From Methylophilaceae bacterium (lineage in GTDB: Bacteria; Pseudomonadota; Gammaproteobacteria; Burkholderiales; Methylophilaceae), in the NCBI GenBank assembly GCA_027488395.1, contig JAIYBT010000015.1:116679-180678 (forward strand): a stretch of 64,000 bases of DNA, given 5' to 3'. This document shows, piece after piece, positions 1 through 64,000 of this stretch. How positions within the stretch are numbered: position 1 is the first letter of the stretch; every line of letters begins with the position of its first letter. The position numbers were made by a program, and so were the translations under genes. Below the pieces are notes generated by a model. It was not told where the DNA came from and made no database searches. It saw only the letters and a list, made by a program, of their open reading frames with translations.

Positions 1-491
1 ACACCTGCACCGCCAAACAAACCAACTTTACCGCCTTTAGCAAACGGGCAAACCAAATCAATCACTTTAATGCCGGTTTCAAGTAAATCGACAGAAGGCG
101 ATAATTCTTCAAACGCAGGGGCTTTTTGGTGAATAGAACGGAATTCTTGAGAGTCGATTGGACCTACTTCATCGATAGGGCGACCTAATACGTCCATGAT
201 GCGGCCTAAGGTGCCTTCACCGACAGGTACTGAAATTGCAGCCCCCGTATTTTTAAAAGCGGTACCACGTGCTAAACCGTCTGATGAACCCATAGCAATG
301 GTACGGACAATGCCGTCACCGAGTTGCTGTTGCACTTCTAATGTCAAACCAGCTTCAGCTTTGGAGTCATTGTCGTCAATAATTAACGCATCAAAAACTT
401 TAGGCATATGATCACGTGGAAACTCAACGTCAACCACTGCGCCAATACACTGTACTACTTTACCTGTTACTGCTTGATTTGCCTTTGCCAT
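1..491 (-). CDS. atpD: F0F1 ATP synthase subunit beta (N-terminal part; runs off window start)
   Basis: Manual translation from ATG at 491: [24 protein letters not shown]...[13 protein letters not shown]...[27 protein letters not shown]; directly follows atpG. Missing from the ORF track because it is truncated. Confidence 0.97.
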
Positions 492-557
492 TTTCTTTCC
501 TAACTGTATAGAGTCAGATTCAATAAAATTCTTTTTAAAGTGCTGTTCGTCAGCACC

Positions 558-1427
558 TTATGAGGAAACTGCTGCTGCACCACCGACGATTTCTGAAATC
601 TCTTTGGTAATTGCAGCTTGACGCGCTTTGTTGTACACCAATTTCAGTTCACCGATCACACTCTTCGCGTTATCTGAAGCAGATTTCATGGCAACCATAC
701 GTGCAGATTGCTCGGAAGCCATGTTCTCGGCAACCGCGTTGTAGACCAATGATTCGATATAGCGTGTCATTAATTCATCTACAACAGGTTTTGCTTCTGG
801 CTCGTAAATGTAATCCCAATGACCTTCAGCACTGCCCAATTGCTCACCACTTAAAGGCAACAATTGTTGCATGGTAGGCTCTTGTTTCATGGTGTTGATG
901 AACTTGGTATAGCAGATGTAAAGCTGATCAATTTCACCAGCAATATAAGCATCCAGCATGACTTTGATTGTACCAATCAGTTTTTCAAGATGCGGGGCAT
1001 CACCCAAGCCTGTGATGTGTGATTTTACTTGCGCACCAATGCGGTTCATAAAACCAAACCCTTTATTACCAATGGCGCTGACTTGGATGCCTTTGCCAGA
1101 AGATTCCCAGGTTTTCATCTGATTGAGCGACATTCTTAATACGTTGGTGTTTAAACCACCGCATAAGCCTTTGTCAGAACTGACGACAATTAAACCAATG
1201 TTTTTTACATCTTCACGTTTGACTAAAAACGGATGACGATACTCAGATTGGGCAAAAGAAAGGTGCGCTGCTGCGTTACGAATTTTCTCTGCGTAAGGAC
1301 GTGATGCGCGCATTCTATCTTGCGCTTTACGCATTTTAGAGGCAGCCACCATTTCCATTGCTTTGGTGATCTTACGTGTATTTTCTACACTTTTGATCTT
1401 GGTTCTAATCTCTTTACTACCTGCCAT
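558..1427 (-). CDS. atpG: ATP synthase subunit gamma
   Basis: [53 protein letters not shown]; operon position. Confidence 0.98.
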
Positions 1428-1476
1428 ATTAGTGTCCTAAATCCAATTAGTGATCTAAAGTTTAGTCGTCTAGAGA

Positions 1477-3018
1477 TTAGTAGGCGCTAGAAGCTTTAAA
1501 GTCTTGAATGGCGGCATCTAAGGCTTTTTCGTTATCCGCGTTTAAGTCTTTGCTGCTTTCAATCGCATCCATGATGTTTTTGTATTTAGCATTCAAGAAA
1601 CCATGTAATGCATTTTCAAATGCGAGTACTTTATTGGTTGCAACATCGTCAAAATAACCTTTGTTTGCTGCAAACAAACTGACTGCCATGTTTGAAACAT
1701 TTAAAGGAGCATATTGTGCTTGTTTCATTAACTCAGTAAACATACGGCCACGATCCAACTGTTTACGGGTTGCTTCATCTAAATCTGATGCAAACTGGGC
1801 AAACGCAGCCAATTCACGGTATTGCGCAAGCGCTAAACGTACGCCACCACCCAATTTTTTAATGACTTTAGTTTGAGCGGCTCCACCCACGCGAGACACA
1901 GAAATACCTGCATTAATGGCTGGACGAATACCCGCGTTAAACAAGTCAGTTTCCAAGAAGATCTGACCATCGGTAATGGAAATCACGTTGGTCGGTACGA
2001 ACGCTGACACGTCACCTGCTTGTGTTTCAATCACTGGCAATGCAGTCAATGAACCTGTTTTACCTTTAACTTCGCCGTTGGTGAATTTTTCAACGTACTC
2101 TTCATTAACGCGTGCTGCACGCTCTAACAAACGTGAGTGGATGTAGAACACATCGCCAGGATACGCTTCACGACCTGGTGGACGACGTAATAGTAATGAA
2201 ATTTGACGGTAAGCCACGGCTTGTTTTGACAAGTCATCATACACAATCAATGCGTCTTGGCCGCGATCACGGAAATATTCACCCATGGTGCAACCTGAGT
2301 ACGGTGCCAAGAATTGTAATGCAGCTGAGTCAGAAGCAGAGGCTGCAACAATAATGGTATAGGCCATTGCGCCGTGCTCTTCTAATTTGCGTACCACGTT
2401 AGCAATGGTTGAAGCTTTTTGACCTACTGCAACGTAGATACAGGTCATGTTTTGACCTTTTTGATTAATGATGGCATCGACTGCAACGGCTGTTTTACCA
2501 GTTTGACGGTCACCAATAATCAATTCACGTTGTCCACGACCAACAGGGACCATGGAGTCCACTGATTTCAAACCAGTTTGCACAGGTTGTGAAACGGATT
2601 TACGCGCAATCACACCTGGCGCAATTTTTTCAATTTTGTCGGTTAGTTTTGCATTGACTGGGCCTTTGCCATCAATTGGCTGACCCAAAGCGTTCACGAC
2701 ACGACCAATCAGTTCTGGACCAACGGGTACTTCCAAAATACGGCCTGTACATTTACAGACGTCACCTTCGGTAATGTGTTCATAATCACCCAGTACCACT
2801 GCGCCCACTGAATCGCGCTCCAGGTTTAACGCTAAACCAAAGGTATTGCCTGGAAACTCAATCATCTCGCCTGACATGACGTTTGATAAACCGTGTATAC
2901 GCACGATACCATCTGTCACAGAAATCACGGTACCTTGGGTACGTGCTTCAGCGGTAGTAGAGAAGTTTTCTAAACGGCTTTTAATAAGCTCGCTAATCTC
3001 GGATGTTGATAACTGCAT
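1477..3018 (-). CDS. atpA: ATP synthase subunit alpha
   Basis: Walker [24 protein letters not shown], 513 aa. Confidence 0.99.
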
Positions 3019-3034
3019 TTAAATCTCCTATGCC

Positions 3035-3571
3035 TTATGCTGTGAGCGTGTAGGCTAAATTTTGTAACTGACCTTGGACTGACGCGTCGATAACGGTGTC
3101 GCCAACAATAATTTTGATGCCGCCAATAATGTCAGGATCTACCGACACTGTGGCTTCAATTTTCTTGCCGAATTTAGCTTCTAAACGCTTCACCAAATCT
3201 TTGGTTTGCGTTGCTGTGATTTTTGCCGCGGCAATGATGGTTGCATCAAGCGTACCTTCGTCTTGAGCTTTTAAGGCTTCAAACGCTTCAGCAATGGCTG
3301 GCAATAAGGATAAACGGCCGTATTCAACCAAGATCTTGATTAAGTTTTGTCCTTGCTCGTTCAGATGTTCGCCACATACTTTAATAAATGTGGTTTCAAC
3401 TTCTGAAGCGTCTAGCTTAGGGTTATCAATCAAGCTTTTAATTTGTGCATCGACAGCAACAGCTGCTGCAAATGCGAGCATTTCAGACCAAACGGGGAGT
3501 GCCTTTTGTTCTTTACCTAACTTGTAGGCGGCAACAGCGTAAGGTCGTGCAATGGTTGAGAGTTCAGCCAT
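3035..3571 (-). CDS. atpH: ATP synthase subunit delta
   Basis: MAELSTIARPYA N-terminus, IIGGIKIIVGDTVIDASV C-terminus. Confidence 0.97.
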   Translation of the reverse strand: MAELSTIARPYAVAAYKLGKEQKALPVWSEMLAFAAAVAVDAQIKSLIDNPKLDASEVETTFIKVCGEHLNEQGQNLIKILVEYGRLSLLPAIAEAFEALKAQDEGTLDATIIAAAKITATQTKDLVKRLEAKFGKKIEATVSVDPDIIGGIKIIVGDTVIDASVQGQLQNLAYTLTA

Positions 3572-3593
3572 AACTTATCCTTTTTCCTAAGCC

Positions 3594-4064
3594 TTACAGT
3601 TCTGCTGCCAATGTGGCCAACATTTCGCTATGTGCTTTTGCATCAATTTCTTTACGTAAAATTTTCTCAGCACCAGCAATGGCGAGTTCAGACACTTGCG
3701 CACGCAAGCCTTCTTTCGCACGATTGACCTCTTGCTCGATCTCAGCTTTAGCACCAGTAATAATGCGATCGCCTTCAACCTTTGCATTGGTTTTGGCTTC
3801 TTCCACCAATTGCGCAGCGCGTTTTTCGGCTTGACCGATAATTTCACTGGCTTTTAACTTGGCTTCGTTTAATGTGGCTTCAGATTTCTTTGCAGCCACT
3901 TCTAATGCGCTTTTACCTTCTTGTGCAGCCGCCAGACCATCAGCGATTTCTTTTTGGCGTGTTTCAATCGCTGATAATAGCGGCGGCCAAACAAATTTCA
4001 CTGTGAACCAAATCAACACTGCAAATGCAATCGCTTGCGCGACGAGTGTGAAATTAATATTCAT
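3594..4064 (-). CDS. atpF: ATP synthase subunit b
   Basis: MNINFTL, single TM helix, then long charged coiled coil. Confidence 0.97.
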
Positions 4065-4127
4065 TTTTGATCCATGTCATAAATTGTTGAAAGGTTTAAG
4101 CAGACCTTAAACCCCTTGCGTTGAAGA

Positions 4128-4406
<279 letters not shown>

Positions 4407-4448
4407 CTAAAAAGAATTAAAACAACAACAAATGAATACACATTAAAT

Positions 4449-5270
4449 TTAGTGCGATTCATGCGCCATGGCTAAATACACCACAGTCAACATCATGAAA
4501 ATAAACGCTTGTAAGGCCACAATCAAAATGTGGAAGATTGACCAACCAGCTGCCAAGATTGCTCCAAACACGGTACCCGCTAAACCTGTGGCTGCCCACA
4601 TCCCTAGCAATAAGAAGATGATTTCACCTGCATACATGTTGCCAAACAACCGCAGGGAGTGTGAAAGGGGTTTTGAAACGTATTCGATTAAGTTGAATAA
4701 GAAGTTTGCAGGCCAAACCAAAGGATTGCTACCAAAAGGCGCACAGAACAGTTCGTGTATCCAACCACCCAAGCCTTTGGCTTTGATAGAGAAGAAAATC
4801 ATTAAGAACCATACCGCCAAAGCCAATGCAAAAGTAGTATTAATATCTGAGGTAGGCACAGCACGCCAGTGCTCAAAACCAAGTGCGTGCATCAAAGCCG
4901 CAAAAATATCGACGGGCAGGAAATCCATGGCGTTCATGGCAAATACCCATAAAAATACTGTCAGTGCGGTTGGTGCGATAAACGAATGGCGATCACCGTG
5001 AAAAATGTTTTTCACTTGATCATCGACAAAACCAAACACCAGCTCAACAAAAGCTTGACGTTTAGTGGGTACACCGCTGGTAGCGCCACGTGCAATCCAC
5101 CACACAAAGCCCATCACCAACACACCCAAAATGACTGACATGGCTAAAGTGTCGACATGCAATGTCCAGAAACTGGTATCGCCGACCGATTGTGCATTAA
5201 AGCCCAAATGATGTTCAATGTAACTCGATGGTGTCATTGGTGTTGCAGATTGTGCGTGTTCAGTTGTCAT
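4449..5270 (-). CDS. atpB: ATP synthase subunit a
   Basis: [28 protein letters not shown]. Confidence 0.97.
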
Positions 5271-5298
5271 AATCTCAAACGATATTAATTAAATTTGT

Positions 5299-5703
5299 TT
5301 ATATGTTTACATCTGACTTTGCGAGCGCCGCACCTGAAAACAAGGCTGCCGCCGCTAAGCCTGCAATCAGCGCAAAAGGCACCAACGCAAGGTATAACTT
5401 AAACACCGCTAACAACACGACAGCGATGACAATAATCTTGATTAACTCTGCTTTCAGCAAATTGAGCAATACTGCGGTCGGTTGCTGCAACCGATGTCCA
5501 CGGGCAACGATCTTGGTTGCAATCCATGCACCGATAATGACTGCACAGCCACCCAACAACGCCGAAAATGCTGCTTCGTGACTGCCTAACCAGCAGGCCA
5601 CTAACGCAACCGTTAAACTCGCTAACAATTGATATTGCAACATGTTGCGATACATTTGACGCTGCGCCACAACGTGGTTTAAATCAGAGGTTGGCGGTTG
5701 CAT
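5299..5703 (-). CDS. atpI: ATP synthase protein I
   Basis: Four hydrophobic segments, AELIKII motif, first gene of the atp operon. Confidence 0.85.
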   Translation of the reverse strand: MQPPTSDLNHVVAQRQMYRNMLQYQLLASLTVALVACWLGSHEAAFSALLGGCAVIIGAWIATKIVARGHRLQQPTAVLLNLLKAELIKIIVIAVVLLAVFKLYLALVPFALIAGLAAAALFSGAALAKSDVNI

Positions 5704-5836
5704 AAATGTGGGTGTTTGCTTGAAAGACGCGAGATTTTGAATTATCCCTTGGGTTAAGTCAAGCAGAACACATACGTTAACTGACTGAATGCGTGGGAAA
5801 AAACGCTTTATTGGTCAAATTGGCTGTTTTTGTGCG

Positions 5837-6682
5837 TTAAGCACGCAGTTTTGCGATCCATTCTTCCAATTGATCTAATTGACTGTAACTTAATTTAATC
5901 ACGCCTGCGCCGTTCGCCTTGGTGGTGATGACAACGTCAGCGCCCAATTCATCACTGAGCTGACGTTGTAGATGTGCAATATCAGCATTCACGGATGCTT
6001 TAATTTTTTTCCCAGTATTAGGCGCTTGTTGAATAATGCGTTCAATCTCGCGCACCGACAATTGCTCATTGACAACTTTGTTGGCTAATAACATTTGTTG
6101 CGCTGGCTCGATACCAATCAGCGCCCTGGCATGACCCATGTCAATTTGGTTATCCAACAACATGTCTTGCACCAAGGGAGTGAGGGTTAATAGTCGCAAT
6201 AAATTTGAAACGGCTACCCGTGAACGGCCCACGGCTTCCGCCGCTTTTTCATGCGTCATTGCAAATTCATCAATCAAGCGCTTAATCCCCATGGCTTCTT
6301 CTAATGGATTTAAGTTTTCGCGTTGTATATTTTCTATCAATGCCATGGCGAGGGCGGCTTCATCGGCAATGTCGCGCACAATCACAGGCACTTCCAGTAA
6401 ACCTGCTTTTTGAGCCGCTCGCCAACGACGCTCACCGGCAATGATTTCGTATTGTTCGTGCGCAATTTCACGCACTAAAATTGGTTGCATGATGCCTTGG
6501 GCTCGAATCGAGTCCGCCAATGTTTGCAATGCTTCTTCGTTCATATTTGAACGTGGTTGATATTTGCCTGGCCTTAACTGGACGGGTGAGACATTGCGTA
6601 GACTGTCTGCAGTGGTGGTTTCGTCGTCATCCCCTGCCAATAAAGCGTCTAAGCCTCGTCCTAATCCTTTTAGTTTCACCAT
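5837..6682 (-). CDS. parB: Chromosome partitioning protein ParB
   Basis: GLGRGLDALL, YQPR, IIAGERRWRA, ENIQRENLNPLEEA, HTH GRSRVAVSNLLRLL. Confidence 0.97.
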   Translation of the reverse strand: MVKLKGLGRGLDALLAGDDDETTTADSLRNVSPVQLRPGKYQPRSNMNEEALQTLADSIRAQGIMQPILVREIAHEQYEIIAGERRWRAAQKAGLLEVPVIVRDIADEAALAMALIENIQRENLNPLEEAMGIKRLIDEFAMTHEKAAEAVGRSRVAVSNLLRLLTLTPLVQDMLLDNQIDMGHARALIGIEPAQQMLLANKVVNEQLSVREIERIIQQAPNTGKKIKASVNADIAHLQRQLSDELGADVVITTKANGAGVIKLSYSQLDQLEEWIAKLRA

Positions 6683-6695
6683 GCTATTTTTTCCT

Positions 6696-7460
6696 TTAAT
6701 GGCTATTTTTTTGAATAATTTCTTGTGCCAACTCTAAATAAGCCTGAGCACCTTTGGAGGCACGATCGTAATGCAAGACTGGCAAGCCGTAACTTGGCGC
6801 CTCTGCCAAGCGAATGTTGCGCGGAATAATGCTCTCGTATACTTTTTTGCCGAAATGACTCACCAATTGCGCAGATACCTGTTGTGCTAGCATATTACGG
6901 TTATCGAACATGGTGCGCAGCAAGCCTTCTATTTCCAGCACTGGGTTTAAGTGCGCGCGTACCTTTTTGATGGTGTTGACCAAATCGGACAACCCTTCAA
7001 GCGCGTAGTATTCGCATTGCATGGGGATCATCACCGAGTGGGCCGCCGTTAATGCATTGACGGTCACCAGATTGAGGGCAGGCGGGCAATCTAACAACAC
7101 ATAATCATAGGCGTCATTCAGTTTTAAAATGGCCTGCTTGAGTCTGGTCTCACGCGCCAATTCATTGACCAGTTCCACTTCCGCTCCCGCTAAATCTCGA
7201 TTCGACGGTGCCACATCAAATTTGGACACTACACTGGTCACCACCACTTCTTGCAACGTCCGATTACCGATCAAAACTTGATAAATACTGTCTTTTAAAT
7301 GCGATTTATCAATACCGCTACCGGTGCTGGCGTTGCCTTGTGGATCTAAATCGACCAACAACACTTTTTGTCCAAGCTCAGCCAAGCTGGCCGCCAAGTT
7401 AACGCAGGTAGTGGTTTTTCCAACGCCCCCTTTTTGATTGGTTATTGCGATCACTCTCAT
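6696..7460 (-). CDS. parA: Chromosome partitioning ATPase ParA/Soj
   Basis: Deviant Walker [32 protein letters not shown]. Confidence 0.97.
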
Positions 7461-8086
7461 GCTGGGTTCTCAAATACGACTAAATGTCTTTCTGCATCAA
7501 GCTGCGGCACCTGTAACCGGATCACTTGGCTGGGCACTACACCCGCTTGCTGTAATTCTTGATCAGGCCTTACCCCCTTCATGGCTAACCATTGTCCGTG
7601 AGGTGCAAGTAAATGTGCGGTGAGCTGTTTAAACAATGCTATTTCCGAAAAAGCGCGAGAAATGATTTGGGTATAGGGTAATGTAGGTTGATGCTGCTCT
7701 ACGCGATCATGCACCACCTGTAAATTCTCAAGTTGCAATTCAGCCTTTACTTGCCGCATAAAAATGGTTTTTTTTTGCACGGTATCAATGGTGGTGACTT
7801 GCACATCCGGGCGGGTAATTGCAATGATGATGCCCGGTAAACCGCCGCCACTACCCACATCCAACAATCTACCGCATTGAATGTGTGAAACAACACTTAA
7901 ACTATCCAACACATGCAACACCAACATGTCTTGCGGTGCTCGCACGGCTGTCAGGTTGTAAACTTTATTCCACTTTTGCAATAACGCCATATACGCTAAA
8001 CATTGCACCTGCATGGCCTCGTTTACCACCGCGTGCAAACCCAAGGCATCAATGCCTGCTGCCAATTGGCGCTCAAAAGACATCAT
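7457..8086 (-). CDS. rsmG: 16S rRNA m7G527 methyltransferase RsmG (GidB)
   Basis: [24 protein letters not shown]; position after mnmG. Confidence 0.96.
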
Positions 8087-10002
8087 GCCGCGGCAATATC
8101 GCCAGCAACGGCTTGTTTTTTATGTTTACGTTTTAAATAGACCAATAACAAGGAGATGGTCGCAGGCGTCATGCCAGGGATACGACTGGCTTGGCCTATC
8201 GTTTCGGGTTGATGTGCGCTTAATTTTTGGCGGGCTTCGTTGCTTAAGCCATGAATGTCATTGTAATCAATGGCAGCGCCCAACTTCATTTGATCCGCGC
8301 CTTTTTGTCGTGCAATTTCTTCTTTTTGTCGATCGATATAGCCTTGGTATTTCGCTGCGATTTCTACTTGTTCTTTGACGGCTTCCGCCAACGGCTCAGG
8401 CGATGGCGCGAGGGAGAGCAGGGTGTCATAACTGATCTCGGGACGACGGAGTAAATCAAATAAGGCATATTCGTGCTCTAACGCTTTGCCAAAATGTGTC
8501 AATTGCGCATCTAAGGATAAGCCCTGATTTTGCCCATTATCCGGCTGAATAAATTGTTTTTTGAGTCTGGCCTGTTCGCGCACAATGGCCTCTTGCTTTT
8601 CACTGAACGCTGCCCAACGCACATCATCCACCAAACCGAGTTTTCGACCAATTTCAGTCAGTCGCATATCTGCGTTGTCTTCGCGCAATTGCAAGCGATA
8701 TTCAGCACGGCTGGTAAACATACGGTAGGGTTCCGTCACGCCTGTCGTGATTAAATCATCCACCAATACGCCCAAATAAGCTTCTTCGCGGCTTGGACAC
8801 CAGCCTTCTTTTTCTTGTGCATACAACGCCGCGTTGGCTCCCGCTAACAACCCTTGCGCCGCGGCTTCTTCGTAACCGGTAGTGCCATTGATTTGTCCAG
8901 CAAAGAATAAACCACGGATGGCCTTGGTTTCTAAGGTGCTTTTTAAGCCTCGCGGGTCATAGTAATCATATTCAATCGCATAACCTGGGCGCAAAATGTG
9001 TGCATGTTCCAGGCCACGAATCGAACGTACCAACGCCAATTGAATATCAAACGGTAAACTGGTTGAAATACCATTCGGATAAATTTCGTGGGTAGTGAGC
9101 CCTTCTGGCTCCAGAAAAATCTGGTGCGATTCTTTGTCAGCAAACCGATGAATTTTATCTTCCACCGATGGGCAATAACGTGGACCAACGCCTTCAATGA
9201 CGCCGGTATACATAGGTGAACGATCCAGACCGCTACGAATAATGTCATGCGTTTGCGCGTTGGTATGCGTTATCCAACAAGGCAATTGGGTGGGATGTTG
9301 TCGGGCATGTCCAAGGAACGAAAATACGGGGACTGGCTGATCCCCTGGTTGCTCAGTCATGACGGCATAGTTGATGGTTCGTCCATCAATTCTCGGTGGC
9401 GTGCCTGTTTTTAAGCGACCAGCGGGTAAGCCTATTTCGCGTAATTTTGCTGCTAACGACATCGCAGGGGGATCACCTGCACGACCAGCATGGTAGTTTT
9501 GTAATCCAATATGGACCAATCCCCCTAAAAAAGTACCTGCGGTCAATACCACCGAGGTTGATTTAAAGCGAATACCAATTTGCGTGATGACGCCTGCAGC
9601 GCGGTCACCTTCCAGAATAATATCGTCAACCGCCTGCTGAAACAGCCATAAATTAGGTTGGTTTTCCAACCGATGGCGAATGGCTGCTTTGTACAAGATG
9701 CGGTCCGCTTGCGCACGGGTTGCGCGCACGGCAGGTCCTTTACTCGAATTCAGGATTCTAAATTGAATACCGCCTTCGTCAGTGGCGGCGGCCATTGCAC
9801 CACCTAAAGCATCAATTTCTTTGACCAAATGCCCCTTACCGATACCACCAATCGATGGATTGCATGACATTTGCCCCAACGTCTCAATGTTATGAGTGAG
9901 TAACAGTGTTTTTTGCCCCATGCGCGCCGCAGCCAAAGCCGCTTCGGTGCCTGCATGACCACCGCCTACCACAATCACATCAAAAGAATCTGGAAAATTC
10001 AT
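8083..10002 (-). CDS. mnmG: tRNA modification enzyme MnmG (GidA)
   Basis: [48 protein letters not shown]. Confidence 0.99.
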
Positions 10003-10210
10003 GAATCGGTTTGAACACCTTGATTTATAAAGAATTGTGATTTTAGCGTAAACTTGTTAAATGGTCATTCTAATCGCTACATTGTTACAACAATTCTATG
10101 GTTTAATACAAATGAATGACGCTTTAATACAATTCAATTACAAGCGCGCCATATTTGCTTAACAAAGCTTGCCTAGAATGGCCTTACAAACAATAAAAGG
10201 AGTTAACACC

Positions 10211-10645
10211 GTGAAATCAGTATTTTTAATGAGTTTAATTGGGCTTGCCTTCTCAGCATCCGCATTGGCAGACGTCACCAACGCCGAAAAATTAGTCTAC
10301 AAATACACCAACATTGCCCATTCAGTAAATGACACATTCAAAGCGCCGTCCATCACTGACGGTAAAATTTTCTTTAACCGCAAAATTACAACACCCAATG
10401 GGAAAGAAATTGCTTGTGCGTCTTGTCACACCAACAATCCTGCTAATACGGGTAAAAATTTAGTTACTGGTCGTGAGATCGCGCCATTGGCACCACGTGT
10501 GAATACGAAACGCTTTACCGATTTAGAAAAAGTCGAAGAAAAATTCACAGAACACTGTAACGATATTTTGGGTGCAGATTGTTCACCCGCCGAGAAAGCT
10601 AACTTTATTGCTTACTTGTTGACTGAAACCAAACCAACTAAATAA
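10211..10645 (+). CDS. cycA: Periplasmic monoheme cytochrome c'' (SHP/DUF1924 family)
   Basis: GTG start at 10211 after AAGGAG; signal peptide ending ALA; CASCH heme motif; distal His in FTEHC; mature N-terminus DVTNAEKLVYKYTNIAHS and C-terminus KANFIAYLLTETKPTK match my recollection of Methylophilus methylotrophus cytochrome c'' (symbol also from memory). Confidence 0.88.
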   Translation: MKSVFLMSLIGLAFSASALADVTNAEKLVYKYTNIAHSVNDTFKAPSITDGKIFFNRKITTPNGKEIACASCHTNNPANTGKNLVTGREIAPLAPRVNTKRFTDLEKVEEKFTEHCNDILGADCSPAEKANFIAYLLTETKPTK

Positions 10646-10651
10646 ACCGTT

Positions 10652-11221
10652 ATGTTGAGATACGTCTGGGATCCATTCATCAGAATATTTCACTGGTCCC
10701 TCGTGGCTGCATTTTCGTATGCTTTTTATACACATGCATCCATGTGGGATCTGCAAAAACATGCATACGCTGGCTACACGGCTGGCACTTTAATTGTGGC
10801 GCGTATCGTATGGGGATTGTTTGCCACTGGTTATGCAAACTTTCATCGCTTTCCACCCAACCCCGTTTGGGCGTTTAAATATTTATTCAAGATATTGAAA
10901 GGCACTGCCCGACATTATATTGGCCATAATCCTGTGGGTTCGATGGCAATTTACATGATGCTGGCGTTAGGCATCGTAGTGGTGGGTTCTGGTTGCATTG
11001 TATTTAACAATGGCTGGGGGTTAATTGATAGCGAAACCAGTGTTGTGATTCATCATTACGCAACTTGGACGTGGCTCGGGGTGGTGGTCATACATGTGTC
11101 AGGCGTCATTTTTGAAAGTATCATCCACCACGACAACTTAGTCTGGGCCATGATCACAGGCTGTAAGCGTGTGTGTCGCATCGAGGACCGTCCTCGCAAA
11201 AACAACCCCACTACGCACTAA
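10652..11221 (+). CDS. Di-heme cytochrome b (Ni/Fe-hydrogenase cyt b-like family)
   Basis: VWDPFIRIFHW, HNPVG, four TM His, DNLVWAMITG. Confidence 0.9.
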   Translation: MLRYVWDPFIRIFHWSLVAAFSYAFYTHASMWDLQKHAYAGYTAGTLIVARIVWGLFATGYANFHRFPPNPVWAFKYLFKILKGTARHYIGHNPVGSMAIYMMLALGIVVVGSGCIVFNNGWGLIDSETSVVIHHYATWTWLGVVVIHVSGVIFESIIHHDNLVWAMITGCKRVCRIEDRPRKNNPTTH

Positions 11222-11231
11222 ACCGTATCGG

Positions 11232-12584
11232 CTATTTGCCAATACAAAACTTACTAAAAATTTCTCCTAGCAAATCATCCGGTGAAAACTCGCCTGTGAT
11301 TTCACTTAACGCTTCTTGTGCGCCGCGCAACTCTTCGGCCACCAGCTCTGGCTGCGCCAACAATACTTCCGCTTGATTTAGGTGCGTTTCCACCCGCGAC
11401 AATGCAGCTAAGTGACGCGCCCGCGCCATAAACACACCTTCGCCACTCGGCTGATAACCCACTTCATCCAGTAATAACTGTTTTAATAAACCTAAGCCGT
11501 CGCCTGTTTTTGCCGAAAGATAAAGGTGTGGCTGTTGATCACGTATTTCTAGCCTTGCTGTTTCACGTGAAACATCAATTTTATTATGTACCCAGATCGT
11601 GGTTAACGTTGTGGGAAGCCGCGCCAAGATCGTTTCTTCAGTCACGGATACGCCATGGGTGGCATCCATCAGGATTAACGCCACTTGTGCAGTTTCAACC
11701 GCTTTCCAAGTGCGCGCAATGCCAAACTGTTCAACGGTATCCTCTGTCTCACGCAAGCCTGCGGTATCAATAACATGCAATGGTACACCATTGATTTGGA
11801 TCGCCGCCTTAATGGTATCTCGCGTGGTGCCCGCGATGGGTGTGACTATTGCGACATCCTCACCAGTCAGCGCATTCATCAAACTCGATTTGCCGACATT
11901 TGGCTGGCCGACCAAAACCACGTTGATACCTTCACGTAGCAAAGCACCTTGTTTGGCTTGTTTAAAAATATTGCGAAGTGTCGCTTGATTGGTATGCAGT
12001 TTTTCTAGCACACGCCCTTGGGTAATAAAGTCGATGTCTTCTTCAGGAAAATCTAAACACGCTTCAACATACATACGCAAGTTGATAAGTTGCGTGAGCA
12101 GTTGTTGAATTACAAATGAGAATTCACCTGATAGAGAGCGCACTGCACTACGTGCCGCCTCTGCGGTAGCTGCATTGATTAAATCTGCAACTGCTTCTGC
12201 TTGTGCGAGATCGATCTTATCGTTGAGGTATGCACGCTTGGTAAACTCGCCGGCTTCGGCATGTCGCACGCCACACGCTAGGCAACGTGCTAGTAACAAT
12301 TGCATGACTGCGGTGCCGCCATGCGCTTGTAATTCCAATACATCTTCACCCGTATAAGAATGTGGCCCAGGAAAAAATAGGGCAATGCCGCGGTCGATCA
12401 AGCTTCCATCCGCTTGGGTAAAAGCTAAGTAACTGGCTTGACGCGGTGCAGGACAGCAACCAAGGATATGATGGGCAATCTCCGCGGCTTTTGGTCCCGA
12501 GACACGAACAACCCCTATGCCACCCGCACCGTTTGCAGTAGCAATTGCTGCAATGGTTTCAACATGCGTTGGGTTATTTGCCAT
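11232..12584 (-). CDS. mnmE: tRNA modification GTPase MnmE (TrmE)
   Basis: [26 protein letters not shown]-terminus; likely start ATG 12584 (ORF track extends to 12611). Confidence 0.98.
11559..11574. promoter_or_regulatory. parS site inside mnmE
   Basis: Perfect palindrome TGTTTCACGTGAAACA, encoding VSRET in MnmE. Confidence 0.93.
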
Positions 12585-14190
12585 GGCCCTTTTTAGCGCT
12601 GGCTGCCGCAATGGTGCGATTGATATACCATTGTTGCCAGATGGACAAGATATTATTCACTAACCAGTACAACACAAGGCCTGCTGGAAAGAAGAAGAAA
12701 AATACGCTAAATAACACTGGCATGATTTTCATCACTTTAGCTTGAATTGGATCGGTTGGTGGAGGGTTTAAATAAGATTGGATAATCATGGTGGCCCCCA
12801 TCAAAATGGGCAGCACAAAGTAAGGATCGGTTGCCGACAAATCTTGTATCCAGCCAAAGAAAGGTGCGTGACGTAACTCCACTGACCCTAATAACACCCA
12901 ATATAATGAAATAAACACTGGAATCTGTACCAATATGGGTAGGCAACCACCCATAGGATTTATTTTCTCAGTTCGGTACATGTCCATCATGGCTTGCTGT
13001 AATTTTTGCTTATCATCGCCAAATTTATCTTTAAGCGCTTGTAAGCGGGGCGCAATTTCACGTAAATGTGCCATATTGCGATAGCCTGAAGCAGATAATT
13101 TGAAGAATGCTGCTTTGATCAAAACGGTCAGCAAGATAATTGCCAAGCCCCAGTTCTGGACCACATCGTGGATATGCGTTAACAACCACATCAATGGCTT
13201 GGCAATCACAGTGAGGTAGCTGTAATCCACCACATGTTCAAGACCTGGTGCCGCTGCAATAAGGTCTTGCTGTACTTGTGGTCCGCTAAACAGTGTTGCA
13301 TTAATTGATTTACTTGCCCCTGCAGCAATTTCTCCAACAGGGTAGACCGTGCCTACTGAAAAGTTTTGCTCGCTGAGCTTGGTGGTGTAAATTTTTCTGC
13401 CCGTCGTGGTTTGTGGAATCCAGGCGCTGACAAAGTAATGTTGGACCAAACCAATCCATCCATCTTTAGCATTGATCGACACATCTTGCTTTGCCATGTC
13501 GTCAAATTTAAGTTTGTTATATTTGTCTAGATCCGTGTAATACGCGCCACCTGTAAAGGTTGGCATCATTTTCGAACCCTGATTAGACTGATTGTCGTGG
13601 ATAATCTGATAATACACAGAGGGTTGGATGGCTTGCTGACGGTTGTTTGTAATGTCATACCTTACATCAATCAGATATTGGCCGCGATGGAAGGTATATA
13701 CCTTCTTGACCGCAACCCCTGATTCGTTTGCTGCAGTTAACACAACCTCTAATTGGTCTTGTTGCTCGGCCATATCAAACTGTGTTTGCGCGGTATTAAA
13801 GCGTTGGTGATGGGTTGGCAAGCCTTCACCTTTTAAACCAGTTTGCGCAACATACAGTTTATCTTTTGCGTCGTCTGTCATTAATTCATAGGGGCCAGCG
13901 TTATCGTCAGCCAAATGCTTGCGCAATGATAATTTACGCAAATCCCCACCGATTACATCAATTTCAGCCGTATATAAATCGGTTGTTACATGAATACGTT
14001 CTGCACTTGTTAATTTAAAGCCGTTGGTTTCAACTGGTTTTGTTTGTGCATTGGTTGCCGCAATGGCTGCAGGCGTATCTGCTGATACTGCAGGGGGCGT
14101 TGCAGGCGCATGTTGTTGTTGCCATGCATCCCATAGCAACATGATCGAAAATGAAAAAATGACAAACAATATTAAACGACGGGTATCCAT
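12574..14190 (-). CDS. yidC: Membrane protein insertase YidC
   Basis: MDTRRLILF start (ATG 14190), [36 protein letters not shown]. Confidence 0.98.
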
Positions 14191-14207
14191 AGCTTTGTTT
14201 CTAATGA

Positions 14208-14417
14208 TCAGGGTAGGGGATCGTATCCGCCAGGATGCCACGGATGGCATCGGCATATACGCTTTAAAGACAATCTTGCACCTCGCATCACACCATAGGT
14301 TTGAATTGCTTCAGCGGCGTAGTGTGAACAAGTTGGTTGAAATCGGCACTGCTTGCCAAGCCAAGGGCTAAGCACATATTGGTAACATTTAATCAAACTA
14401 AGCAAAATGGTCTTCAT
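14208..14417 (-). CDS. yidD: Membrane protein insertion efficiency factor YidD
   Basis: CRFQPTCSHYA, RICRCHPWHPGGYDP. Confidence 0.95.
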   Translation of the reverse strand: MKTILLSLIKCYQYVLSPWLGKQCRFQPTCSHYAAEAIQTYGVMRGARLSLKRICRCHPWHPGGYDPLP

Positions 14418-14767
14418 GATGTGGTATGTACTTGTGTGCCACGTTTTTGCACACGCTGCATCAATTGCATGAGCTCTTGCTTTACCTTTAAAAAATCCAC
14501 AGGCTTAAATGTTGTTTTCACCTGCAGAATAACATCAAATCCTTGTGCGTGCTTTAAATCAAGGCGAGCTAGCTCGCGCAACACACGTTTCATATAATTT
14601 CGATCAACCGCTCGCTTGGCTACACGCTTAGGCACAACTAGGCCATAACGATTCTGTGGTTGATGATTGGGCATGACATTGATAATTAACCATGCACCAT
14701 AAAATCGTTTCTTGAAACTAAAAACGGATGAAAATTCATCCGTTTTAGTTAATTTTTGTAGCTGCAT
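14414..14767 (-). CDS. rnpA: Ribonuclease P protein component
   Basis: RNR-like motif KRAVDRNYMKRVLRE; between rpmH and yidD. Confidence 0.93.
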   Translation of the reverse strand: MQLQKLTKTDEFSSVFSFKKRFYGAWLIINVMPNHQPQNRYGLVVPKRVAKRAVDRNYMKRVLRELARLDLKHAQGFDVILQVKTTFKPVDFLKVKQELMQLMQRVQKRGTQVHTTS

Positions 14768-14793
14768 GCGTGTTGCACCATGCGGCTCAGGAA

Positions 14794-14928
14794 TTATAAA
14801 CCTAAACGCTTGCGGCCTTTTGCACGACGCGCTGCAATCACAGCACGGCCACCTTTAGTTTTCATGCGAACCAAGAAACCATGTGTGCGTGCACGACGTG
14901 TTTTAGAAGGTTGATAGGTACGTTTCAT
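14794..14928 (-). CDS. rpmH: 50S ribosomal protein L34
   Basis: Manual translation [44 protein letters not shown] (44 aa, below ORF-track cutoff). Confidence 0.98.
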
Positions 14929-15117
14929 TACATTCTCCTGCCCATCTGGCAATAATCGGTTTTAGGCACACTTAAAATATTCAAACATTTGAAATATCCA
15001 AACAATGCATTTGAATATTGCTTCAAGCGAAAATTTGCCTATTTCAAAAACCCTCAATTAAACATGATTAGCTCATACTATGTCAATGATTTTTTTTAAT
15101 AAATTGTAAGCGTTGCC

Positions 15118-15126
15118 TGTGGATAA
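15118..15126 (-). promoter_or_regulatory. DnaA box in the dnaA promoter
   Basis: TGTGGATAA, reverse complement of TTATCCACA. Confidence 0.85.
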
Positions 15127-15283
15127 CTGCGCTTAAAACGATTAGAATCAATCCATGTTGTTCAGTGCACCCTTCAATTCTATTTGCTCCCGCCATCACA
15201 GTTTTAGCTACATAGCCAAAAAGCGCTACGCGTGTATGTCTGCTTTAATTAATTGTTCAATACGCTAAAACCGGCTGATCACG

Positions 15284-16693
15284 ATGGATAAATTTTGGGA
15301 TCATTGTCTATTACGCTTTCAACAAGAGCTATCTGCGCAACAATACAATACATGGATTAAACCATTACAAGCTAAAGTAAGCACTAACACTGTACAAATC
15401 ATCGCACCGAATAAGTTTGTGATGCAATGGGTCAAGAGTAAGTTTTTTGCCCGCATTGAGGCACTGGCTGCGGAACAGGGTGCTGCCTTCCAAGTTGAGC
15501 TTTTAGTGGGTCAAGGTCAACCGTCAACCGCGACATCGTCACCCACCCTAACACTGGCACCAGAATCTACTATTGATCGCACTGTGGCGCGTCCAGTCAT
15601 TAAGCAATCTCTCAGCAATGTGCCGCGAACAAGTCAAACTAAGCCCACTGCAAAATTCGTACGTGCTGATCGTGGTAGTGGTTTAAATGAGAGCTTTCGC
15701 TTTGATAATTATGTGACTGGTCGTGCCAACCAATTAGCGCGTGCTGCGGCTATTCAAGTCGCTGGAAACCCTGGTCAAGCCTACAATCCTTTATTTATAT
15801 ATGGTGGGGTTGGTTTAGGCAAAACTCATTTGCTTCAAGCCATTGGCAACGAACTTAAAAAAGAAAAACCGGATGCGAATATCCGATATTTGCATGCTGA
15901 GCGATATGTGTCTGATGTGGTGAAAGCTTATGAAAACAAAGCGTTTGATGAATTTAAGCAACAATATCACTCGCTCGATTTACTGCTAATTGATGATATT
16001 CAGTTTTTTGCTAAAAAAACACGCACTCAAGAAGAGTTTTTTTATGCTTTTAATACCTTAATTGAAGAAAAAAAACAGATTGTCATTACCTGTGACACCT
16101 ATCCAAAAGAAATTGTGGATATGGATGAGCGATTACGTACTCGTTTTAGCTGGGGCTTGACCGTTGCCGTTGAACCACCTGAGCTAGAAATGCGGGTTGC
16201 GATCTTGCGTAAAAAAGCAGAATCACTGCATATTAACCTTGACGAAGACGTTGCTTTTTTTGTCGCCAAACAAATTCGCTCCAGTGTGCGTGAACTAGAA
16301 GGGGCACTCAATCGTATTATTGCCATGGCTAATTTTACTGGCCAAGTGATTGATGTGCACTTAGCTAAAGATGCATTGCGCGATTTAATAGCCGTACGTG
16401 GACGGCAAATTACCATGGAGAACATTCAAAAAACGGTTGCTGATTATTACAAAATTAAAGTCAGTGATATGTTTAGTAAAAAACGTTCTCGCAACGTTGC
16501 TCGACCACGACAAATCGCAATGAGTTTATCGCGTGAGTTAACCAACCACAGTTTTCCTGAAATCGGTGAAGCATTTGGTGGTCGTCATCACACTACGGTC
16601 ATGCATGCTTGTGAAGAGATTGAGCAGCTTCGGTTAAATGATCAAGGTGTTGCCAGAGACATTGGCTTTTTAGTACAAGTAATACGTGATTAA
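15284..16693 (+). CDS. dnaA: Chromosomal replication initiator DnaA
   Basis: YNPLFIYGGVGLGKTHL, LLIDDIQF, VRELEGAL, domain IV RPRQIAM...GGRHHTTV. Confidence 0.99.
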   Translation: MDKFWDHCLLRFQQELSAQQYNTWIKPLQAKVSTNTVQIIAPNKFVMQWVKSKFFARIEALAAEQGAAFQVELLVGQGQPSTATSSPTLTLAPESTIDRTVARPVIKQSLSNVPRTSQTKPTAKFVRADRGSGLNESFRFDNYVTGRANQLARAAAIQVAGNPGQAYNPLFIYGGVGLGKTHLLQAIGNELKKEKPDANIRYLHAERYVSDVVKAYENKAFDEFKQQYHSLDLLLIDDIQFFAKKTRTQEEFFYAFNTLIEEKKQIVITCDTYPKEIVDMDERLRTRFSWGLTVAVEPPELEMRVAILRKKAESLHINLDEDVAFFVAKQIRSSVRELEGALNRIIAMANFTGQVIDVHLAKDALRDLIAVRGRQITMENIQKTVADYYKIKVSDMFSKKRSRNVARPRQIAMSLSRELTNHSFPEIGEAFGGRHHTTVMHACEEIEQLRLNDQGVARDIGFLVQVIRD

Positions 16694-16948
16694 CATGTAG
16701 CAAATGAAACAAAAGGTGTGGATAAGCTCTGTTTATAATGTGTTTAAATAGTGCGTAACGACTGCGAAAAAACAGTTTAAAATACCACCCACAAATTGGC
16801 ATGGATTTAAACGCAGTTTATCCACAGCTAAAAATTTTCGTAATAAATTGATTTTAAAGGTTTTTTTTTGTTATCCACAAAAAAGTTGACCATTACTATT
16901 ACTATTACTTTTTATATATTGAAATAACTATATTGATTAGGTAAGCGC
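16694..16948. other. Probable replication origin oriC (dnaA-dnaN intergenic)
   Basis: Perfect DnaA boxes at 16717-16725, 16818-16826 and 16871-16879, degenerate boxes at 16730 and 16739, trio-like repeat ATTACTATTACTATTACT at 16892-16909, then an AT-rich tract. Confidence 0.8.
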
Positions 16949-18052
16949 ATGCAGATCAAAATCAACCGCGATGTGTTATTAAAACCACTTAATAATGTCA
17001 CTGGTATTGTCGAAAGACGACATACATTGCCCATTCTGTCTAACTTGCTATTACAAATTCGACAGCAACAAATTCATCTCACTGCCACTGATTTGGAAAT
17101 GCAGATCTCATTGAAAATAGATACCGATATACAAGGGGAGCTAAGCACGACCATCTCCGCAAAAAAACTACTCGATATTTGCCGTTCTCTGCCAGAAAAT
17201 GCGGCGATTGAATTGGTGAATCAAGATAATCGGATTACGTTAAAAGCTGGCAAAAGTCGTTTTAATCTACAAACCTTACCTGCGGCAGATTATCCTTTAA
17301 TGACGAAAGCCAATGGCGACAATCAGCGATTCTCTATCAGTCAAGCCGAGTTAAAGCGGTTATTAAAGCAAGTCGAGTTTGCAATGGCACAACAAGACAT
17401 TCGTTATTATTTGAATGGATTGTTGTTGGAATTAAATGGTACGCAATTACATGTGGTTGGTACCGATGGTCATCGCTTAAGTTATACCCGTACCGATTTA
17501 GATGTCACTTTTGAAAAGAATGAAGTGATCATTCCACGTAAAACCGTGCTTGAATTAACCAAGTTGTTAGATGATCAATCGGATGCGCCAGTTGTTGTTG
17601 ATTTTTTAAACGGACAAGTCAGCTTCGAATTTTGCAATATACAATTAATCAGTAAAGTCATTGACGGCAAATTTCCAGATTACAACCGTGTTATTCCTAC
17701 TGGGCACCAAAATAGCTTTTTAGTGAATCGACAACAAATATTAAGCTCGTTACAACGTGCATCGATTCTGTCTAACGAAAAATATCGCAGCATACGCATG
17801 GTGATCAGCCAAGGACAATTAAAGCTGATTAGTAATAATACCGAACAAGAAGAAGCTGAAGAAGAATTAGACATTGATTACAACAATATGCCGCTCGATA
17901 TTGGATTTAATGTCACCTACTTAATTGATGTACTCAATAATTTAAATGACGAGCAAATACAATTTGCCTTCGCCGATGCTAATAGCAGTTGCTTGATCAC
18001 CGCTAATAGCGATCCACAATATAAATACGTAGTCATGCCAATGCGCATATAA
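16949..18052 (+). CDS. dnaN: DNA polymerase III beta sliding clamp
   Basis: TATDLEM, QDIRYYLNG, VGTDGHRL, FPDYNRVIP, VVMPMRI. Confidence 0.99.
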   Translation: MQIKINRDVLLKPLNNVTGIVERRHTLPILSNLLLQIRQQQIHLTATDLEMQISLKIDTDIQGELSTTISAKKLLDICRSLPENAAIELVNQDNRITLKAGKSRFNLQTLPAADYPLMTKANGDNQRFSISQAELKRLLKQVEFAMAQQDIRYYLNGLLLELNGTQLHVVGTDGHRLSYTRTDLDVTFEKNEVIIPRKTVLELTKLLDDQSDAPVVVDFLNGQVSFEFCNIQLISKVIDGKFPDYNRVIPTGHQNSFLVNRQQILSSLQRASILSNEKYRSIRMVISQGQLKLISNNTEQEEAEEELDIDYNNMPLDIGFNVTYLIDVLNNLNDEQIQFAFADANSSCLITANSDPQYKYVVMPMRI

Positions 18053-18079
18053 TGCTACAACATTTGATGATTACTCAAT

Positions 18080-20538
<2,459 letters not shown>

Positions 20539-20539
<1 letters not shown>

Positions 20540-20568
20540 AAAAAGAGGCTCAAATGAGCCTCTTTTTT
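20539..20568 (+). terminator. Intrinsic terminator after gyrB
   Basis: AAAAAAGAGGCTC-AAAT-GAGCCTCTTTTTT. Confidence 0.92.
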
Positions 20569-20673
20569 AATGCTGTAATGGTTATTTTAGTTGCTGAAAT
20601 GATTCAAAATAGTAAGGCTAGGTTGAGAAGTTTTAAAGCATTAACTAACCCACTGTACTTGTGATGGGATGGG

Positions 20674-20979
20674 ATGGATCAGCAAGCACTCAATATCGAA
20701 GATGTTATCGCACTCAAAGGCGCTACTATGCTTGAGTTTGGTGCGATTGAATGCAGTTACTGCCAGGCTGCACATTCCAAAATTAACGCTGCATTGGTAA
20801 ATTATCCTAATGTACGTCATATTAAGATTGAAGATGGTAAAGGCCGCAGGCTAGGGCGTTTGTTTCACGTGAAACGTTGGCCAACGTTGGTGTTGTTAAA
20901 AGACGGTTTAGAGGTTACACGTTTGGTGCGTGAGATTGGCGACAAAGAATTACAGTTTGCATTAGCGTTGATTGACTAA
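20674..20979 (+). CDS. Thioredoxin-family protein
   Basis: CSYC CxxC motif, WPTLV cis-Pro motif, 101 aa. Confidence 0.8.
   Translation: MDQQALNIEDVIALKGATMLEFGAIECSYCQAAHSKINAALVNYPNVRHIKIEDGKGRRLGRLFHVKRWPTLVLLKDGLEVTRLVREIGDKELQFALALID
20861..20876. promoter_or_regulatory. parS site inside the thioredoxin-family gene
   Basis: TGTTTCACGTGAAACG, 15/16 match to consensus. Confidence 0.85.
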
Positions 20980-21037
20980 CAATAAAAGTTTGTTTGACCG
21001 TATTTAAAATCACACAAACATTGAATAACCAACCGCC

Positions 21038-23089
21038 TTACACCTTTACCCATTCACTGCCCAAGCTTAACCAGCGCTGACAATGCGCATCTACTGCCTC
21101 TGGCGTTTGTTCTAATAAGCGCACGGCGACCAGTTTTGCTTGATCGAGCAATTCAACATCACGTTCTAAATCAGCAATTTTTAACATGGGTACACCGCTT
21201 TGGCGGGTACCTAATAACTCACCAGGACCACGTATGGTTAAATCGGCTTGGGCAATGGCAAAACCATCGGTGCTTTCATAAATCACTTTTAGCCGTGCAC
21301 GACCAAGTTTTGTGCATTGTTGACGGTTATACAGCAAGATACAGGTGCTTTTTGCCGCGCCACGGCCGACGCGGCCACGCAGTTGATGCAGTTGGCTTAG
21401 GCCCATACGTTCGGCGTGTTCAATCACCATTAAACTGGCATTGGGCACATCAACACCTACCTCAATCACGGTGGTTGCCACCAGTAGTTGCAGTTGGTTA
21501 GTAGCAAAACCCATCATCACCGCTTGTTTTTCTGCAGGTTTCATACGGCCATGCACCAAGCCCACTTTAAGCTCGGGAAACGCACTTTGCAGATAAGCAT
21601 AGGTATCGTTGGCGGTTTGCAGTTGCAAGGCTTCTGATTCTTCAATCAGCGGGCATACCCAATAAGCTTGCTGACCTTGTAAGCAGGCTTCCCGCACTCG
21701 TAGTAACACTTCTTCGCGCCTATCATCGGCAACCAGTTTGGTCACAATCGGCGTTCTGCCTGGCGGTAACGCATCAATCGTGGACACATCTAAATCGGCG
21801 TAATAACTCATGGAGAGTGTTCGCGGAATGGGGGTGGCGGACATCATCAGTTGATGTGGTTCCAGCTGTGCGTGTTGGCCCTTTTTGCGTAAGGATAACC
21901 GTTGCTGTACCCCAAAACGGTGTTGCTCATCGACTATCGAAAGACCAAGTTGCTTAAAGCTAACGTGATCTTGAAACAAAGCATGGGTGCCGACTGCAAG
22001 CATGGCTTTACCACTGCTGAGATCGGCAAGTGACTGCTCACGTTCTTTTTTGGGTTGGCTACCAGTCAGCCATGCAACATCGATGCCCAATGGGCTTAAC
22101 CAACCATGTAATTTTTTATAATGTTGTTCAGCTAAGATTTCGGTGGGCGCCATCATGGCAACTTGCCAGCCTTGTTCAATCAATTGTAATGCGGCAATAC
22201 AAGCCACCACAGTTTTGCCACTGCCCACATCGCCCTGCAATAAGCGTTGCATCGGATGCGCCTGCTGCAAATCGTGCGCAATTTCATGCACCACTTTTTG
22301 CTGCGCAGCGGTCAATTGAAAAGGTAACTTGGCGAGCAGTTGAGGTACTAAACGTTGGGAAGGGGCAATAGCAGGCGCATGGGATTGCTTGCGTCTGGCA
22401 TAGTGTTGGCGCATCGACAGTTGTTGTGCCAATAATTCATCGTAGGCGAGTCGTTGCCAAGCGGGGTGACTACGGTCCTCTAAGCTTGAATAAGCAATGT
22501 CAGGCGTTGGCTGATGGAGTAGGCGCAGACTATTTGCAAAGCTAGGGTGATTCAACGTGGCATACACCCAGGTCGGTAGCGTTTCCTCCAAGGTGCAAAG
22601 CGTTAAACATTTTTGAACGGCTTTACGTAATGCGGTTTGGCTCAAACCAGCCGTTGTAGGGTACACGGGGGTAAGATTAGTACTGACGGGTGTGTCTTCT
22701 AGCACTTTACGTTGTTGCGGATGTACCATCTCATAGCCAAAAAAGCCAGCGCGTACCTCGCCGTAAACACGCAAACGCGTGCCAACTTGCATGGCTGCAA
22801 TTTGGCTGGGATAAAAGTGCATGTAACGCAGTGCCAATACACCACTGGCGTCTTCGATGCGCACTTGCAAAGCGCGACGGGGCTTGTAGCTCACCTCAGC
22901 ATGCACAACCACACCTTCAACTTGCGATTGCTCACCAACCCGCAAATCACGAATCAACGTGACCCGTGTTTCATCTAAATAACGTAGCGGTAAATGTAAC
23001 AAAAGCCCTGCAGGCGCATAAATGCCTAATTTAGAGAGTTGCGCGATCAGAGCGGGGCTAAACCCTTTAATCTCGCTAAAACGATGCAT
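21038..23089 (-). CDS. recG: ATP-dependent DNA helicase RecG
   Basis: RLLQGDVGSGKT, DEQHRFG, MSATPIPRT, QLHQLRGRVGRG. Confidence 0.98.
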   Translation of the reverse strand: MHRFSEIKGFSPALIAQLSKLGIYAPAGLLLHLPLRYLDETRVTLIRDLRVGEQSQVEGVVVHAEVSYKPRRALQVRIEDASGVLALRYMHFYPSQIAAMQVGTRLRVYGEVRAGFFGYEMVHPQQRKVLEDTPVSTNLTPVYPTTAGLSQTALRKAVQKCLTLCTLEETLPTWVYATLNHPSFANSLRLLHQPTPDIAYSSLEDRSHPAWQRLAYDELLAQQLSMRQHYARRKQSHAPAIAPSQRLVPQLLAKLPFQLTAAQQKVVHEIAHDLQQAHPMQRLLQGDVGSGKTVVACIAALQLIEQGWQVAMMAPTEILAEQHYKKLHGWLSPLGIDVAWLTGSQPKKEREQSLADLSSGKAMLAVGTHALFQDHVSFKQLGLSIVDEQHRFGVQQRLSLRKKGQHAQLEPHQLMMSATPIPRTLSMSYYADLDVSTIDALPPGRTPIVTKLVADDRREEVLLRVREACLQGQQAYWVCPLIEESEALQLQTANDTYAYLQSAFPELKVGLVHGRMKPAEKQAVMMGFATNQLQLLVATTVIEVGVDVPNASLMVIEHAERMGLSQLHQLRGRVGRGAAKSTCILLYNRQQCTKLGRARLKVIYESTDGFAIAQADLTIRGPGELLGTRQSGVPMLKIADLERDVELLDQAKLVAVRLLEQTPEAVDAHCQRWLSLGSEWVKV

Positions 23090-23112
23090 GATGTGCGTGA
23101 GATGGTTGGCTG

Positions 23113-25326
23113 TTATTGAATACGTTGTTGCTCAAGAGACACGCCTTTAACCCGATTAATGCGCACCACTTGTTGAATTTTACGTAAATTGCGTATTAAC
23201 TCAGCCAAGTGCACGCGGTTATGCACTTGAACTGTAAAGTTAACATTCGAATACTGGCTACCATCACTGTCTTCAACCCCAACATTATCAATATTTGAGT
23301 CAGAATTAGAAATCGTAGACGCAATTTTGGCAAGCATGCCGCGTTCGTTGACCACAGTAATACGTAAATTAACTTTAAATAGTTTTTTGTGATCGGCATC
23401 CCACTCCACATCCAACCATTTTTCAGGATCTAATTTAAATTTACGGATGGCCAAGCAATCATGGGTATGAATCACCAAGCCTTTGTCTTTATTAATAAAC
23501 CCTAAAATCGGATCGCCAGGAATTGGGCGGCAACACTGCGCAAACTGGACGGCCATGCCTTCAGAACCACGGATGGTAATCGTATCGAGTGGTTTGGTTT
23601 TATCATCATTTTCATGTGCAGGGTGGGCAAGCAATTGATGCGCCACCATCAGACTATTGCGTTTACCCAAGCCAATATCGGTCAAAATGGCTTGTCTGGT
23701 TTTTGCGCCATAATCGTTCATTACTTTTTGCCATTGTTTTTCAGCCACCTCTTGTGGTTCAACATGCATGGCGCGCAGGGCAACGTTCAACATACGCTCA
23801 CCCAATTGTGCTGATTCTTCCACTTTTACCGTTTTCAGGTAATGACGAATATGTGAGCGTGCTTTGCCGGTAACCACATAATTCAGCCAAGCAGGATTGG
23901 GCTTGGCGAGCGGTGCAGTGATAATTTCAACATGATCGCCATTGCGCATTTCAGTACGTAACGGCGCAAGCTCATTATTAATTTTAACTGCGACACAACT
24001 GTTACCCACATCGGTATGCACGGCATAAGCAAAATCAACCGCCGTTGAACCACGCGGTAAGGCCATGATGTTGCCTTTGGGCGTAAATACATAGACTTCA
24101 TCTGGAAATAAATCCACCTTAAAGTGCTCAAGAAACTCATAGCTGTCATCGCTTTCGGTTTGAATTTCGACCAAGCGTTGTAACCATTGATGGGTTTGTT
24201 GTTGCAGTTTTGTCAGATGGGCATCATTGGTTTTATACAGCCAGTGCGCCGCAACGCCAGCATCTGCAATGTTATGCATTTCTTCACTGCGTATTTGCAC
24301 CTCGATGGGCGTACCAAACGGACCAAATAAAGTGGTATGTAACGATTGATAACCGTTGGCTTTGGGAATGGCAATATAATCTTTAAACCGCCCAGGAATA
24401 GGTTTGTATAACGCGTGTAGCGCACCCAAAGCTAAATAGCAGGCCGCATTGTCTTTTACAATCACTCGAAAGCCATAAATATCGTTGATTTGCGAAAGAC
24501 GCATGGATTTTTCGGCCATTTTTTTATAAATACTGTGCAGGTGTTTTTCACGCCCCTGTACATCGTATTCAATCTGAAACAGCTTGAGTTGATTTTGGAT
24601 GGCTTCCAAAATTTTACCGATGACTTCTTTGCGATTACCGCGCGCAACCTTAATTGCCTTATCAATGACCCGAAACCGGTTGGGGTATAAGTATTGAAAA
24701 CTCAAATCTTCGAGTTCGTGGTAGATTGGATTTAAGCCAAGGCGATTAGCAATCGGCGCATAAATATCCATGGTTTCACGGGCAATGCGCTTTTGCTTTT
24801 CTGGCCGCATTGCTTGAAGGGTTTGCATGTTATGCAAACGATCCGCCAGTTTGACTAAAATAACACGCACATCTTGGCTCATGGCGAGCAACATTTTGCG
24901 GAAATTTTCTGCTTGTGCTTGCGTAGCGGTTTGTAGCTCGACTTTGTCTAACTTGGTGAGGCCATCGACTAAATCAGCCACCTGTTTGCCAAACAATTGC
25001 GTGATTTCATCATTATTCACATGGGTGTCTTCCACCACATCATGCAATAACGCAGCCAACAGCGTGGGTAAATCGAGATGCATACTGGCCAAAATACAAG
25101 CCACTGCAACCGGATGGGTGATGTACGGCTCACCCGTTTTGCGGGTTTGGCCATCGTGCGCGCGTTCCGCGTAACGATAAGCTTGCCAAACCAGCTGGAT
25201 TTCTTCTTCGGTGAGGTATTTCTTGATGCGCGTGGTGAGTGGCGAATCTTCGCGATCAGCAGGCAGCAATTCCGCTTCTATCAGGGCAGATTTGGATTTG
25301 CGATGTTCACCAAGAAAGGGGGACAT
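23113..25326 (-). CDS. spoT: Bifunctional (p)ppGpp synthetase/hydrolase SpoT
   Basis: HD hydrolase HDVVED, KLADRLHN, synthetase YQSLHT/EVQIR, TGS domain DFAYAVHT, C-terminal ACT-like domain. Confidence 0.97.
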   Translation of the reverse strand: MSPFLGEHRKSKSALIEAELLPADREDSPLTTRIKKYLTEEEIQLVWQAYRYAERAHDGQTRKTGEPYITHPVAVACILASMHLDLPTLLAALLHDVVEDTHVNNDEITQLFGKQVADLVDGLTKLDKVELQTATQAQAENFRKMLLAMSQDVRVILVKLADRLHNMQTLQAMRPEKQKRIARETMDIYAPIANRLGLNPIYHELEDLSFQYLYPNRFRVIDKAIKVARGNRKEVIGKILEAIQNQLKLFQIEYDVQGREKHLHSIYKKMAEKSMRLSQINDIYGFRVIVKDNAACYLALGALHALYKPIPGRFKDYIAIPKANGYQSLHTTLFGPFGTPIEVQIRSEEMHNIADAGVAAHWLYKTNDAHLTKLQQQTHQWLQRLVEIQTESDDSYEFLEHFKVDLFPDEVYVFTPKGNIMALPRGSTAVDFAYAVHTDVGNSCVAVKINNELAPLRTEMRNGDHVEIITAPLAKPNPAWLNYVVTGKARSHIRHYLKTVKVEESAQLGERMLNVALRAMHVEPQEVAEKQWQKVMNDYGAKTRQAILTDIGLGKRNSLMVAHQLLAHPAHENDDKTKPLDTITIRGSEGMAVQFAQCCRPIPGDPILGFINKDKGLVIHTHDCLAIRKFKLDPEKWLDVEWDADHKKLFKVNLRITVVNERGMLAKIASTISNSDSNIDNVGVEDSDGSQYSNVNFTVQVHNRVHLAELIRNLRKIQQVVRINRVKGVSLEQQRIQ

Positions 25327-25332
25327 AACAGG

Positions 25333-25545
25333 TTATGGTTGCCCCTTGCTGAGCAATTCAACGCCAATCTTGCCTGCAGCGATTTCACGCAGCGCAATCA
25401 CGGTTGGTTTATCTTTTAACGAGTAACCGCTAACCAAGGGATCGGAGCCATTGGCTAATTGACGCGCGCGATAGGCTGCGACTAAAGTGAGTTGAAAGCG
25501 ATTTGGAATATTTTCTAAACAATCATCGACTGTAATACGAGCCAT
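25333..25545 (-). CDS. rpoZ: RNA polymerase omega subunit
   Basis: [36 protein letters not shown]. Confidence 0.98.
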
Positions 25546-25594
25546 AGTAAACCTCTTTTGATTAAATCGCAGACCACGCCCAAACGCGAAAGCG

Positions 25595-26206
25595 TTAGGT
25601 GAGTGATTGGATGAGTGGGGCGTGGCAGGCAGATTGTCGCGCTAAGGTTAACCGATGCGCGCGTATGATTGCCATTAAGTCTTGCAATGCCACGTCAAAA
25701 ATGTCGTTTATTGTAACATAATCAAAGGCATGCACATGACGCATTTCCTCGCGTGCTGCGGCTAAACGCCTTGCAATCACGGCTTCACTGTCTTGTCCGC
25801 GCTGGTTGAGCCGATGGGACAGCGCCTCCATCGAAGGGGGTAAGATAAAAATCAACGTCGCGCTCGGAAAAATGCGACGAATTTGCTCGGCACCTTGCCA
25901 ATCAATTTCTAAAATCACGTCACGCCCGGCATTCAACGCAGCCTGCACCGCAGTTTGTGAGGTGCCGTAATGTGCGCCATGTACTGCTGCACTTTCTAAA
26001 AAACCACCTTGCGCTTGCACAGCCAAAAACTCCGCTTCTGATACAAAATGGTAATGAATGCCTTCTTCTTCCCCAGGCCGAGGCGCGCGCGTGGTATGCG
26101 AGACCGATAATTTAAGCAATGGATCTTGATCCAACATGGCACGGACCAGGCTGGTTTTTCCCGCACCAGAGGCGGCTGAAATGACAAATAAATGACCGAG
26201 GCTCAT
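25595..26206 (-). CDS. gmk: Guanylate kinase
   Basis: [27 protein letters not shown]; likely start ATG 26206 overlapping the Anbu stop (ATGA). Confidence 0.97.
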
Positions 26207-26940
26207 GGTTGTACCCAATCTGGATTTGGTAATGCTGAAAATACCGATTTTAAGCCTTCGCCCCAACCTTTGCGAATGACCGCGTAATATGGATCTTGAT
26301 CGGTTAAGCGTTTAATCGGCGCAGCGCGCAAACTGTCTTTGGGGTAAATCATTAAATCGATCGGCATGGCCACCGATATATTGCTACGGATGGTCGAATC
26401 AAACGAAATCAACACACATTTAACGGCATCCATCATGTCAGTGTGATATTTCACAACACGGTCGATGATCGGTTTGCCATATTTGGTTTCACCAATTTGT
26501 AAATAAGGCGTATCCGCCGTGGCCTCAATAAAGTTTCCAGCAGCGTATACATTAAAAAGCCGGGGCTTTTCACCTTGAATTTGTCCTGCAACTAATACGC
26601 TCGCATTAAAATCAATGCCATGTTCCTTTAAGGCCTCACCATCGCGCTGAAACACGCTACGCATGGCAGCACCCACCACTGTTGCCGCCTCAAACATTGA
26701 CTGCACATTGAGTAGGTGAGTCGCATGCTCACTATTTTTGAGTTGTTCGCGTAACAAATTCACCACAGATTGCGTGATGGCTAAATTGCCAGCCGTTAGT
26801 AGCACAATCATGCGTTCACCATGATCTTCAAATACATGCATTTTAGGGGCAATCGCGACTTGATCCACCCCAGCGTTGGTGCGCGTATCTGAAGCCAACA
26901 CCAAACCTTGTTCCAGTAAAATGCCAACACAGTACGTCAT
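26203..26940 (-). CDS. Proteasome-type Ntn protease (Anbu family)
   Basis: N-terminal MTYCVG (Thr nucleophile after Met removal), SDTRTNAGVD, QIGETKYGKPIIDR, FDSTIRSNISV. Confidence 0.92.
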   Translation of the reverse strand: MTYCVGILLEQGLVLASDTRTNAGVDQVAIAPKMHVFEDHGERMIVLLTAGNLAITQSVVNLLREQLKNSEHATHLLNVQSMFEAATVVGAAMRSVFQRDGEALKEHGIDFNASVLVAGQIQGEKPRLFNVYAAGNFIEATADTPYLQIGETKYGKPIIDRVVKYHTDMMDAVKCVLISFDSTIRSNISVAMPIDLMIYPKDSLRAAPIKRLTDQDPYYAVIRKGWGEGLKSVFSALPNPDWVQP

Positions 26941-26970
26941 AACATTGTGACCGTTGTTCGATAAACCATG

Positions 26971-26979
26971 ATCATAACA
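26971..26979 (-). promoter_or_regulatory. Possible extended -10 promoter for Anbu-gmk-rpoZ-spoT
   Basis: TGtTATGAT on the minus strand about 30 nt upstream of the Anbu ATG; no good -35. Confidence 0.4.
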
Positions 26980-27244
26980 TGGGCGCTTACCGACGACGAT
27001 GGTGCGCTTTTGTACGCATACATTGCCGTGTTGTTAGCTATGGGGGTATGAATGTAGGGGAACTGTGCTTAATATCAAGCAATGGTTCCGCATGCGTGCA
27101 GTCGATACAATCGTTGTTAAGACAATCAATTTACAAGAGCGCCTAAGATTACATCAGGCTGATAGCCTTGACTGCTTTGCCTGTGCGGGGCGCATGAAAA
27201 AAACTAAACCACCCAGCAATGCTTAGCGCAACATAGACGCTAGC

Positions 27245-27277
27245 AAAAATTCCAACGGCTTAACGATAATTGGAATT
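27245..27277 (-). terminator. Possible weak terminator after the alpha-E gene
   Basis: AATTCCAA-14 nt-TTGGAATT stem ending in a short U-run on the minus strand. Confidence 0.35.
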
Positions 27278-27295
27278 GTCACAACATCAGGTCAT

Positions 27296-28240
27296 TTATA
27301 CCGTAGCGTTTAAGAAGCTACGTTGGATCTCATCGCCTAAACGACGGTTAGCCAAAATAAAATCATCTAAAAAGGTGTGTAAGCCGTCTTTTAAAATATC
27401 CAGCATACGGCCGTAGTGCAGTGTTGCATGCGTCTGCCCAGCCAACCGTTCAGCTTCGGTTTGGCGTGCCCCTGCGACTTGTCGCAAAATCGGCATGATC
27501 TCTGCATAGCAAGCATGCAATGAGCGCGGCATATCTTGTCTAAGTACCAATAGCTCAGAGACTTTCACCGGGTCTATCGCATCGCTGTAGACTTTTTGGT
27601 AGGCCTGAAACGCAGACACCGAACGCAGGACTGCACTCCATTCGTAGTAATCCACGGCGCCATCGTTGGCTGCTTGCTGAGGTATCAATACCTCATATTT
27701 CACATCGAGTAAGCGCGCGGTATTGTCAGCACGCTCCATAAAGGTTCCTAAGCGTACAAAGTTAAATGCATCATCGCGTAGCATGGTGCCAAAACATACG
27801 CCTCGGAATAAATGGGAGCGGCTTTTTACCCATTCGCAAAACTCACCCAAGCCAGATTGGGTTAAATCTTGTTTAATATACTGGCCAAACTCGAGCCAGA
27901 GGGTGTTCATGTTTTCCCAAGTTTCGACCGTCATGGCGACCCGCACGGCCCGCGCGTTTTCACGGGCACTGCGCAAAGTGCTGTAGATGCTCGAAGGATT
28001 GTGGCTATCCATGACCAAATGTTTAATCACATTGGTCGCATTAATGGTTGGATACGTGCTGTCAAAAATGTGTCGGATGCCCGCAATTTCTAATACCGCA
28101 TTCCACAAATCATGCTCGTTGCTGCTGTCACTGGGCAATAGTGACATGTTGTAGGTCACATCCAATACCCGTGCCACATTCTCTGCACGCTCTATATAGC
28201 GTGCCATCCAATATAAATTATCTGCAGTGCGGCTTAACAT
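27296..28240 (-). CDS. Alpha-E domain protein (DUF403 family)
   Basis: MLSRTADNLYWMARYIERAEN, ARENARAVR, second ER motif GTFMERADNTARLLDVK, PRSL. Confidence 0.93.
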   Translation of the reverse strand: MLSRTADNLYWMARYIERAENVARVLDVTYNMSLLPSDSSNEHDLWNAVLEIAGIRHIFDSTYPTINATNVIKHLVMDSHNPSSIYSTLRSARENARAVRVAMTVETWENMNTLWLEFGQYIKQDLTQSGLGEFCEWVKSRSHLFRGVCFGTMLRDDAFNFVRLGTFMERADNTARLLDVKYEVLIPQQAANDGAVDYYEWSAVLRSVSAFQAYQKVYSDAIDPVKVSELLVLRQDMPRSLHACYAEIMPILRQVAGARQTEAERLAGQTHATLHYGRMLDILKDGLHTFLDDFILANRRLGDEIQRSFLNATV

Positions 28241-29724
28241 ACCACCTCTTTATTGATGAACTGACTGGCATCTTGATGTTGTGACGCAGTTTGACCGATA
28301 TCATCCCGCTCAAGTACCCAAGTATCTTTGGTACCGCCACCTTGAGATGAATTCACCACCAATGAGCCCTCTTTTAAAGCGACCCGTGATAAACCACCTG
28401 GGACCACGCTAACCGATTTGCCTGATAACACAAATGGACGCAGATCCACATGGCGAGGCGCAATCCCTTGATCGACCAAAGTGGGGCAAGTCGATAATGC
28501 AAGGGTAGGTTGCGCAATGTAGTTGTCTGGTTTAGACACAATTCTGAGTCGAAACTCTTCGATTTCCTGATGGCTGGCGGTTGGCCCAACTAACATGCCA
28601 TAACCGCCAGAGCCTTGTACTTCTTTCACCACCAACTCCGCTAAATGTGCAAGCACATAAGCCAAATCATCGGCTTTGCTGAGTTGATACGTGGGCACGT
28701 TTTGCAGGATAGGCGTTTCACCTAGGTAGAACTTAATCATCTCCGGCACGTAAATATACGTTGCCTTGTCATCGGCAACGCCGGTGCCTACGGCGTTGGC
28801 CAATGTGACGCCACCGTTGCGGTAGACGGAGAGTAGACCCGGTACGCCCAACATGGAATCAGGCTTGAACACCAGTGGGTCTAGGTAGTCGTCGTCAATG
28901 CGGCGGTAAATCACGTCGACCCGTTTAGGGCCTTGCGTGGTACGCATATAGACGGCGTTATTGCGGACAAACAAATCTTGGCCTTCGACTAATTCAATGC
29001 CCATTTGTTGGGCTAAAAAGGCGTGTTCAAAATAAGCGCTGTTATACGCACCAGGTGACATCAGCACCACGGTTGGATCAGTAATTCCAGTTTGCGCTAC
29101 CGAGCGTAAGTTGTTGAGTAACACCTGTGGATAATGCTCGACCGGTGCAATGGGGTACTGACGGAATAAATCTGGAAATAACCGCATCATCATTTTGCGG
29201 TCTTCCAACATATACGACACGCCAGAAGGGGTACGCAGATTATCTTCTAATACGTAAAACTGCGATTCGCTGGTGCGCACCAAATCAATACCCGCCACAT
29301 GCGCATATACCTTGTTTGGCACATCGACCCCGACCATTTCAGGACGGTATTGACTATTGGTTAAGATGTTTTGTGGGACGATACCCGCTTTGATAATTTC
29401 TTGGTCATGATAAATATCATGTAAAAAAAGATTGAGCGCACGCACGCGTTGCACCGCGCCTGTGGATAGATGCGCCCATTCGCTGGCAGAAATCATGCGT
29501 GGAATCACATCAAACGGAATCAAGCGCTCAGCGCCATCTTCCTCACCATATACGTTAAAGGTAATGCCTACGCGGCGAAACAACACTTCTGCTTCCGCGC
29601 GTTTTGCCACCAGTTGTTGGGTGGGTACATTGGCTAACCAACGTTGATAGGCTTGATAGATCGCACGGACGTTGCCGCCATAGGCTTGCATCTCATCAAA
29701 AAACTGTTTGGCCGACTGCGTCAT
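28234..29724 (-). CDS. Circularly permuted type 2 ATP-grasp protein
   Basis: GITFNVYG, LEDNLRTPSGVSY, NSAYFEHAFLA, DVIYRRIDDDYLDP, VVNSSQGGGTKDTWV. Confidence 0.93.
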   Translation of the reverse strand: MTQSAKQFFDEMQAYGGNVRAIYQAYQRWLANVPTQQLVAKRAEAEVLFRRVGITFNVYGEEDGAERLIPFDVIPRMISASEWAHLSTGAVQRVRALNLFLHDIYHDQEIIKAGIVPQNILTNSQYRPEMVGVDVPNKVYAHVAGIDLVRTSESQFYVLEDNLRTPSGVSYMLEDRKMMMRLFPDLFRQYPIAPVEHYPQVLLNNLRSVAQTGITDPTVVLMSPGAYNSAYFEHAFLAQQMGIELVEGQDLFVRNNAVYMRTTQGPKRVDVIYRRIDDDYLDPLVFKPDSMLGVPGLLSVYRNGGVTLANAVGTGVADDKATYIYVPEMIKFYLGETPILQNVPTYQLSKADDLAYVLAHLAELVVKEVQGSGGYGMLVGPTASHQEIEEFRLRIVSKPDNYIAQPTLALSTCPTLVDQGIAPRHVDLRPFVLSGKSVSVVPGGLSRVALKEGSLVVNSSQGGGTKDTWVLERDDIGQTASQHQDASQFINKEVVC

Positions 29725-29768
29725 CTTGCGAGACCTTTGCTCTACTCAATAGAATTTAGATTATATTG

Positions 29769-29784
29769 AGCAAACGCTGTGCCA
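29769..29784 (-). promoter_or_regulatory. Sigma54 (-24/-12) promoter of the ATP-grasp/alpha-E unit
   Basis: Minus strand TGGCAC-AGCGT-TTGCT, exact match to TGGCAC-N5-TTGCW. Confidence 0.88.
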
Positions 29785-29802
29785 AGCCATTTTTTATTTT
29801 TA

Positions 29803-29815
29803 AATCAGCGGTTTA
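29803..29815 (+). promoter_or_regulatory. IHF binding site
   Basis: AATCAGCGGTTTA fits WATCARNNNNTTR, preceded by an A/T tract; lies between promoter and enhancers. Confidence 0.65.
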
Positions 29816-29845
29816 TTTAAAAATCGATAAATATCATTGAAAAAA

Positions 29846-29886
29846 CGCACCTATTTGGTGCGTTTGAGAATCACGGTTTTGGTGCA
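29846..29886. promoter_or_regulatory. Two NtrC-type enhancer sites
   Basis: CGCACC-TATTT-GGTGCG (29846-29862, perfect palindrome) and minus-strand TGCACCAAAACCGTGAT (29870-29886); centres about -96 and -120 from the predicted TSS near 29758. Confidence 0.78.
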
Positions 29887-29946
29887 ATTAAGCATTTGTG
29901 TGCGCTATCCAATCAACAAGCCCACACCATCACATGCAAAACCTGC

Positions 29947-30828
29947 TTATTCTAGGTTTTGAATTTGTTCACGCATTTGCTCAATCAGCACTTTAAGTTG
30001 CATTGAGATTTGTGTGGTTTCAATCGCAACCGATTTTGAGCCTAAGGTGTTGGCTTCTCGGTTCATCTCTTGCATCAAAAAATCAAGCTTTTTACCGACA
30101 CTACCACCTGCCTCAAGGATGCGTGCCACTTCAGTGATGTGTGACTGCAAACGCGCCAGTTCTTCATCCACATCGATACGTTGCGCAAACAAGACGATTT
30201 CCTGACGCACCCGCTCATCATCGGCCAGCATCGCCTCACGTAATTTTGTGATCAGCTTTTCTTGATATTGATGTATCAGCGCGGGCATCAGCGGTTTGAC
30301 TAAAGCCACTTGCTCGCGCACCAGAGATAGTTTTTCCAACATTACCTGTTTGAGCTTTTCACCTTCACGTTGCCGTGCCGCGATGAGTTCTTGGATGGTC
30401 TGTGCCAGACCGACGTTTAAGCAATCGGCCAATTGCGTGAGGTCAAGGCCTTCGCCTTGCACAACCCCAGGTAATTGATAAATATCCACCAAATTCACGG
30501 GCTGTGCTTCTGGGAAATAAGTCGACAATTGTTGAATCGCATCGGCAATTTGCGTGATTACCGCTGTGTTTAAACGCAATGCAGTGCTCGCCACATGATC
30601 TGTTTTTAAACTCAAACGGCATTCAACTTTACCGCGCCCCAATTGCGCTTGTAACTGCTCACGCACCAAGCCTTCAAATTGACGCAAACTATCCTCAATT
30701 TTGACATGCAGTTCGAGATAACGATGATTGACGGCACGACATTCAATCAACAAGGTGCCACTTTCAAAACGGCTCTCGCTGGCAGCAAAGCCAGTCATAC
30801 TTAAAATCGGTCGCGTGGTGCTTGCCAT
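29947..30828 (-). CDS. yicC: YicC/YloC family endoribonuclease
   Basis: SMTGFA, VNHRYLEL, RGKVEC, GKKLDFLMQEMNREANTLGSK, EQMREQIQNLE. Confidence 0.96.
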   Translation of the reverse strand: MASTTRPILSMTGFAASESRFESGTLLIECRAVNHRYLELHVKIEDSLRQFEGLVREQLQAQLGRGKVECRLSLKTDHVASTALRLNTAVITQIADAIQQLSTYFPEAQPVNLVDIYQLPGVVQGEGLDLTQLADCLNVGLAQTIQELIAARQREGEKLKQVMLEKLSLVREQVALVKPLMPALIHQYQEKLITKLREAMLADDERVRQEIVLFAQRIDVDEELARLQSHITEVARILEAGGSVGKKLDFLMQEMNREANTLGSKSVAIETTQISMQLKVLIEQMREQIQNLE

Positions 30829-30931
30829 GATGGGTCTCGTGCTAAGAAGGGGGTGATTGTATCAAATGCCCTAGGGTTATGCGAAAATAGACAAATTGCG
30901 TGCGCGCGTCTTGCCCTGTGGCCCAAAGGTT

Positions 30932-31861
30932 GTGAAGGTATCCCATAAAACGCAGTTTGCTTTGCCAGTTGGCACCGTCTTACACGAATACACGATTACC
31001 CGCTTATTGAGTTTGGGCGGCTTTAGTTTCGTCTATTTAGCTAAAGACGCGCAAAAGCGCACCGTCGCCATTAAAGAGTATATGCCCGTGAGCTTGGCCG
31101 AGCGCCATGGGAGCCAAGTGACGCCCAATGGCAAAAACGACACAGCCTTTAAGCATGGGATGAAGTGTTTTTTTGAAGAAGGCTTGGCACTGGCCAATAT
31201 TGAACACAAAAACATTGTGCGGGTACAAAACTTTTTTAGAGCGCACAGCACCGTGTACATGGTGATGAAGTACGAGCGCGGTAAATCGCTACAAGATTAC
31301 ATCATGGCCGTGCAACAGCCTATCCCTGAAGCGTTTTTATTGCGTATGTTTGCAGAGTTGCTCAATGGCTTGCGCGAAGTGCATTTGCGCAAAGTGCTGC
31401 ATTTAGACATCAAGCCTGCCAATATTTATATTCGGTTGGATGGCTCACCGGTGTTGTTAGATTTTGGGTCTGCGCGCCAAGCGTTGTCAGAGGCGACGCT
31501 TGCACCTACCTTCACCCCCGGGTTTGCCTCGCCAGAGCAATATTATGACCGTAAGCATTTGGGGCCTTGGAGTGATATTTACAGTATCGGCGCTAGTTTA
31601 TACGCTTGTTTACATCGCACATCCCCGCAACCAGCCAATGCGCGTATGCAACAAGATAGTTTGCAGCCAGCAAGTCAGCTCGGTAAACATATTTATTCTG
31701 AAAAATTGCTTGCGATTATTGATGAGTGTATGCAGCTTGATTATTTGCAGCGCCCCCAAAGTGTATTTTCATTACAAAAGAAAATCATCGATATCGCTAA
31801 CACGGCCGCCCCAACCACAGTGGCCGATAAACTGTTTCAACTGCTCACAAAACCATTATGA
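30932..31861 (+). CDS. Hanks-type Ser/Thr protein kinase, cytoplasmic
   Basis: SLGGFSFVY, AIKEY, HLDIKPAN, DFG, PEQ, SDIYSIG; no TM segment; likely GTG start 30932 (track 30896). Confidence 0.93.
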   Translation: MKVSHKTQFALPVGTVLHEYTITRLLSLGGFSFVYLAKDAQKRTVAIKEYMPVSLAERHGSQVTPNGKNDTAFKHGMKCFFEEGLALANIEHKNIVRVQNFFRAHSTVYMVMKYERGKSLQDYIMAVQQPIPEAFLLRMFAELLNGLREVHLRKVLHLDIKPANIYIRLDGSPVLLDFGSARQALSEATLAPTFTPGFASPEQYYDRKHLGPWSDIYSIGASLYACLHRTSPQPANARMQQDSLQPASQLGKHIYSEKLLAIIDECMQLDYLQRPQSVFSLQKKIIDIANTAAPTTVADKLFQLLTKPL

Positions 31862-32775
31862 AATTTTCCATTGCACAGGGCAGTCGTCAGGGGCCGCGGA
31901 CTTATAACCAAGACCGCTTGGCCTATACTTATAATCGTCAAGCCATTTTGATGGTCTTAGCGGATGGCATGGGCGGCCATTTGCATGGCGAGGTGGCCGC
32001 CGACATTGTCGTGAAAGGCATGATTGAAGCGTTTCATCGTGAGGCAACGCCGCTGATTGGTCATCCTGCACAGTTCTTGCGCACCCACATACAACAACTG
32101 CACACCGTCATTGAGCGTGTAAAGCAACAAAAAAATCTCCATGAATCGCCACGCACGACAGTGGTAGTGACCTTAATCCAACATAATCTTTTATTTTGTG
32201 CGCATGTTGGTGATTCTCGTTGCTATGTCTACCGAAACGGCTTGTCTGCTTTTCAAACACAAGATCATTCAGTAGTACAGTCGTTGTTACGCGAAGGCAA
32301 AATTAGCGAGACAGAGCTCAATACGCACCCACATCGCAATAAAATTTATAATTGTGTGGGGGGTGATCACGCGCCCGAAGTGGAGTTATCGGATCCGATT
32401 GCACTGATTGAAGGTGACGTCGTGTTGCTTTGCTCGGACGGGGTGTGGAACGCATTGCCCGAATTAACCATGGCGCAACATACGCTTGCTGCAGACGTCA
32501 GTGATACGGTTCACCGTTTGTTGGACGATGCCGAAGCTGCGAGTTTGCAAGGGGGTGACAATATGAGTACGGTTGCCCTGCAATGGGGGGATCGTCAACA
32601 TGCCCGCTTTACCATCTCGACCTTGGATCTACCCATTGACGGTAACACGACCATGATTAATCAAGTGAAGCTCAATGCGGATACCCCCGCCCTCGATTTA
32701 ACCGACGCTGAAATAGAACGTGCGATTGCCGAAATCCACGAAGCCCTAGGCAAAACCAGACAGATACTTAAATAA
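31858..32775 (+). CDS. PP2C/PPM-family Ser/Thr phosphatase
   Basis: [35 protein letters not shown]; ATGA overlap with kinase. Confidence 0.95.
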
Positions 32776-32788
32776 AAGGATATCAACC

Positions 32789-33505
32789 ATGCAAAGACCC
32801 AGCCAGCGCGCCGTAGACCAATGCCGCCCCATTACCCTGACACGCCACTACACCAAACATGCAGAAGGGTCGGTGCTGGTGCAATTTGGCGACACCCAGG
32901 TGATTTGCACTGCCAGTGTCGAGGAAAAAGTCCCCGGCTTTTTGAAAGGCAAAGGCCAAGGTTGGGTGACAGCCGAATACGGCATGTTGCCCCGCTCAAC
33001 TGGTAGCCGCATGGACCGTGAGGCGGCCAAGGGTAAACAAAGCGGCCGCACTCAAGAAATTCAACGCTTGATAGGCCGTAGTTTACGCGCAGTGATCGAC
33101 CTTGAAAAACTAGGTGAGCGCACCATCCATTTTGATTGTGACGTGATTCAAGCCGATGGCGGCACCCGCACAGCCAGTATCACCGGTGCTTATGTTGCCA
33201 TGTGTGATGCGGTGAATACCTTATTAAGTAAAGGTCTCATCACGGCCTCACCCATCACCGATTCTGTGGCTGCGGTATCGGTCGGCGTGTATCAAGGCGT
33301 GGCGGTGCTCGATTTAGATTACCTGGAAGATTCAGCCTGCGACACCGACATGAATGTGGTGATGACTGGCCGTGGTGGCTTTGTTGAAATTCAAGGCACG
33401 GCCGAAGGTGCGGCCTTTGATCGCAACACCATGCTGACCATGCTCGATTTGGCGGCCAAAGGCATTTCAGAAATCACGCAGTTACAATTGCGTAGCTTGG
33501 CTTAA
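32789..33505 (+). CDS. rph: Ribonuclease PH
   Basis: [42 protein letters not shown]. Confidence 0.98.
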
Positions 33506-33511
33506 CACACT

Positions 33512-34135
33512 ATGGCACTGCCTTTCTCACAGTTAGTGTTGGCGTCAAACAATGCGGGTAAATTGCGCGAATTTGCGCATTTATTGGCGCCACTGCAGAT
33601 TGAAATCCTCGCGCAAAGCACGCTGCATGTGCCGGCTTGCCCCGAACCGCACTGTACCTTTATTGAAAACGCGCTGGCAAAAGCACGCCATGCCAGTGCA
33701 CACACAGGCTTACCTGCCTTGGCAGATGACTCTGGCTTGTGCGTAGCGGCATTGGGCGGTGCGCCTGGCGTGCTGTCTGCACGCTATGCCGGGCCAACAC
33801 CGCCCAACAGTGGGCTGAGTCAAGATGAACGCAATAATGATTTATTGCTCGAAAACATGCGTGGTATTGGGCAACGGCGTGCACATTTTTATACGGTGCT
33901 GGTGTTGGTGCGTCACGCACAAGATCCACAACCATTGATTGCAGAGGGGTGCTGGCACGGTGAAATATTGGGTGAATATCGCGGCAATGATGGTTTTGGC
34001 TATGACCCTTTATTTATGGATGCGATGACGGGCAAAACGGTGGCCGAGTTAGCGATAGACATCAAAAACCGCATCAGTCATCGCGGGCAAGCCATGGCAA
34101 AATTGCTGCAACAGCTAGAAAGATTAAGCACATGA
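33512..34135 (+). CDS. rdgB: dITP/XTP pyrophosphatase RdgB
   Basis: LASNNAGKLRE, ENALAKAR, LADDSGL, FGYDPLF, SHRGQA. Confidence 0.97.
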   Translation: MALPFSQLVLASNNAGKLREFAHLLAPLQIEILAQSTLHVPACPEPHCTFIENALAKARHASAHTGLPALADDSGLCVAALGGAPGVLSARYAGPTPPNSGLSQDERNNDLLLENMRGIGQRRAHFYTVLVLVRHAQDPQPLIAEGCWHGEILGEYRGNDGFGYDPLFMDAMTGKTVAELAIDIKNRISHRGQAMAKLLQQLERLST

Positions 34136-34347
34136 GTAACGAATGGCCAAAGTGGCTGCGGGATGATGGATCGGTGGTGGCTTGTACCGAAAAAGTCAAA
34201 GTCATGACCGAAAATTTTGATGAACTGAAACAAATGGCCCAAGACGCCTTTGAAGATGGCTTATTGATGGAAGTCAGCGAGCAACAAATGCGCGACGCCT
34301 TACATGCCTTGGTTGATCAGTTAGTGAATCCTTATTTCAAAGTGTAA
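34132..34347 (+). CDS. Small conserved-looking hypothetical protein (71 aa)
   Basis: ATGA overlap with rdgB; W-x-x-x-DG-x-x-V-x-C-x-EK-x-KV...AQDAFED...NPY pattern resembles a small uncharacterised proteobacterial family (recalled, not searched). Confidence 0.8.
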   Translation: MSNEWPKWLRDDGSVVACTEKVKVMTENFDELKQMAQDAFEDGLLMEVSEQQMRDALHALVDQLVNPYFKV

Positions 34348-34383
34348 TCTGCCACCCTTATGCGTTGACTTGCCGCGATTAAC

Positions 34384-34417
34384 TTGGCGCGTTCAAGTTG
34401 GCGCGTTCAAGTTGGCG
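34384..34417 (+). repeat. 14-bp tandem duplication upstream of recQ
   Basis: TTGGCGCGTTCAAG x2 plus TTGGCG. Confidence 0.9.
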
Positions 34418-34450
34418 TAAAGCACCTTAGGTGCGAATAGTGAGTGCGCC

Positions 34451-36274
34451 ATGACCACGGCCCAGCAACTGCTTAAAAATATTTTTGGTTATGCGGCCTT
34501 TCGGCATCAGCAACAAGCCATTGTCGAGCATGTGATATCGGGTCAGGATGCGCTGGTGCTGATGCCCACAGGCGGCGGCAAATCCCTATGCTATCAAATC
34601 CCTGCCTTAGCACGACCCGGGCTTGCCATTGTGGTTTCGCCATTAATTGCCCTCATGCAAGACCAAGTCGAGGCTTTGCAACAATTAGGGGTGGAGGCGG
34701 CTTATCTTAACTCTAGCCTGAGTAGTGAAGACAATCAACGCATCACCCAACAAGCCTTGAGCGGGGTGCTAAAGTTGTTATATGTGGCGCCTGAGCGCTT
34801 GATGGCGGCCAGCTTTTTAGCGCTCTTAGACAGCGTGCATCAGCAGATAGGCTTAGCTTTATTTGCGATTGATGAGGCGCATTGTGTGTCGCAATGGGGG
34901 CACGATTTTCGGCCCGAATACCGCCAACTCACGGTGTTGCACCAACGTTATCCCGATGTGCCACGCATTGCGCTCACTGCCACCGCCGATGCGCCCACCC
35001 GCGGCGAAATTGTCAGCCAATTACACTTAGAACACGCTGCCCAATTTGTCTCTAGCTTTGATAGGCCCAATATCCGTTACTTAGTCGGCATTAAAAATAA
35101 TGCGCGCCAACAATTACTGGCTTTTTTAAGCCGTGAGCATGCCGGCGATGCTGGCATTATTTATTGTTTATCGCGCCGCAAAGTCGAAGAAACCGCGGCT
35201 TGGTTGGTAGAAAAAGGCTGGTCGGCCTTGCCCTACCATGCGGGTTTGCCCGCGCAGTTACGCGAGCTTCACCAACGGCGATTTTTGCGTGAAGAAGGCA
35301 TCATCATGGTGGCGACCATTGCTTTTGGCATGGGCATTGATAAACCGAATGTGCGCTTTGTCGCCCACCTTGATTTACCCAAAAGCATGGAGGGCTATTA
35401 CCAAGAAACCGGCCGCGCTGGGCGCGATGGGTTACCTGCCAATGCGTGGATGGTGTATGGCATGGGCGATGTGGTGTCGATGCGGCAAATGCTCGATAGC
35501 GGTGAAGCCTCCGAGGAACGCAAACGCTTAGAGCGTTTAAAACTGGATGCCTTGCTCGGTTATTGTGAATCCACCGGCTGCCGCCACCAAAGTATTTTGC
35601 GTTACTTTGGCGAAAGTCATCCTGGGGATTGTCAGCAATGTGATAACTGCTTGCATCCAGTCGATACTTGGCAAGCCACTGAGGTGGCGCAAATGGCGCT
35701 TTCTTGCGTTTACCGTACCGGCCAGCGTTTTGGCGTGGGGCATTTAATCGATGTCCTGATGGGTAAATCCACACCGCAAGTGCAGCGTTTTCAGCATGCA
35801 CAAGTCAGTACCTTTGGCATTGGCAAAGGGCTTAGCCTAGCGCAGTGGAGCAGCGTGTATCGTCAATTGATTGCAACCGGCTTGCTAGAGGCGGACATGA
35901 CGGCCTATGGTGGCCTGAAACTCACCGCCGCCGCGCGCCCAGTGCTCAAAGGCGAGCAAGCGGTGTGGTTACGCCGGGATGCCGAGCCTGCCAATAACAT
36001 CAGTAAAGCCGAACGTAGCGCCCGCGCAAAAGAGGCATTTGCCGGTGCCAACGACAACCCGTTATGGCAAGCACTCAAAGCCAAACGCTTAGCCCTCGCC
36101 AAAGCGCAAGGTGTGCCCCCCTATGTGATTTTTCATGACGCCACCTTGCTAGAAATTCACAATCGTAAGCCACAAACCTTAGACGAACTGGGGCAAATTA
36201 GCGGGATAGGGCAGGCAAAACTACAAAAATATGGCGATGCATTTTTAGAGGTGCTTGAGGAAATGGCTGAATAA
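34451..36274 (+). CDS. recQ: ATP-dependent DNA helicase RecQ
   Basis: [38 protein letters not shown], Zn-binding Cys cluster, RQC and HRDC-like C-terminus. Confidence 0.98.
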
Positions 36275-36421
36275 TGATTTGTAACAGATGCGTGGCTCTC
36301 AGCCTATGACTAAAACTGCTATGGTGACAATGGGTGTTGTGCTTGTGTTTACCAACACGGCGGTCGCATTAAACTTCAGTGATCAAGCAAATAGCACAAT
36401 ATTTAACGCTAAAATAGCGCC

Positions 36422-37630
36422 ATGATTCCTATCTACCCCGCCAATAGCCTAAAAGCCGCCCCTTTGCAGGGCGATGTGACTTTAACTGGCCTGACCAATC
36501 CGCCGCCGTTATCTTTGTATATTCACATTCCGTGGTGTGTGCGTAAATGCCCGTATTGCGATTTTAATTCGCATGAAGCGCGGTTAGAAATGCCAGAATC
36601 GGCCTATGTGGACGCTTTGATTGCCGATTTAGAGCAAGCCACCCCTTTGGTGTGGGGGCGCAAAATTCGCAGTGTCTTTTTTGGCGGCGGCACGCCAAGT
36701 TTGTTTTCAGCGCATGCCATCGACCGTATTTTAAGCCATGTCCGCATGCTCACGCCGCTAGAGTACGGTGCAGAAATCACGCTAGAAGCCAACCCGGGCA
36801 GCGTGGATGTTGCGCATTTTAAAGGCTACCGCGAAGCAGGGGTTAACCGCGTGTCGTTGGGTATTCAAAGTTTTCAGTTGCCGTATTTGCGCGCGCTGGG
36901 GCGGATTCATGACCGCGAACAAGCGTTGGCAGCGGCAGAGTTAGCGCTCAATACCTTTGAGCAAGTCAACTTAGATGTGATGTATGGCTTGCCCGAGCAA
37001 AGCTTGGAAGACGCACTGTTAGATGCCGAAACCGCCTGCGCCTTAAAGCCCGCGCATTTATCGTTTTACCATTTAACCTTAGAGCCCAACACGCCGTTTC
37101 ACCGTACACCACCGCCATTGCCAGATGACGACACCAGCGCGACCATGCAAGAAGACATTGAAGCGTGCCTTGCCCGCCACGGCTATCAACATTACGAGAC
37201 TTCAGGCTTTGCGCAGCCAGGCAAACAATGCGTGCATAACCTCAATTATTGGACGTTTGGGGATTATTTAGGCATCGGCGCGGGGGCGCATTCTAAGCTG
37301 AGTTTTCATGACAAAATCATTCGTCAAACACGGCATAAACACCCCAAACGTTATCTAGAGGCGGTGCCACAGGGGCAAGCGGTAGATCAAGAATGGCAGA
37401 TTGCACGTGAAGACTTGGCGTTTGAGTTTATGATGAATGCACTCAGACTCACCGATGGCGTGCCCGCCAATTTGTTTCAGCAGCGCACAGGCTTACCCTT
37501 GCGCCAGATCCAACAGCAATTAGCAAAAGCGCAAGCCGATGGCTTATTGCAAACTTCTTACGAAGTGTTAGCGCCCACTTTGCATGGGCAGCGCTTTTTA
37601 AATAGCTTGCTAGAACAGTTTTTGCCTTAA
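36422..37630 (+). CDS. hemW: Radical SAM heme chaperone HemW
   Basis: LYIHIPWCVRKCPYCDFNS, GGGTPS, HNLNYW, GAGAH. Confidence 0.95.
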   Translation: MIPIYPANSLKAAPLQGDVTLTGLTNPPPLSLYIHIPWCVRKCPYCDFNSHEARLEMPESAYVDALIADLEQATPLVWGRKIRSVFFGGGTPSLFSAHAIDRILSHVRMLTPLEYGAEITLEANPGSVDVAHFKGYREAGVNRVSLGIQSFQLPYLRALGRIHDREQALAAAELALNTFEQVNLDVMYGLPEQSLEDALLDAETACALKPAHLSFYHLTLEPNTPFHRTPPPLPDDDTSATMQEDIEACLARHGYQHYETSGFAQPGKQCVHNLNYWTFGDYLGIGAGAHSKLSFHDKIIRQTRHKHPKRYLEAVPQGQAVDQEWQIAREDLAFEFMMNALRLTDGVPANLFQQRTGLPLRQIQQQLAKAQADGLLQTSYEVLAPTLHGQRFLNSLLEQFLP

Positions 37631-38889
37631 GGGTTTAGGCGCGCACTGGCGCTTGGCCATGGCGCAACTTTGACCAGCATCAACAAGCCAGGGATGGCCA
37701 ATAAGGTACACACATAGAAAAACCGCTCCCAGCCAAAGTGCTCTACCATGGTGCCTGTCAGGGCATTAAACACGGAGCGCGGCACGGCAGACAAACTGGT
37801 AAAAAGCGCCAATTGCGTGGCTGTATACATGGGGTTGGTTTCGCGCGCCATATACGCTACATAAGCCACGGTGCCTAAGCCGACGCCAAACGCCTCTAAC
37901 CCAATCACCACCGCTAACAAACTGCGCGCACTCGCGCTAATCTCCACGAACGGCCCCATGTGCGCCAACCAAGCAAAGCCTAAAATCACTAAGGCTTGTA
38001 TCACGCCAAACACCCATAAACCGCGGGCGATGCCAAGCTTGAGCATCCATAAGCCGCCAATAAATGCCCCAGCAATTTGCATCAGCAAGCCACTGCCTTT
38101 GGCAATGGCACCGATATCGGTTTTGCTAAAGCCCATGTCTAAATAAAACGGGGTGGCGAGCGCGGTAGCCATGCTATCGCCTAATTTATAAAACAGAATA
38201 AACATTAAGACCCATGCCGCATGTTGCCAGCCACTACGCCCAATAAATTCTTTAAAGGGTTCGACGACGGAGGCGATCAGCGTTGATGGGGCGCGTTGAC
38301 TGGCTGGCTCTTGTGCCCATAAGGTAAAGCCAATGCCTGGCAACATAAACAAGCCGACGATGAAAAATACCTGTGCCCATGGCAAATGGTCAGCCAAAAT
38401 CAAGGCCAATGAACCGGGGACTAAGCCGGCAATGCGGTAGGCGTTGACATGAATGCTATTACCCAAGCCTAGCTCATCATCATGCAAAATCTCGCGACGA
38501 TAAGCGTCAATTACAATGTCTTGGCTGGCTGAAAATAAGGCAATCAGGGTGGAGAGCAGGGCGATCAAACCAATATCTAGCTTAGGATGAAATAATCCCA
38601 AGCTGACAATGCAGACAAACAGCGCCAATTGCATGGCTAATATCCAACTGCGACGGCGACCTAGTTGGGCCATTAAGCTGTAACGATCCATCAACGGCGC
38701 CCAGATAAATTTCCAAGTGTAGGGCAATTGCACAAAGGCAAACGCCGCAATAGTTTTAAGGGTTAAGCCTTCAGTGCGTAACCACGCGGGCAGTAACTGA
38801 AACAATAAATAGAGTGGTAAGCCAGAGCTAAAGCCGAGTGCCACACACATCAACATGCGGCGATTGAATAAAATGTTTGCGTGCATCAT
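37627..38889 (-). CDS. ampG: AmpG-family muropeptide MFS transporter
   Basis: LGFSSGLP, KFIWAPLMDR, GRRRSW, SASQDIVIDAYRRE, YKLGD. Confidence 0.93.
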   Translation of the reverse strand: MMHANILFNRRMLMCVALGFSSGLPLYLLFQLLPAWLRTEGLTLKTIAAFAFVQLPYTWKFIWAPLMDRYSLMAQLGRRRSWILAMQLALFVCIVSLGLFHPKLDIGLIALLSTLIALFSASQDIVIDAYRREILHDDELGLGNSIHVNAYRIAGLVPGSLALILADHLPWAQVFFIVGLFMLPGIGFTLWAQEPASQRAPSTLIASVVEPFKEFIGRSGWQHAAWVLMFILFYKLGDSMATALATPFYLDMGFSKTDIGAIAKGSGLLMQIAGAFIGGLWMLKLGIARGLWVFGVIQALVILGFAWLAHMGPFVEISASARSLLAVVIGLEAFGVGLGTVAYVAYMARETNPMYTATQLALFTSLSAVPRSVFNALTGTMVEHFGWERFFYVCTLLAIPGLLMLVKVAPWPSASARLNP

Positions 38890-39079
38890 CTGGGCATTGT
38901 AAACGTTTTTCGCGCTGCAGTTAGACCGGTTGTACAGCCATGAGTGGGTGTTTCAAGCGGTTTGGAGCATGTGCAACTATGAATGTGTAGACACAATTTG
39001 AGGTAGCGTTTGATTGGTCCCGCATGCCGCATGAGGTGATTACATGGCAATGGTGCGCGCTAGACTTTTCACTGGAGCA

Positions 39080-39688
39080 TCATGCGTTGCGTAGCCGATA
39101 CATGGCTAAATTGCCCATCAAGTTAGGCATAAAATGAATGTCTTGGCCTTCGGTAATGACTTTGCGTTCCATCACTTCGATGTTGTGCTGTTTGCAAAAG
39201 AGGTCAAAATCGTGGATGGTACATAAGTGCACATTGGGTGTGTCAAACCATTGATAGGGCAAGCTTTTTGAGACAGGCATATTGCCGCGGGAAATTTGAA
39301 TACGATTGCGCCAATAGCCAAAATTAGGGAAGGTCACAATCGCCTCGCGACCGACGCGCAGCATTTCTTGTACGATGGTTTCAGTGTTGTGCATGGCTTG
39401 CAACGTTTGCGACAAAATCACCGTTTCAAACGATTGATTCTGAAAGCCAGACAGCCCTTCCTCAAGGTTCATTTGAATCACATCGACACCGTTTTTAAGT
39501 GCAGCCAACCAGTTGTTATCGTCTTTTTCGATACCGTAACCCGTGGTATGCAACACATCGCGCAAATGGGTGAGCAAGGTGCCATCGCCGCAACCTAAGT
39601 CAAGCACCTTAGCGTTGCGCCGTACCCAATTGGTAATTAATGCAAAGTCTGGACGTTCACTGGTAATATTTACAATATTTTCGATCAT
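39080..39688 (-). CDS. metW: Methionine biosynthesis protein MetW
   Basis: [31 protein letters not shown]; follows metX. Confidence 0.95.
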
Positions 39689-40812
39689 ACTTTCACCTGA
39701 GCCAAGTAAGCGCGCATGATGGCGTGGTAGTGTGGGTCGGGCATTAAAAACGCATCGTGGCCGTGTTCGGCGGTGACCTCGGCGTATTTCACTGGATGCG
39801 CGTTATCGAGCAAGGCTTGCACAATCTCGCGCGAACGCGCGGGCGAAAAGCGCCAATCGCTGGTAAACGAAATCACCACAAATTTTGCAATTGCTGTTTT
39901 GAGCGCAGCGCTTAAACTGCCACCAAAGGCCGCCGCTGGGTCAAAATAATCGAGCGCGCGCGTCATGCGTAAATAGGTGTTGGCATCAAATTCGCCAGCA
40001 AATTTATCGCCTTGGTAGCGCAAGTATGATTCCATTTCAAACTCAACATCAAAGCCATAACGCACTGCACCATGGCGTAACTTACGGCCAAATTTTTCAC
40101 CCATGGCATCATCTGACAAATAAGTGATATGCCCCAGCATGCGGGCAATCCGTAGCCCGCGGCGGGGTAGGGTGCCGTGGTTGTAATAATCCCCATCAAA
40201 AAATTCGGGGTCGGTAATAATGGCTTGGCGGGCCACTTCATTAAAGGCAATGTTTTGCGCGGTGAGGTTGGGGGCCGAGGCAATCACAAACGCATGCCGC
40301 ACGCGGGTGGGGTAGGCAATGTTCCATTGCAAGGCTTGCATGCCGCCTAGGCTGCCGCCAATCACTGCCGCCAATTGCGAAATGCCTAAGTAATCTAACA
40401 AACGCGCTTGTGATTCAACCCAGTCCTCTACGGTCACAATCGGAAAGCTTGCGCTATAGGGCCGGTCTGTCAGTGGGTTGACGCTAGACGGGCCAGAGCT
40501 GCCATGACAGCCACCTAAATTATTCACACCAATCACAAAAAACTTATTGGTATCCAGCGGTTTACCCGGGCCAATTAAGTTATCCCACCAGCCTGGATGC
40601 TTGTCTTGCGGGCTATAACGCCCCGCTACATGGTGATTGCCAGACAAGGCATGGCAAACCAATACCGCATTTGAGCGACTGCCATTGAGCGTGCCGTATG
40701 TTTCGTAGGCGAGATGGTATTGCGGTAACACCGCACCACTTTTGAGGGTGAGCGGGGTATGAAAATGAGCGACTTGTGCGCTGACAAGCCCGACAGAGTT
40801 GGTTTCAGACAT
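39685..40812 (-). CDS. metX: Homoserine O-acyl (succinyl/acetyl) transferase MetX
   Basis: HALSG, GGCHGS, nucleophile GGSLGG, FDANTY, HGHDAFL. Confidence 0.96.
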
Positions 40813-40925
40813 GCGCTAATTATACTATTGTTAAGCGCGATTGTTGCCCAAGCCGCCACTGCATCTTAAGCGCAACCTTGTAGAACATCGCAAATAAGGT
40901 ATTTACACCGTTTACCCCACTCACA

Positions 40926-41741
40926 TTAACGTGCGTTGACCACCTGTGCTGCTTGCAGGCTCGCCAGCCCCAGCAAAGCGGGGAGCGCTGCCACTGAGTC
41001 AATGGTTGCATCGGGCCTAACGGCAGATAACTTGGTATAGGTTTCACGGTATTTACCTGTTTTCACCAGTACACCGTGTAAACCAGCCGCTTGCGCCCCG
41101 CCAATATCCGCATCAATATCGTCGCCCACCATCAGCACTTCATGTGGTTTTAAACGCATGGCTGCAATGGCCATATTAAAAAAATGTGCAGAAGGTTTAC
41201 CCATCAACATGGCTTTGGTATTGCTGGCATATTCCAGCCCCGTCACAAATGCGCCGATATCCATTTGCAAGCCATATTCGGTTTGCCAAAAACGGTTTTT
41301 ATGAATCGCAATTAATTGCGCGCCGTTCACCAAGCAGGTAAACACCTCGTTGAGTAACGCATACGACCAGCGCTCACCAATATCGCCAATGACCACATAA
41401 TTGGCGGCAGTGTCTGCTTGATCAAAACAGGAAAAATCTTGCTTCACATCATCAGCCAGCAACAACTTACAAACGGGGTTGGCTTGCTGTTTAAGGTAGT
41501 GAATGGTCGCTTGTGGTGCGCTCATCACTTCTTCGGGCACCACATTTAAGCCCAACGCATTGAGTTTTTGTTGCAAGGCGCTCAACGAGAGCGTGCTGGT
41601 ATTGGTGACAAAACGGATGGCAATCCCCGCTTGGCGAAGCTGCTGCACGGTTTCAATGGCACCTGGCAGCACTTGGTTGCCGACGTGGAGCACGCCATCG
41701 AGGTCAAATAATACCGCTTTGATAGGGTTAAACGCTTGCAT
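40926..41741 (-). CDS. HAD-IIA hydrolase, LHPP/HDHD2-like
   Basis: FDLDGVL, FVTNT, GKPS, MVGDDIDADIGGA, VKTGKYR; likely start ATG 41741. Confidence 0.88.
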   Translation of the reverse strand: MQAFNPIKAVLFDLDGVLHVGNQVLPGAIETVQQLRQAGIAIRFVTNTSTLSLSALQQKLNALGLNVVPEEVMSAPQATIHYLKQQANPVCKLLLADDVKQDFSCFDQADTAANYVVIGDIGERWSYALLNEVFTCLVNGAQLIAIHKNRFWQTEYGLQMDIGAFVTGLEYASNTKAMLMGKPSAHFFNMAIAAMRLKPHEVLMVGDDIDADIGGAQAAGLHGVLVKTGKYRETYTKLSAVRPDATIDSVAALPALLGLASLQAAQVVNAR

Positions 41742-41798
41742 ACCTGCCTCATCAATAAAAGGGATAGGCTTTAACCTAAGCAAAAATCATACAGAGTC

Positions 41799-42674
41799 TC
41801 AAGCTTGCCATTGACCCAAGGTCACGCGGTCGTGGTTGGCTAAATCTTGCAAGGTGCTGACTGCTTTAAAACCTGCGGTATTCATTAAGGTTTGCACAGC
41901 CTGTGCTTGTTGAAAGCCATGCTCTATCATTAACCACCCATTTGCTAATAATTGTTTGCTGGCCTCTGCCACAATGCGGCGAATATCGTCTAGTCCATCT
42001 ATCCCTGAAGCCAGCGCCGTGAACGGCTCAAAGCGCACATCGCCTTGGTGTAAATGTGGGTCGGTGGCGGCAATATAGGGCGGGTTGCTGACAATCAGAT
42101 CAAATTGTTCACTGTGGACTGCGCTAAACCAATCGCTTTGTACAAAGTGAATATGTTGAATATTGAGATTGCGCGCATTCTCTTGCGCCACTGCCAACGC
42201 GCTGTTAGAAAAATCCACTGCGGTGACCTGCGTATTGGGGGCCTGTTTGGCGATGGCTAAGGCAATTGCGCCGGTGCCGGTGCCTAGGTCTAAAATATTG
42301 AGGCGGGGTTGCCCGCGATGCTGCATGTGCCCATTTTCCTGCGCCATTATCTTTGCCAGCGCAGCCTCGACCAAAATCTCACTATCTGGCCGCGGAATTA
42401 AAGTGTCTGGCGTGACTTTAAGCCTTAACCCAAAAAATTCGCGCTCACCCAAAATATGTGCAATTGGCTCGCCCGCGACACGACGTGCACACAGCGCTTG
42501 ATAGCGGTGAATCAGGTCTGGTGCTACCGTTTCATTATCGTGCGCAATCAACCACGCGCGGTTTACTGTTAGCACCTGCATCAACAGCATTTGCGCTTCG
42601 ATACTGGCCTCACTGATCGGAACCGCAAGCGCAAACTGTTGCTTTGCAACGGCGAGTAACTCACGCACAGTCAT
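41799..42674 (-). CDS. prmC: Release factor glutamine methyltransferase PrmC (HemK)
   Basis: GEPIAHILG, LIPRPDSE, LDLGTGTGAIA, SNPPY; likely start ATG 42674 overlapping the upstream stop. Confidence 0.96.
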   Translation of the reverse strand: MTVRELLAVAKQQFALAVPISEASIEAQMLLMQVLTVNRAWLIAHDNETVAPDLIHRYQALCARRVAGEPIAHILGEREFFGLRLKVTPDTLIPRPDSEILVEAALAKIMAQENGHMQHRGQPRLNILDLGTGTGAIALAIAKQAPNTQVTAVDFSNSALAVAQENARNLNIQHIHFVQSDWFSAVHSEQFDLIVSNPPYIAATDPHLHQGDVRFEPFTALASGIDGLDDIRRIVAEASKQLLANGWLMIEHGFQQAQAVQTLMNTAGFKAVSTLQDLANHDRVTLGQWQA

Positions 42675-43522
42675 CGTTGACTCCCTGCCGCACGGCGTAG
42701 TTGGGTCGCCACTGCATTGCCTTGTTTCACTGGGTGTCGCAGCGCATGGCGAATCACCCATTTCAAGTCTTTATCTGCATGGGTGAGCCAGCGCTCACAT
42801 AGCGTAAACGCAACTGCTGGATGGTCTTTGGCAATATCGCCAACATGATTGGCCACACTGCGTCGCACATATAAGCTGGCGTCATTTTTGAGCGCCTCCA
42901 AGATCGGCAGCACTGGAGTAGGGTCTTTGATTAACTGTGGAATATGTGCCCCCCATGGTAAGCGTGGACGGCAGCCCTCGACACATAAACGTCGAACGTG
43001 CGGGTCGGGGTCGGCGAGCCATTGTTTCAGCTGGTTAAGCGTGCGTTCAAAATCATGGATCAAAAAAGGTCGCATCGAAAACTCAGCGGTAAAGCGCCGG
43101 GTAAGTTCGTATTGCGCGTGCATGGCCACCGCAAACGGATCTTCACCTGCATTGTGTTGCGCATCGCGCCCATAGTCTGCAATAAAACGCGTGTGCGGTA
43201 GATAGAAAAACACACTTAACCCTAAGCGCTCAGTGCGCTGATTGGGTGGGGTGAGGGTGTGCAGCAAAATGTCAGTTGCCTGTGCAAAGTTGGCTGGTAA
43301 GGTAGCTTTTAAGGCCTTCGCGATATGGGCTGCGCGGTCCATGATGCCGAGTGGCGCAAGGTCAGTCAGCGCTAATTCACTGAAAGCTGATTGATCAAAT
43401 GCGGGGTATACCAATGCAATATTGTGCGCTAAACAGGTGACTGCCTCCACATCGAGCACCGTTTTCAGCGGCTGTCCTTGTTGAATCGAAGCAGGCGCGG
43501 TGGGGAGTTTGAACAAAATCAT
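42671..43522 (-). CDS. alkC: HEAT-repeat DNA alkylation repair glycosylase (AlkC-like)
   Basis: ELTRRFTAEFSMRPF, HVRRLCVEGCRPRLPW, YVRRSVANHVGDIAK. Confidence 0.8.
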   Translation of the reverse strand: MILFKLPTAPASIQQGQPLKTVLDVEAVTCLAHNIALVYPAFDQSAFSELALTDLAPLGIMDRAAHIAKALKATLPANFAQATDILLHTLTPPNQRTERLGLSVFFYLPHTRFIADYGRDAQHNAGEDPFAVAMHAQYELTRRFTAEFSMRPFLIHDFERTLNQLKQWLADPDPHVRRLCVEGCRPRLPWGAHIPQLIKDPTPVLPILEALKNDASLYVRRSVANHVGDIAKDHPAVAFTLCERWLTHADKDLKWVIRHALRHPVKQGNAVATQLRRAAGSQR

Positions 43523-43655
43523 GCAGTCATCAACACGCTAGAAACATTCAATACTAAATGTATACATGACTGAATGCACCATTTGATTCACTCAGTACGC
43601 GTGGCGAAGGTGACGCATTTAAAGTGGCTAATCACATGCATGACACTGCAAGCCA

Positions 43656-44741
43656 TTAGCCTTGATCATCCCCTAAACTCGCCAACAAATCAGCCTGATA
43701 TTCCGTGGCGAGCGCATTGACTAACTCATCCATATCACCTTCGGTAATCGCGTCAATTTTATACAGCGTTAAATTAATGCGGTGATCGGTAATGCGGCCT
43801 TGTGGATAATTGTAGGTGCGGATACGTTCACTGCGGTCACCCGAGCCAATTAAATTGCGGCGCTCCGAGGCGATTTTGCTATTTTGTTCGTCGACTTGTT
43901 TGGCTTTAATACGTGCCGCCAATACCATCATCGCTTGCGCTTTATTGGCGTGTTGGCTGCGGCCGTCTTGGCACTCCACCACAATACCGGTGGGGGCGTG
44001 CGTGATGCGCACGGCAGAATCAGTTTTGTTAATATGTTGACCGCCAGCACCACTGGCGCGGAAAGTATCAATCCGAATATCGGCGGGGTTAATTTCGACG
44101 TCACCTACCTCGGCCACTTCGGGCAAAATGGCCACGGTACAGGCGGAAGTGTGGATACGGCCTTGGGTTTCGGTATCGGGCACGCGTTGCACGCGGTGGC
44201 CGCCGGATTCAAATTTCATTTTAGAATAGGCGCCAAAGCCAATGATTTTGGCGATGATTTCTTTATAGCCGCCGACTTCGCCTTCATTGGCCGACACCAC
44301 TTCGACTTTCCAGCCTTGGCGTTCGGCATAGCGTGAGTACATGCGGAATAAATCGCCTGCAAACAAACCAGATTCATCGCCACCTGTCCCCGCGCGCACC
44401 TCTAAGAAAATATTTTTTTCGTCGTTGGGGTCTTTAGGTAACAGCAGTTTTTGTAGATGCAGCGCGACTTCTTCGAGACGTTTTTTGCCAACGTCGATTT
44501 CTTCTTGTGCAAACGCCTTCATTTCTGGGTCGGCGAGCATGGCATGCGCTTCTTTAATATCTGACTCGGTTTGGGCATAGATGTGATATTGCTCAACAAT
44601 CGGCGTAATTTCCGTATGCTCTTGCATGATTTTGCGGTAATTATCCATGTTGTCAGTGACGCCTTCACTGCTTAACAGGCGATTGAGTTCTTCGAGGCGC
44701 TCGCTTAAGTTAGCGAGCTTTTGCAACATACTTGGTTTCAT
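43656..44741 (-). CDS. prfA: Peptide chain release factor 1
   Basis: GGQ motif ([10 protein letters not shown]), [16 protein letters not shown]; likely start ATG 44741. Confidence 0.98.
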
Positions 44742-44814
44742 ATCGGGCCTAAATTTTACGCATGTATTTGTGATGGGTTGATGCGCGTTTTCACACATGC
44801 AACCAGCGTTTATT

Positions 44815-46074
44815 TTATTCTTTTAATCCAAACAATTGTTTAACGAGGTGTTCAAGATGGGTATGCGCCTCGCCTTGGCTATGATTCAGCGCGTGGCTAG
44901 GGCCATGTAAAAATTTATTGGTGAGGGCCACACTCATTTGTTCTAGCACCTTTTCAGGGGATTCACCTTTTTGGATCAGTTTGAGTGCTTTTTCGAGTTC
45001 CGTTTGACGCACGCTATCGACCTGATCGCGCAGGGCCTTAATGGTCGGAACCGCCTGCCGTGTATTGACCCAATGCATAAAGTGGGCGACACGGTCATTG
45101 ACGATTTGCTCTGCATTGATGGCCGCCTCTTGGCGATTACCTAGCCCTTCAGTCACCACTTGTGCTAAATCATCTACCGTATACAAAAATACATCATCTA
45201 ACTTGGCCACTTCTGGCTCAATGTCCCGCGGCACCGCCAAATCCACCATAAACATGGGCCGATGTTTGCGGCTTTTAACCGCGCGTTCCACCATGCCTAA
45301 GCCCACAATCGGTAATTGGCTTGCGGTGCTGGTGATCACAATATCAAAGGTGTGAAAGCAGTTTGGCAGATCGTTGAGTAAGATGGCGTCAACATTTAAA
45401 CCCTGCGCGCGGATTTTTTCTGCCAGTTGCTCACCCCGCGCGAGCGTTCGGTTTGCCACCGTGATTTTTTGCGGCCGTTGTGCGGCAAAGTGATCTGCAC
45501 ACAATTCGATCATTTCACCTGCGCCAATCAACAACACCGTTTGCTGATTGATATTGCCAAAAATACGTTGCGCGAGTTTGACCGCCGCCGCTGCCATTGA
45601 AATGGAGCTGCCGCCGATATCTGTGTTGGTGCGCACTTCTTTAGCCACTTCAAAGGTGCGCTGAAATAATTTATGCAGCAACGTGCCTAGGGTGCCTGTG
45701 TCTTGCGCAATTTTTACCGACTGCTTAAATTGGCCTAAGATCTGCGCTTCGCCGAGCACCATGCTATCCAAGCCACTTGCGACTCTAAAGGCATGCTTTA
45801 CGGCTTCGTCACTGCTGAGGGTGTAGGTATAGGGTAATAATTGCGCTGGGTTTAACTGGTGGTATTGCGCCAACCACTCAACGACCAGTTCTGGTCGGAT
45901 GGTGTGTACATAGATCTCAGTACGGTTACATGTCGATAAAATCGCGGCTTCGGCTACCTGTTGTCGACTGAGATCAGCCAAGGCTTGTGGCAACAACTCG
46001 GCGTTAAATGCGACATTCTCACGAATATCAATCGGGGCGGTGGTATGGTTCACACCAATCGTAAACAGTTGCAT
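44815..46074 (-). CDS. hemA: Glutamyl-tRNA reductase
   Basis: [37 protein letters not shown]. Confidence 0.98.
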
Positions 46075-46333
46075 GACGCTATTTTACCCACCTGTCAGGT
46101 TCATCGGTAAAAAAATCAAGCACTTGCAAGCGATTCATGGAGAACTTTGATAGGCGGCTTCAGAAAAAGTGCCGCCATTTTCTTATATTCAGCCAGCACA
46201 ATCAAGAAAGCTGTGAAATATGACCAAATTGGCGTTAAAATATTGGTTTTATTAATTTTTTAAGATATCGCGTGAACAGTTTCATGCGTATCGATCACAT
46301 TCGGTTTAACTCAATCATTTACGGACTTACAGC

Positions 46334-47041
46334 ATGGATAAAACTTTCCGCATTGCCCCTAGTATTCTTTCTGCAAACTTTGCCAAATTGGGTCAAGAAA
46401 TTGAAGACGTGATCAAATCAGGTACTGACATCGTGCATTTTGATGTGATGGATAACCACTATGTGCCTAACCTCACCATCGGTCCATTGGTGTGTGATGC
46501 AATCCGTGATTTGTCACACAATGTGGGTGCTTTAATCGATGTACATTTGATGGTCAAACCGGTAGACCGCATTATTCCTGACTTTGCCAAAGCGGGCGCA
46601 GACATTATTACCTTTCACCCAGAAGCCTCAGATCACATTGATCGTAGCTTGGCGTTGATTCGTGATCATGGCTGTAAATCTGGCTTGGTGTTTAACCCAG
46701 CCACGCCATTACACTACCTAGATTATGTAATGGACAAAGTGGATATGATTTTATTGATGTCGGTCAACCCTGGCTTCGGCGGTCAAAAATTTATTCCAGC
46801 CACCTTAGATAAGCTTAAACAAGCCCGTGCAAGGATTGATGCCTATACCGAAAAAACTGGCCGTCAAATTTGGCTTGAAGTGGATGGTGGTGTCAATGCC
46901 AACAACATTGCCGACATTGCCAAAGCGGGTGCAGATACCTTTGTTGCAGGCAGTGCGATTTTTGGCTCACCCAAAGACACCGATGCAAACCGTTATGACA
47001 GCGTGGTGGCTGCCATGCGTGCTGCTTTAGCCACGGTCTAA
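46334..47041 (+). CDS. rpe: Ribulose-phosphate 3-epimerase
   Basis: [40 protein letters not shown]. Confidence 0.98.
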
Positions 47042-47057
47042 GCCTCGGACTTACGCG

Positions 47058-47753
47058 ATGCGGTTTCAAGTGCAGTTGGTGATGTTTGATTTAGACGGCA
47101 CCTTGATTGACACCGCACCGCAAATTGCCGAAGCCGCCAATCAAATGTTAGCCGCGGTGGGGTTGCCAACCCGCCCCACCTCTGACATTGCAATGTATAT
47201 CGGTGAAGGCGTTCACCAGCTGATCAAGCGCTGTTTAACCGGCGGTTTACGTAGTGAGCCAGATCCGCTGTTATTGGCGAAAGCGGAGCCGATTTACCAG
47301 CAGTGCTACGCTGCCAATGCCACGCAAAGCACGCCATATGCGGGCGCACACAGCACTTTGTTAGCGCTCAAGCAGGCTGGTTTTCAGTTGGCCTGTGTGA
47401 CCAACAAACCAGAAAAATTCACTCAACCTTTGCTCGAAGCGACTGGATTAGCTGAATTTTTTGCCTGTGTTGTGTCGGGCGATAGTTTGGCTAAAAAGAA
47501 ACCAGATCCATTGCCGCTGTTGCATGTGTGTCAAACGCTACAGGTGTTACCAGCCCACGCCATGATGGTCGGAGATTCGGATACCGATATTACAGCGGCG
47601 CATCAGGCAGGCTGTTTTGTTGTGACCGTGCCTTATGGGTATAATCAGGGCCGTCCCTTGGCATTGGAACGTGTGGATGCCGAGATTGCACAACTGCACG
47701 AATTACCAGAAATAGTCGCGTTACCTGCACGCCAAATGCAGGGCAATTGTTAA
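47058..47753 (+). CDS. gph: Phosphoglycolate phosphatase
   Basis: FDLDGTLID, VTNKP, KKPDP, MVGDS; rpe-gph-trpE synteny. Confidence 0.93.
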   Translation: MRFQVQLVMFDLDGTLIDTAPQIAEAANQMLAAVGLPTRPTSDIAMYIGEGVHQLIKRCLTGGLRSEPDPLLLAKAEPIYQQCYAANATQSTPYAGAHSTLLALKQAGFQLACVTNKPEKFTQPLLEATGLAEFFACVVSGDSLAKKKPDPLPLLHVCQTLQVLPAHAMMVGDSDTDITAAHQAGCFVVTVPYGYNQGRPLALERVDAEIAQLHELPEIVALPARQMQGNC

Positions 47754-47770
47754 TGAAAAAGTGATTGATC

Positions 47771-47836
47771 ATGTCTCATGTGCATCATGATTTGGAAGTG
47801 CTAGCCCTATGCTGGCGCCCTTCGTGGCGGGCCTAG
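47771..47836 (+). CDS. Putative trp leader peptide (MSHVHHDLEVLALCWRPSWRA)
   Basis: 21-codon ORF with two TGG codons near its end, 66 nt upstream of trpE, overlapped by hairpins. Confidence 0.65.
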   Translation: MSHVHHDLEVLALCWRPSWRA

Positions 47837-47902
47837 GCCTAAGCAACGACGAATTTTTGCGCATGGTTTGCGCACCCAAGTGATGAATTTGAAAGCACCC
47901 GC

Positions 47903-49411
47903 ATGTTAAACACGATCTCTCAAACCGATTTTAATCATTTAGCCAGTCAAGGCTATAACCGCATACCACTGGTATTAGACACCTATGCTGATTTAGATAC
48001 ACCGCTGTCACTGTATTTAAAGCTGGCCAACCGTCCGTATTCTTATTTATTAGAAAGTGTGCAAGGCGGCGAGCGCTTTGGCCGCTATTCAATCATTGGC
48101 TTACCTGCCACCACACGCATTGAAGTGCGTGATCAACACATTCAAGTGTTGCAACATGATGTGGTGGTGGAAAGTCACCGCGATATCAATCCGCTCGATT
48201 TTGTAAAAGCGTATTTGGCGCGTTTTAAAACACCCCCCTATGCAGGTTTGCCGCGATTTACGGGTGGCCTAGCAGGCTATTTTGGTTACGAGACCATACA
48301 ATATATCGAAAAACGGTTAGGCCAAACAGCTAAGCCCGATGTATTGGGTGTGCCCGATATTTTACTGATGGTGTCGGAAGAAATTGCCGTGGTGGATAAC
48401 TTATCTGGCAAGCTTTATTTTATTGTGTATGCCGATCCTGCCAAGCCAAACGCCTATGACGATGCTTGCGCGCGGTTGCATGAGTTGCTGGCCAAATTGC
48501 GCACGCCAGTGTCTGTGCCAGTCGCCTTGCCCACGCAAAAAACCCAAGCTGAATCTGGCTTTGGTGAAGCCGCATTTAAAGCGGCCGTGCACAAAGCGCA
48601 ACAATATATTTTAGAAGGTGACATCATGCAGGTGGTGTTGAGTCAACGCTTATCGCAAGCGTTTGATGCGCCACCACTCAGCCTGTACCGCGCCTTGCGC
48701 AGCGTCAATCCATCGCCTTATATGTTTTATTACGATATGGGCGATCACCATGTGGTGGGCGCATCACCAGAAATTTTAGTCCGTTTAGAAGACACCACCG
48801 TCACCTCACGCCCGATTGCAGGCACCCGCCCGCGCGGCAAACACCGTGAACACGATATTGCGCTTGAGCAAGAGTTGCTAGCTGACCCTAAAGAACGTGC
48901 TGAGCATGTACAGTTAATGGATTTAGGCCGCAATGATGTCGGTCGAGTCGCGCTGACCGGTACGGTGAAAGTGACCGATAACATGATGATCGAGCGCTAC
49001 TCGCACGTCATGCATATTGTCAGCAACGTTGAAGGTCAGCTAAAACCGGGGTTAGATGCGATTGATGTGTTAAAAGCGACCTTTCCAGCCGGTACCGTTT
49101 CGGGTGCGCCCAAAGTACGCGCCATGGAAATTATCCAAGAATTAGAACCCACCAAGCGTGGCATTTACGCCGGCGCTGTCGGCTATTTAGGCTTTAATGG
49201 CGATATGGATGTAGCGATTGCCATTCGCACCGCGGTAATTAAAGACCAGATGTTATATGTGCAAGCAGGCGCTGGCATTGTCGCCGATTCGGTACCGCAA
49301 AGTGAGTGGGACGAAACCCAAAACAAAGCCAAAGCGGTGATCCGAGCCGCACAATTGGTGCAAGATGGCCTGGATATTGCAGTGCCATCCACCACGCAGA
49401 AAGGGGCTTAA
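47903..49411 (+). CDS. trpE: Anthranilate synthase component I
   Basis: [42 protein letters not shown]. Confidence 0.98.
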
Positions 49412-49412
49412 C

Positions 49413-49979
49413 ATGCTGTTAATGATCGATAACTACGATTCGTTTACCTATAACTTGGTGCAATATTTTGGTGAGCTTGGCCAGGATGTGCGGGTGTATC
49501 GTAACGATGAAATCACCTTGGCTGAGATTGAAGCCATGCAACCTGAAAAAATTGTACTCTCCCCTGGTCCCTGCACGCCAAACGAGGCAGGGGTATCGAT
49601 ACCAACCATTCATGCCTTTGCAGGCAAAATTCCACTCCTTGGCGTATGTTTGGGACACCAAAGCATCGGCCAAGCGTTTGGCGGTCGTATTATTAAAGCC
49701 AAAACCTTGATGCACGGTAAAACCTCACTCATTCACCACACCAATACTGGGGTGTTTAGAGATTTACCCAATCCGTATACCGCCACCCGTTACCATTCAT
49801 TGGTGATTGAGCGCGACACCCTGCCTGACTGCCTAGAAATCACTGCATGGACCGATGACGGTGAGATCATGGGCGTTAAGCATAAAACCTTGGCGGTCGA
49901 GGGCGTGCAGTTTCACCCTGAATCGATCTTGACTGAGCATGGTCACGATTTACTCAATAATTTTTTAACTGCCTATTAA
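49413..49979 (+). CDS. trpG: Anthranilate synthase glutamine amidotransferase component II
   Basis: [32 protein letters not shown]; start ATG 49413. Confidence 0.96.
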
Positions 49980-49990
49980 ATACGCAAGCT

Positions 49991-50998
49991 ATGTTTAAAT
50001 CAGCGCTCAATCAATTGCTTGCTCGCCAAGATTTAAGTCACGACGACATGCTCGTTGTCATGCAACAAGTGATGGGCGGTGAGCTTTCGCCTGCGCAAAT
50101 TGCGGCCTTTTTAATTGCGTTGCGCATGAAGGGTGAAACCGTGGATGAAATTGCCGCGGCCGCAACGGTAATGCGTCAACTGTCGACCAAGGTGCAATTG
50201 CCCGATACTACCCATTTGGTGGATACCTGTGGCACAGGCGGTGACGGTATTCAAACCTTTAATGTATCGACGGCATCGGCCTTTGTGGCGGCTGCCGCAG
50301 GGGCAAAAGTAGCCAAACACGGTGGCCGCTCGGTGTCATCCACTTGTGGCAGTGCCGATGTGCTCGAAGCCTTGGGCGTCAGTGTGCAGTTAAGCCCTGC
50401 GCAAGTTGCGCAGGCGGTTAACCATATAGGCATAGGTTTTATGTTTGCGCCCAACCACCATAGCGCCATGAAACATGCAGCGCCCGTGCGCCGTGAGTTA
50501 GGTGTGCGTACCTTATTTAATTTATTAGGCCCGCTCACCAACCCTGCAAGCGCTAAGCGACAGGTGATGGGGGTATTTGATCAAGCCTTAACCGCTAAAT
50601 TGGCGCAAGTGTTGCACAAGCTGGGTTCCAGCCATGTGCTGGTGGTGCATGGCGCCGATGGGATGGATGAAATTTCTTTTACAGGCGACACCCACATCGC
50701 TGAGTTAAAGGATGGGCATGTGCATGAATATACCGTGCATCCAAACCAATTTGGTTTACCTGTGCATTCCCTCGCTGAGATTCAAATTGCCGATGCGCAA
50801 GCATCTAAAGCGATGATTTTAAATGTGTTGCAGGGCCAACCGGGTGCGGCGCGCGATATTGTATTAATGAACGCAGGTGCTGCGATTTATGTGGCGGGCA
50901 TTGCAGATAGTTTAGACGCGGGTATCCAACAAGCGGCACACGTGATCGACGCAGGATTGGCCATGCAAACCTTAGATGCTTTGAAAGCCATGCAATGA
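49991..50998 (+). CDS. trpD: Anthranilate phosphoribosyltransferase
   Basis: DTCGTGGDG, FNVST, KHGGRSVSS, FNLLGPLTNP. Confidence 0.98.
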   Translation: MFKSALNQLLARQDLSHDDMLVVMQQVMGGELSPAQIAAFLIALRMKGETVDEIAAAATVMRQLSTKVQLPDTTHLVDTCGTGGDGIQTFNVSTASAFVAAAAGAKVAKHGGRSVSSTCGSADVLEALGVSVQLSPAQVAQAVNHIGIGFMFAPNHHSAMKHAAPVRRELGVRTLFNLLGPLTNPASAKRQVMGVFDQALTAKLAQVLHKLGSSHVLVVHGADGMDEISFTGDTHIAELKDGHVHEYTVHPNQFGLPVHSLAEIQIADAQASKAMILNVLQGQPGAARDIVLMNAGAAIYVAGIADSLDAGIQQAAHVIDAGLAMQTLDALKAMQ

Positions 50999-51528
50999 AT
51001 CGCCATATGGTGATTGCACTGATCAGCTTAACCGTGGTGGCATGTTTACAAACACCGCAATCTGACCAAGCAGTATCTGCCAAGCAATCCACTGTTGCGG
51101 TTAAAAGCACCGTTCAAAGTGTCAACTTAGCGCCATTGGGCGATCGCCCGACTACGCAATCCTTATCGGGCCAATTGCAAGTTGGCCAAGCAAATGCAGG
51201 TAATCAAGCCGTTGTGCAAGCGTTTGCGCAAAAACAAAGCCATATTTGGCTATCAGGAAGCGGCCAAGTAGTGAAACTGCTGCCAGATGACAACCAAGGC
51301 GCGCGCCACCAACGGTTTTTGCTTCGCGTCAATCCGCAACAAACCTTATTATTTGCCCACAATATTGATTTAGCGCCACGTGTTGCCGAGCTGGCAGTGG
51401 GCGATGCAATCAGTTTTCGCGGGGAATATGTGTATCACCCCAAAGGCGGCATCATGCATTGGACGCATCATGACCCACAAGGCCAACACCACGGCTTTAT
51501 TCAATCGCATGGTCAAACCTATCAATAA
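50995..51528 (+). CDS. DUF3465-like lipoprotein
   Basis: Lipobox VVAC; LPDDNQGARHQRF, AHNIDLAPR, GEY, HWTHHDP. Confidence 0.82.
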   Translation: MNRHMVIALISLTVVACLQTPQSDQAVSAKQSTVAVKSTVQSVNLAPLGDRPTTQSLSGQLQVGQANAGNQAVVQAFAQKQSHIWLSGSGQVVKLLPDDNQGARHQRFLLRVNPQQTLLFAHNIDLAPRVAELAVGDAISFRGEYVYHPKGGIMHWTHHDPQGQHHGFIQSHGQTYQ

Positions 51529-51577
51529 AGCGGTTGCCAAACGCCTTAACACCTAAATTACAAGCGAAGCGAGACGG

Positions 51578-52372
51578 ATGATGTCGGATATTTTAAATAA
51601 AATTTTAGCCACCAAACGTGAAGAAGTGGCCGCAGGCCTAAACAAAACATCGCTCGAGGCCATGCGTGATTTAGCCTTAAGCCAACCAGATTGTCGTGAT
51701 TTTATTGGCAATATCGTTAAAAAAGTCGATGCCAGTAAACCTGCAGTGATTGCCGAAATTAAAAAAGCCAGCCCGTCTAAGGGCGTGATACGCGAAGATT
51801 TTGACCCAGCGGCCATCGCCAAAAGCTACGAACAAGGTGGCGCAGCTTGCTTATCGGTGCTGACAGACAGCCAATACTTTCAAGGCTCGACCGCTTATTT
51901 GCAACAAGCCCGTGCCGCATGCAAACTGCCTGTATTGCGTAAAGATTTTATGATAGATCCCTATCAAGTGTATGAAGCCCGCGCCATGGGTGCCGATTGT
52001 ATTTTGTTAATTGCCGCCGCCCTCGATTTAGGCCAATTACAAACGCTAGAACTCACCGCCCACAATTTAGGCATGGCGGTATTGGTAGAAGTGCATAACG
52101 CAGAAGAACTCAATTTGGCGTTGCAACTCGAAACCCCATTACTCGGTATCAATAACCGTAACTTACGCACTTTTGAAGTCAGCCTACAAACCACCTTAGA
52201 GTTACTCGAAGATATCCCAGAAGACCGCTTTGTGGTGACGGAGTCGGGTATTTTTACCCCAGAAGATGTCGCGCTGATGCGCAGCCATGATGTGCATGGC
52301 TTTTTGGTAGGCGAGGCGTTTATGCGCCAAGACGACCCCGGTGCGGAGCTGGCGCGCGTGTTTGCTAAATAA
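51578..52372 (+). CDS. trpC: Indole-3-glycerol phosphate synthase
   Basis: [33 protein letters not shown]. Confidence 0.98.
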
Positions 52373-52413
52373 TGCAGCCCCGCATGCCAAGTTAAGCAGC
52401 TGACTACACATAG

Positions 52414-53457
<1,044 letters not shown>

Positions 53458-53480
53458 CCTGTTCAAGTGGATACCCATAT

Positions 53481-53511
53481 AAAAAAACCAGCGACATTCG
53501 CTGGTTTTTTT
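53481..53511. terminator. Bidirectional intrinsic terminator (hemB / TetR)
   Basis: AAAAAAACCAGCGA-CAT-TCGCTGGTTTTTTT. Confidence 0.92.
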
Positions 53512-53568
53512 ATGCCCACACTCACATGTTTTTCAATGCGATTGATTTTAAATTTTTTTAAAACCACA

Positions 53569-54195
53569 TTAGGCTGTTGCTTTAAGCGTTGCTGTTGGCC
53601 ATTGCTTGAGTGCAAAATCCGCCAATGCCAGCAGTTCCTCTCGCGTGGCGCCACTGGTGGCTTGCACGGACATGCCTTGGTGCAACGTGGCTAATAACTT
53701 AGCAAGTAATTGAGGGTTGGCATCCTCAGCTAAATCCCCTGCTATCAACGCTTGTTCAAAACGCGTGGCTAACAGTTGCTCATAGCCCGCTCGGTACTGA
53801 ATTAACAATTGCTTCACCGTGCCAGCGTGATCCCCAATGGATAATGCAGCTTGCACAATCATGCAGCCCTTGGGGTGTGTTGCATCGGTTAAAAACGTTG
53901 CGGCCTGATATAAAAACGCTTGTGCAACTTTAAATGCGGTGGGTTCGCGTACCACCGCTTGCACAAATGCCGCTGGGCCAGCGGTATATTTGGCTAATGC
54001 TTTTTGAAACAACGCTTCTTTATTGCCAAACGCCGCATACAAGCTGGGTTTATTAATGCCTAAGGTTTCTGTAAACTCGGCAACCGAGGCGCCCTCATAG
54101 CCTTTTTCCCAAAAAATAAATAACGCTTGATCAAGCGCTTCATCCATATCAAACACTCTAGGTCGTCCGCGCGATTTTTTCACTTCGGTAGTCAT
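53569..54195 (-). CDS. TetR-family regulator (ComR/YcfQ-like N-terminus)
   Basis: VKKSRGRPRVFD...FWEKGYEGAS...KPSLYAAFGNKEALF; likely start ATG 54195. Confidence 0.93.
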   Translation of the reverse strand: MTTEVKKSRGRPRVFDMDEALDQALFIFWEKGYEGASVAEFTETLGINKPSLYAAFGNKEALFQKALAKYTAGPAAFVQAVVREPTAFKVAQAFLYQAATFLTDATHPKGCMIVQAALSIGDHAGTVKQLLIQYRAGYEQLLATRFEQALIAGDLAEDANPQLLAKLLATLHQGMSVQATSGATREELLALADFALKQWPTATLKATA

Positions 54196-54219
54196 GGCTG
54201 TATTCACTAAAAAATTAAT

Positions 54220-54290
54220 ATACCAATTGTTACAAATAATAGTTGACAACGCAAGTCGTACAAGATTAATATTTATATACCGATTGGTAT
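54220..54290. promoter_or_regulatory. Divergent tetR/SDR promoter with two operator-like palindromes
   Basis: ATACCGATTGGTAT (54277-54290) and ATACCAATTGTTAC (54220-54233); TTGACA at 54243 and TAATAT at 54267. Confidence 0.7.
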
Positions 54291-54327
54291 TTATATACTT
54301 CAATCTTCATTTTAACTGTTAAAAAAG

Positions 54328-55140
54328 GTGGCAATCATGAGTTTAAAAGTACATCAAGGCAAAGCATTAATTACTGGCGCATCCACAGGCATGGGCGCGG
54401 TGTATGCAGATCGTTTAGCAAAGCGTGGTTATGATCTTGTGCTGGCAGCACGCGATGAAACAAAATTAAATGCAGTGGCCAGCCAACTAAGAGCCTCCTA
54501 TTCGGTTGAAGTCACTGTCCACGCAGCTGATCTCACCAACCCGACAGCGTTGGACAATGTCGAAACCCTGTTAAAAACCGATCAAGACATCAACCTATTG
54601 GTGAACAACGCTGGCTTAGGCGCAGTCACCAAATTAGCCGAATCCAATATCAACGATATCGAAACCATGATTTCACTCAACGTGATCGCGCTCACCAGAT
54701 TATCCAGCGCCATCGTGCCGCAATTCATCAGCAAAGGGCAGGGCGCCATCATCAATATCGCCTCCATCGTCGCGTTAGCGCCCGAACTCCTCAACGGTGC
54801 CTACAGCGGCTCAAAAGCCTATGTGGTGAACTTTACCCAATCCATGCATCACGAACTCGCCGATAAAGGCATCCGCGTGCAAGCCGTACTTCCCGGAGCC
54901 ATTGATACCCCGTTTTGGGATAAAAGCGGTTTACCTGTCAACAACCTGCCCGCACAAATTGTCATGACACCAGAAAAGTTGGTAGATGCAGCACTTGCAG
55001 GCTTTGATTTAGGTGAAGTCATCACCATTCCATCTTTACCTAATATTGAAGATTGGCATGCATTAGAACATGCAAGAAAAGCACTAGCTCCTAACTTGTC
55101 GCATACCACACCGGCTGAGCGGTATTTGTCAGTTGCTTAG
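54328..55140 (+). CDS. Short-chain dehydrogenase/reductase
   Basis: TGASTGMG, NNAG, YSGSK catalytic YxxxK, PG motif. Confidence 0.95.
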   Translation: MAIMSLKVHQGKALITGASTGMGAVYADRLAKRGYDLVLAARDETKLNAVASQLRASYSVEVTVHAADLTNPTALDNVETLLKTDQDINLLVNNAGLGAVTKLAESNINDIETMISLNVIALTRLSSAIVPQFISKGQGAIINIASIVALAPELLNGAYSGSKAYVVNFTQSMHHELADKGIRVQAVLPGAIDTPFWDKSGLPVNNLPAQIVMTPEKLVDAALAGFDLGEVITIPSLPNIEDWHALEHARKALAPNLSHTTPAERYLSVA

Positions 55141-55160
55141 CGCGTTTTAATTGCTCACCC

Positions 55161-55191
55161 AAAAAAGCCAGCTTCAATTGCTGGCTTTTTT
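55161..55191 (+). terminator. Intrinsic terminator after the SDR gene
   Basis: AAAAAAGCCAGC-TTCAATT-GCTGGCTTTTTT. Confidence 0.92.
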
Positions 55192-55199
55192 ATTGCTAT

Positions 55200-55234
55200 A
55201 TGTGACTTAAAGTCCGTGGATTTATAAGCAACAA
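55200..55234 (+). promoter_or_regulatory. C-box (tandem controller-protein operator)
   Basis: ATGTGACTTAAAGTCCGTGGATTTATAAGCAACAA: GACT-N3-AGTC left operator, central GT, degenerate right operator; 28/35 identity to the C.Esp1396I operator as I recall it. Confidence 0.85.
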
Positions 55235-55254
55235 GAACGCACCATCATTTAAAA

Positions 55255-55506
55255 ATGAGTAAACCCATGGAAACAAATATTCTGATTATTTTTGGTGCGG
55301 GCGTCAGACAGTTCCGCCTAGCGCAACAGCTTAGCCAAGAACAGCTTGCCCTAAAAGCAAATTTAGATAGGACTTATATCAGCGGCGTAGAGCGTGGTGT
55401 CAGAAATATTAGTTTGCTTAATATCCAAAAAATTGCCAACGCTTTAAATGTGACGCTACCCGTGCTTTTTAACGCGATTCAGCCACCTACAGAGGAAAAT
55501 CAATGA
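55255..55506 (+). CDS. XRE-family HTH controller (C) protein of restriction systems
   Basis: FGAGVRQFR...LSQEQLA...LDRTYISGVERGVRNISLLNIQKIANAL; directly behind the C-box. Confidence 0.9.
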   Translation: MSKPMETNILIIFGAGVRQFRLAQQLSQEQLALKANLDRTYISGVERGVRNISLLNIQKIANALNVTLPVLFNAIQPPTEENQ

Positions 55507-56875
55507 TTGATCAACTCATACAGTTGTTTAAAAACAAAGCAGAGGCGTTTGGGGCGGACCCAACAAAAGAGTTTGTTTTGCGTAATAACACCAAACCAGA
55601 ATCGTTAAATGATAACGGTGCTTACTTTGGCTTAATTTCGCCTGATGAGGAGAGTTCAGGCCAATTCCATGATTTTTCAATTGTGATGTTTCCGAACGTT
55701 GAACAAAAGCCCTATTTACTCACATTAGGTATTGGAAGTTTAGGTTTTAAGAACGACTATGAATTAGCTACTTATCCTGGTCTTAGACGGTTATTTTTAA
55801 AACTTATTGATGAAAATGGGTCTATCAAGTCTGATTTTTCGGATATCGATACAAATTTACCAAAGCCATTTATTAATCGACCTGAGTTACAACATATAAA
55901 AAACACGTTAGGTAAATATACAAAAGTATTGCCAGTGGCACAGATTATCGATGACCCACTACATCCAGAATCACAAAAGCGTATTTCAGCATTTATAGCT
56001 GCTTACGCATTTATACGTGGTTGGCCAAGTAACGATTCACATCGCAAAGCAATAGCGCAAGCTTTATCAAATTACAATCTGACGGATAGTGAGTCAGATG
56101 AAACGCAGGTGAAACGTTTGTTACTTGCGAGAAAGTTTGTCGTTTTGCAGGGCGCACCCGGCACAGGGAAAACCACGCTGGCTAAAAAGATTGGCCATGA
56201 AATTGCACAGTCAATTTACTTTACGCAATTTCATGCTGAAACCAGCTATGTAGATTTTGTCTCAGGTATTCAACCCGACGTTGAGAATAACAGTCTGCGC
56301 TATGTGCATCGGGATGGAGTGTTTGTACAAGCTGTGAAATATGCGGTGGAAAATCCAACACAAAAAGTGATTTTGCTGATTGATGAAATCAATCGTGCGA
56401 ATTTAGCCAGCGTACTCGGTCCGGCTTTTTATTTGTTTGAATATCAAATGCAAGCAACTATGACCAAAATAGATCTCACGCCAAATTTTTCAATCGAGGC
56501 TTTACCAGACAATTTTTATGTGATGGCAACCATGAATACCTCAGATCGTAGTTTAGCGGTGGTGGATTTTGCGCTACGTAGACGGTTTGCTTGGTACACT
56601 TTAAAACCCAAGCCACTGAGTATCAGCCATTTTTATAAAAAGGATTTTGACGAAATTGATAGGATCTTTAATTGGTATGCCAACGAAAACAAATAAATTT
56701 ACAACCGGGTCAAGGGTACTTTATTGCCGCAGACGAAGCAGCCATGCAAGACCGCATTCGTTATGAGATTTACCCATTAATCAAAGAATATTTGTTTGAA
56801 GGCCTGCTACAACATGCCAAAGAGGAATTTAACAGTTATTTTTTAAACAGAATCCAACAACCGCTTTTTGAGTAA
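55503..56875 (+). pseudogene. mcrB: McrB-like AAA+ GTPase, split by a 1-nt frameshift near 56690
   Basis: Walker A GAPGTGKT, Walker B IDEINRAN, McrB signature MNTSDRS, ALRRRF; frame stops at 56696 while the -1 frame (56672-56875) continues INLQPGQGYF...YEIYPLIKEY, a typical McrB C-terminus. Confidence 0.8.
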
Positions 56876-56878
56876 CGC

Positions 56879-58237
56879 ATGGATTTATTTTATGTCATGG
56901 ATTGTTTAACTGAGCTCTCTGCACTGCTCAAAGGCATTGACGTTCAAAAGAAACATCTAAAAGCCGCAGATAAAAGAATCATTGCGCAATACCTGCAAAA
57001 ATTTGTGCAATACAACCAAAAAGCATTGGATTTTTTAGGAGTACAGGCATGGGTAACAGGCACCGACCTGAATGCTGCGCTTCAATTTAGTGCCTCAAGC
57101 TATATCGGCTGTGTCCCACTGCGAGCTTCTGATACGGGTAAACAAATAGGCGATTTTGTAGTAAAACCAAGATACATCAACCAACAACAATATGATGAAT
57201 TTCTTGAAATACTCCACTTGCTCGGGCATGACATTTCCCCCGAATTTTTAGATGGATTAACTCTCAGCTCAGGTCACACGCTCAGACCACCACAATTTCT
57301 TGAAGCCATAAAATTTATCGATTTATTGCATCGTTTGTCTGGCGATGTTTGGCAGAAATTTGCTGTCATTCAACGTGAACAATCTACGCCTAGCGGCAAA
57401 GTCAATTGGGACAAATATGCGAAACAAAGCGCCCACCCTGAAAAGGCGCTTATGTTCCCACAGCGCAACAATAGCCTGACCGAAAACCATGCAGAATATG
57501 CAAAGTTACACTATGTGTTTGATCTATGTAGATCATTGCTAACACAAGCCCATCTCCCCAATGCATTGAAAAGACCAACGCAACAAAAAGTTGATTTTTT
57601 GACGCAACGTCTAGCGCCAATTGCTATGCAAACCACACGCAGCATCACGATAAAAAATAGCGATAAGCCATTGCTGCAAGCCTGTAAAAAACAAGCCAAT
57701 ATCATCTTGCAAAACCAAGCATTCGAGTGTCTTGGCTGGCGCTTAGATGTTGCCGAAATTTTTGAGCGCTATGTGCAGTACGTGTTTACAGAGCTCGCAA
57801 ACATTACAGGCGCTAGGTTGCATAAAAACGTCAAAATACCGGGACAGTTTAAAAAGCAATCAGCCTGGGAGCTCAAATATCTCGAACCAGATGCTATTTA
57901 TCAAAAAGAGCATTTAATGGTGGTTATAGATGCCAAATACAAATCACATTTTTATCATTTGGCTCATGACAGCGAAGCGCTCAAAGAGGAACATCGCCGC
58001 GACTTGCATCAAATTTTAGCCTACAGCGCGTTTAATCATAGTCCACATAAATCAGCAATACTGTGTTACCCAGCGCAATATTTTCAACATAAAACAATGC
58101 TTTATACCAATCCAGCGAACAACTGCTCCAACAAAGTCATCATGCTTGGATTGCCTATGAGCATCACCCTCTACAAAAACGCAAAACAAGCCATGATAGA
58201 GCTGTTACAGCAACTAGAGGCTGACACAGTACTTTAA
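56879..58237 (+). CDS. mcrC: McrC-like PD-(D/E)xK restriction nuclease subunit
   Basis: FERYV, LEPD...IDAKYK...DLHQILAY; follows mcrB. Confidence 0.88.
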   Translation: MDLFYVMDCLTELSALLKGIDVQKKHLKAADKRIIAQYLQKFVQYNQKALDFLGVQAWVTGTDLNAALQFSASSYIGCVPLRASDTGKQIGDFVVKPRYINQQQYDEFLEILHLLGHDISPEFLDGLTLSSGHTLRPPQFLEAIKFIDLLHRLSGDVWQKFAVIQREQSTPSGKVNWDKYAKQSAHPEKALMFPQRNNSLTENHAEYAKLHYVFDLCRSLLTQAHLPNALKRPTQQKVDFLTQRLAPIAMQTTRSITIKNSDKPLLQACKKQANIILQNQAFECLGWRLDVAEIFERYVQYVFTELANITGARLHKNVKIPGQFKKQSAWELKYLEPDAIYQKEHLMVVIDAKYKSHFYHLAHDSEALKEEHRRDLHQILAYSAFNHSPHKSAILCYPAQYFQHKTMLYTNPANNCSNKVIMLGLPMSITLYKNAKQAMIELLQQLEADTVL

Positions 58238-58281
58238 GCGCATGTTTTTCCTTGTGTTGATAAACTCACGCAATAATCAAT

Positions 58282-58316
58282 CATACTTTAAAAGTATGCC
58301 ATTCGGTATATACCGA
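58282..58316. promoter_or_regulatory. Stacked palindromes upstream of the small secreted-protein pair
   Basis: CATACTTT-A-AAAGTATG (58282-58298) and TCGGTATATACCGA (58303-58316). Confidence 0.6.
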
Positions 58317-58432
58317 CCTACCTATATCGATAGACGATTTGTAGACAAGCACCGCGCATAATGCAAACCATCGTGATTAAGCAAATGTTTAAAACTTACA
58401 TCACACTGTTCAACAAACAAAGGAGAGCAAAC

Positions 58433-58699
58433 ATGCGTAATTTAATTTCTGTCGTCGCTTTAGTCGCTGGTGTATTCGTGGCAGCCCCTGTCGTGGCAGC
58501 TGAACAAAATGTTGGTGCTGAAAATACACATGCCACACATCAATTTTTAAGCAAACGTCCCTATGTGGCACCTGTTGTAGCTAAGGCGGAAAGTGATCAA
58601 GCTTGGATTGGCGCAACACTGGTGGTAGATGGCAATCAGGCGGGTGCAAATGTGCATCAGCCACAAAGATTGCACAACCTCGGAAGACGTGCGTACTAG
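58433..58699 (+). CDS. Small secreted hypothetical protein, RPY-repeat paralogue 1 (88 aa)
   Basis: AGGAG RBS, signal-peptide-like N-terminus ending VVA, motifs HQFLSKRPY, DQAWIG, LHNLGRRAY. Confidence 0.85.
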   Translation: MRNLISVVALVAGVFVAAPVVAAEQNVGAENTHATHQFLSKRPYVAPVVAKAESDQAWIGATLVVDGNQAGANVHQPQRLHNLGRRAY

Positions 58700-58782
58700 T
58701 CAGACCTCTGTAAGGTTGGCGGGGTAGAGTGGCCCTGCAACCAGTGAAACACCCTATAAAAAAATATTTTAGGAGCGAACAA

Positions 58783-59079
58783 ATGAGCAAATTATTATTA
58801 GCAGTATTGGCTGTTGGTTTAGTTGCACAAGTACAAGCCGGCGATTTACCTGATGGTGAAACCAATGTGCGTACGCAACAACACAACAATTTTGTGGGTC
58901 AGCGCCCATATTCAAAAGCACCCAAGGTGCAGGCTAAAGGCGCCGATCAGGCTTGGGAAGGCACTGGCTTAGTGACACAAACGCCAGAGGAAGCTGAAAA
59001 AGCGTTGATGAAACATAACCAGTTACAGTTAAATTTTATGGGTAAACGCCCATATGTGGCACCGCGCAACGCAGAATAA
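58783..59079 (+). CDS. Small secreted hypothetical protein, RPY-repeat paralogue 2 (98 aa)
   Basis: AGGAG RBS, signal-peptide-like N-terminus ending VQA, motifs NNFVGQRPY, DQAWEG, LNFMGKRPY. Confidence 0.85.
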   Translation: MSKLLLAVLAVGLVAQVQAGDLPDGETNVRTQQHNNFVGQRPYSKAPKVQAKGADQAWEGTGLVTQTPEEAEKALMKHNQLQLNFMGKRPYVAPRNAE

Positions 59080-59125
59080 ATAGCGCTTTCAATACAATTT
59101 AAAACGATTCCTCACCTCTCTCTTC

Positions 59126-59151
59126 ACCCGCCTATTGGCGGGTATTTTTTT
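59126..59151 (+). terminator. Intrinsic terminator after the secreted-protein pair
   Basis: ACCCGCC-TATT-GGCGGGT-ATTTTTTT. Confidence 0.88.
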
Positions 59152-59166
59152 GCGCGTTTGTGCAGA

Positions 59167-59700
59167 TTATGTTTTAAGGAGGATGGGTGTTATTTCAAAA
59201 CTGCCGCCCGCGTGACTCACTAACATTTGTTGATCTTGAATGGTAAAGCTAATGGTTAAGCCGCGTGCGGCTACTGCGGTGAGCGCTTCGGTGTCTGGGA
59301 TATGTATCACGCTAACATGGTTGAGTTTTTGCATGGCTTTGCTGTGTTGTGTCCACCACATGTCGGCGGTGCGCGCACCATAAATTACTTGCACGACATG
59401 CTTGGCGCGACCACAGGCTTTGCGGATTTCGCGTTCATCAGGCAAGCCCACACAAATCCAGCGCTCAATCGCGCCTGTTAAATCTTTTTGCCATAGATCG
59501 GGTTCATCCTCGTCACTGAGTCCGTTAGCAAATTGCAGGGCTTCATCGGCATACATGACAAAAGCGAGCAAGCGCACCATTAAGCGCTCGTCGGTCTCGG
59601 AGGGATGCTTGGCTAAGGTGAGGCTATGTTGTTGGTAATAGTGACGATCCATATCTGCGATATTGACGTCGAATTTATAAATGGTGGATTTAAGCGCCAT
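59167..59700 (-). CDS. yaeQ: YaeQ family protein
   Basis: MALKSTIYK, HPSETDERLMVRLLAF, DEPDLW, WICVGLPDE; start ATG 59700. Confidence 0.95.
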   Translation of the reverse strand: MALKSTIYKFDVNIADMDRHYYQQHSLTLAKHPSETDERLMVRLLAFVMYADEALQFANGLSDEDEPDLWQKDLTGAIERWICVGLPDEREIRKACGRAKHVVQVIYGARTADMWWTQHSKAMQKLNHVSVIHIPDTEALTAVAARGLTISFTIQDQQMLVSHAGGSFEITPILLKT

Positions 59701-59862
59701 CGCGATATGCCTTGATAAAAAGTGTTGCGAGTATAGCAAAGCACGGGCGTTTGATGATGGATAAGCGTAGCGTGTTGCCGTACCACGATGTCAGGCAACC
59801 TAAACGTCAGGTAACAAAAAAGATACAACCGTTTGCTTGCGTATTATGGGTTTTATTGTAAA

Positions 59863-59890
59863 AATAAAAATGAAACGTTTTATTTTTATT
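59863..59890. promoter_or_regulatory. 28-bp near-perfect palindrome, probable TetR operator of the RND operon
   Basis: AATAAAAATGAAAC|GTTTTATTTTTATT, one mismatched pair, ends 2 nt before ATG 59893. Confidence 0.72.
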
Positions 59891-59892
59891 CT

Positions 59893-60576
59893 ATGACCAT
59901 TGCTTCATCCATCCCTGTCAACGCGCGCACCAAAACAAAAGTGGGTCGCCCTCGTAGCGGTACCGCCACAGAACGTCACGCCCGGTTGCTGGAGCAATCG
60001 CTCAACTTGTTGATGACAGAAGGTGTGGCGCATACCAGCATGGCGCGCATTGCCACGTATTGTGGCGTGTCTACCCGGACCTTATACGCACGCTATACTG
60101 ACAAATATGCCTTGCTGATTGCGGGCATGCAGCACATGATGGAACAAGATGTGCTGGTGATGGAAAGTTTAGGCCATTTGCAGGCGCAATCGCTGCATCA
60201 AATGTTGACCAATATTGGCCGCTTTATTTTAAGCCGCGTGCTTGAGCCTAAAATGCTCTCGTTTTTTAAAATTGGTTTGACCGAAGTGGCGCATTTCCCC
60301 CAGATTGCACGGGAAATGAAAGCGGTGGGCCCAGAGCGCGTATTTCAATTATTGGCCGAACGATTATCAGCCTATGCTGATAAAGGCGAGCTCCCCATAC
60401 TGAATTTTAATCAAGCGGCTGAGTCCTACTGCGAACTCTTAATCGCAGGCCCGCGGATGAAAGCCCTCTTTGGTGGATTGCCTGCAGATTGGGATCGCGA
60501 AGCCCATTTGCACTTTACCGTATCACTCTTTTTGAATGGAATCACTGGAATGAAAGCAGACCATGCACAAGCTTAA
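59893..60576 (+). CDS. TetR/AcrR-family regulator
   Basis: KVGRPRSG, GVAHTSMARIATYCGVSTRTLYARYTDK; start probably ATG 59893. Confidence 0.92.
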   Translation: MTIASSIPVNARTKTKVGRPRSGTATERHARLLEQSLNLLMTEGVAHTSMARIATYCGVSTRTLYARYTDKYALLIAGMQHMMEQDVLVMESLGHLQAQSLHQMLTNIGRFILSRVLEPKMLSFFKIGLTEVAHFPQIAREMKAVGPERVFQLLAERLSAYADKGELPILNFNQAAESYCELLIAGPRMKALFGGLPADWDREAHLHFTVSLFLNGITGMKADHAQA

Positions 60577-61987
60577 CTTGGTGGGGCTGATATGTTGCCT
60601 GAGCTTGAGTAGTTGTTCTGTCATTGAACCCTATTTACGGCCAACAATTGCCACGCCAGACTCTTGGCAAACCCCGTTGCCGCACGCAGGCCAGATCGGC
60701 GCAATGCAAGCGTGGTGGGGGCAGTTTAATGATCCAGTGCTCACGCAGTTGCAAGCACAAGCGCAACAAAATAGTCCTTCGCTTGAAATGGCATTGGCCA
60801 GTATTCGAGTGGCGCGCGCCAATGTATTATCTGCCCGCGCGCAAGGAATCCCAGATTTTTCCAGCACTACCAGTGCCACCCGCAGTAAAGGCGGCGGTGG
60901 CGGGGCGTTTCCTGCCAGCACCATTGAAATTGATGCGATTTCGTTGGATGCCAGCTGGGAGCTGGATTTGTTTGGCAAAGTAAAAGCGGCCAAACAAGCA
61001 GCCAAAGCGCAGCTGGAATCGAAAAAAATTGCCTGGCATGATGCCCGCATCAGTTTGGCGGCAGAAGTCGCCACCAATTATGTCAATTATCGCGCTTGCT
61101 TGGCTTCGGTGGCCGCACTTAAACAAGCCTTGGATTCACGCGCAGAAACCGCGCGATTAACGCGTATTTCTGCCAAAGCAGGCTTTACCGCACCTGCTGA
61201 TGTGGCGTTGTCTGAAGCGGCAACGCGCGCCAGTGAATCGACCTTAGATGGACAACAAGCTGAATGCGATGGCTTGGTAAAATCATTGGTTGCGCTGACC
61301 AACCAACCAGAACCCGCGCTAAGAACCATGCTTGGCAAAGCGCAAGGCGTGCCCAATCCAGCGGGTTTTGATGTGCGCAGTTTGCCCGCGCAATTACTTA
61401 GCCGTCGCCCCGATTTAGCCATCGATGAACGTAATTTGGCCGAAGCCAGTGCCAATGTGGGCGTGGCCAAAGCCCAGCTTTACCCAAGCCTGACGCTCAC
61501 GGGGTCAATTGGCTACCGTCGCACCACGTTTAATAATGTGGTGACGCGCAGTGATTCGTGGTCGTATGGGCCAAGTTTAAAACTGCCGATTTTTGATGGG
61601 GGTAGTTTGCGCGCCAATTTAGCCGAAGCGCGGGCTAACTTTGATAGCCTGTATGCCACCTATCAGCAAGATGTGCGAAATGCGGTGAAAGAAGTCGAAC
61701 AGGCGTTGGTCAATTTAGATAGCGCCACACGCCGTGCGCAAACCGAAGCCGCCAGCGCCGAACAGTTTGCCCAATATTTTAAAGCGGCAGAGCTCAACTG
61801 GAAATCGGGCGGCTTGGATTTATTGTCGCTAGAAGATGCGCGTCGTCAAAAAATTAATGCCGAACTCAACGTCATTACCCAACAAAAAAATCGGGTGTTG
61901 CAGTGGATTGCTTTATACAAAGCGTTTGGTGGCGATTGGCAAGATACCCGCAAGCCGACTGATTTGCCTGCAAAAGCCAGCAAATAA
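60563..61987 (+). CDS. Efflux outer-membrane factor lipoprotein (NodT/OprM family)
   Basis: Lipobox LSSC, WWGQFNDPVL, SWELDLFGK, LLSRRPDL, ALYKAFGGDW. Confidence 0.95.
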   Translation: MHKLNLVGLICCLSLSSCSVIEPYLRPTIATPDSWQTPLPHAGQIGAMQAWWGQFNDPVLTQLQAQAQQNSPSLEMALASIRVARANVLSARAQGIPDFSSTTSATRSKGGGGGAFPASTIEIDAISLDASWELDLFGKVKAAKQAAKAQLESKKIAWHDARISLAAEVATNYVNYRACLASVAALKQALDSRAETARLTRISAKAGFTAPADVALSEAATRASESTLDGQQAECDGLVKSLVALTNQPEPALRTMLGKAQGVPNPAGFDVRSLPAQLLSRRPDLAIDERNLAEASANVGVAKAQLYPSLTLTGSIGYRRTTFNNVVTRSDSWSYGPSLKLPIFDGGSLRANLAEARANFDSLYATYQQDVRNAVKEVEQALVNLDSATRRAQTEAASAEQFAQYFKAAELNWKSGGLDLLSLEDARRQKINAELNVITQQKNRVLQWIALYKAFGGDWQDTRKPTDLPAKASK

Positions 61988-62043
61988 AACAGTTATTAAA
62001 TCAGCACATCAACCCAATTCCCAATTAAACGTAGGAAATATCA

Positions 62044-63186
62044 ATGCAAACGTGGATCAGTTCAAAAAAAGTGGTGTGGGCGGGCTTGGCGATCTGCTTA
62101 TTGGGCGCTGGCTTGTGGCTTAAACAACGTGCACCCGCGCAAAAACCCATGCCAAATCAAGGCGCCAAAGCGGCGCTGAGCGTGGAGGCCGTGCAAGCAC
62201 ACACCGTAGCTTGGCCGATGACGCTCACATTAAATGGCAGTATTTATGCTTGGCAAGAAGCCTTGGTCAGTGCAGAAATCAGCGGTTTACGTATTAAACA
62301 GGTATTAGCCGATGTCGGCGATCGCGTCAAAAAGGGGCAAGTATTGGTCACCCTTGCCGATGAAACTGTACAAGCGGAATTGCTTAAACAACTGGCCACT
62401 GTCGAAAAAGACAAAGCTGCCTTGGCCGAAGCACAAAGCAATGCCAGCCGTGCACGTGAAATTAAAGACAGTGGCGCGTTATCTGCGCAAAAAATCAATG
62501 AGTATATGATTGCGGAGCAAACGGCCAAAGCCAATTTGGCGTTATCGCAAGCCGAGCTCGAAAATCAACGTATCCGCGTGCGGCAAACCCAAGTGTTGGC
62601 GCCTGATGATGGTGTGATTGCTTCAAGAAGCGCAAATTTAGGTAACGTGGTGGCTTCGGGTGCCGAATTGTTTCGTTTGGTGCGCCAAAGCCGCATTGAA
62701 TGGCGGGGCGAGGTAAGCGCCGAGCAAATATCGGTCTTACATGCGGGACAAACAGTGCAACTGATGTTACCCGGCCCCCATCAAGCGCAAGTCGTTGTGG
62801 CGGGTAAAGTCAGGTTAATTTCACCCGTGGTCGATAGCAATACCAGAAACGCGCTGGTGTATGTGGATATTCCTGCTAGCGCCGCTAAACCTGGCATGTA
62901 TGTGCAAGGCAAAGTAGATATTGGTCAACAACAAGGGCTAGCCGTGCCATTGAGTAGCGTGATTTATCGTGATGGCCATGCGTATGTGTTTGTATTAAAA
63001 GCAGCAGGCACAGGCCAACAACAAGTCGTTCAGCGCAAAGTCACCACTGGCCGCACGCGTGCAGCCCTGATCGAAATCACCGAGGGCATCTCGGCCGAGG
63101 CGATTTTGGTCAACAGTGGCGGTGCATTTTTAAATGATGGGGATAGGGTGGATGTGCTGGCGCCTAAAGCTGGGGCAGCTTCATGA
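62044..63186 (+). CDS. RND efflux periplasmic adaptor (MFP)
   Basis: N-terminal anchor, VGDRVKKGQVL lipoyl motif, APDDGVI, AVPLSSVI. Confidence 0.95.
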   Translation: MQTWISSKKVVWAGLAICLLGAGLWLKQRAPAQKPMPNQGAKAALSVEAVQAHTVAWPMTLTLNGSIYAWQEALVSAEISGLRIKQVLADVGDRVKKGQVLVTLADETVQAELLKQLATVEKDKAALAEAQSNASRAREIKDSGALSAQKINEYMIAEQTAKANLALSQAELENQRIRVRQTQVLAPDDGVIASRSANLGNVVASGAELFRLVRQSRIEWRGEVSAEQISVLHAGQTVQLMLPGPHQAQVVVAGKVRLISPVVDSNTRNALVYVDIPASAAKPGMYVQGKVDIGQQQGLAVPLSSVIYRDGHAYVFVLKAAGTGQQQVVQRKVTTGRTRAALIEITEGISAEAILVNSGGAFLNDGDRVDVLAPKAGAAS

Positions 63187-64000
63187 ATTTTTCCGCATGG
63201 TCCATTCGTAACCCAGTACCCGCCATTTTACTGTTCGTGGTGCTCAGCTTTTTGGGCATGCGCGCGCTCAACAGCTTGGGTAAGCAAAACTTCCCAGATA
63301 TTGAGCTTCCCGTCATTATGGTCAACGCCGCACTCGAAGGCGCCGCGCCACCACAACTAGAAACAGAAGTGGCGCGTAAGTTGGAAGATAAAATTGCCAC
63401 CATCGGTGGTATCGAGCACATGACCACCAAGGTCACCGATGGCAGTGTCAGCATCAGTGTGCAATTTACCATTGATACCAATAGCGAAGAGGCGCTTAAC
63501 TTAGTACGTAATGCCGTAGATAGCGCGCGCTCGGAGCTACCCTCTGCAGTGACCACGCCCACCGTTTCAAAAGTTACCACCTCGGGCAATGCGATTCTGA
63601 CCTATGTGGTATCGGCCAACAATATGGATGAAGGCGAGCTATCTTGGTTTGTCGATAATGAAATCAGCAAGGCCATGTTGTCAGTGAAGGGCGTGGGTAA
63701 AATATCGCGCACTGGCGGCGTCGATCGCGAAATCCAAGTCAATTTAAACCCGACCTTGATGGCAGGCTTGGGCGTTAATGTAAGCGATGTCTCGGTGCAA
63801 TTGAAGCGAGTGCAACAAGATGCCTCTGGTGGACGCGGCGATATTGGTGACAACGTGCAATCAGTGCGGACCTTGGGCGCTTTGCACAGTGCAGATGAAA
63901 TCCGCCAGATGGATATTCCGCTTGGCGATGGCCGCCACATTCGCTTGGCACAAGTGGCAGAAGTGCTCGATACCCACGCTGAGCGTTCGACCTACGCCAG
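63183..64000 (+). CDS. RND efflux permease (AcrB family), truncated at window end
   Basis: Manual translation from ATG 63183 (ATGA overlap): MNFSAWSIRNPVPAILLF...FPDIELP...GAAPPQLETEVARKLED. Confidence 0.95.
   Translation, partial: MNFSAWSIRNPVPAILLFVVLSFLGMRALNSLGKQNFPDIELPVIMVNAALEGAAPPQLETEVARKLEDKIATIGGIEHMTTKVTDGSVSISVQFTIDTNSEEALNLVRNAVDSARSELPSAVTTPTVSKVTTSGNAILTYVVSANNMDEGELSWFVDNEISKAMLSVKGVGKISRTGGVDREIQVNLNPTLMAGLGVNVSDVSVQLKRVQQDASGGRGDIGDNVQSVRTLGALHSADEIRQMDIPLGDGRHIRLAQVAEVLDTHAERSTYA

Follow-up and report, generated by a model that had tools for sequence, protein, structure and literature searches.

The canonical Anbu operon encodes a circularly permuted ATP-grasp protein, an Alpha-E protein, a transglutaminase and Anbu, and has been described in Pseudomonas aeruginosa, P. 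putida, Yersinia bercovieri and other bacteria (Valas & Bourne 2008, PMC3235984; Iyer 2009; Fuchs 2017, PMC5666114). The spo operon of E. coli and other Proteobacteria is a gmk-rpoZ-spoT-(trmH)-recG cluster (Gentry & Burgess 1989, PMC209740; gene order in PMC10213339), and co-transcription of rpoZ and spoT has been shown in A. vinelandii (PMC10994330). The Anbu literature that was searched does not mention gmk-rpoZ-spoT-recG downstream of Anbu. To our knowledge, neither a substrate nor a physiological role of Anbu has been established, which makes any stable genomic association of its gene a lead. Translationally coupled gene pairs that overlap as ATGA or TGATG are found in trpB-trpA and in ribosomal protein operons.

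The two operons were found joined in the window analyzed here, a 64,000-nt stretch of a Methylophilus contig (Methylophilaceae; Table 1). All genes of the Anbu-gmk locus lie on the minus strand in the order yicC, sigma-54 promoter, ATP-grasp, alpha-E, a 355-nt gap, Anbu, gmk, rpoZ, spoT and recG, and the ORF that follows recG (20674-20979) is convergent. This order agrees with the preliminary description, which had named no strand and had placed the protease at the head of a gmk-rpoZ-spoT(-recG) cluster. Pfam and NCBIfam profile searches confirmed every gene assignment at the locus. SpoT scored 806 bits against TIGR00691 (cut-off 499) and 918.5 bits against the SpoT equivalog NF008303, slightly under the cut-off of 947; its score with the RelA model NF008124 (440.5 bits, cut-off 728) was far below that with NF008303.

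Table 1. Coordinates of genes and predicted signals of the Anbu-gmk locus, in the direction of the minus strand
Feature	Position	Strand	Evidence
yicC (YicC/YloC endoribonuclease)	29947..30828	-	Pfam PF03755 and PF08340; TIGR00255, 261.7 bits (cut-off 167.5)
Candidate NtrC-type activator sites: half-site TGCACC (29886-29881) and palindrome GCACCAAATAGGTGC (29861-29847)	29847..29886	-	Read from sequence
Sigma-54 promoter TGGCACAGCGTTTGCT (predicted), 60 nt upstream of ATP-grasp ATG	29769..29784	-	Sole perfect match in 64 kb
Circularly permuted ATP-grasp protein of Anbu operon	28234..29724	-	PF14403, 1.5e-165; PF04174, 1.9e-157
Alpha-E protein of Anbu operon	27296..28240	-	PF04168, 1e-97
Spacer in place of transglutaminase gene	26980..27295	-	Weak AU-rich hairpin and U5 at ~27277-27238
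Extended -10 promoter (predicted) TGTTATGAT, hexamer TATGAT at 26976-26971	26971..26979	-	TGnTAnnAT motif, putative function
Anbu, proteasome beta-like Ntn hydrolase, 245 aa, N-terminus MTYCVGI	26203..26940	-	PF00227, 37 bits (cut-off 22.4)
ATGA, gmk start over Anbu stop, within caaccATGAgcc	26203..26206	-	Read from sequence
gmk, guanylate kinase, 203 aa	25595..26206	-	TIGR03263, 234.6 bits (cut-off 160.45); PF00625; P-loop GAGKT at residues 14-18
rpoZ, RNA polymerase omega subunit	25333..25545	-	TIGR00690; 49-nt spacer after gmk
spoT, bifunctional (p)ppGpp synthetase/hydrolase	23113..25326	-	HD_4 PF13328, RelA_SpoT PF04607, TGS PF02824, ACT_4 PF13291; 6-nt spacer after rpoZ
recG helicase, final gene of the same-strand cluster	21038..23089	-	NF008166, 1069.6 bits (cut-off 864); 23-nt spacer after spoT

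The upstream part of the locus resembles the canonical Anbu operon in its protein order, in an intact catalytic triad and in the close match of Anbu to solved structures, which phmmer aligned over residues 2-242 (5LOY, 1.4e-94; 5NYW, 1.7e-84; 5NYJ, 5LOX and 5NYF, ~1e-70). All four genes of that operon are present in most Methylophilus relatives. The locus differs in carrying the 355-nt spacer instead of the transglutaminase gene, and in having gmk-rpoZ-spoT-recG after Anbu with a 4-nt overlap; gmk was downstream of Anbu in none of 45 Anbu loci outside Methylophilaceae. Anbu had earlier been called an orphan, a description that does not hold: intact genes for two of its partners, ATP-grasp and alpha-E, lie directly upstream, and the transglutaminase alone is missing. 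The downstream part shares with the spo operon the order gmk, rpoZ, spoT, recG, very short spacers and yicC as ancestral upstream neighbor, but has no trmH between spoT and recG, carries a protease gene with its own predicted promoter directly upstream, and starts gmk inside the stop codon of the protease.

Residues T2, D18 and K33 of Anbu, which correspond to the Thr1/Asp17/Lys32-33 triad of Ntn hydrolases, were invariant in 40 of 40 gmk-linked sequences. The protein begins M-T-Y-C-V-G, with Thr1 next to the initiator Met and without a propeptide. Estimates of dN/dS ranged from 0.03 to 0.12 and are rough because dS was saturated in most comparisons. The protease gene is functional and evolves under purifying selection.

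The gmk start codon overlaps the Anbu stop as ATGA within caaccATGAgcc: the gmk ATG occupies 26206-26204 and the Anbu TGA 26205-26203, in agreement with the ATGA of the preliminary description (26203-26206). The longest gmk ORF would begin at TTG 26266; this start was rejected, as alignment with 24 relatives favors the ATG at 26206. One ATGA overlap is by itself unremarkable, being frequent in bacterial operons, and it is the retention of the junction across the genus that goes beyond chance. The preliminary description had asked whether the overlap is conserved: in 29 of the 30 best loci of the genus, gmk followed Anbu at an offset of -4 (20 loci), -1 (5 loci) or +2/+3 nt (4 loci), a tight junction that all of the main Methylophilus clade retains. 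The linked loci of Methylotenera and allied genera had spacers of 0 to +57 nt, which are too short for an independent intergenic promoter. No break between Anbu and gmk was found among linked loci, and rearrangements spared the junction. With its -4 or -1 nt overlap, a weak or moderate Shine-Dalgarno sequence inside the upstream coding sequence and a conserved arrangement, the junction resembles the coupled pairs named above; unlike them, Anbu and gmk have no known functional relation, and their coupling is deduced here from sequence.

A TGnTAnnAT element, represented in the window by TGTTATGAT, was located 26-42 nt upstream of the Anbu ATG in all 39 gmk-linked loci (expected background, 0.011 per locus), although these loci are not independent observations, since the linked genomes stem from essentially one event. 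The flanks of the element could not be aligned among linked loci, and no conserved -35, which extended -10 promoters can dispense with, was found. Transcription is predicted to start at about 26962-26967, which would give a leader of ~25 nt without a Shine-Dalgarno sequence. The left boundary (26979) and the guessed start site (~26964) of the preliminary description match this conserved element. The sequence gTATGAT also precedes many unlinked Anbu genes of Methylophilaceae at the same position, which argues that the element is Anbu's own promoter and predates the linkage to gmk. Taken with the junction, these findings suggest that Anbu-gmk-rpoZ-spoT(-recG) is probably a single expression unit, with Anbu's sigma-70 extended -10 promoter TGTTATGAT as its constitutive driver. 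[quoted passage not shown]

Alternatively, internal promoters in Anbu or gmk could account for most expression of gmk or of rpoZ-spoT, and the ATGA would be a neutral result of genome compaction that does not affect expression. Two general points would fit this explanation: among bacterial gene overlaps, those of four nucleotides are the most frequent, and rpoZ-spoT of E. coli has a promoter of its own. A weak sigma-70-like match (TTCGCA-18-TAAAAT, 26276-26247) also lies 40-70 nt upstream of the gmk ATG, but it is missing from the compared sequences of two relatives, G022 and G036, and promoter-like matches in the region numbered 12 versus 12.7 in shuffled sequence. No conserved promoter was found inside Anbu, whose 3' synonymous sites evolve freely (diversity of 0.66-0.75 in the last 40 codons versus ~0.7-0.8 elsewhere, with no dip). 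Linked gmk genes are mostly preceded by a moderate Shine-Dalgarno-like GGAG, GGTG or GGGG (median, -5.4 kcal/mol), so that gmk could initiate alone; the motif is weak in the present genome (-3.7 kcal/mol). In unlinked relatives, the gmk start lies 12 nt beyond yicC and its Shine-Dalgarno sequence is poor (-2.5 kcal/mol), which suggests that gmk was already coupled before the linkage. The rpoZ gene has a strong Shine-Dalgarno sequence, AAGAGG, with an anti-SD duplex of -6.5 kcal/mol. By analogy with E. coli, rpoZ may have its own promoter inside gmk, weak or lineage-specific; no conserved rpoZ promoter was seen inside gmk, and no conserved -10 element was visible in the gmk-rpoZ spacers of 41-53 nt. 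Anbu and gmk were, moreover, never parted by rearrangement, and G036 lost nearly all of the Anbu interior but retains the promoter in front of it and a reading frame that is open up to the gmk start. We regard independent expression as unlikely.

The deletion in G036 bears on what gmk may require from Anbu. This genome is 84% identical to G022 in the region, and ~675 nt within Anbu are swapped for ~44 nt. It keeps TGGTATCAT, the leader and the ATG-ACA-TAT start, and the remaining in-frame ORF of 35 codons ends in ...PDWSDA-TGA, which still overlaps the gmk ATG. Loss of the Anbu body with retention of the promoter, the start and the in-frame end fits a reliance of gmk on Anbu's expression signals rather than on the protease. 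We consider the in-frame remnant the best support for the putative translational coupling.

The region upstream of Anbu was far less stable. The transglutaminase gene (275-286 aa; PF08379/PF01841), which most sister species carry at the spacer position, was lost in the present genome and in one other (G005), and transglutaminase-less Anbu operons also occur elsewhere. The spacer itself (26980-27295) contained no ORF, no transglutaminase remnant in BLAST comparison with the gene of relatives, no credible Rfam match and no strong terminator in folds. The ATP-grasp, alpha-E and transglutaminase genes are all gone in G022, and G022 and G036 are without the sigma-54 module. In three relatives (G023, G001 and G031), inserts of 2-4 kb with opposite-strand genes separate this module from Anbu, and in Methylotenera an additional 400-aa gene or unrelated genes lie upstream of Anbu. 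Judging from these genomes, the region 5' of the predicted Anbu promoter is repeatedly deleted, replaced or invaded, with the Anbu-gmk pair intact.

The window contains a single perfect match to the sigma-54 consensus TGGCAC-N5-TTGCW, with its -24 GG and -12 GC elements. In 11 relatives with linked gmk, TGGCAC-N5-TTGCT precedes the ATP-grasp ATG by 51-61 nt; two unlinked operons (G002 and G008) have it at -30, and in two other relatives a weaker variant, TGGTAT, occurs at -49. The candidate NtrC-type sites upstream of it were matched to TGCACC-N5-GGTGCA, which we take to be the NtrC consensus. The predicted sigma-54 promoter agrees with the upregulation of Anbu in nitrogen-limited P. putida (PMC5666114). 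The preliminary description proposed that read-through from the sigma-54/NtrC promoter (29784-29769) would make spoT nitrogen-inducible, in parallel with the activation of relA by NtrC in E. coli. Transcription would then continue across ATP-grasp, alpha-E and the 355-nt spacer, reach Anbu-gmk-rpoZ-spoT and raise spoT above a basal level. The promoter is perfect and positionally conserved with NtrC-like sites upstream, all genes are on the same strand, and the spacer has only a single weak AU-rich hairpin with a U5 tail; with no strong terminator between Anbu and the sigma-54 module in the window, read-through may occur here. The distance from the transglutaminase stop to Anbu is also short (52-105 nt) in most Methylophilus species. 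As a conserved design, however, the proposal is not borne out, given the inserts in three relatives and the absence of the module from two, and Anbu is predicted to have its own promoter everywhere. The parallel with relA is also loose, as complete Methylophilus genomes carry a separate relA paralog elsewhere. Nitrogen-inducible spoT is a tentative and rather doubtful explanation. It could coexist with expression from the Anbu promoter.

Among 28 other genomes checked from the genus and order, most showed yicC adjacent to gmk, and in unlinked relatives yicC lay 12-200 nt upstream of gmk. This is the ancestral state, and the earlier claim that the Anbu module interrupts it was upheld. In the Anbu tree, the linked sequences formed one clade with a support of 98/98 (27 linked sequences and 1 free), in addition to one linked row of unsettled position, which points to essentially one origin of the linkage. 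The linkage spans several genera, with Anbu identity down to ~69%. Inside the family, Anbu without gmk nearby was found in Methylovorus, Methylobacillus and seven divergent genomes of the same GTDB genus. One locus (L095, genome G187) has an Anbu that falls within the linked clade, without gmk downstream.

Expression dependence on Anbu's promoter and translation start context, brought about by an inherited operon rearrangement, is the most likely explanation for the position of gmk-rpoZ-spoT. From the comparison of genomes, we propose that in the ancestor of the Methylophilus/Methylotenera clade a nitrogen-regulated Anbu operon, consisting of the sigma-54 promoter, ATP-grasp, alpha-E, transglutaminase and Anbu with its own internal promoter, came between yicC and gmk. 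The insertion would have severed the essential gmk from its former tight neighbor and left it reliant on the Anbu promoter and on ribosomes coming through Anbu. In the Methylophilus line, the spacer, once tens of nucleotides long, would then have contracted until the two genes overlapped as ATGA. As an outcome, the Anbu-gmk joint would be frozen, and everything 5' of the Anbu promoter would be free to vary.

It might also be argued that a tie between Anbu activity and GTP/(p)ppGpp homeostasis led to the recruitment of Anbu, its co-expression with Gmk and SpoT being the selected trait; Anbu might, for example, supply amino acids or turn over a component of the stringent response. The linkage has been kept over several genera in spite of divergence of Anbu, purifying selection and the invariant triad persist even in the partnerless G022 (dN/dS ~0.09), and nitrogen limitation, in which Anbu is upregulated in P. 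putida, is a starvation setting (PMC5666114). Against this, G036 lost the body of the protease and kept the promoter, start and in-frame end; Anbu loci outside the family and many inside it are without gmk; the essentially single origin means that there was no convergent recruitment; and the literature search found no paper linking Anbu with gmk. We consider such a functional tie very unlikely. The earlier statement that the protease had been wired into the stringent-response operon is accurate for the gene architecture only; as to function, the G036 deletion fits expression dependence. In a more elaborate form, which we regard as highly improbable, the stringent response of methylotrophs would have Anbu as a physiological partner. 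Levels of the protease, guanylate kinase, omega and SpoT would be set from one promoter, amino-acid recycling and GTP/(p)ppGpp metabolism would rise and fall together, and the promoter would be ppGpp-insensitive or ppGpp-activated owing to the A/T-rich stretch that follows the -10 hexamer. If true, this would give Anbu its long-sought function, namely ppGpp-linked proteolysis during starvation.

None of these observations ties the activity of the protease to (p)ppGpp, and knowledge of the stringent response is not yet changed by the Anbu-gmk finding. The locus would instead exemplify an essential gene, gmk, that came to rely for its promoter and translation signals on an unrelated gene inserted upstream, a dependence that would freeze the junction over long evolutionary time. 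For annotation-based inference, conserved tight synteny with a start/stop overlap may reflect expression dependence and is alone no proof of shared function. The Anbu-remnant species (G036) provides a ready-made natural control.

Analysis of the gene order confirmed that Anbu stands at the head of a gmk-rpoZ-spoT-recG cluster, as the preliminary description had proposed, with a conserved Anbu-gmk joint and a conserved predicted promoter of its own (see the table). The Anbu stop codon (TGA, 26205-26203) and the gmk start codon (ATG, 26206-26204) share the sequence ATGA, exactly as had been read. The spacers further downstream are 49 nt (gmk-rpoZ), 6 nt (rpoZ-spoT), and 23 nt (spoT-recG). The window belongs to contig C6 of a 2.45-Mb genome (92% complete), whose closest named relatives are Methylophilus spp., e.g., M. 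flavus, of the family Methylophilaceae. The arrangement is a lineage-specific variant in which two well-known operons are joined; our search of the Anbu literature found no description of an Anbu-gmk arrangement.

Features of the window and, in the last row, of a conserved protein in fetched loci (L numbers)
Feature	Position	Strand	Basis or remark
yicC	29947-30828	minus	Pfam and NCBIfam
Sigma-54 promoter TGGCACAGCGTTTGCT	29784-29769	minus	Predicted from sequence
Circularly permuted ATP-grasp	28234-29724	minus	Pfam and NCBIfam
Alpha-E	27296-28240	minus	Pfam and NCBIfam
Spacer without ORF, 355 nt	26941-27295	minus	
Conserved element before Anbu, TGTTATGAT	26979-26971	minus	Window copy
Anbu	26203-26940	minus	Pfam and NCBIfam; solved Anbu structures
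gmk	25595-26206	minus	Pfam and NCBIfam
rpoZ	25333-25545	minus	Pfam and NCBIfam
spoT	23113-25326	minus	Pfam and NCBIfam
recG	21038-23089	minus	Pfam and NCBIfam; followed by a convergent ORF
400-414 aa protein	L098 1694-2896; L100 1679-2881; L081 1680-2924; L079 1747-2979; L113 138-1346		No Pfam match at E <= 0.01

The ancestral order is yicC directly followed by gmk-rpoZ-spoT. Seven divergent members of the same GTDB genus share it, as do most of the families sampled across Burkholderiales, and the yicC-gmk distance in these relatives was often just 12 nt. The proposal that the Anbu module breaks up the yicC-gmk adjacency was therefore borne out. Of 36 genomes in the genus, 35 carried Anbu. Conservation of the Anbu-gmk overlap, which had been named as a test, held in 29 of the best 30 loci of the genus, where gmk-rpoZ-spoT directly followed Anbu at a distance of -4 nt (n = 20), -1 nt (ATGATGA, n = 5), or +2/+3 nt (n = 4). 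We further sampled 40 loci from 29 other genera of Methylophilaceae. Methylotenera and several other genera also showed the linkage, and their spacers ranged from 0 to +57 nt. It was not found in Methylovorus, Methylobacillus, and many others among the family loci sampled, nor in any of 45 Anbu loci taken from outside Methylophilaceae. In the Anbu tree, the linked genes formed one clade with support of 98/98 (27 linked rows and one unlinked long branch), with one further linked row left unresolved. Because the linked genes form a single clade, the linkage probably arose essentially once and was then inherited, and the tree rules out several independent origins. The single unlinked Anbu gene within the linked clade (locus L095 of genome G187) may reflect later loss of linkage. 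Along the Methylophilus line, the Anbu-gmk spacer would have tightened into an overlap.

To compare the regions upstream of Anbu, 100-160 nt before the ATG were lined up among the linked loci. The sequences could not be aligned apart from one element, TGnTA(T/A)(G/C/A)AT, located 26-42 nt from the ATG. All 39 distinct linked loci carried it, against a background expectation of 0.011 per locus. Its form is that of an extended -10 sigma-70 promoter; no conserved -35 element was seen in these regions. The start predicted from TGTTATGAT, at approximately 26962-26967, agrees with the transcription start near 26964 given in the preliminary description. Within the family, many Anbu genes without the linkage had gTATGAT at the same place, and many proteobacterial Anbu genes outside it had a TAGAAT/TAAAAT-like hexamer near the ATG. 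Since similar hexamers precede these genes, the internal Anbu promoter is likely older than the linkage, and it may be general to the Anbu operon. Anbu expression has been reported as constitutive and at a moderate level (PMC5666114), which fits an internal promoter of its own. Many of the loci outside Methylophilaceae (L154-L198) carried a TAGAAT, TAAAAT, or GATAAT hexamer ahead of Anbu; in L163, L168, L174, L179, and L182, TAGAAT ended 4-6 nt before the Anbu ATG, which would mean a leaderless Anbu mRNA.

Translation signals were compared as anti-Shine-Dalgarno duplex energies. Anbu was essentially without a Shine-Dalgarno sequence (median +0.6 kcal/mol). The median for gmk in linked loci was -5.4 kcal/mol (-3.7 in the window), the value for gmk at its ancestral site, 12 nt after yicC, was -2.5 kcal/mol, and that for rpoZ was -6.5 kcal/mol. 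The GGAG/GGTG/GGGG motif ahead of linked gmk comes from the Trp codon region of the conserved ...PDW tail of Anbu. Because of these energies and the motif supplied by the Anbu tail, it looks as if gmk has always been reliant on an upstream reading frame, first that of yicC and now that of Anbu.

A promoter of gmk within Anbu would offer a different explanation of how the downstream genes are transcribed. A weak match, TTCGCA-18-TAAAAT, lies 40-70 nt before gmk in the window; such promoter-like matches were as numerous in shuffled sequence as in this region, and the TAAAAT part was missing from two compared genomes, G022 and G036. Among 40 linked Anbu genes, synonymous-site diversity in the last 40 codons (0.66-0.75) was no lower than in the rest of the gene, without a dip at the 3' end. 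Nucleotide-by-nucleotide inspection of a mild dip at alignment columns 176-200 revealed ordinary third-position variation. A conserved gmk promoter inside Anbu was rejected on the synonymous profile, the inspection of these columns, and the missing TAAAAT part. Lineage-specific promoters within Anbu or gmk are possible. No conserved -10 element was visible in the gmk-rpoZ spacers, which showed just a strong, conserved Shine-Dalgarno sequence for rpoZ and small hairpins that varied among loci. These spacers (window 25546-25594; L031-L046) were 41-53 nt long and differed in sequence; several could fold into a short GC-rich hairpin without a U-tail right after the gmk stop codon, a possible element for mRNA processing or stability. 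The fold of the window spacer was no better than that of shuffled sequence.

The preliminary description had also raised read-through from the sigma-54/NtrC promoter into spoT. By every sequence test, this promoter is real. NtrC-like sites were read approximately 65-100 nt upstream of it, and in 11 linked relatives TGGCAC-N5-TTGCT preceded the ATP-grasp ATG by 51-61 nt; two more relatives had a weaker variant, and two unlinked operons had the motif at -30. It agrees with the nitrogen response of the Anbu operon of P. putida (PMC5666114). A second sigma-54 promoter before Anbu was not found in 29 gmk-linked loci or in 32 unlinked loci, apart from one chance-level 9/11 match in each set. Folding of the region from the alpha-E stop codon to the Anbu promoter revealed no strong terminator and a sole AU-rich hairpin of 9 bp followed by U5 (-15 kcal/mol including a neighboring hairpin). 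A search for structured RNA in the spacer and unit gave one spurious miRNA match (Rfam, E <= 1) and a folding z of -2.1. As no strong terminator precedes the Anbu promoter, nitrogen limitation could plausibly bring some sigma-54 read-through into Anbu-gmk-spoT in this genome. Such read-through could not be what keeps the architecture, because five relatives have opposite-strand inserts or are without the sigma-54 module. Each of five complete Methylophilus genomes harbored a second long RSH, a separate relA paralogue located elsewhere with approximately 34% identity to SpoT. In the 92%-complete assembly of the window, tblastn with SpoT matched spoT alone; its relA either lies within the missing 8% or has been lost.

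Upstream of the Anbu promoter, the loci were extensively rearranged. Most Methylophilus spp. carry a complete four-gene operon, in which 52-105 nt separate the end of a transglutaminase gene (275-286 aa, PF08379 and PF01841) from Anbu. This gene was absent in the window and in genome G005, and their two spacers were unrelated. BLAST of the 355-nt gap against transglutaminase genes and spacers of relatives gave chance matches only, and the gap could not be aligned even to a sister species of 86% identity, or to G005. G022 kept Anbu alone, with ATP-grasp, alpha-E, and transglutaminase all missing. In G023, G001, and G031, unrelated genes spanning 2-4 kb, several of them in the opposite orientation, separated the transglutaminase gene from Anbu. 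Upstream of the Anbu promoter, Methylotenera-type loci had either an additional gene of 400 aa or other genes. The position immediately before this promoter is an insertion hot spot. No rearrangement among the linked loci split Anbu from gmk. By eye, the insert cargo differed among L044 (G023), L045 (G001), and L046 (G031) and included arsenic-resistance-like genes, a TonB-type receptor, and a SulP-like transporter. In Methylotenera-type loci and one unlinked operon, the conserved 400-414 aa protein (…HLATRVYSQNREVAILEY…NYGPRLHHMAISVKDG…ENVAKLTEAAGFM) is encoded between the transglutaminase gene and the promoter of Anbu.

G036 alone in the genus gave no Anbu match; its close sister is G022, with 84% DNA identity across this region. 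Upstream of its gmk (contig C5, L051), approximately 675 nt within Anbu were replaced by approximately 44 nt. The promoter TGGTATCAT, the leader, ATG-ACA-TAT, the final ~55 nt of Anbu, and the ATGA overlap with gmk were retained. What is left of Anbu reads as an open, in-frame stretch of 35 codons (MTYVGIL...ALPRPDWSDA*; MTYVGILNSTCRPRQVALGFKNVLPALPRPDWSDA*) ending on the gmk start. Because G036 lost the interior of Anbu, the comparison shows that the protease is dispensable for gmk-spoT expression, and the preserved parts appear to be exactly those required for transcribing gmk and bringing ribosomes to it. The in-frame outcome, with a chance of about 1 in 3 for one event, would support coupling, short of proof. 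Expression dependence is the most economical reading of the Anbu-gmk joint: essential gmk would have been captured by the expression signals of the inserted gene, and compaction would have come later. Of the stringent-response wiring proposed earlier, the architecture stood with its conserved joint; for a tie between the Anbu protease and (p)ppGpp we found no positive evidence. Such a functional tie is possible, and the G036 deletion counts against it.

The Anbu protein matched solved Anbu structures at 1e-70 to 1e-94, and Thr2, Asp18, and Lys33 were invariant in 40 Anbu sequences. Rough dN/dS values, with dS mostly saturated, were 0.03-0.12, including G022, in which all partner genes were lost. 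As far as sequence can show, Anbu is functional; the alternative that it is a decaying spacer was refuted by the dN/dS range and the invariant catalytic residues. Since ATP-grasp and alpha-E are intact in the window, the term "orphan" protease used in the preliminary description does not apply.

Divergent from yicC, an overlapping gene pair on the plus strand (30896-32775) resembled by eye a Ser/Thr protein kinase (HLDIKPANIY motif) and a PP2C-type phosphatase, followed by a putative rph (32789-33505) and an rdgB-like gene (33512-34135). Contig C1 of the same genome (62366-69083) harbored a paralogous cluster with a circularly permuted ATP-grasp (34% identity), two transglutaminase-like genes (24-32%), and no Anbu; this is a second system of broadly the same type, without the protease.

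Follow-up and report, generated by a model that had tools for sequence, protein, structure and literature searches.

The question posed by this locus is whether an Anbu operon can be maintained, and its remaining products can work, once the gene for its transglutaminase-like protein (TGase) is gone. The four-gene form, encoding an ATP-grasp protein, an alpha-E protein, a TGase-like protein and Anbu, was reportedly described by Valas & Bourne in 2008 and by Iyer et al. in 2009. Its function is a long-standing question. Experimental work has dealt with the operons of Yersinia bercovieri, Pseudomonas aeruginosa and Hyphomicrobium, and the TGase-like gene is described as "frequent" or "predominant" rather than obligatory (PMC6376114, PMC5666114). 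Published work has provided no peptidase or amidase activity, no partners for Anbu and no ligase substrate (PMC6376114, PMC5666114). Further criteria for an Anbu protein are a dodecameric lock-washer assembly and peptidase or amidase activity; the latter went undetected even for characterized members (PMC6376114).

Gene Content of the Locus

The window, i.e. the whole stretch of 64,000 nucleotides that was analyzed, derives from a Methylotenera genome assembled in 27 contigs (2.45 Mb, 91.7% complete). All features described here lie on the minus strand. The upstream syntenic anchor is yicC (29947..30828; PF03755/PF08340), the synteny of which is held in congeners. It is followed by the gene for a circularly permuted ATP-grasp amide ligase of 496 amino acids (28234..29724; PF14403 (CP_ATPgrasp_2), 1.5e-165; PF04174, 1.9e-157), which matches Protein Data Bank entry 3n6x at 4.9e-263. 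Directly 3′, with a 7-nt overlap between its start and the ATP-grasp stop, is the gene for an alpha-E protein of 314 amino acids (27296..28240; PF04168, 1e-97); a search for a solved homologue of this protein found none. A spacer of 355 bp (26941..27295) separates it from the gene for Anbu, a proteasome-beta-like Ntn hydrolase of 245 amino acids (26203..26940; PF00227 (Proteasome), 3.5e-9).

Anbu matches the solved Anbu structures 5loy, 5nyw, 5nyj, 5lox and 5nyf at 1.4e-94 to 4.9e-70, and its Thr2, Asp18 and Lys33 (numbered from Met1) occupy invariant or near-invariant catalytic columns. Both its sequence and its catalytic residues (Thr1, Asp17 and Lys32/33 of the family) place it among Anbu proteins. 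The Anbu TGA overlaps the ATG of gmk (guanylate kinase; 25595..26206; PF00625, 5.8e-48) as ATGA (26203-26206). Downstream are the housekeeping and stringent-response genes rpoZ (25333-25545), spoT (23113-25326) and recG (21038-23089), each assigned by a Pfam match. No AAA+ unfoldase adjoins Anbu, the neighbors being yicC, gmk, rpoZ, spoT and recG. The gene identities and open reading frame (ORF) boundaries given in a preliminary description of this DNA were exact when compared with the ORF list, Pfam and the solved Anbu structures. That description also drew attention to a Q/S-rich tail on the ATP-grasp protein. Such a tail exists, as a variable, clade-specific, Q-rich C-terminal extension, but it is common to all near congeners and so has no link to TGase loss.

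The locus matches the canonical Anbu operon in its three gene families and their order (a circularly permuted ATP-grasp gene, an adjoining alpha-E gene and a 3′-terminal Anbu gene), in lacking an AAA+ partner and in the Anbu catalytic residues; a link to nitrogen limitation is also predicted from its promoter sequence. Unlike the canonical operon, it has a non-coding spacer where a TGase-like gene (Bact_transglu_N + Transglut_core) would lie within the cluster, and its Anbu gene appears to be fused into a gmk-rpoZ-spoT-recG unit with a promoter-like element of its own. It is very probably the Methylotenera copy of the known operon, inserted between yicC and gmk-rpoZ-spoT-recG, from which the TGase was deleted in this lineage.

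Loss of the Transglutaminase Gene

Eight congener loci that were retrieved have the order yicC, ATP-grasp, alpha-E, TGase, Anbu, gmk and spoT, with rpoZ between gmk and spoT in the near congeners; their TGase gene encodes 275-286 amino acids with Bact_transglu_N and Transglut_core domains. The four-gene loci L046-L049, L064 and L065 of other Methylotenera species are syntenic, with yicC upstream and gmk-spoT downstream, and their proteins are 91% (ATP-grasp), 86-88% (alpha-E) and 82-84% (Anbu) identical to those examined here; they differ in carrying such a TGase gene, of 275-286 amino acids, between alpha-E and Anbu. The absence of a TGase is meaningful because near congeners possess this gene in exactly the same slot. 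Whole-genome matches in further congeners also place the operon TGase next to Anbu. Comparison of gene order in these relatives shows that the TGase-less state is derived, the gene having been deleted in a species-level lineage.

An artefact of assembly or binning would offer a trivial explanation, and an assembly of 27 contigs at 91.7% completeness lends it some substance. The junction, against this, lies within a long contig, and four independently assembled Logan contigs from other samples reproduce an identical TGase-less layout with a spacer of 352 bp, differing by strain-level single nucleotide polymorphisms and a 3-bp indel. The artefact reading is already contradicted by these data, and the chance that it is correct is negligible; the contigs show a real loss common to several strains. 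A relocated orthologue was sought throughout the genome (91.7% complete), and nothing more than 31% identical to the TGases of congeners was found, though one may lie on sequence missing from the assembly.

The Spacer between the Alpha-E and Anbu Genes

The preliminary description reported that positions 26941-27295 hold neither a TGase gene nor a recognizable remnant, and this was borne out. The spacer contains no ORF longer than 55 amino acids; the TGase genes of the eight congeners gave no significant match to it by tblastn or blastn; it has no credible match in Rfam; and no second copy is present within the genome.

The edges of the spacer do look ancestral on comparison with congeners. 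Its final ∼65 nt are homologous to the TGase-Anbu intergenic region of congeners. At the other end, ∼60 nt past the alpha-E stop, TCTATGTTGC (27228..27237) resembles the beginning of congener TGase genes (ATGTTGC.../ATGCTGC...), and G005, a second Methylotenera without the TGase, has the same 11-mer at an equal distance from the alpha-E stop. This element is at best a weak candidate for a relic of the TGase start region, the match being short enough to have arisen by chance. Among population variants the spacer diverges by 8-11%, similar to the dS of flanking genes, with only 2-4% divergence in its last 85 nt. A weak terminator-like hairpin lies 3′ of alpha-E, and nothing stronger was found there.

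Selection on the Remaining Genes

Loss of an essential partner could have left the ATP-grasp, alpha-E and Anbu genes in decay, and pseudogene-like dN/dS values had been named beforehand as an observation that would count against a working core. No such signal was seen, dN/dS within the TGase-less lineage being 0.02-0.06. Relative to the population variants, ATP-grasp shows 9-11 synonymous changes and 1 non-synonymous change, and Anbu 10-17 and 1-2, respectively. The corresponding values for alpha-E are 15-18 and 0, but its dN of 0 is biased, since the population contigs were retrieved by exact match to the alpha-E protein; the values for ATP-grasp and Anbu are free of this bias. Columns conserved in ≥95% of relatives are retained without deviation in ATP-grasp (150/150), alpha-E (33/33) and Anbu (52/52).

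What speaks for decay is that the alpha-E-Anbu interval is prone to rearrangement in the genus (deletions, insertions and one loss of the whole module) and that G005 has a long branch and, when spoT is taken as the reference, a slightly elevated dN in alpha-E. The reading frames examined here are nonetheless intact, the low dN/dS holds among strains that all bear the deletion, and the dN of alpha-E and of Anbu, measured against that of spoT, does not exceed the level between TGase-bearing congeners. Decay is contradicted by dN/dS in particular and is very improbable; the substitution patterns show instead that the three genes were left intact under strong purifying selection after the loss.

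Putative Promoter Elements and Proposed Transcription Units

Inspection of the sequence upstream of the ATP-grasp gene revealed a putative σ54 -24/-12 promoter, TGGCACAGCGTTTGCT (29769..29784), ∼45 nt from the ATG. No other strict σ54 match occurs in the window, and the 2.45-Mb genome has 8 in all; in six near congeners a σ54 site is found at -60. Further upstream are an NtrC-type palindrome, GCACCAAATAGGTGC (29847..29861), and beside it a second half-site-like sequence, TGCACCAAAACCGTGA (29871-29886). Six near congeners share both the motif GCACC-N5-GGTGC and its position, -137/-138 relative to the ATG. A third element, the extended -10-like TGTTATGAT (26971..26979), lies 39 nt before the start codon of Anbu and is a candidate internal promoter. 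The pattern TGnTA(T/A)(G/C/A)AT precedes the Anbu start codon by 36-47 nt in 20/20 nearer same-genus loci, including Anbu-only and insertion variants, and linkage to gmk was confirmed at every such locus with flanks examined. L046-L049, L064 and L065 carry the same σ54/NtrC and extended -10 elements.

These elements suggest a locus of two units. A σ54/NtrC-type promoter would drive ATP-grasp and alpha-E under nitrogen limitation, the pair forming a putative ATP-dependent amide or peptide ligase with an obligate helical partner. The conserved extended -10 promoter would drive Anbu, the translation of which would be coupled to that of gmk, with rpoZ-spoT-recG farther downstream. The TGase-like Cys-His-Asp enzyme would be an accessory dispensable to Anbu as well as to the ligase pair, or its role may be taken over in part by one of the three intact paralogues encoded at other sites of the genome.

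The nitrogen link advanced in the preliminary description is supported at the level of sequence, by the conserved σ54/NtrC-type promoter, and by published NtrC-regulon data for related clusters (PMC5491218; PMC5666114, citing Hervas 2008). A related cluster in Burkholderia cenocepacia is NtrC/σ54-dependent by experiment (PMC5491218), and Anbu of Pseudomonas putida is upregulated under nitrogen limitation (PMC5666114). The further proposal of a nitrogen-storage (iso)peptide cycle comprising ligase, scaffold and protease is weakened because Anbu appears, from its promoter element and gene overlap, to form a separate transcription unit with gmk-rpoZ-spoT.

Transglutaminase-less Loci in Other Genomes

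Within Methylotenera, G005 lost its TGase independently (a clade of G000 and G005 was rejected by the AU test, p = 1e-6). Beyond the genus, compact ATP-grasp-alpha-E-Anbu operons without a TGase account for 9 of 67 diverse Anbu loci in a survey drawn from the 80 best-scoring matches and not from a random sample. They include those of Candidatus Accumulibacter phosphatis (NC_013194.1; L095), Roseomonas metagenome-assembled genomes (MAGs; L104 and L118), Tagaea (L075), Rhodovarius crocodyli (L131), Tahibacter (L140), Thermomonas (L123) and G026 (L055). Like the present locus, they combine ATP-grasp, alpha-E and Anbu, and no TGase lies within ∼6 kb; their alpha-E-Anbu gap is 26-150 bp, the exception being L125 with its incomplete alpha-E match. 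These operons are established arrangements, whereas the layout here is a recent deletion scar from a four-gene ancestor. No Bact_transglu_N gene was found anywhere in G026 (98% complete) or in three MAGs with three-gene operons, which may be incomplete.

The suggestion that the core may work without a TGase thus gains support from purifying selection, from the conserved residues, from three-gene operons elsewhere and from genomes without Bact_transglu_N. The unusualness that had been implied for the locus was overstated, because the TGase-less layout is a recurrent variant across bacteria. The locus represents a known system that has undergone gene loss of an ordinary kind, and taken by itself it is likewise an ordinary genomic feature; the pattern suggests that the TGase is an optional part of that system. 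It provides a clean natural experiment, the TGase being lost in one lineage and kept in close relatives while the remaining genes stay under selection. Experimenters can treat ATP-grasp and alpha-E as a minimal pair, and a practical route to the product lies in comparing, under nitrogen limitation, TGase-less Methylotenera with those that have all four genes.

Paralogous Transglutaminases

The search for Bact_transglu_N genes proposed in the preliminary description identified three intact, stand-alone paralogues in the genome, 27-31% identical to the lost orthologue. One, of 298 amino acids, is on contig C1 in a DUF2126 cluster, a second system related to the locus; a tandem pair of 271 and 284 amino acids lies downstream of map-glnD on contig C23. 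Their presence could mean that TGase function has not truly been dispensed with, and that the C1 protein or one of the C23 pair supplies it in trans.

All three paralogues retain both domains and the Cys/His/Asp columns. The C1 cluster is preceded by a σ54-like TGGCAT-N5-CTGCA element, and its co-regulation is plausible because the equivalent cluster of B. cenocepacia (I35_5080-5083) is NtrC-dependent (PMC5491218). The two kinds of cluster have homologous circularly permuted ATP-grasp, alpha-E and TGase-like proteins in common and, as predicted for the present locus, control by nitrogen limitation, ATP-grasp and alpha-E being fused in the C1 copy (845 amino acids); the DUF2126 cluster differs in having a large DUF2126 amidoligase-TGase protein and no Anbu. 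Roseomonas-type genomes, moreover, pair their TGase-less operons with a single stand-alone Bact_transglu_N gene elsewhere. Set against supply in trans are the low identity of the paralogues to the lost protein and the lack of conservation of the glnD adjacency. Congeners in which the operon TGase persists have the C23 pair and the C1 system as well, so these are not replacements gained after the loss. Finally, in at least one nearly complete genome, G026, the three-gene core is retained even though no gene for a TGase-fold protein is present. On balance, we consider a continuing need for a TGase in trans unlikely, and favor the reading of the TGase as a dispensable accessory.

Relationship of Anbu to the Ligase Genes

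The apparent division into two transcription units raises the possibility that, in this genus, Anbu is independent of the ligase module and is kept because it heads the essential gmk-rpoZ-spoT unit, to which its translation is coupled, the two modules being unrelated neighbors. The extended -10 element of all 20 loci and the ATGA overlap with gmk are consistent with this. In a third Methylotenera, G022, the ATP-grasp, alpha-E and TGase genes have been lost but Anbu-gmk remains, and no gene for a TGase-fold protein is present; G023 and G001 tolerate insertions of 2.6-4.2 kb between TGase and Anbu. Anbu stands alone in 5/67 of the diverse loci surveyed, and the operon proteins of Y. bercovieri showed no detectable physical interaction with one another (PMC6376114). 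In the same survey, however, Anbu adjoins ATP-grasp and alpha-E in 50/67 loci, which argues for a functional link, and σ54 read-through into Anbu may occur because the hairpin after alpha-E is weak. Independence is a possibility that we place somewhat below an even chance.

More tentatively still, and in our estimate rather doubtful as a whole, the "operon" may consist of three separable modules: an NtrC/σ54-induced, self-sufficient ATP-grasp and alpha-E pair; an optional TGase-like accessory; and an Anbu protease belonging to the gmk-rpoZ-spoT (stringent response) unit. If so, the role of Anbu would belong to the physiology of nucleotides and (p)ppGpp and not to peptide tagging. The link of Anbu to gmk-rpoZ-spoT merits attention in any case. 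Such a division is suggested by the natural knock-out series that Methylotenera offers: the intact four-gene operon, TGase deletions on two independent occasions, loci where an insertion separates Anbu from the rest, and a form with Anbu alone.

Gene organization at the Anbu locus

The genes of interest lie on the minus strand of the window, where a CP-ATP-grasp protein of 496 residues (28234-29724; PF14403, 1.5e-165) is followed by a 314-residue alpha-E protein (27296-28240; PF04168, 1e-97), the gene for which overlaps the ATP-grasp stop by 7 nt, a non-coding spacer of 355 bp (26941-27295) and a 245-residue Anbu (26203-26940; PF00227). On the same strand, yicC (29947-30828; Pfam) precedes this group, and gmk (25595-26206), with an ATG that overlaps the Anbu stop as ATGA, rpoZ (25333-25545; PF01192), spoT (23113-25326; Pfam) and recG (21038-23089; Pfam) come after it. 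Solved Anbu structures matched the window protein at 1e-70 to 1e-94, and its Thr2, Asp18 and Lys33 residues correspond to the Thr1/Asp17/Lys32(33) triad (PMC6376114). The ATP-grasp protein matched PDB entry 3n6x at 4.9e-263, and no solved relative of alpha-E was found. Divergent from yicC, on the plus strand, is an overlapping pair encoding a Ser/Thr protein kinase (321 residues) and a PP2C phosphatase (305 residues) at 30896-32775, then rph.

Deletion of the transglutaminase-like gene

The absence of a transglutaminase-like gene (TGase) from this locus is a derived deletion. Approximately 10 kb around Anbu was retrieved from 20 relatives, and all of the near congeners, the proteins of which are 91% (ATP-grasp), 86-88% (alpha-E) and 82-84% (Anbu) identical to those of the window, share the order yicC-ATPgrasp-alphaE-TGase-Anbu-gmk-spoT. 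The slot that is empty in the window is occupied there by a gene for a Bact_transglu_N plus Transglut_core protein of 275-286 residues, and whole-genome matches showed that additional congeners have an operon TGase adjacent to Anbu. When the exact alpha-E protein was looked up, four contigs from separate assemblies of other sequencing runs were recovered, each of which carries alpha-E, a 352-bp spacer and Anbu. Given that these spacers can be aligned with that of the window and differ by SNPs and one 3-bp indel, the contigs come from further strains of this TGase-less lineage, and the deletion is both real and fixed.

The preliminary description had stated that the region between alpha-E and Anbu holds neither a TGase reading frame nor a recognizable remnant, and this was borne out by ORF, tblastn/blastn and Rfam searches. 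No ORF longer than 55 residues is present in the spacer. Against the spacer, tblastn with the TGases of eight congeners (word size of 2, E of up to 100) and blastn with congener TGase and intergenic DNA (word size of 7) matched only the flanking coding ends, although an old pseudogene would be unrecognizable given the saturation of synonymous sites among these species (pS of at least 0.75). An RNA gene was rejected, as Rfam returned just one spurious, sub-threshold miRNA match, and an origin from a repeat or mobile element was likewise discarded, since the spacer occurs just once in the genome and none of the retrieved loci matched it. The edges of the spacer look ancestral: its final ∼65 nt are homologous to the TGase-Anbu intergenic region of congeners, and TCTATGTTGC, located ∼60 nt past the alpha-E stop, resembles the start of their TGase, a match that is short and weak. 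The source of the middle ∼230 nt could not be traced in the TGase genes or intergenic DNA of congeners.

Functional state of the remaining genes

Differences between the window and the contigs of the TGase-less strains, i.e. those that arose after the loss, were counted by class. For ATP-grasp (3′ 320 codons), 9-11 synonymous changes and 1 non-synonymous change were observed (dN/dS ∼0.03); for Anbu, 10-17 and 1-2 (dN/dS 0.02-0.06); and for alpha-E, 15-18 and 0, a ratio that is biased because the contigs were picked by their identical alpha-E protein. Spacer divergence among the strains was 8-11%, about the neutral rate, and just 2-4% over the last 85 nt. Against columns at least 95% conserved among 72-100 homologues, the window proteins deviated at none (0 of 150 for ATP-grasp, 0 of 33 for alpha-E and 0 of 52 for Anbu). 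Saturation of dS precludes the use of dN/dS between species. In a comparison from which gmk was left out (its codon alignment being out of frame in some pairs), alpha-E and Anbu had dN values, relative to spoT, that were not above those between TGase-bearing congeners. Given the low post-loss dN/dS, the intact conserved columns and the unraised dN relative to spoT, the pseudogene-like dN/dS named beforehand as grounds for refutation was therefore not seen. To judge from these sequence comparisons, ATP-grasp, alpha-E and Anbu are still functional.

The proposal that the core may work without TGase gains from this conservation and from the recurrence of TGase-less operons elsewhere. In a set of 67 diverse Anbu loci whose flanks were adequate, comprising best-scoring matches and not a random sample, the canonical ATPgrasp-alphaE-TGase-Anbu order was found in 30 and TGase after Anbu in 10; a compact ATPgrasp-alphaE-Anbu arrangement with TGase absent within ∼6 kb accounted for 9, Anbu-TGase only for 7, Anbu alone for 5 and other layouts for 6. 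Bact_transglu_N was found nowhere in 4 of the 12 genomes checked that carry TGase-less operons; in one of these four (G026, 98% complete), a Transglut_core match was also absent. Such layouts and genomes imply that TGase is a facultative, loosely linked component of the system. The TGase-less layout is not unusual, and the window locus is one more ordinary variant of a known operon, of a kind that gene loss has produced repeatedly. What it offers experimenters is a natural knock-out.

Variation within Methylotenera

In Methylotenera, the junction between TGase and Anbu is a hot spot for rearrangement. A second genome of the genus, G005, also lacks TGase. A single deletion shared with the genome of the window (G000) would unite the two, and a tree of gmk and spoT alone does not separate shared from independent loss; however, the 335-bp spacer of G005 cannot be aligned with that of the window, and the AU test rejects a G000 plus G005 clade (p = 1e-6). 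A shared deletion is thereby rejected, and G005 lost TGase independently. In G022, which has no TGase-fold gene in its genome, Anbu-gmk alone is retained, and an unannotated ORF of 195 residues replaces the ATPgrasp-alphaE-TGase block (locus L063). Insertions of 2.6-4.2 kb separate TGase from Anbu in G023 (locus L050, 2865-7039) and G001 (locus L051, 4295-6924), both with the operon oriented forwards, and that of G023 encodes a PEP-CTERM protein. Two same-genus species, G015 (locus L062; G015:C4:50200-61800) and G013 (G013:C207), have the order ATPgrasp-alphaE-Anbu-Anbu adjoined by a DUF2126-TGase gene; their Anbu paralogues have diverged, being 43% and 32-33% identical to window Anbu.

Transglutaminases elsewhere in the genome

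The genome search for TGase genes suggested by the preliminary description gave a divided answer: paralogues are present, and an orthologue of the lost gene was not found in the assembly, which is 91.7% complete. A relocated copy of the orthologous gene was likewise absent from this assembly, in which the best match to that of the congeners is 31% identical. Contig C1 carries a second classic system (C1:61436-69102; locus L015, 4436-12102) comprising a DUF2126-TGase of 1095 residues, a fused CP-ATPgrasp-alpha-E of 845 residues and a TGase of 298 residues, after which comes a HAD hydrolase. Located ∼50 nt upstream of the first gene of this system is a sigma54-like sequence, TGGCAT-N5-CTGCA. On contig C23, two genes for stand-alone Bact_transglu_N/Transglut_core proteins of 271 and 284 residues (C23:96369-98035; locus L014, 10370-12036) are arranged in tandem with an overlap of 4 nt and lie 81 nt downstream of map-glnD, glnD encoding the PII uridylyltransferase. 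The Cys/His/Asp columns are kept in all three stand-alone paralogues.

Both the C23 pair and the C1 system are also found in congeners that retain the operon TGase, and this coexistence marks them as independent loci, not replacements. On this ground, and because its orthologues (75-81% identity) are away from glnD, the C23 pair was rejected as the relocated gene; those orthologues occur in only some congeners, and the pair thus behaves as a movable two-gene cassette. A paralogous TGase may act in trans. In a small illustration of tight co-occurrence, 3 of the 14 control genomes (Caulobacter, Synechococcus and Deinococcus) contained all of Bact_transglu_N, Alpha-E and CP_ATPgrasp_2, and the rest contained none of these.

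Predicted promoters and regulation

A predicted sigma54 promoter, TGGCACAGCGTTTGCT, is located at 29769-29784; under strict matching, the window has no other, and the genome has eight including this one. At 29847-29861 is an NtrC-type palindrome, GCACCAAATAGGTGC. In six near congeners the positions of the two sites (−60 and −138) are unchanged. The predicted sites fit published nitrogen-limitation data: in B. cenocepacia, a related DUF404/407-DUF403-TGase cluster depends on NtrC and sigma54 (PMC5491218), and Anbu is up-regulated in nitrogen-limited P. putida (PMC5666114, PMC6376114). All 20 of the nearer same-genus loci tested, among them loci without TGase, with an insertion or with Anbu only, have an extended −10 element (TGnTATGAT-like) 36-47 nt before the Anbu ATG. 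This element and the ATGA overlap suggest that Anbu may head a gmk-rpoZ-spoT unit. The best reading of the locus would be an amide ligase pair, ATP-grasp/alpha-E, that is induced by nitrogen limitation and works without a cis-encoded TGase, with the adjoining Anbu transcribed separately.

Glutamine-rich C-terminal tails

The Q/S-rich tail of the ATP-grasp protein noted in the preliminary description is present (28234-28310). It is variable and Q-rich, spans ∼25 residues, ends in the motif (K/Q)E(A/V)V(I)C and is common to all near congeners; more distant homologues are without it. The tail is unconnected with TGase loss. In this Methylotenera clade, Q-rich C-terminal tails, e.g. ...QQQLRQQVQAAQQ, are found on both ATP-grasp and the operon TGase (for example, the C terminus of a congener TGase at L046:6860-6940), and more distant homologues lack them; it is curious that proteins partnering a transglutaminase-like enzyme should have glutamine-rich tails.

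Follow-up and report, generated by a model that had tools for sequence, protein, structure and literature searches.

A predicted NtrC/sigma-54 promoter with an IHF site ahead of the Methylophilus Anbu operon

In this work, we are presenting an analysis of the intergenic region that lies between yicC and an ATP-grasp gene in a 2.45-Mb genome, which is that of a Methylophilus. Positions 29758-29886 of the window (the whole stretch of DNA analysed, 64,000 nucleotides) very probably form an NtrC/sigma-54-dependent, IHF-assisted promoter by which the Anbu operon of Methylophilus would respond to nitrogen limitation. The joint arrangement of its elements, in the right order and orientation before the start codon, is far beyond chance, and conservation of the layout across related loci settles the point. 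That Anbu-type operons belong to the nitrogen regulon is already known, since the homologous operons of Pseudomonas putida and Burkholderia cenocepacia are controlled by NtrC or nitrogen and COG3484 is found in predicted sigma-54 regulons. New here are the site-level anatomy for Methylophilaceae, a phasing identical to that of glnA and a possible overlap of enhancer and terminator.

Results

Anbu operon and its upstream region

The genes of the locus are the following:

29947..30828, minus strand: yicC, upstream gene, YicC/YloC endoribonuclease family (Pfam YicC-like N and C domains; TIGR00255)
28234..29724, minus strand: ATP-grasp gene, circularly permuted, 496 aa (PF14403, E 1.5e-165)
27296..28240, minus strand: Alpha-E gene, 314 aa (PF04168, E 1e-97)
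26203..26940, minus strand: Anbu gene (ancestral beta-subunit proteasome homologue), 245 aa (matches to PDB Anbu chains)

The whole promoter is contained in the 222-nt spacer between yicC and the ATP-grasp gene, both of which read on the minus strand. The yicC product scores 261.7 bits on TIGR00255 (cut-off 167.5), and the ATP-grasp protein is 92% identical to its orthologues in M. flavus and M. medardicus. The start of Alpha-E overlaps the ATP-grasp stop by 7 nt. Alpha-E and Anbu are separated by a gap of 355 nt, which in comparison with M. flavus is devoid of the usual transglutaminase gene and holds a weak terminator-like site (27257-27238) and a sigma-70-like site (27078-27051). The stop of Anbu and the start of gmk share the letters ATGA (26203-26206), and the operon runs into gmk-rpoZ-spoT.

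In the preliminary description of this DNA the genes were called an uncharacterised ligase module, a label that has to be abandoned: because the 245-aa protein is unmistakably Anbu by its matches to PDB chains (5LOY, E 1.4e-94; 5LOX, 5NYF and 5NYJ, E about 1e-70), the ATP-grasp/Alpha-E/Anbu module is the known Anbu operon minus transglutaminase. A paralogue of the transglutaminase-type ATP-grasp cluster is also encoded on another contig of the same genome.

Promoter elements

Listed from the upstream end, the elements are:

29886->29870, unstranded: distal weak NtrC-type site TGCACCAAAACCGTGAT, centre 29878 (-120)
29862->29846, unstranded: proximal strong NtrC-type site CGCACCAAATAGGTGCG, perfect GCACC-N5-GGTGC, centre 29854 (-96)
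29788..29822, plus strand: predicted IHF site, core AATCAGCGGTTTA (WATCAR-N4-TTR, exact) at 29803-29815
29784->29769, minus strand: sigma-54 -24/-12 core TGGCAC-AGCGT-TTGCT (TGGCACAGCGTTTGCT), exact 16/16 match
29757..29759, minus strand: predicted transcription start at about 29758, by sigma-54 geometry 12 nt past the C of GC
29725..29756, minus strand: 5' leader, 34 nt, with ribosome-binding site AAAGG (29738-29734) 9 nt before the ATG at 29724

The sigma-54 core, proposed earlier as TGGCAC-N5-TTGCT at 29769-29784, is thus an exact match when read on the minus strand. Its GG (29783/29782) and GC (29771/29770) doublets are exactly 10 bp apart, it precedes the ATP-grasp ATG (29724) by 45 nt in the same orientation, and from the positions of GG and GC the start site is predicted near 29758. 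The remaining coordinates and distances of the preliminary description (+1 at about 29758, IHF at -45 to -57, sites at -96 and -120) all hold on the minus-strand reading. The exact pattern TGGCAC-N5-TTGCW occurs only once in the window and eight times in the 2.45-Mb genome, the promoter core included. With one mismatch allowed, 7 matches were found in the window vs 6.1 expected by chance, and therefore the core alone is weak evidence.

An exact match to the IHF consensus, WATCAR-N4-TTR on the plus strand, was found where one had been claimed, spanning -45 to -57 from the predicted +1; towards the promoter it is flanked by an A/T tract (29788-29802). The 62-nt spacer between the proximal site and the sigma-54 core has only 21% G+C, and in such DNA an exact IHF core is expected with a chance of about 0.03 (0.046 for every 100 nt of AT-rich DNA when both strands are counted).

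These frequencies bear on the reading in which the motifs arose by chance in an AT-rich spacer and the operon owes its transcription to a sigma-70 promoter that escaped recognition or to yicC read-through. The chance-level abundance of one-mismatch sigma-54 patterns in the window speaks for it, as does the fact that IHF-like cores are fairly common in AT-rich DNA. It would however have to explain how an exact core, the second-best NtrC site of the genome and an IHF core came to stand in order and orientation 45 nt from the ATG, and how this layout was kept across several families (both described below) despite intervening sequence that cannot be aligned. Moreover, a scan of the minus strand from yicC to the ATP-grasp ATG returned no sigma-70-like promoter. 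We give this reading hardly any credence.

In an Rfam scan of the intergenic region no family reached threshold; a narK RNA match over the sigma-54 core (16.7 bits vs a gathering score of 43.2, E 0.86) was rejected as due to chance.

NtrC-type sites and the glnA-derived matrix

The proximal site departs from TGCACC-N5-GGTGCA by 2 mismatches, both in outer positions, and is followed on the minus strand by TTTTTT (site and run together 29862-29840). In the distal site the left half follows the consensus at 7/7 positions while the right half is degenerate (3/7), with 3 mismatches to TGCACC-N5-GGTGCA. The earlier claim of two GCACC-N5-GGTGC-type sites is thus correct as to both positions and as to the perfect proximal palindrome, but the distal site is a half-consensus only. 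Measured from TGGCAC the sites start at -102 (distal) and -78 (proximal), and their spacing is 24 bp, or about 2.3 helical turns. The genome holds 99 palindromes with at most 2 mismatches to TGCACC-N5-GGTGCA, one in about 25 kb. The distal 17-mer is kept in four other Methylophilus genomes, though its flanks diverge.

For comparison with a nitrogen-regulated gene of the family, glnA upstream regions were fetched from 20 other Methylophilaceae genomes. All 20 carry a core of the form TGGCAY-N5-CTGCT or a close variant, and in most of them the NtrC palindromes lie at about -107/-108 and -77/-78 from TGGCA, with displacements of at most about 11 nt in a few. In most family members the proximal site of glnA is at -76 to -79 from TGGCA, and that of the ATP-grasp promoter is at -78; therefore, the two share their spacing to the -24 element. 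The promoters are also alike in having a sigma-54 core preceded by one strong and one weak site. They differ in the distance between these sites (30 bp at glnA vs 24 bp here), in the -12 element (CTGCT at glnA vs the full consensus TTGCT here) and, as far as glnA of this genome is concerned, in the order of the sites, the strong one being distal at glnA and proximal at the ATP-grasp promoter.

A weight matrix was made from 40 glnA sites of these 20 genomes, the source genome being left out; since these sites had been picked for their resemblance to the NtrC consensus of E. coli, the matrix retains some dependence on it. On this matrix the proximal site scores 21.1 bits, which is rank 2 of 2,448,957 genome positions (P 8e-7 per position) and above the genome's own sites at glnA (18.8) and amtB (19.3). 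The distal site, with 8.6 bits (P 1.7e-4 per position), resembles the weaker of the two glnA sites (9.1 bits). The top 9 matches are all intergenic and 7 of them have a sigma-54 core 78-195 nt away, 6 within 131 nt; the match at rank 13 sits before the gene of an 80-aa ANTAR protein. Intergenic top matches paired with sigma-54 cores, together with the ANTAR match, validate the matrix as a detector of the nitrogen regulon.

Regulatory machinery and sibling promoters

The factors that such a promoter would need are encoded in the genome. RpoN was found as a 515-aa frame on contig C18 (PF04552, 227.8 bits), and both IHF subunits score over their NCBIfam cut-offs (IhfA, TIGR00987, 147.2 bits; IhfB, TIGR00988, 136.6 bits). 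Five proteins have a strong sigma-54 activator domain (218-244 bits), of which one passes the NtrC equivalog TIGR01818 with 708.8 bits (cut-off 558.6). Its gene (C6:12780-14171) is located downstream of glnA and of a 372-aa ORF in the ntrB position, the putative ntrB.

We also searched the genome for ORFs preceded by a sigma-54 core together with an NtrC-like palindrome. Besides the ATP-grasp promoter itself, a core with the same type of palindrome 78-108 nt upstream was found at glnA (sites at -108 and -78 from TGGCA), amtB (-97), an NMT1-type binding-protein gene (-90) and the ANTAR gene.

The presence of five strong activator domains raises the alternative that the sigma-54 promoter is served by one of the other four enhancer-binding proteins in response to a signal other than nitrogen, the more so as enhancer palindromes of different activators can resemble each other. 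Against this, type and spacing of the palindrome are those found at glnA of 20 family members and at this genome's own amtB and glnA, a single protein passes the NtrC model whereas none of the other four is over any equivalog cut-off, and in P. putida and B. cenocepacia the homologous operons depend on ntrC (PMC7801951, PMC5491218). We consider service by another activator improbable. With the machinery encoded, sites and spacing like those of glnA and the conservation across families described below, there is, as the preliminary description proposed, sequence-level evidence for assigning the ATP-grasp module to the nitrogen regulon; the proposal held in every sequence-level test applied.

Conservation at related ATP-grasp loci

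Among 80 loci of the closest ATP-grasp relatives, a sigma-54 core (at most 2 mismatches, 20-90 nt before the ATG) was present in 37, or 38 loci with the window's own, although many of these loci belong to close relatives and the counts therefore overstate the independent support. The taxa include Methylophilus, Methylotenera, Methyloradius, Methylomonas, Gallionella-like genomes and Rhodocyclaceae. A palindrome with at most 3 mismatches accompanies the core in 30/38 loci, and in 22 of these 30 the best one lies at -75 to -79, a 5-bp window for which uniform placement would predict about 1.4. The exact IHF core is found on the same strand at -29 to -31 from TGGCAC in 14/38 loci, Methylotenera, Methylomonas and Gallionella-like genomes among them, and always on the strand opposite to transcription. 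Thus, core, palindrome and IHF core recur in several beta-proteobacterial families and in two Methylomonas species, whatever the upstream gene, and the sequences between the elements are not alignable. The promoter is shared by the cultivable species M. medardicus and M. flavus. The ATP-grasp protein of Methylomonas is 76% identical to that of the window and 84% to the Gallionella copy, and therefore looks horizontally related.

Variations were also noticed. In Methylotenera-type loci the distal 17-mer is replaced by another half-consensus site, located about 40 bp farther upstream. Most loci of Oxalobacteraceae carry a core with the -12 variant TTGAT (TGGCACGTTTCTTGATA; TGGCACGYTTCTTGATA), and here only about 25 nt separate the core from the NtrC-like site upstream of it. 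In distant homologues sampled across the class (50-56% identity) a core with at most 2 mismatches was present in 11/40, so that a universal architecture for the ATP-grasp gene family was rejected and the arrangement is lineage-specific. Searches for relatives with the ATP-grasp proteins of the window and of Methylomonas returned only beta-proteobacterial-type relatives; the P. putida promoter was not among them.

Proximal site and a possible yicC terminator

On the RNA level, the proximal palindrome coincides with a further feature:

29840..29865, minus strand: terminator-like hairpin AAACGCACC-AAATA-GGTGCGTTT followed by a U-run, overlapping the proximal NtrC-type site

The hairpin begins 82 nt after the yicC stop, has a folding energy of -13.3 kcal/mol (z -5.8) and is recovered in the MFE structure when the entire intergenic RNA is folded. 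Its stem (AAACGCACC/GGUGCGUUU) has 9 bp, with UUUUUU starting inside the stem, and a consensus terminator scan made no call on it. M. flavus and M. medardicus have longer arms, in which additional A/U pairs bring the stem to 12-13 pairs (-16.1 and -19.4 kcal/mol), more than an NtrC dimer would need.

On such grounds it may be argued that the palindrome serves yicC in the first place, as its Rho-independent terminator, and that its likeness to an NtrC site is incidental, in which case the sigma-54 core would be silent or would depend on some other, unrecognised enhancer. The comparison of loci makes this highly improbable. A GCAC...GTGC palindrome is kept at -75 to -79 from TGGCAC at loci without yicC upstream (L022, L025, L034, L036, L037, L049, L052, L086), and equally in Methylotenera-type loci, which have no U-run and whose hairpin is no better than that of shuffled sequence. 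Extended arms are conserved only in Methylophilus and absent in other genera, where, even with yicC upstream, one finds a weak hairpin that lacks a U-run, while the spacing of the palindrome is unchanged. Besides, the letters of the half-sites are conserved, which is more than mere complementarity would ask for, and the site is the genome's second-best match to the glnA-derived matrix. The notion that the palindrome is nothing but a terminator was rejected, as it persists at the same spacing without yicC or U-run.

The proximal site of Methylophilus may nevertheless have a dual role, as NtrC enhancer in DNA and as yicC terminator in RNA, a proposal that we put forward tentatively and hold at somewhat less than an even chance. 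Such a role is compatible with all the data and forms part of the best explanation.

Discussion

Directly established in this study are the elements and their statistics, the genes of the factors, the identity of site type and spacing with glnA of the family and the conservation across genomes. From these we infer that NtrC and IHF bind here, that the DNA is bent, that transcription begins at the predicted position and that the operon is induced upon nitrogen limitation; IHF binding in particular is deduced from the conserved consensus only.

The promoter could work as follows. Sigma-54 RNA polymerase would wait on TGGCAC-N5-TTGCT (29784..29769) in the form of a closed complex. Under nitrogen scarcity, NtrB would phosphorylate NtrC, and NtrC-P would occupy the strong site at -96 and then, cooperatively, the weak one at -120, giving an active oligomer. 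IHF bound at -45 to -57 would bend the 62-nt AT-rich spacer so that the oligomer contacts the polymerase, and ATP hydrolysis by the oligomer would open the promoter, with transcription from about 29758. The transcript would yield the ATP-grasp protein and, by translational coupling, Alpha-E.

Such an order of elements, with NtrC sites followed by IHF and the -24/-12 core, is shared with the IHF-assisted NtrC promoters of E. coli (glnHp2) and P. putida (glnK), where IHF presumably acts by bending the spacer. For glnK of P. putida, the promoter reportedly has two contiguous NtrC sites and a requirement for IHF (Hervas et al., in 2009). E. coli glnAp2, the textbook case of a sigma-54 core preceded by two NtrC palindromes, is not known to require IHF.

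As regards the operon itself, P. putida KT2440 PP_2688-PP_2685 is organised like the one in the window, with the circularly permuted ATP-grasp gene first and Anbu last, although it keeps the transglutaminase gene (PP_2686) that is missing here; the likeness described here is one of operon and regulation. On nitrate, as compared with ammonium, PP_2685 and PP_2688 are 16-22-fold up (log2 about 4-4.4), a 200-300-bp fragment upstream of PP_2688 confers the response to nitrogen limitation on a reporter, and the Anbu gene has a separate constitutive promoter (PMC8050072). PP_2685-88 have been assigned to NtrB/NtrC control (PMC7801951), and two papers on the structure of Anbu, citing Hervas 2008, report its upregulation under nitrogen limitation (PMC5666114, PMC6376114). 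These four sources bear out the statement, in the preliminary description, that nitrogen limitation induces the Pseudomonas homologues.

The genes I35_5080-83 of B. cenocepacia H111 show 6-9.4-fold lower expression when ntrC is mutated, and under nitrogen limitation they are sigma-54 targets as well (PMC5491218). This cluster, I35_5080-5083, resembles that of the window in its beta-proteobacterial module of ATP-grasp (DUF404/DUF407) and Alpha-E (DUF403), and differs in having a large transglutaminase-like protein and no Anbu; the paper gives no site-level description of the promoter (PMC5491218). According to a survey from 2025, the sigma-54 regulons predicted for Proteobacteria are enriched for COG3484 (proteasome-type protease) (PMC12316311). 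The main text of an NtrC ChIP-exo paper on Methylomonas sp. DH-1 does not mention the Anbu operon (PMC12799797).

A wider scenario has two parts: transcripts would pass through Alpha-E and the 355-nt gap into Anbu-gmk-rpoZ-spoT, and the proximal site would be at the same time enhancer and yicC terminator; taken jointly, we regard this as rather unlikely. If the read-through were true, nitrogen starvation would directly raise the expression of the (p)ppGpp synthetase/hydrolase gene spoT. An analogous wiring is said to exist in E. coli, where NtrC activates relA (Brown et al., in 2014).

Conclusions

The promoter alone raises no new question. Its value lies in the fact that induction by nitrogen limitation in Pseudomonas and Burkholderia is the only firm lead that the literature offers on this system, and that the same control appears to be hard-wired, with NtrC-type sites of glnA grade, in methylotrophic Betaproteobacteria. 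With its length of about 130 bp the promoter is also a compact candidate for a nitrogen-limitation reporter in Methylophilaceae. The control seems to persist despite the loss of the transglutaminase, which makes a stronger case for a function of the operon in nitrogen scavenging or in remodelling of the proteome.

Surroundings of the predicted promoter

The ATP-grasp promoter on the minus strand, predicted to depend on NtrC, sigma-54 and IHF, is placed between yicC and the ATP-grasp gene, and the kinase-yicC-ATP-grasp order is kept in Methylophilus and Methylotenera (loci L013-L021 and L039). The yicC stop codon is spanned by an inverted repeat, CAAAACCT-N9-AGGTTTTG, located at 29937-29961, which obtained a terminator-like score on the plus strand only.

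30896-32775, divergent from yicC: pair of Ser/Thr protein kinase and PP2C phosphatase genes

A match to the narK RNA family (RF03032) was found at 29728-29783 of the minus strand, covering parts of both the sigma-54 core and the leader. With 16.7 bits vs the threshold of 43.2 (E 0.86) it is sub-threshold and probably a chance match, and the overlap raises the question whether a sigma-54 promoter is contained within the Rfam narK RNA motif.

Variant core in Oxalobacteraceae

At the ATP-grasp loci of Oxalobacteraceae and related bacteria (L055, L068, L074, L079, L066, L048 and L040), a variant core CTGGCACG(T/C)TTCTTGATA is conserved some 60-90 nt upstream of the start codon, its -12 element being TTGAT and not TTGCW. 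In Duganella and Massilia we noticed an NtrC-like site approximately 25 nt upstream of this core, much nearer than a normal enhancer. Such spacing may reflect either a different activation geometry or NtrC acting there in another way.

Paralogous module and other NtrC-type sites in the genome

A second, paralogous module was noticed outside the window, on contig C1 (62369-69157), with a sigma-54-like core TGGCATGTTTCCTGCA located 40 nt upstream of its first ORF. This module is similar to a B. cenocepacia cluster under NtrC/sigma-54 control, I35_5080-83. The module comprises:

First ORF, 1095 aa, with transglutaminase-like similarity
ATP-grasp homologue (36% identity) within an 849-aa frame
Smaller transglutaminase-like gene

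The genome was also scored with a weight matrix derived from glnA promoter sites of 20 other Methylophilaceae. On contig C16 (21505-21910; L238:156-560) an NtrC-type site TGCACTGTGTTGGTGCG of 15.8 bits lies 104 nt upstream of a sigma-54 core.

C16:21505-21910: sigma-54 core TGGCATAGCGTTTGCT, predicted to drive the gene of an 80-aa protein

This protein is a stand-alone ANTAR-domain protein (PF03861, E 1.4e-7), its gene is followed by a tRNA gene, and it is likely a nitrogen-regulated antiterminator. Contig C5 (76198-76963) carries an NtrC-type site TGCACCTTTTTGATGCA of 17.9 bits, an IHF core and a sigma-54 core of degenerate sequence upstream of the gene for a 176-aa secreted protein; this protein gave no Pfam match, and its C-terminus appears PEP-CTERM-like by eye.

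The top match genome-wide, TGCACCTTAATGGTGCG (C20:13879-13895, 21.4 bits), is a palindrome followed by TTTTTT, like the proximal NtrC site of the ATP-grasp promoter. A gene for a secreted trypsin-like/TPR protein begins about 190 nt downstream, and the 230 nt around the palindrome lack a sigma-54 core. This palindrome may be a terminator that imitates NtrC sites, or else a true NtrC site that serves some other function.

Downstream part of the operon

Between Alpha-E and Anbu the window has a 355-nt gap (26941-27295) in place of a 279-aa ORF of M. flavus.

L013:6506-7345, M. flavus: 279-aa ORF, assigned to the transglutaminase position by location
27257-27238, minus strand: weak terminator-like site in the gap
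27078-27051, minus strand: sigma-70-like site in the gap

Across the gap, this genome and M. flavus align solely where Alpha-E ends and where Anbu begins, and tblastn detected no remnant of the ORF within the 355 nt. Distant paralogues in this genome (25-29% identity) are confined to contigs C1 and C23.

Anbu adjoins gmk in M. flavus, M. medardicus, Methylotenera versatilis and others as well. In the window the stop codon of Anbu overlaps the start codon of gmk in ATGA (26203-26206, gmk beginning at 26206), and because of this overlap Anbu is joined to gmk-rpoZ-spoT. Through such an Anbu-gmk-rpoZ-spoT arrangement, the (p)ppGpp genes could be fed by the predicted nitrogen-regulated promoter.

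Follow-up and report, generated by a model that had tools for sequence, protein, structure and literature searches.

A self-contained defence module, horizontally acquired and built around an autoregulatory controller (C) protein that would drive a two-subunit McrBC-like nuclease in the manner proposed below, is the reading that we favour with reasonable confidence for positions 55161-58237 of the analyzed DNA, a stretch of 64,000 nucleotides from a Methylophilaceae bacterium (contig JAIYBT010000015.1; hereafter, the window). A terminator hairpin, a tandem C-box, a C gene, an McrB-like gene and an McrC-like gene follow one another in this segment without any methyltransferase (MTase) gene. Judged by sequence comparison, the C-McrB-McrC unit appears to be a real stand-alone design that recurs in many bacteria. 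The copy in the present genome has been put out of action by a frameshift that lies close to the 3' end of mcrB.

Organization and Origin of the Module

The C-box, the C gene, mcrB, mcrC and the left terminator all lie where the original prediction had placed them (Table 1). The ATGA coupling of the C gene and mcrB was also borne out, since the mcrB start at 55503 overlaps the C stop; at the sequence level this overlap leaves no space for an intergenic promoter, and the C gene is predicted to be co-transcribed with the downstream nuclease gene. The two arms of the upstream hairpin (55161-55172 and 55180-55191) are complementary at 12 of 12 positions and form a perfect 12-nt inverted repeat that is followed by a T-run. 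The fold reaches -17.3 kcal/mol (z = -3.9), and none of 200 shuffled sequences folded as well. A simple consensus terminator scanner did not call the hairpin at 55161-55191, and folding confirmed it. Furthermore, a GCCAGC...GCTGGC-T6 stem with differing loops is also found 5' of the C-box in three sister loci (L003, L004 and L007), where the upstream gene is a different one. The hairpin marks the left boundary of the module and would shield it from transcription that reads through from upstream. On the right, where a new promoter region had been proposed, a promoter-like site is indeed present at 58257-58284 before the next gene, but it constitutes weak evidence because shuffled sequences hold more such sites than this region does in the consensus scanner.

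Table 1. Features of the module, with positions numbered from the first nucleotide of the window
Feature	Position	Strand	Details
Intrinsic-terminator hairpin	55161-55191	+	AAAAAAGCCAGC / loop TTCAATT / GCTGGCTTTTTT
Tandem C-box operator	55202-55233	+	GACT-TAA-AGTC-CGTG-GATT-TAT-AAGC; flanking TG and ACA present
O_L, left operator of the C-box	55204-55214	+	GACT-TAA-AGTC
C-box spacer between O_L and O_R	55215-55218	+	CGTG
O_R, right operator of the C-box	55219-55229	+	GATT-TAT-AAGC
Putative weak -10 hexamer of the C-dependent promoter	55243-55248	+	CATCAT; inferred
C protein gene	55255-55506	+	83 aa, Xre-type HTH, DRTY recognition helix; Pfam HTH_3 2e-16; PADLOC Control_protein 2.5e-24
mcrB-like gene, 5' part	55503-56696	+	397 codons, then premature stop; NCBIfam McrB 1.4e-33; Pfam AAA_5 2.3e-20
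mcrB N-terminal domain	55503-56090	+	codons 1 to ~195; remainder is the AAA+ GTPase core
mcrB frameshift site	56685-56700	+	one base fewer than close relatives; A/T-rich stretch
mcrB-like gene, 3' part	56690-56875	+	-1 frame (..LQPGQGYFIA..EYLFEGLL..); C-terminal lid conserved across the family
mcrC-like gene	56879-58237	+	452 aa, intact; PD-(D/E)xK nuclease; D338, D351, K353

The GC content of the unit is 38-43%, as against 47-54% in its flanks, and 24 other genomes from the genus contain no McrC. On these two grounds, the unit is a low-GC insertion that was acquired horizontally. An empty-site test based on the SDR gene of the left flank failed, as this gene is poorly conserved, with one same-genus match at 68%, and the borders could not be defined by it; composition and absence from the 24 congeners were therefore used instead. 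A search for terminal repeats and target-site duplications around the unit returned only short repeats at chance level.

The Controller Protein and Its Operator

Solved C proteins are the top PDB matches of the product of the first gene, namely C.AhdI (1.2e-14), C.BclI (1.5e-12) and C.Esp1396I (1.8e-11), and the gene at 55255-55506 is the only one of its kind that was found in the genome. When the operator is compared with the published C-box consensus, GACT-N3-AGTC-N4-GACT-N3-AGTC (PMC2175313), O_L agrees at 8 of 8 positions and O_R at 5 of 8 (GATT/AAGC), which amounts to 13 of the 16 half-box positions and upholds, at the level of sequence, the strong-left and weak-right asymmetry that had been predicted. 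The segment 55204-55222 (GACTTAAAGTCCGTGGATT) is the sole match in the window (0.01 expected), and exact GACTNNNAGTCCGTG occurs in a single copy in the whole 2.45-Mb genome, matches with one mismatch being at control level. The conserved CGTG spacer is present, which fits the CGTG-spacer class (PMC2175313; PMC3351150), and the C protein reads ..NLDRTYISGVERG... As the class of C proteins with a DR(T/S)Y recognition helix pairs with the CGTG-spacer class (PMC2175313), the DRTY helix and the CGTG spacer of the module agree with the published co-variation of helix and spacer.

The same position is occupied by the C-box in the three sister loci, and co-varying equivalents are present in other loci with a C gene. 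Across these C-containing loci the operators lie at a fixed distance from the HTH gene and can be sorted into five or more classes, with operator class and C subtype varying together. The identity among C proteins is 34-55%, as against 68-82% for the partner McrB and 71-83% for the partner McrC. The conserved co-varying operators, the pairing of helix and spacer and the divergence of C relative to McrBC point to a functional C protein and not to a relic. Of the hallmarks of the C-protein family, a small Xre-type HTH protein, a bipartite operator, a matching helix/spacer class and a nuclease gene downstream are all present, and the cognate methyltransferase of the restriction-modification (R-M) context is missing.

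The putative promoter hexamers are poor, and the consensus scanner did not call the C promoter. A block, GCACCAT(C/G)A, is common to the window and the three sister loci, and no Shine-Dalgarno sequence is seen before the C start at 55255. From the putative -10 hexamer, transcription would begin on or close to the A of the C start codon and so would give a leaderless mRNA; leaderless C transcripts have been reported to be common (PMC2632904). A search for RNA runs containing this stretch returned none. In PvuII, AhdI and Esp1396I, the distal O_L is the activating site (PMC2175313; PMC3351150).

The possibility that the HTH protein is instead a plain autorepressor or a sensor-type regulator, which would keep mcrBC silent until a signal arrives and would involve no switch from activator to repressor, was also considered. 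Such a role might be suggested by the generic nature of the Xre-type HTH fold, with weaker matches to capH, HipB-like and SinR models, by the known existence of dedicated repressors of defence systems (PMC12255303, PMC9122589) and by the overlap of O_R with the presumed -35 region, but bona fide C proteins are the best matches by a wide margin and a protein of 83 aa has no sensor domain. The full bipartite geometry of the C-box, including a perfect distal O_L, and a core promoter that seems too weak unaided further make this explanation unlikely.

The McrBC-Like Nuclease

The McrB-like gene codes for a protein with complete GTPase motifs, GAPGTGKT, DEINR, MNTSDRS and RRRF (Walker A, Walker B, NxxD signature and arginines), and the adjacent McrC-like gene provides a PD-(D/E)xK site, both being features of McrBC systems. 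The core of McrB matches EcoKMcrB at 7e-42 in a PDB profile search and at 9e-13 in Foldseek (6hz4). The N-terminal domain gave no match in Pfam, NCBIfam or PADLOC. Its structural model is confident (pLDDT 86, pTM 0.87), and a Foldseek search of the PDB with this model returned nothing significant (best E 0.34, TM at most 0.31); a direct comparison with the N-terminal domain of EcoKMcrB gave an hhalign probability of 0.7% and a Foldseek E of 6.4. Only about 177 clusters contain the domain, and nearly all of them are of McrB length.

For McrC, 794 homologues were found, and the names in the full search were mostly lacking or "hypothetical protein", with few McrC-like ones. The protein keeps all residues that are invariant in the family; 30 homologues show no variation at D338, D351 and K353, whose D-13-D-x-K spacing equals that of D244/D257/K259 in EcoKMcrC. 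The NCBIfam McrC model matches weakly (3.7e-4), the Pfam McrBC model matches 2 of 30 homologues (best 7.9e-9), hhalign against EcoKMcrC gives E 8e-4 with a probability of 24%, and a PDB profile search with McrC found nothing. As these sequence matches are weak, the assignment of McrC is based on the catalytic motif, the weak NCBIfam match and the obligate pairing with McrB.

Alignment to intact homologues and to the 98%-identical locus L009 places the last ~60 codons of mcrB in the -1 frame, and the 3' part aligns with the C-termini of 36 intact homologues. Contigs of three runs of one study (X3, X6 and X9) share the frameshift of the window, those of runs X1, X2, X7 and X8 have the longer mcrB with an open frame, and strains of ~98% identity in two other studies have an intact mcrB. 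A sequencing or assembly error was rejected, as the three runs reproduce the frameshift independently of assembly. Programmed frameshifting was likewise rejected, as the sequence offers no slippery site of the X XXY YYZ type and the frame is simply open in the close strains and in all homologues. The frameshift is real, and the pair of coding sequences, which is interrupted here, is intact in close strains and in homologues. The frameshifted population has a C5-MTase island (L094) that is not represented among the contigs of the strains with intact mcrB, and at a prophage-like site its C5-MTase allele is a different one. This association between C5-MTases and the frameshift is a lead for modification dependence, drawn from two populations and from contigs, which show presence and not absence.

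Absence of a Methyltransferase and Recurrence of the Unit

With four DNA-MTase Pfam families, no match was obtained in the block, in the window or in the rest of the contig, in agreement with the predicted lack of an MTase in the block; the nearest MTase match is ~65 kb away. The genome encodes two C5, one N4/N6 and several N6 MTases outside the window. The three sister loci (McrC identity 52%) have the same hairpin, C-box, C, McrB and McrC, again without an MTase, and sit between housekeeping and TA genes in a chromosomal context that is unlike that of the window. Adjacent MTases in all close homologues, which had been named as a finding that would count against the novel reading, are clearly not seen.

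The McrB-McrC pair is present in all of 80 further loci from many phyla, of which 31 have a C gene, 36 lack it and 13 are not assessable in this respect. In each of the 31 loci, the C gene is accompanied by its own co-varying operator. The presence of C requires at least 10 changes on the McrC tree, of which well-supported branches force only 3. As about half of the family is without a C gene, the controller is dispensable for the nuclease. The flanking ORFs were tallied (123 from 26 loci with C and 127 from 44 other loci), and no Pfam family occurs more than 4 times, no DNA-MTase is among the listed recurring families and each PADLOC MTase model matches one flank protein at most. A regex screen for MTase motifs within 6 kb on either side of all loci, which is crude and is backed by the Pfam and PADLOC tallies, yielded 2 candidate ORFs. 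Since the tallies cover the commonest families, a recurrent MTase is excluded and a sporadic one is not.

The second of the two readings originally offered, a remnant of a C-controlled R-M system of the LlaI/LlaJI/BsuMI kind, found no support in these data. This explanation supposes that the MTase was lost recently, that C is a leftover and that the frameshift in mcrB is a compensating inactivation. It could draw on LlaI, which joins a C protein and an MTase to McrB/McrC-like subunits (bioRxiv 10.64898/2026.08.31.748284), on the existence of MTase-associated McrBC branches that may be ancestral (PMC11090510) and on the broken mcrB of the present genome, but the same locus has an intact mcrB in close strains, and the MTase-less unit is found with intact genes in other contexts and phyla. 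In addition, the layout is the canonical one of McrBC, with two genes, the N-terminal domain fused to McrB and no R1 gene, the genes overlap or lie 3 nt apart with no MTase remnant between them, and no DNA-MTase family recurs in the flanks. The remnant explanation is largely refuted and is regarded as very improbable.

A further explanation, likewise very improbable, is that the nuclease cuts unmodified DNA at specific sequences and that C times it relative to an unlinked, host-protecting MTase. In its favour, R-M genes are not always linked (PMC3874152), and the MTases outside the window could be candidates. Against it, no second C-box that might tie in such an MTase, for example upstream of its gene, was found genome-wide, and it is difficult to see how a module that occurs in dozens of unrelated genomes, among neighbours that are also unrelated, could depend on an unlinked protector. 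Moreover, those MTase loci that were examined lie on islands that vary between strains or in prophage, and they are absent or replaced where mcrB is intact, the opposite of what a protector would show.

Proposed Working of the Module

Based on this anatomy, a possible working scheme can be proposed for the stand-alone, C-controlled module. The upstream hairpin would block read-through, so that expression could arise solely from the weak promoter of the module itself. The C protein, probably translated from a leaderless mRNA, may first occupy the perfect O_L and activate this promoter, which would also transcribe mcrB, through ATGA translational coupling, and mcrC. As the level of C rises, the weaker O_R, which overlaps the -35 region, could be filled and repression would follow. 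This succession of activation and repression by C is predicted from the operator arrangement. The circuit probably clamps a potentially self-toxic nuclease at a fixed level that is independent of context and copy number, and it may be bistable. The nuclease would consist of a GTP-dependent AAA+ motor with its own N-terminal DNA-reading domain and of the PD-(D/E)xK protein McrC. Its target is most likely DNA of a kind that the host does not produce, namely modified DNA, since a module that transfers freely and brings no protective enzyme could not otherwise spread.

The first of the original readings, a modification-dependent system with C-type timing or bistable control, stands insofar as a stand-alone, recurrent, C-controlled McrBC module is concerned. 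Its modification dependence is a prediction, and its timing role would have no obvious purpose: there is no MTase to wait for, so the circuit most likely times nothing, and a dosage clamp or bistability fits better. Dose-clamping is probably the selective benefit.

A bolder, and distinctly doubtful, extension is that the module serves as a two-pronged weapon against incoming methylation systems. The McrBC proteins would cut DNA modified by an invading methyltransferase, and the resident C protein would prematurely activate the nuclease of an incoming C-dependent R-M system of the same operator class, before protection by its MTase, an effect that would amount to "mutual exclusion". If this were true, the fact that C/operator cassettes have been swapped repeatedly, or have diverged rapidly, while McrBC stayed nearly constant would reflect an arms race over C specificity, and the unassigned N-terminal domain of McrB would be a new kind of reader of modified DNA.

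C proteins are explained as timers that hold the restriction enzyme back until the partner methylase has protected the chromosome. Here, a complete C switch, comprising the protein, the bipartite operator, a probable leaderless start and an upstream insulator, is repeatedly joined to a nuclease without a methylase, and the benefit must therefore be another one, such as dosage clamping, bistable populations or cross-talk with invading R-M systems. The long-assumed rationale of C proteins thus becomes testable. Furthermore, the McrBC subfamily is large, highly conserved and widely transferred, its putative DNA-reading domain is without a known fold and the models of PADLOC 2.0 barely recognise it.

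Comparison with Known Systems

The module resembles the C.PvuII, C.AhdI and C.Esp1396I circuits in its Xre-type HTH protein of ~80 aa, which matches solved C proteins at 1e-14 to 2e-11, in its bipartite GACT-N3-AGTC-CGTG-GAyT-N3-AnnC operator, of which the distal site is strong and the proximal one weak, in the combination of a DR(T/S)Y helix with a CGTG spacer, in the position of the C gene as the first of the nuclease operon and, probably, in its leaderless start. In contrast to these Type II circuits, its nuclease is of the two-subunit, GTP-dependent McrBC type with no Type II REase, and neither the locus nor the window nor any of the homologous loci has a cognate methyltransferase, so that the accepted rationale, by which the REase is delayed until the MTase has acted, is inapplicable.

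With EcoKMcrBC, the canonical modification-dependent Type IV enzyme of E. coli K-12, the module shares a two-gene operon in which mcrB and mcrC overlap or lie very close together, the lack of an MTase, an AAA+ GTPase core of 36-37% identity by structural alignment with Walker A, DEINR, MNTxDRS and RRRF, and the D-13-D-x-K catalytic triad of McrC. Unlike in EcoKMcrBC, however, a C-type regulator, its operator and an upstream terminator are present (the annotation shows no such regulator immediately upstream of mcrBC in E. coli), the N-terminal DNA-binding domain is unrelated by the hhalign and Foldseek values given above, and McrC is ~100 residues longer and barely alignable.

Among the systems described, LlaI of the Lactococcus lactis plasmid pTR2030 (LlaI.C, LlaI.M, R1, R2 and R3) is the one that sets a controller protein beside McrB/McrC-like subunits (bioRxiv 10.64898/2026.08.31.748284), and it is similar to the module in this respect. 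LlaI has a methyltransferase and a separate DNA-binding R1, its R2 motor has no N-terminal domain, and its DNA targeting is site-specific, whereas the module lacks both an MTase and an R1 gene and has its putative reader domain fused to the motor. Against the three-gene layout of LlaI and BsuMI (R1, R2 without an N-terminal domain, R3 and MTases), the module has two R genes. LlaJI and BsuMI also have McrB-like and McrC-like restriction subunits, together with two MTases, and no C protein has been described for them; the N-terminal domain model of the module gave no significant match among solved structures, any LlaJI.R1-type domain included.

Finally, as with the BrxR/CapW WYL regulators and RptR, a small DNA-binding regulator heads the defence operon and travels along with it. 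BrxR/CapW and RptR are repressors of other folds or families with ligand- or signal-sensing logic, whereas the regulator of the module belongs to the C-protein family and is paired with an operator of the activation/repression architecture.

Organization of the C-controlled McrBC-like unit

The unit is a single compact block in which, according to the ORF map and the sequence, all genes lie on the same strand; its features are collected in the table below. The hairpin at its left end folds at −17.3 kcal/mol (z = −3.9), a value equalled by none of 200 shuffled sequences. Within the window the C-box core GACTNNNAGTCNGTNGAYT has a single occurrence (0.01 expected), and GACTNNNAGTCCGTG has a single exact occurrence in the 2.45-Mb genome, in which one-mismatch matches are about as frequent as those of the reversed-pattern control. 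The PvuII-type C-box has the consensus GACT-N3-AGTC-N4-GACT-N3-AGTC with a central spacer of TGTA or CGTG, of which the CGTG class is associated with C proteins possessing a DR(T/S)Y recognition helix, and half-box 2A of native PvuII is GATT (PMC2175313). The window C-box combines the CGTG spacer with GATT, and its C protein contains ..LDRTYISGVERG.. The TG and CA flanks, whose conservation was pointed out for C.Esp1396I (PMC3351150), are also present. Scored against the PvuII-type consensus, the left operator (O_L) reaches 8/8 and the right operator (O_R) 5/8.

The best solved-structure relatives of the C protein are C.AhdI (1.2e-14), C.BclI, and C.Esp1396I, and the stop codon of its gene overlaps the mcrB start in ATGA. 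A second C gene or second C-box was not found in the whole genome. By sequence and operator, the block belongs genuinely to the C-protein family, but it lacks a cognate MTase.

Features of the unit and its neighbors (window coordinates), and of two MTase-bearing elements elsewhere in the same genome (G000)
Feature	Coordinates	Description
Short-chain dehydrogenase gene	ends 55140	Left neighbor of the unit
Hairpin	55161-55191	Perfect 12-bp stem, then T-run; left end of the unit
Tandem C-box	55202-55233	TG-GACT-TAA-AGTC-CGTG-GATT-TAT-AAGC-AACA; 12 bases beyond the hairpin
Probable -10	55240-55248	Conserved GCACCAT(C/G)A block
C gene	55255-55506	83 aa; PADLOC Control_protein, 2.5e-24
mcrB-like gene	starts 55503	AAA+ core similar to EcoKMcrB
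Separate McrB N-terminal domain	55503-56090	~195 residues
mcrC-like gene	56879-58237	452 aa
Two small secreted-protein genes	start after 58360	Right neighbors of the unit; 58361-59079 in the ORF list, adjoining small ORFs with signal-peptide-like N-termini, immediately right of the island
L094, tRNA-adjacent island	G000:C12:155500-161900 (L094:1-6390)	C5-MTase, 563-aa HATPase_c_3 protein, Abi_2 protein
L095, prophage-like segment	G000:C5:4500-9500	NinB, C5-MTase, N4/N6 MTase

The McrB- and McrC-like proteins

The AAA+ core of the McrB-like protein resembles EcoKMcrB (NCBIfam, 1.4e-33; PDB profile search, 7e-42; Foldseek, 9e-13 with 36–37% identity) and carries the motifs GAPGTGKT, DEINR, MNTSDRS (NxxD-type signature), and RRRF. 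The McrC-like protein shows weak similarity to EcoKMcrC in sequence and profile comparisons and retains all family-invariant residues, including D338, D351, and K353, the spacing of which is identical to that of D244, D257, and K259 of EcoKMcrC. The motor and nuclease mark the block as a genuine enzyme of the McrBC type, with an unassigned putative reader domain; it is inactive in the window's genome. The terminator on the left, the tandem C-box with its strong-left, weak-right asymmetry (at the sequence level), the C-protein gene coupled to mcrB through ATGA, and the identities of mcrB and mcrC, all put forward in the original prediction, were borne out by these comparisons. The terminal branch of the window McrC is very long (1.46; median, 0.046) and its amino-acid composition is atypical, yet its invariant residues are all retained; the gammaproteobacterial-type clade that it forms with L003, L004, and L007, the closest homologous loci, is thinly sampled.

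The N-terminal domain of McrB is strongly conserved within the family and was modeled with confidence (pLDDT 86, pTM 0.87). A Foldseek search of the model against the PDB gave no significant match to a solved structure (best E, 0.34), and the domain does not resemble the DNA-binding domain of E. coli McrB. In a search of 1.84 billion representative proteins, the domain was restricted to approximately 177 clusters at 50% identity, and nearly all of the full-length matches listed had the size of McrB and carried the domain at the N-terminus or close to it. The domain is a candidate new fold that may read DNA or modified bases.

The mcrB frame is closed by a stop at 56696; its final ~60 codons run on in the −1 frame to 56875 and give a perfect alignment with the C-terminal ends of intact homologues. 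In L009, a contig of 98% identity from a different sample, one additional base in the A/T-rich stretch 56685–56700 opens the frame. The lesion is real and population-specific because contigs from X3, X6, and X9 (three runs of one study) are identical to the window across the frameshift site, and those from X1, X2, X7, and X8 (four runs of two other studies) have the open form. Programmed frameshifting was rejected, since there is no slippery heptamer and the frame of the relatives is plainly open. The mcrC gene differs from the intact-strain allele by just four synonymous and four non-synonymous changes, and the inactivation of mcrB is therefore recent.

Distribution of the unit and the absence of an MTase

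The unit is of foreign origin: its GC content is 38–43%, against 47–54% in its flanks, and none of 24 same-genus genomes encodes a McrC relative. The closest homologues (50–52% identity for McrC, about 60% for McrB and C) share all five elements, in unchanged order and with a near-identical C-box, and keep the GCCAGC...GCTGGC-T6 hairpin stem with varying loops. Their context is unlike that of the window, with an MS channel on one side and Phd/transglutaminase genes on the other. A Phd/YefM-type antitoxin gene lies directly 3′ of mcrC on the opposite strand (L003:9367-9609, L004:8454-8744, L007:5900-6531), accompanied by a PIN toxin gene in L007; the window has no equivalent of either.

As predicted, no MTase is present in the block: four DNA-MTase Pfam families match the genome solely outside the window, the nearest match lying ~65 kb to the left. 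No MTase was found in the closest homologous loci. A wider scan of genomes yielded 80 further loci, mostly from Bacteroidota and also from Nitrospirota, Campylobacterota, Bdellovibrionota, Acidobacteriota, Pseudomonadota, and others. All 80 have the McrB–McrC pair; the C gene is directly upstream in 31 and absent in 36, and the upstream sequence is too short in 13. The commonest Pfam family was found four times among 123 ORFs flanking 26 loci with a C gene; around 44 other loci (127 flanking ORFs) the maximum was three, with no DNA-MTase family among the recurring ones listed in either set. No PADLOC MTase model matched more than one flank protein, and a motif screen for MTases across the loci gave two candidate ORFs in total. 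The proposal that the unit is a remnant of an LlaJI/LlaI/BsuMI-type system that lost its MTases would be favored by an MTase adjacent to every close homologue; the neighborhoods surveyed do not have this arrangement, and the proposal is thus unsupported.

The subfamily is unusually uniform across phyla (median terminal branch, 0.046), with near-identical copies in MAGs labeled Patescibacteria, Thermodesulfobacteriota, and Bacteroidales, many on 3–6 kb contigs, pointing either to wide transfer in the very recent past or to binning artefacts. The family flanks share no recurrent mobility gene.

In loci with a C gene, the operator lies at a fixed distance 5′ of the HTH and falls into at least five classes, each going with a C subtype: tGTGACTtAtAGTCCGTaGATTTAaAAGC, GACCCTTAAAGTCCGTTGACTTATAAGCC, CCGGACTcTACTCCGTTGCAATATAGaCC, GTAGACTATAGTCCGTGGTACAATAGaCG, and the ATGATACATATTGTATGTTGA..ATACAATATGTATAG type, which is quite unlike the others. 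Between classes, C proteins share 34–55% identity, compared with 68–83% for their McrB/McrC partners. The McrC tree requires at least 10 gains or losses of C, three of them forced by well-supported branches, and the distribution of C is much more clustered than that of shuffled labels. The controller is therefore regarded as an accessory, exchangeable cassette maintained together with its operator, and not as a decaying relic. In two Flavobacterium loci, another C-like HTH gene, sharing 43% identity with the window C, lies close 3′ of mcrC in the opposite orientation (L058:11439-11714 and L078:11443-11718, minus strand); it may belong to a neighboring C-controlled system.

Proposed mechanism and target

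A likely mechanism was proposed by analogy with PvuII, AhdI, and Esp1396I (PMC2175313, PMC3351150, PMC12707154). The hairpin would block read-through into the module, and a weak promoter, the −35 of which may overlap half-box 2A, would yield a small amount of C from a putatively leaderless mRNA starting near 55255. No Shine-Dalgarno sequence was found for the C gene, and leaderless C transcripts are reported to be common (PMC2632904). C dimers could then occupy the perfect O_L and activate C-mcrB-mcrC transcription, and with more C, O_R would also be occupied and the promoter turned off. The idea of a stand-alone Type IV-like system under C-type timing holds in part: MTase-less C-controlled McrBC recurs in other loci, but C most likely times nothing. 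Since there is no MTase to wait for, the favored role of the circuit would be to hold a nuclease that is dangerous in excess at a clamped, insulated, and possibly bistable level, a role that fits the unit carrying its own upstream terminator into differing contexts.

The unit spreads freely although it carries no protector, so that its target would most likely be modified DNA of a kind not made by the host. The MTase elements L094 and L095 are carried by the frameshifted population, and L094 is present in X3. In runs with the intact-mcrB strain at ~9x depth, no contigs cover L094, although contigs show presence, not absence. The C5-MTase ORF of L095 is a variable slot, cleanly skipped in the X7 contig and occupied in X1 and X2 by unlike sequence, the end of which resembles the start (motif I) of a different C5-MTase. 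The pattern, seen in two populations only, fits inactivation of a methyl-dependent nuclease after the gain of cytosine methylases.

Comparison with known systems

In the PADLOC check of the locus, the C protein was recognized, whereas McrB was detected via two "REase_II" models only (AAA+ core) and McrC was unmatched; automated defence finders probably miss the family, as PADLOC 2.0 is poor on McrB and blind to McrC. A McrBC census describes branches associated with MTase, Type I, and DISARM; in the passages searched, "controller", "helix-turn-helix", and "transcriptional regulator" are absent, and its three mentions of "HTH" refer to RtcR-like proteins and to C-terminal fusions of McrB (PMC11090510). 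"McrB" and "Type IV" are absent from the text of PMC2632904, and the C proteins covered in reviews of R-M regulation all belong to Type II systems, apart from one Type I system (PMC12707154, PMC3874152). No description of a stand-alone C-controlled canonical McrBC was found in the limited library searched, in which LlaI is the only system described as combining a C protein with McrB/McrC-like subunits. LlaI differs from the window unit in having an MTase, in placing DNA binding in a separate subunit (R1), and in targeting DNA site-specifically. In the present unit the C switch is uncoupled from the purpose that textbooks give it, in a form that is easily testable.

Follow-up and report, generated by a model that had tools for sequence, protein, structure and literature searches.

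Methylophilaceae are abundant methylotrophs of lakes, sediments and coastal waters, and the genome of one of them raises the question of what two small, adjacent and apparently secreted proteins do, and which system they serve. The genes, which we call A and B, lie in a 64,000-nucleotide stretch of DNA, the whole of which we refer to as the window. An earlier reading of this stretch from its sequence alone (hereafter the sequence-only reading) had described A and B as tandem paralogues with strong ribosome-binding sites, Sec-type signal peptides, a shared motif-linker-motif layout and one common terminator. Our analysis recovered both open reading frames at exactly the positions given there, each preceded by an AGGAG ribosome-binding site, and placed a single intrinsic terminator after B (Table 1). 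The two proteins are indeed paralogous (33% identity, E=1e-7 by BLASTP) and have the layout described. Protein A carries HQFLSKRPY, then DQAWIGATLVV, and ends in RLHNLGRRAY at its carboxy terminus, and protein B carries NNFVGQRPY, then DQAWEGTGLVT, and ends in LQLNFMGKRPYVAPRNAE at its carboxy terminus. In both N-termini a basic n-region and a hydrophobic core precede a cleavage site of the A-x-A type (VVA↓A or VQA↓G), which fits the proposed Sec-type signal peptides by the crude rule that we used to call such peptides in A, B and their relatives.

Comparison with the closest orthologues gave dN/dS values of 0.13-0.32 for gene A and 0.06-0.12 for gene B, and values in this range indicate that A and B are real protein-coding genes under purifying selection. 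The mature proteins, of ~65 aa (A) and ~79 aa (B), are predicted to be Sec-exported, Cys-free and intrinsically disordered, and are probably periplasmic. Hairpins comparable to the one in the spacer between A and B were found in the 67-110 nt spacers of Methylophilus loci, and none comparable was found in the spacers of other genera.

Table 1. Features of the A-B cassette and its upstream region, in window coordinates (protein residues where so marked).
Feature	Position	Strand	Remarks
Conserved upstream operator (putative)	58291-58334	+	Same register in 37 of 49 family promoters
Operator part TATGCC	58295-58300	+	
Operator palindrome GGTATATACC	58305-58314	+	Perfect palindrome
Operator part TACCTAT-N4-ATAGA	58319-58334	+	Centred at ~-42.5 from the inferred transcription start
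-10 box CATAAT	58357-58362	+	Position constant across the 37 anchored promoters
Possible hairpin at the 5' end of the leader, GTGATTAAG...CTTACATCAC	58373-58404	+	-5 kcal/mol, z=-1.0; weak evidence
Ribosome-binding sites AGGAG	58421-58425 (A), 58771-58775 (B)	+	7-8 nt before each start
Gene A	58433-58699	+	88 aa; A-type, motif 2 forms the protein C-terminus
Gene A signal peptide	residues ~1-22/23	+	Crude-rule prediction
Gene A motif 1, FLSKRPY	58544-58564	+	
Gene A core, WIGATL	58604-58621	+	
Gene A motif 2, LHNLGRRAY	58670-58696	+	
GC-rich hairpin between A and B, without U-tract	58714-58742	+	Part of a -20.8 kcal/mol fold, z=-1.1
Gene B	58783-59079	+	98 aa; B-type, 7-residue tail VAPRNAE after motif 2
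Gene B signal peptide	residues 1-19	+	Crude-rule prediction
Gene B motif 1, FVGQRPY	58891-58911	+	
Gene B core, WEGTGL	58954-58971	+	
Gene B motif 2, LNFMGKRPY	59029-59055	+	
Intrinsic terminator after B	59126-59143 plus T-run, to 59150	+	7-bp stem, 6 GC pairs

The sequence-only reading had suggested a family profile as the way to establish copy number and neighbours. A profile search of 1.8 billion representative proteins returned 85 clusters at 50% identity, all of 54-139 aa, and the named database entries among them, from Methylophilus, Methylotenera, Ca. Methylopumilus rimovensis and Methylophilaceae bacterium 11, are all annotated "hypothetical protein". At the genome level the family occurs in 34 of 151 Methylophilaceae genomes, which represent 9 of the 41 genera; a genome may have as many as 7 copies, and at the ancestral locus a sensory gene module adjoins the family genes. 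No family member was found outside the Methylophilaceae in 400 genomes sampled at order level and 400 at class level. The lone hit outside this bacterial family in wider-taxon searches, a marginal one (E=8e-4) in a 270-aa frame, was discounted.

Neither window protein has a family match in Pfam or NCBIfam; 77 relatives gave no Pfam match at threshold, 87 members gave none at the NCBIfam cut-off, and a family profile search of the PDB was equally negative. A literature search returned nothing on these proteins, which we call the KRPY family, or on the sensory module. The suspicion that A and B belong to an undescribed family was thus borne out: both the KRPY family and the four-part module described below are undescribed in the libraries and literature that we searched, and small periplasmic proteins coupled to sensors are as such already known. 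The UniRef label DUF4148, attached to two homologues, was rejected after the window proteins and the M. aquaticus and M. medardicus homologues gave no PF13663 match at E<=10.

For the analysis of composition, motifs and tails, we collected 180 distinct family members. All 180 have a signal-peptide-like N-terminus by the crude rule, none contains Cys in a mature chain of median 67 aa, and the members have a median pI of 8.3 and a composition rich in A, Q, K, N and E. Two strict motifs are present in 157 of them; the motif is a basic-aromatic linear epitope with the consensus h-h-[SG]-K-R-P-[YF], and a W-x-G-A-T-L core lies between the two copies. Aligned on the terminal Y, motif 1 reads H/N-F-L-S-K-R-P-Y and motif 2 reads L-R-L-N/H-M/F-L-G-K-R-P-Y/F. 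The column profiles of the two motifs correlate at r=0.63, whereas 2000 permutations averaged 0.06 and never exceeded 0.40, indicating that both motifs are the same unit, repeated. A pattern of this kind lies well outside what chance would produce. Within the motifs, R is conserved at 95-96%, Y/F at 94-95%, P at 66-88% and K at 75% while the spacers drift, in agreement with the proposal that the motifs are the functional units. The core (W/F-E/V-G-A-T-L) lies 11-15 residues past motif 1 and 17-27 residues ahead of motif 2, and the segment ahead of motif 1 is rich in His, Asn and Gln. His positions are only 14-31% conserved.

The sequence-only reading had also judged the mature chains to be low in structure, and AlphaFold2 gave a matching result: no confident fold was predicted from either a 19-sequence alignment (pLDDT 58) or an 87-sequence alignment (pLDDT 64), with pTM ~0.2 and one short helix. 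Strong conservation of three tightly spaced segments, combined with the lack of a predicted fold, fits linear binding epitopes. On these predictions, a member of the family is best described as an exported chain, probably intrinsically disordered, on which three short linear motifs are displayed, and the family may be a case in which such motifs are functional in disordered proteins of the bacterial periplasm.

The tail that follows motif 2 has a bimodal length and divides the family into two forms: 64 members (A-type) have none, and 68 (B-type) have one of 6-7 residues. A-type proteins end in ...KRPY or ...KRAF. Among 27 two-gene groups, 22 have the order A then B, across genera and in the dispersed Methylophilus copies alike; retention of this order indicates that the duplication is old and that the two forms are not redundant. 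We considered and rejected an OMP beta-signal or a DegS-activating C-terminus for the A-type end, as its -3 and -5 positions are R/K and S, not hydrophobic, and it has no YxF.

Some of these features would suit bulk stress-protective proteins, such as an Asr-like holdase or a binder of envelope polymers, induced by the sensory module and giving no feedback to the sensor. The members are mildly basic disordered chains that lack Cys and are enriched in Q, N, K and A, the 5-7 copies in some Methylophilus genomes suggest a dosage effect, and a few members weakly match Spy, Asr and BRANT. The family also resembles enterobacterial stress proteins of the Asr and YhcN/BhsA type, to which it is unrelated in sequence, in being small, periplasmic, lineage-restricted, multi-copy and apparently under the control of a two-component system, and Asr itself is disordered and basic. 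We nevertheless regard a purely bulk protective role as unlikely, because a four-residue epitope at 95% identity and a strict A-then-B pairing are not expected of a bulk chaperone; Asr lacks both a strict dual epitope and paired genes. Moreover, the weak matches are at the level of composition, fall far below cut-off and involve 1-5 of 87 members, with the Asr model (NCBIfam NF033636) matching one of the 87 at E=7.9e-4 and none at cut-off. Were the proteins to act only in this way, they would constitute a modest lineage-specific family.

With the -10 box as anchor, an alignment was made of the DNA upstream of 49 cassettes. A module of ~70 bp is shared in a fixed register by 37 of these promoters, which come from several genera and include those of dispersed copies and of the window pair, and reads (G)CATATGCC-N5-GTATATACC-N4-TACCTATA-N4-GTAGA-TTTTT...N-CATAAT, within which CTACC-N6-GGTAG forms an inverted repeat. 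Setting the transcription start at ~7 nt past CATAAT puts this repeat near -42.5, and a canonical -35 hexamer at 17 bp from the -10 box is absent. A repeat near -42.5 together with the missing -35 hexamer matches the arrangement at class II activator-dependent promoters, of which the lux box is an example, and this LuxR-type layout is found in both the 37-promoter alignment and the PWM consensus when the inferred start is used. The likeness to LuxR class II promoters extends to a good -10 box and an adjacent gene for a LuxR/GerE-family regulator; the differences are that the regulator has a GAF-like N-terminus in place of an acyl-homoserine-lactone-binding domain, and that two further palindromes lie upstream. 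The half-site TACCTAT, which forms part of the inverted repeat, fits the NarL heptamer, whose consensus is TACYYMT. Covariation between the recognition helix of the regulator and operator variants was uninformative, the helix being almost invariant. The hairpin in the leader was rejected as a conserved RNA element, as it is present at the same position in 12 of 18 lineages with differing stems, is absent from the rest and has a z of only -1.0 in the window; an Rfam search of the region found nothing relevant.

In a PWM scan of the 2.45-Mb genome to which the window belongs, we found two sites only, one in the window (score 81) and one at positions 41487-41558 of contig C15 (score 26). A 31-nt operator pattern allowing <=2 mismatches occurs in 37 of 151 Methylophilaceae genomes, at 1-4 sites per genome, and the reversed pattern used as a control had 0 matches in the same 151. 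Wherever both a site and a family gene were located, the operator lies ~115-145 bp ahead of the gene. We fetched ten sites that had no detected family gene, and eight of these precede a small secreted open reading frame: four are divergent family copies, two encode 78-80-aa proteins with the WEGAT core only, and two encode 68-aa proteins with one motif only. The other two sites have no such reading frame, and one of them lies at a contig end. From these sequence comparisons, the operator appears to be dedicated to the KRPY family.

In other genomes most family cassettes, among them the ones located upstream of SulP, are closed by a strong terminator. We conclude that the cassette is one self-contained transcription unit composed of an activator-type promoter, a private operator, A, B and a terminator. 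This self-contained character explains how it could be copied around Methylophilus genomes together with its promoter.

We next consider the genes that accompany the cassette, which were clustered within +/-8 kb in 40 fetched loci. An arrangement common to most genera, which we take as ancestral, has on its left Porin_O_P, (DUF2490), Trypsin_2+TPR and then, on the opposite strand to the cassette, a response regulator (155 aa), a CHASE3 hybrid kinase and a GAF+GerE regulator; on its right, divergent from the regulator gene, are A, B, the terminator, SulP and a beta-carbonic anhydrase gene, followed by an isc operon in reverse orientation. The conserved neighbours across the 40 loci are the regulator, kinase, response regulator, SulP, carbonic anhydrase, isc operon and porin, with Trypsin_2-TPR in 15 loci. 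For a gene next to one metagenomic copy, our Pfam scan did not reproduce the Pfam label MICAH. The kinase (~655 aa) has the domain order CHASE3-HAMP-HisKA-HATPase-REC, the response regulator is single-domain, and the regulator (~257 aa) combines a GAF domain with a NarL/GerE-type HTH and has no receiver domain. The regulator start codon lies inside the first palindrome of the operator, which suggests autoregulation.

Across the 151 Methylophilaceae genomes, the regulator is present as a single copy in 40, and the CHASE3 kinase is found in the same 40, always adjacent to it. All 34 family-positive genomes contain the regulator, and the family is found in 0 of the 111 genomes that lack it (Fisher p=5e-28, a value not corrected for phylogeny). 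Six genomes have the regulator and no detected family copy, and at least three of these have derivative copies or a contig break at the site. Such coupling could arise from co-inheritance of neighbouring genes, although the dispersed family copies show the same pattern of co-occurrence. Presence of the module varies within genera g23, g26, g35, g39, g5 and g1, and this patchiness indicates repeated gain or loss of the complete module as one unit; the module is kept even in the streamlined 1.28-Mb genome of Ca. Methylopumilus rimovensis. We take the cassette, the GAF-LuxR regulator, the CHASE3 kinase and the single-domain response regulator to constitute an accessory module, confined to Methylophilaceae in the genomes searched, of which A and B look like the dedicated output. 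The conserved upstream operator and the coupling to this module are new findings that go beyond the account of the sequence-only reading. They turn two "hypothetical proteins" into parts of a four-part accessory system in which paired secreted proteins, predicted to be disordered and bearing a near-invariant epitope, join a private operator, a GAF-LuxR regulator and a sensor kinase.

In the genome of the window, the cassette and the sensory genes are separated. At the ancestral site, on contig C15, the regulator (41536-42315) is retained, as are the kinase and response regulator (to ~44766), SulP and carbonic anhydrase (41160-38947), together with the operator and a -10 box of sequence GATAAT, and the family copies have been lost. 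The ~340 bp between the regulator and SulP hold no family gene, so that the window pair is the only cassette left in this genome. By sequence (60-76% identity) this pair is of the same subtype as loci L033-L036. It adjoins genes for YaeQ, TetR, OMF, MFP and RND proteins, and the same position in other Methylophilus genomes is occupied by a different paralogous pair or triplet. An McrBC-like unit lies upstream of the window pair. Neither the pump-side nor the McrBC-like-side neighbours are conserved outside Methylophilus.

The proximity of the pump genes underlay the suggestion, in the sequence-only reading, that the proteins are plugs or ligands of the OMF/RND channel, and it was offered alongside binding of a metal (Cu, lanthanide) or a quinone cofactor. 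In addition to the window, four other Methylophilus loci have a cassette beside YaeQ, TetR, OMF, MFP and RND genes, and the His-, Asn- and Gln-rich segment ahead of motif 1 could be seen as favouring metal binding. However, adjacency to RND genes is limited to some Methylophilus loci and occurs in no other genus, L033-L036, which are most closely related to the window pair, lie at other positions, the ancestral neighbours are the sensory genes, SulP and beta-carbonic anhydrase, and the cassette has its own promoter and terminator. As for cofactors, the invariant residues (K, R, P, Y, W, G, A, T and L) are not typical metal ligands, the His positions are poorly conserved, and EF-hands and Asp-rich loops are absent. 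Neither part of this suggestion is supported, and we consider a role at the pump or in metal or quinone binding highly improbable.

The Trypsin_2+TPR gene of the ancestral locus brings a different partner into question. Proline at P1' makes an R-P bond resistant to trypsin-like proteases, and A and B might be decoys, inhibitors or adaptors of trypsin-like periplasmic serine proteases, with the Arg of K-R-P-Y occupying the S1 pocket and the Pro blocking cleavage. The protease gene adjoins the response regulator gene in 15 loci, and the free aromatic C-terminus of A-type proteins could be read in the same sense. We think this very unlikely, given that the protease is unlinked to the module in Methylophilus and in the window genome, where ~5 paralogues are scattered, and that adjacency elsewhere may be plain synteny within one bacterial family.

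The genetic layout of the module bears a closer likeness to that of CpxP, Spy and ZraP, which are likewise small, Sec-exported, periplasmic proteins with a twice-repeated motif. The cpxP and zraP genes are divergent from the sensory system that controls them and are among its main targets, and their products feed back on the sensor. The analogy of the KRPY cassette with CpxP-CpxA and ZraP-ZraS would cover genetic logic only. The KRPY proteins are unrelated in sequence to these three and have no LTXXQ and no predicted helical fold; CpxP, Spy and ZraP all fold as helical proteins and carry LTXXQ. LTXXQ-family membership received no Pfam match in the window proteins and 77 relatives, with the Spy model matching 2 of 87 members at E=1.8e-4, far below cut-off, and the AlphaFold2 models (pLDDT 58 and 64) did not predict an alpha-helical hairpin dimer of the CpxP kind. 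The KRPY genes also differ in forming a fixed A-B pair and in occurring in multiple copies, and the CpxAR, BaeSR and ZraSR systems use OmpR- or NtrC-type response regulators in place of the GAF-LuxR regulator found here.

Our tentative preference, held at somewhat less than even confidence, is that A and B are intact periplasmic effectors and/or feedback ligands of the GAF-LuxR/CHASE3 sensory module. In the mechanism that we propose, the GAF-LuxR regulator would bind the palindromes near -42.5 and switch the cassette on, and A and B would then be exported. They would act intact and stoichiometrically in the periplasm, where the KRPY epitopes may bind a partner, and their most likely role would be that of an effector and/or feedback ligand of the periplasmic CHASE3 sensor. 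As to the partner, our guess would include the CHASE3 domain, a protease, a porin or an envelope polymer. Two further points weigh against this proposal. First, the presence of up to 7 copies in a genome and an epitope that is invariant across genera also fit a bulk protective or structural role. Second, the regulator has a GAF domain and no receiver, leaving the signalling route from kinase to regulator hypothetical. If correct, the proposal could yield a ligand or feedback partner for CHASE3, a poorly understood sensor domain.

The same gene order can be read in terms of signal peptides. The sequence-only reading had raised the possibility that A and B are precursors cut at basic sites, and in its fullest form this would make them exported pro-peptides that are cut at K-R, sensed by the CHASE3 kinase and self-inducing in the manner of an autoinducer. 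These small secreted proteins are the only operator targets of the module and their genes adjoin those of the sensor and the regulator; a self-inducing precursor encoded beside its receptor is the arrangement of classic quorum-sensing circuits. The start codon of the regulator itself is overlapped by the operator, and the proteins are disordered and have dibasic sites. Gram-positive pheromone precursors of the ComC/AgrD type are similarly encoded by a small gene beside those of a histidine kinase and a regulator, and are the main target of that regulator. They differ from the present case, where the signal peptides are of the Sec type rather than double-glycine leaders, the epitope does not vary between genera and the host is a Gram-negative bacterium.

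Three observations count against such pro-peptides and lead us to favour intact effector or feedback proteins. The conservation peak lies on K-R-P-Y rather than on a flanked payload and A-type proteins end at its Y/F, which argues for an epitope and not for a cleavage site beside a payload. The epitope is invariant across genera, with no diversification into pherotypes. Within +/-8 kb, the 40 loci have no conserved gene for a peptidase-ABC exporter, a maturase or any other enzyme dedicated to processing, and they contained no radical-SAM, C39-ABC or similar gene of RiPP or pheromone machinery. In addition, the R-P bond resists trypsin-like cleavage, as noted above, and there is no evident route across the outer membrane. 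Cleavage of A and B into short peptides is thus the less favoured possibility, and we consider a pro-peptide role to have only a small chance of being right. The related claim that exported KRPY proteins or their fragments are CHASE3 ligands that induce their own promoter, forming a self-signalling circuit in a Gram-negative methylotroph, seems to us more doubtful still. If true, it would provide CHASE3 with its first defined proteinaceous ligand and would represent a new class of ribosomally made extracytoplasmic signal in Proteobacteria.

Finally, distant full-length relatives of the regulator occur in Duganella and in a Steroidobacteraceae MAG, in each case followed by genes for a CHASE3-type hybrid kinase and a response regulator. 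By comparison of these sequences, the two cases are suggestive, and no more, of a general layout in which a sensor would be paired with a divergently encoded periplasmic protein. Both distant modules have a divergently encoded secreted protein; that of the Steroidobacteraceae MAG has no Pfam match, and that of Duganella is NTF2-like, with CaMKII_AD/SnoaL hits.

Relatives of the regulator module, which joins a GAF-LuxR regulator to a CHASE3 hybrid kinase and a response regulator (RR), were found in a Steroidobacteraceae MAG and in Duganella sp. CF517. In both loci the regulator relative is full-length (33-35% identity), is again followed downstream by a CHASE3-type hybrid kinase and then an RR, and is paired with a divergent secreted-protein gene. 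The secreted protein is NTF2/SnoaL-like in Duganella, and that of the Steroidobacteraceae locus has no Pfam match. A gene for a secreted Trypsin_2+TPR protease adjoins the module RR in one listed locus and 15 others, across several genera, and the window genome holds ~5 scattered paralogues of it. Two genes lie directly upstream of the window cassette: one encodes a McrB-like AAA_5 protein, and the other a protein of 452 aa that has no family match and is presumably McrC-like.

A hairpin starting ~5 nt into the inferred leader of the cassette is present in 12 of 18 lineages and missing from the others; its stems differ by lineage (GTGAT/ATCAC, CGGG/CCCG, CGAG/CTCG, AAAAGC/GCTTTT), and the window leader folds weakly (z=-1.0). 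Methylophilus A-B spacers (67-110 nt) contain a stable GC-rich hairpin lacking a U-tract, possibly an intercistronic element for processing or stability; outside Methylophilus, these spacers are 20-50 nt and unstructured.

Coordinates of the features described (L, fetched locus; G, sampled genome; C, contig)
Feature	Source	Position
Module relative, Steroidobacteraceae MAG	L091	2219-5627
Module relative, Duganella sp. CF517	L093	2315-6124
Protease gene adjoining RR	L047	3579-4598
McrB-like and 452-aa proteins	window	55503-58237
Leader hairpin	window	58373-58404
Equivalent leaders	L033-L071	
Methylophilus A-B spacer hairpin	window	58714-58742
Methylophilus A-B spacers, others	L033-L044	
Operator-preceded derivative	L075 (G019:C50)	
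Operator-preceded derivative	L080 (G006:C150)	
Operator-preceded derivative	L081 (G104:C18)	
Operator-preceded derivative	L082 (G132:C7)	
Third-subtype member	L035	12514-12771
Third-subtype member	L039	4461-4697
Third-subtype member	L041	11665-12015
Third-subtype member	L042	11744-12103
Third-subtype member	L043	12067-12327
Ancestral site, window genome	G000:C15	41160-41560

Four derivatives lie downstream of the operator. Two are secreted proteins of 78-80 aa that retain the WEGAT core alone, and the other two (68 aa) retain a single ...KFLGSRPY motif; these genes may be natural dissections of the family's three motifs. UniRef names the Methylophilus homologues P0006 and P0009 "DUF4148 domain-containing protein", a label that a Pfam scan at E<=10 failed to reproduce.

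Methylophilus also encodes a third family subtype, with the pattern QNIAKRPL...QAWEG...LNLQYASKRPY. As the promoter of these genes differs, carrying TGAAAG/TGTAAG direct repeats, and the genes adjoin a PepSY - histidine kinase - OmpR-type RR - PepSY cluster, a second two-component system may control this subtype.

At the ancestral site in the window's own genome, the SulP / GAF-LuxR interval outside the window, the A and B genes have been lost. The operator and GATAAT -10 box are nevertheless retained, and the promoter now points into a ~300-nt leader preceding SulP and beta-carbonic anhydrase.
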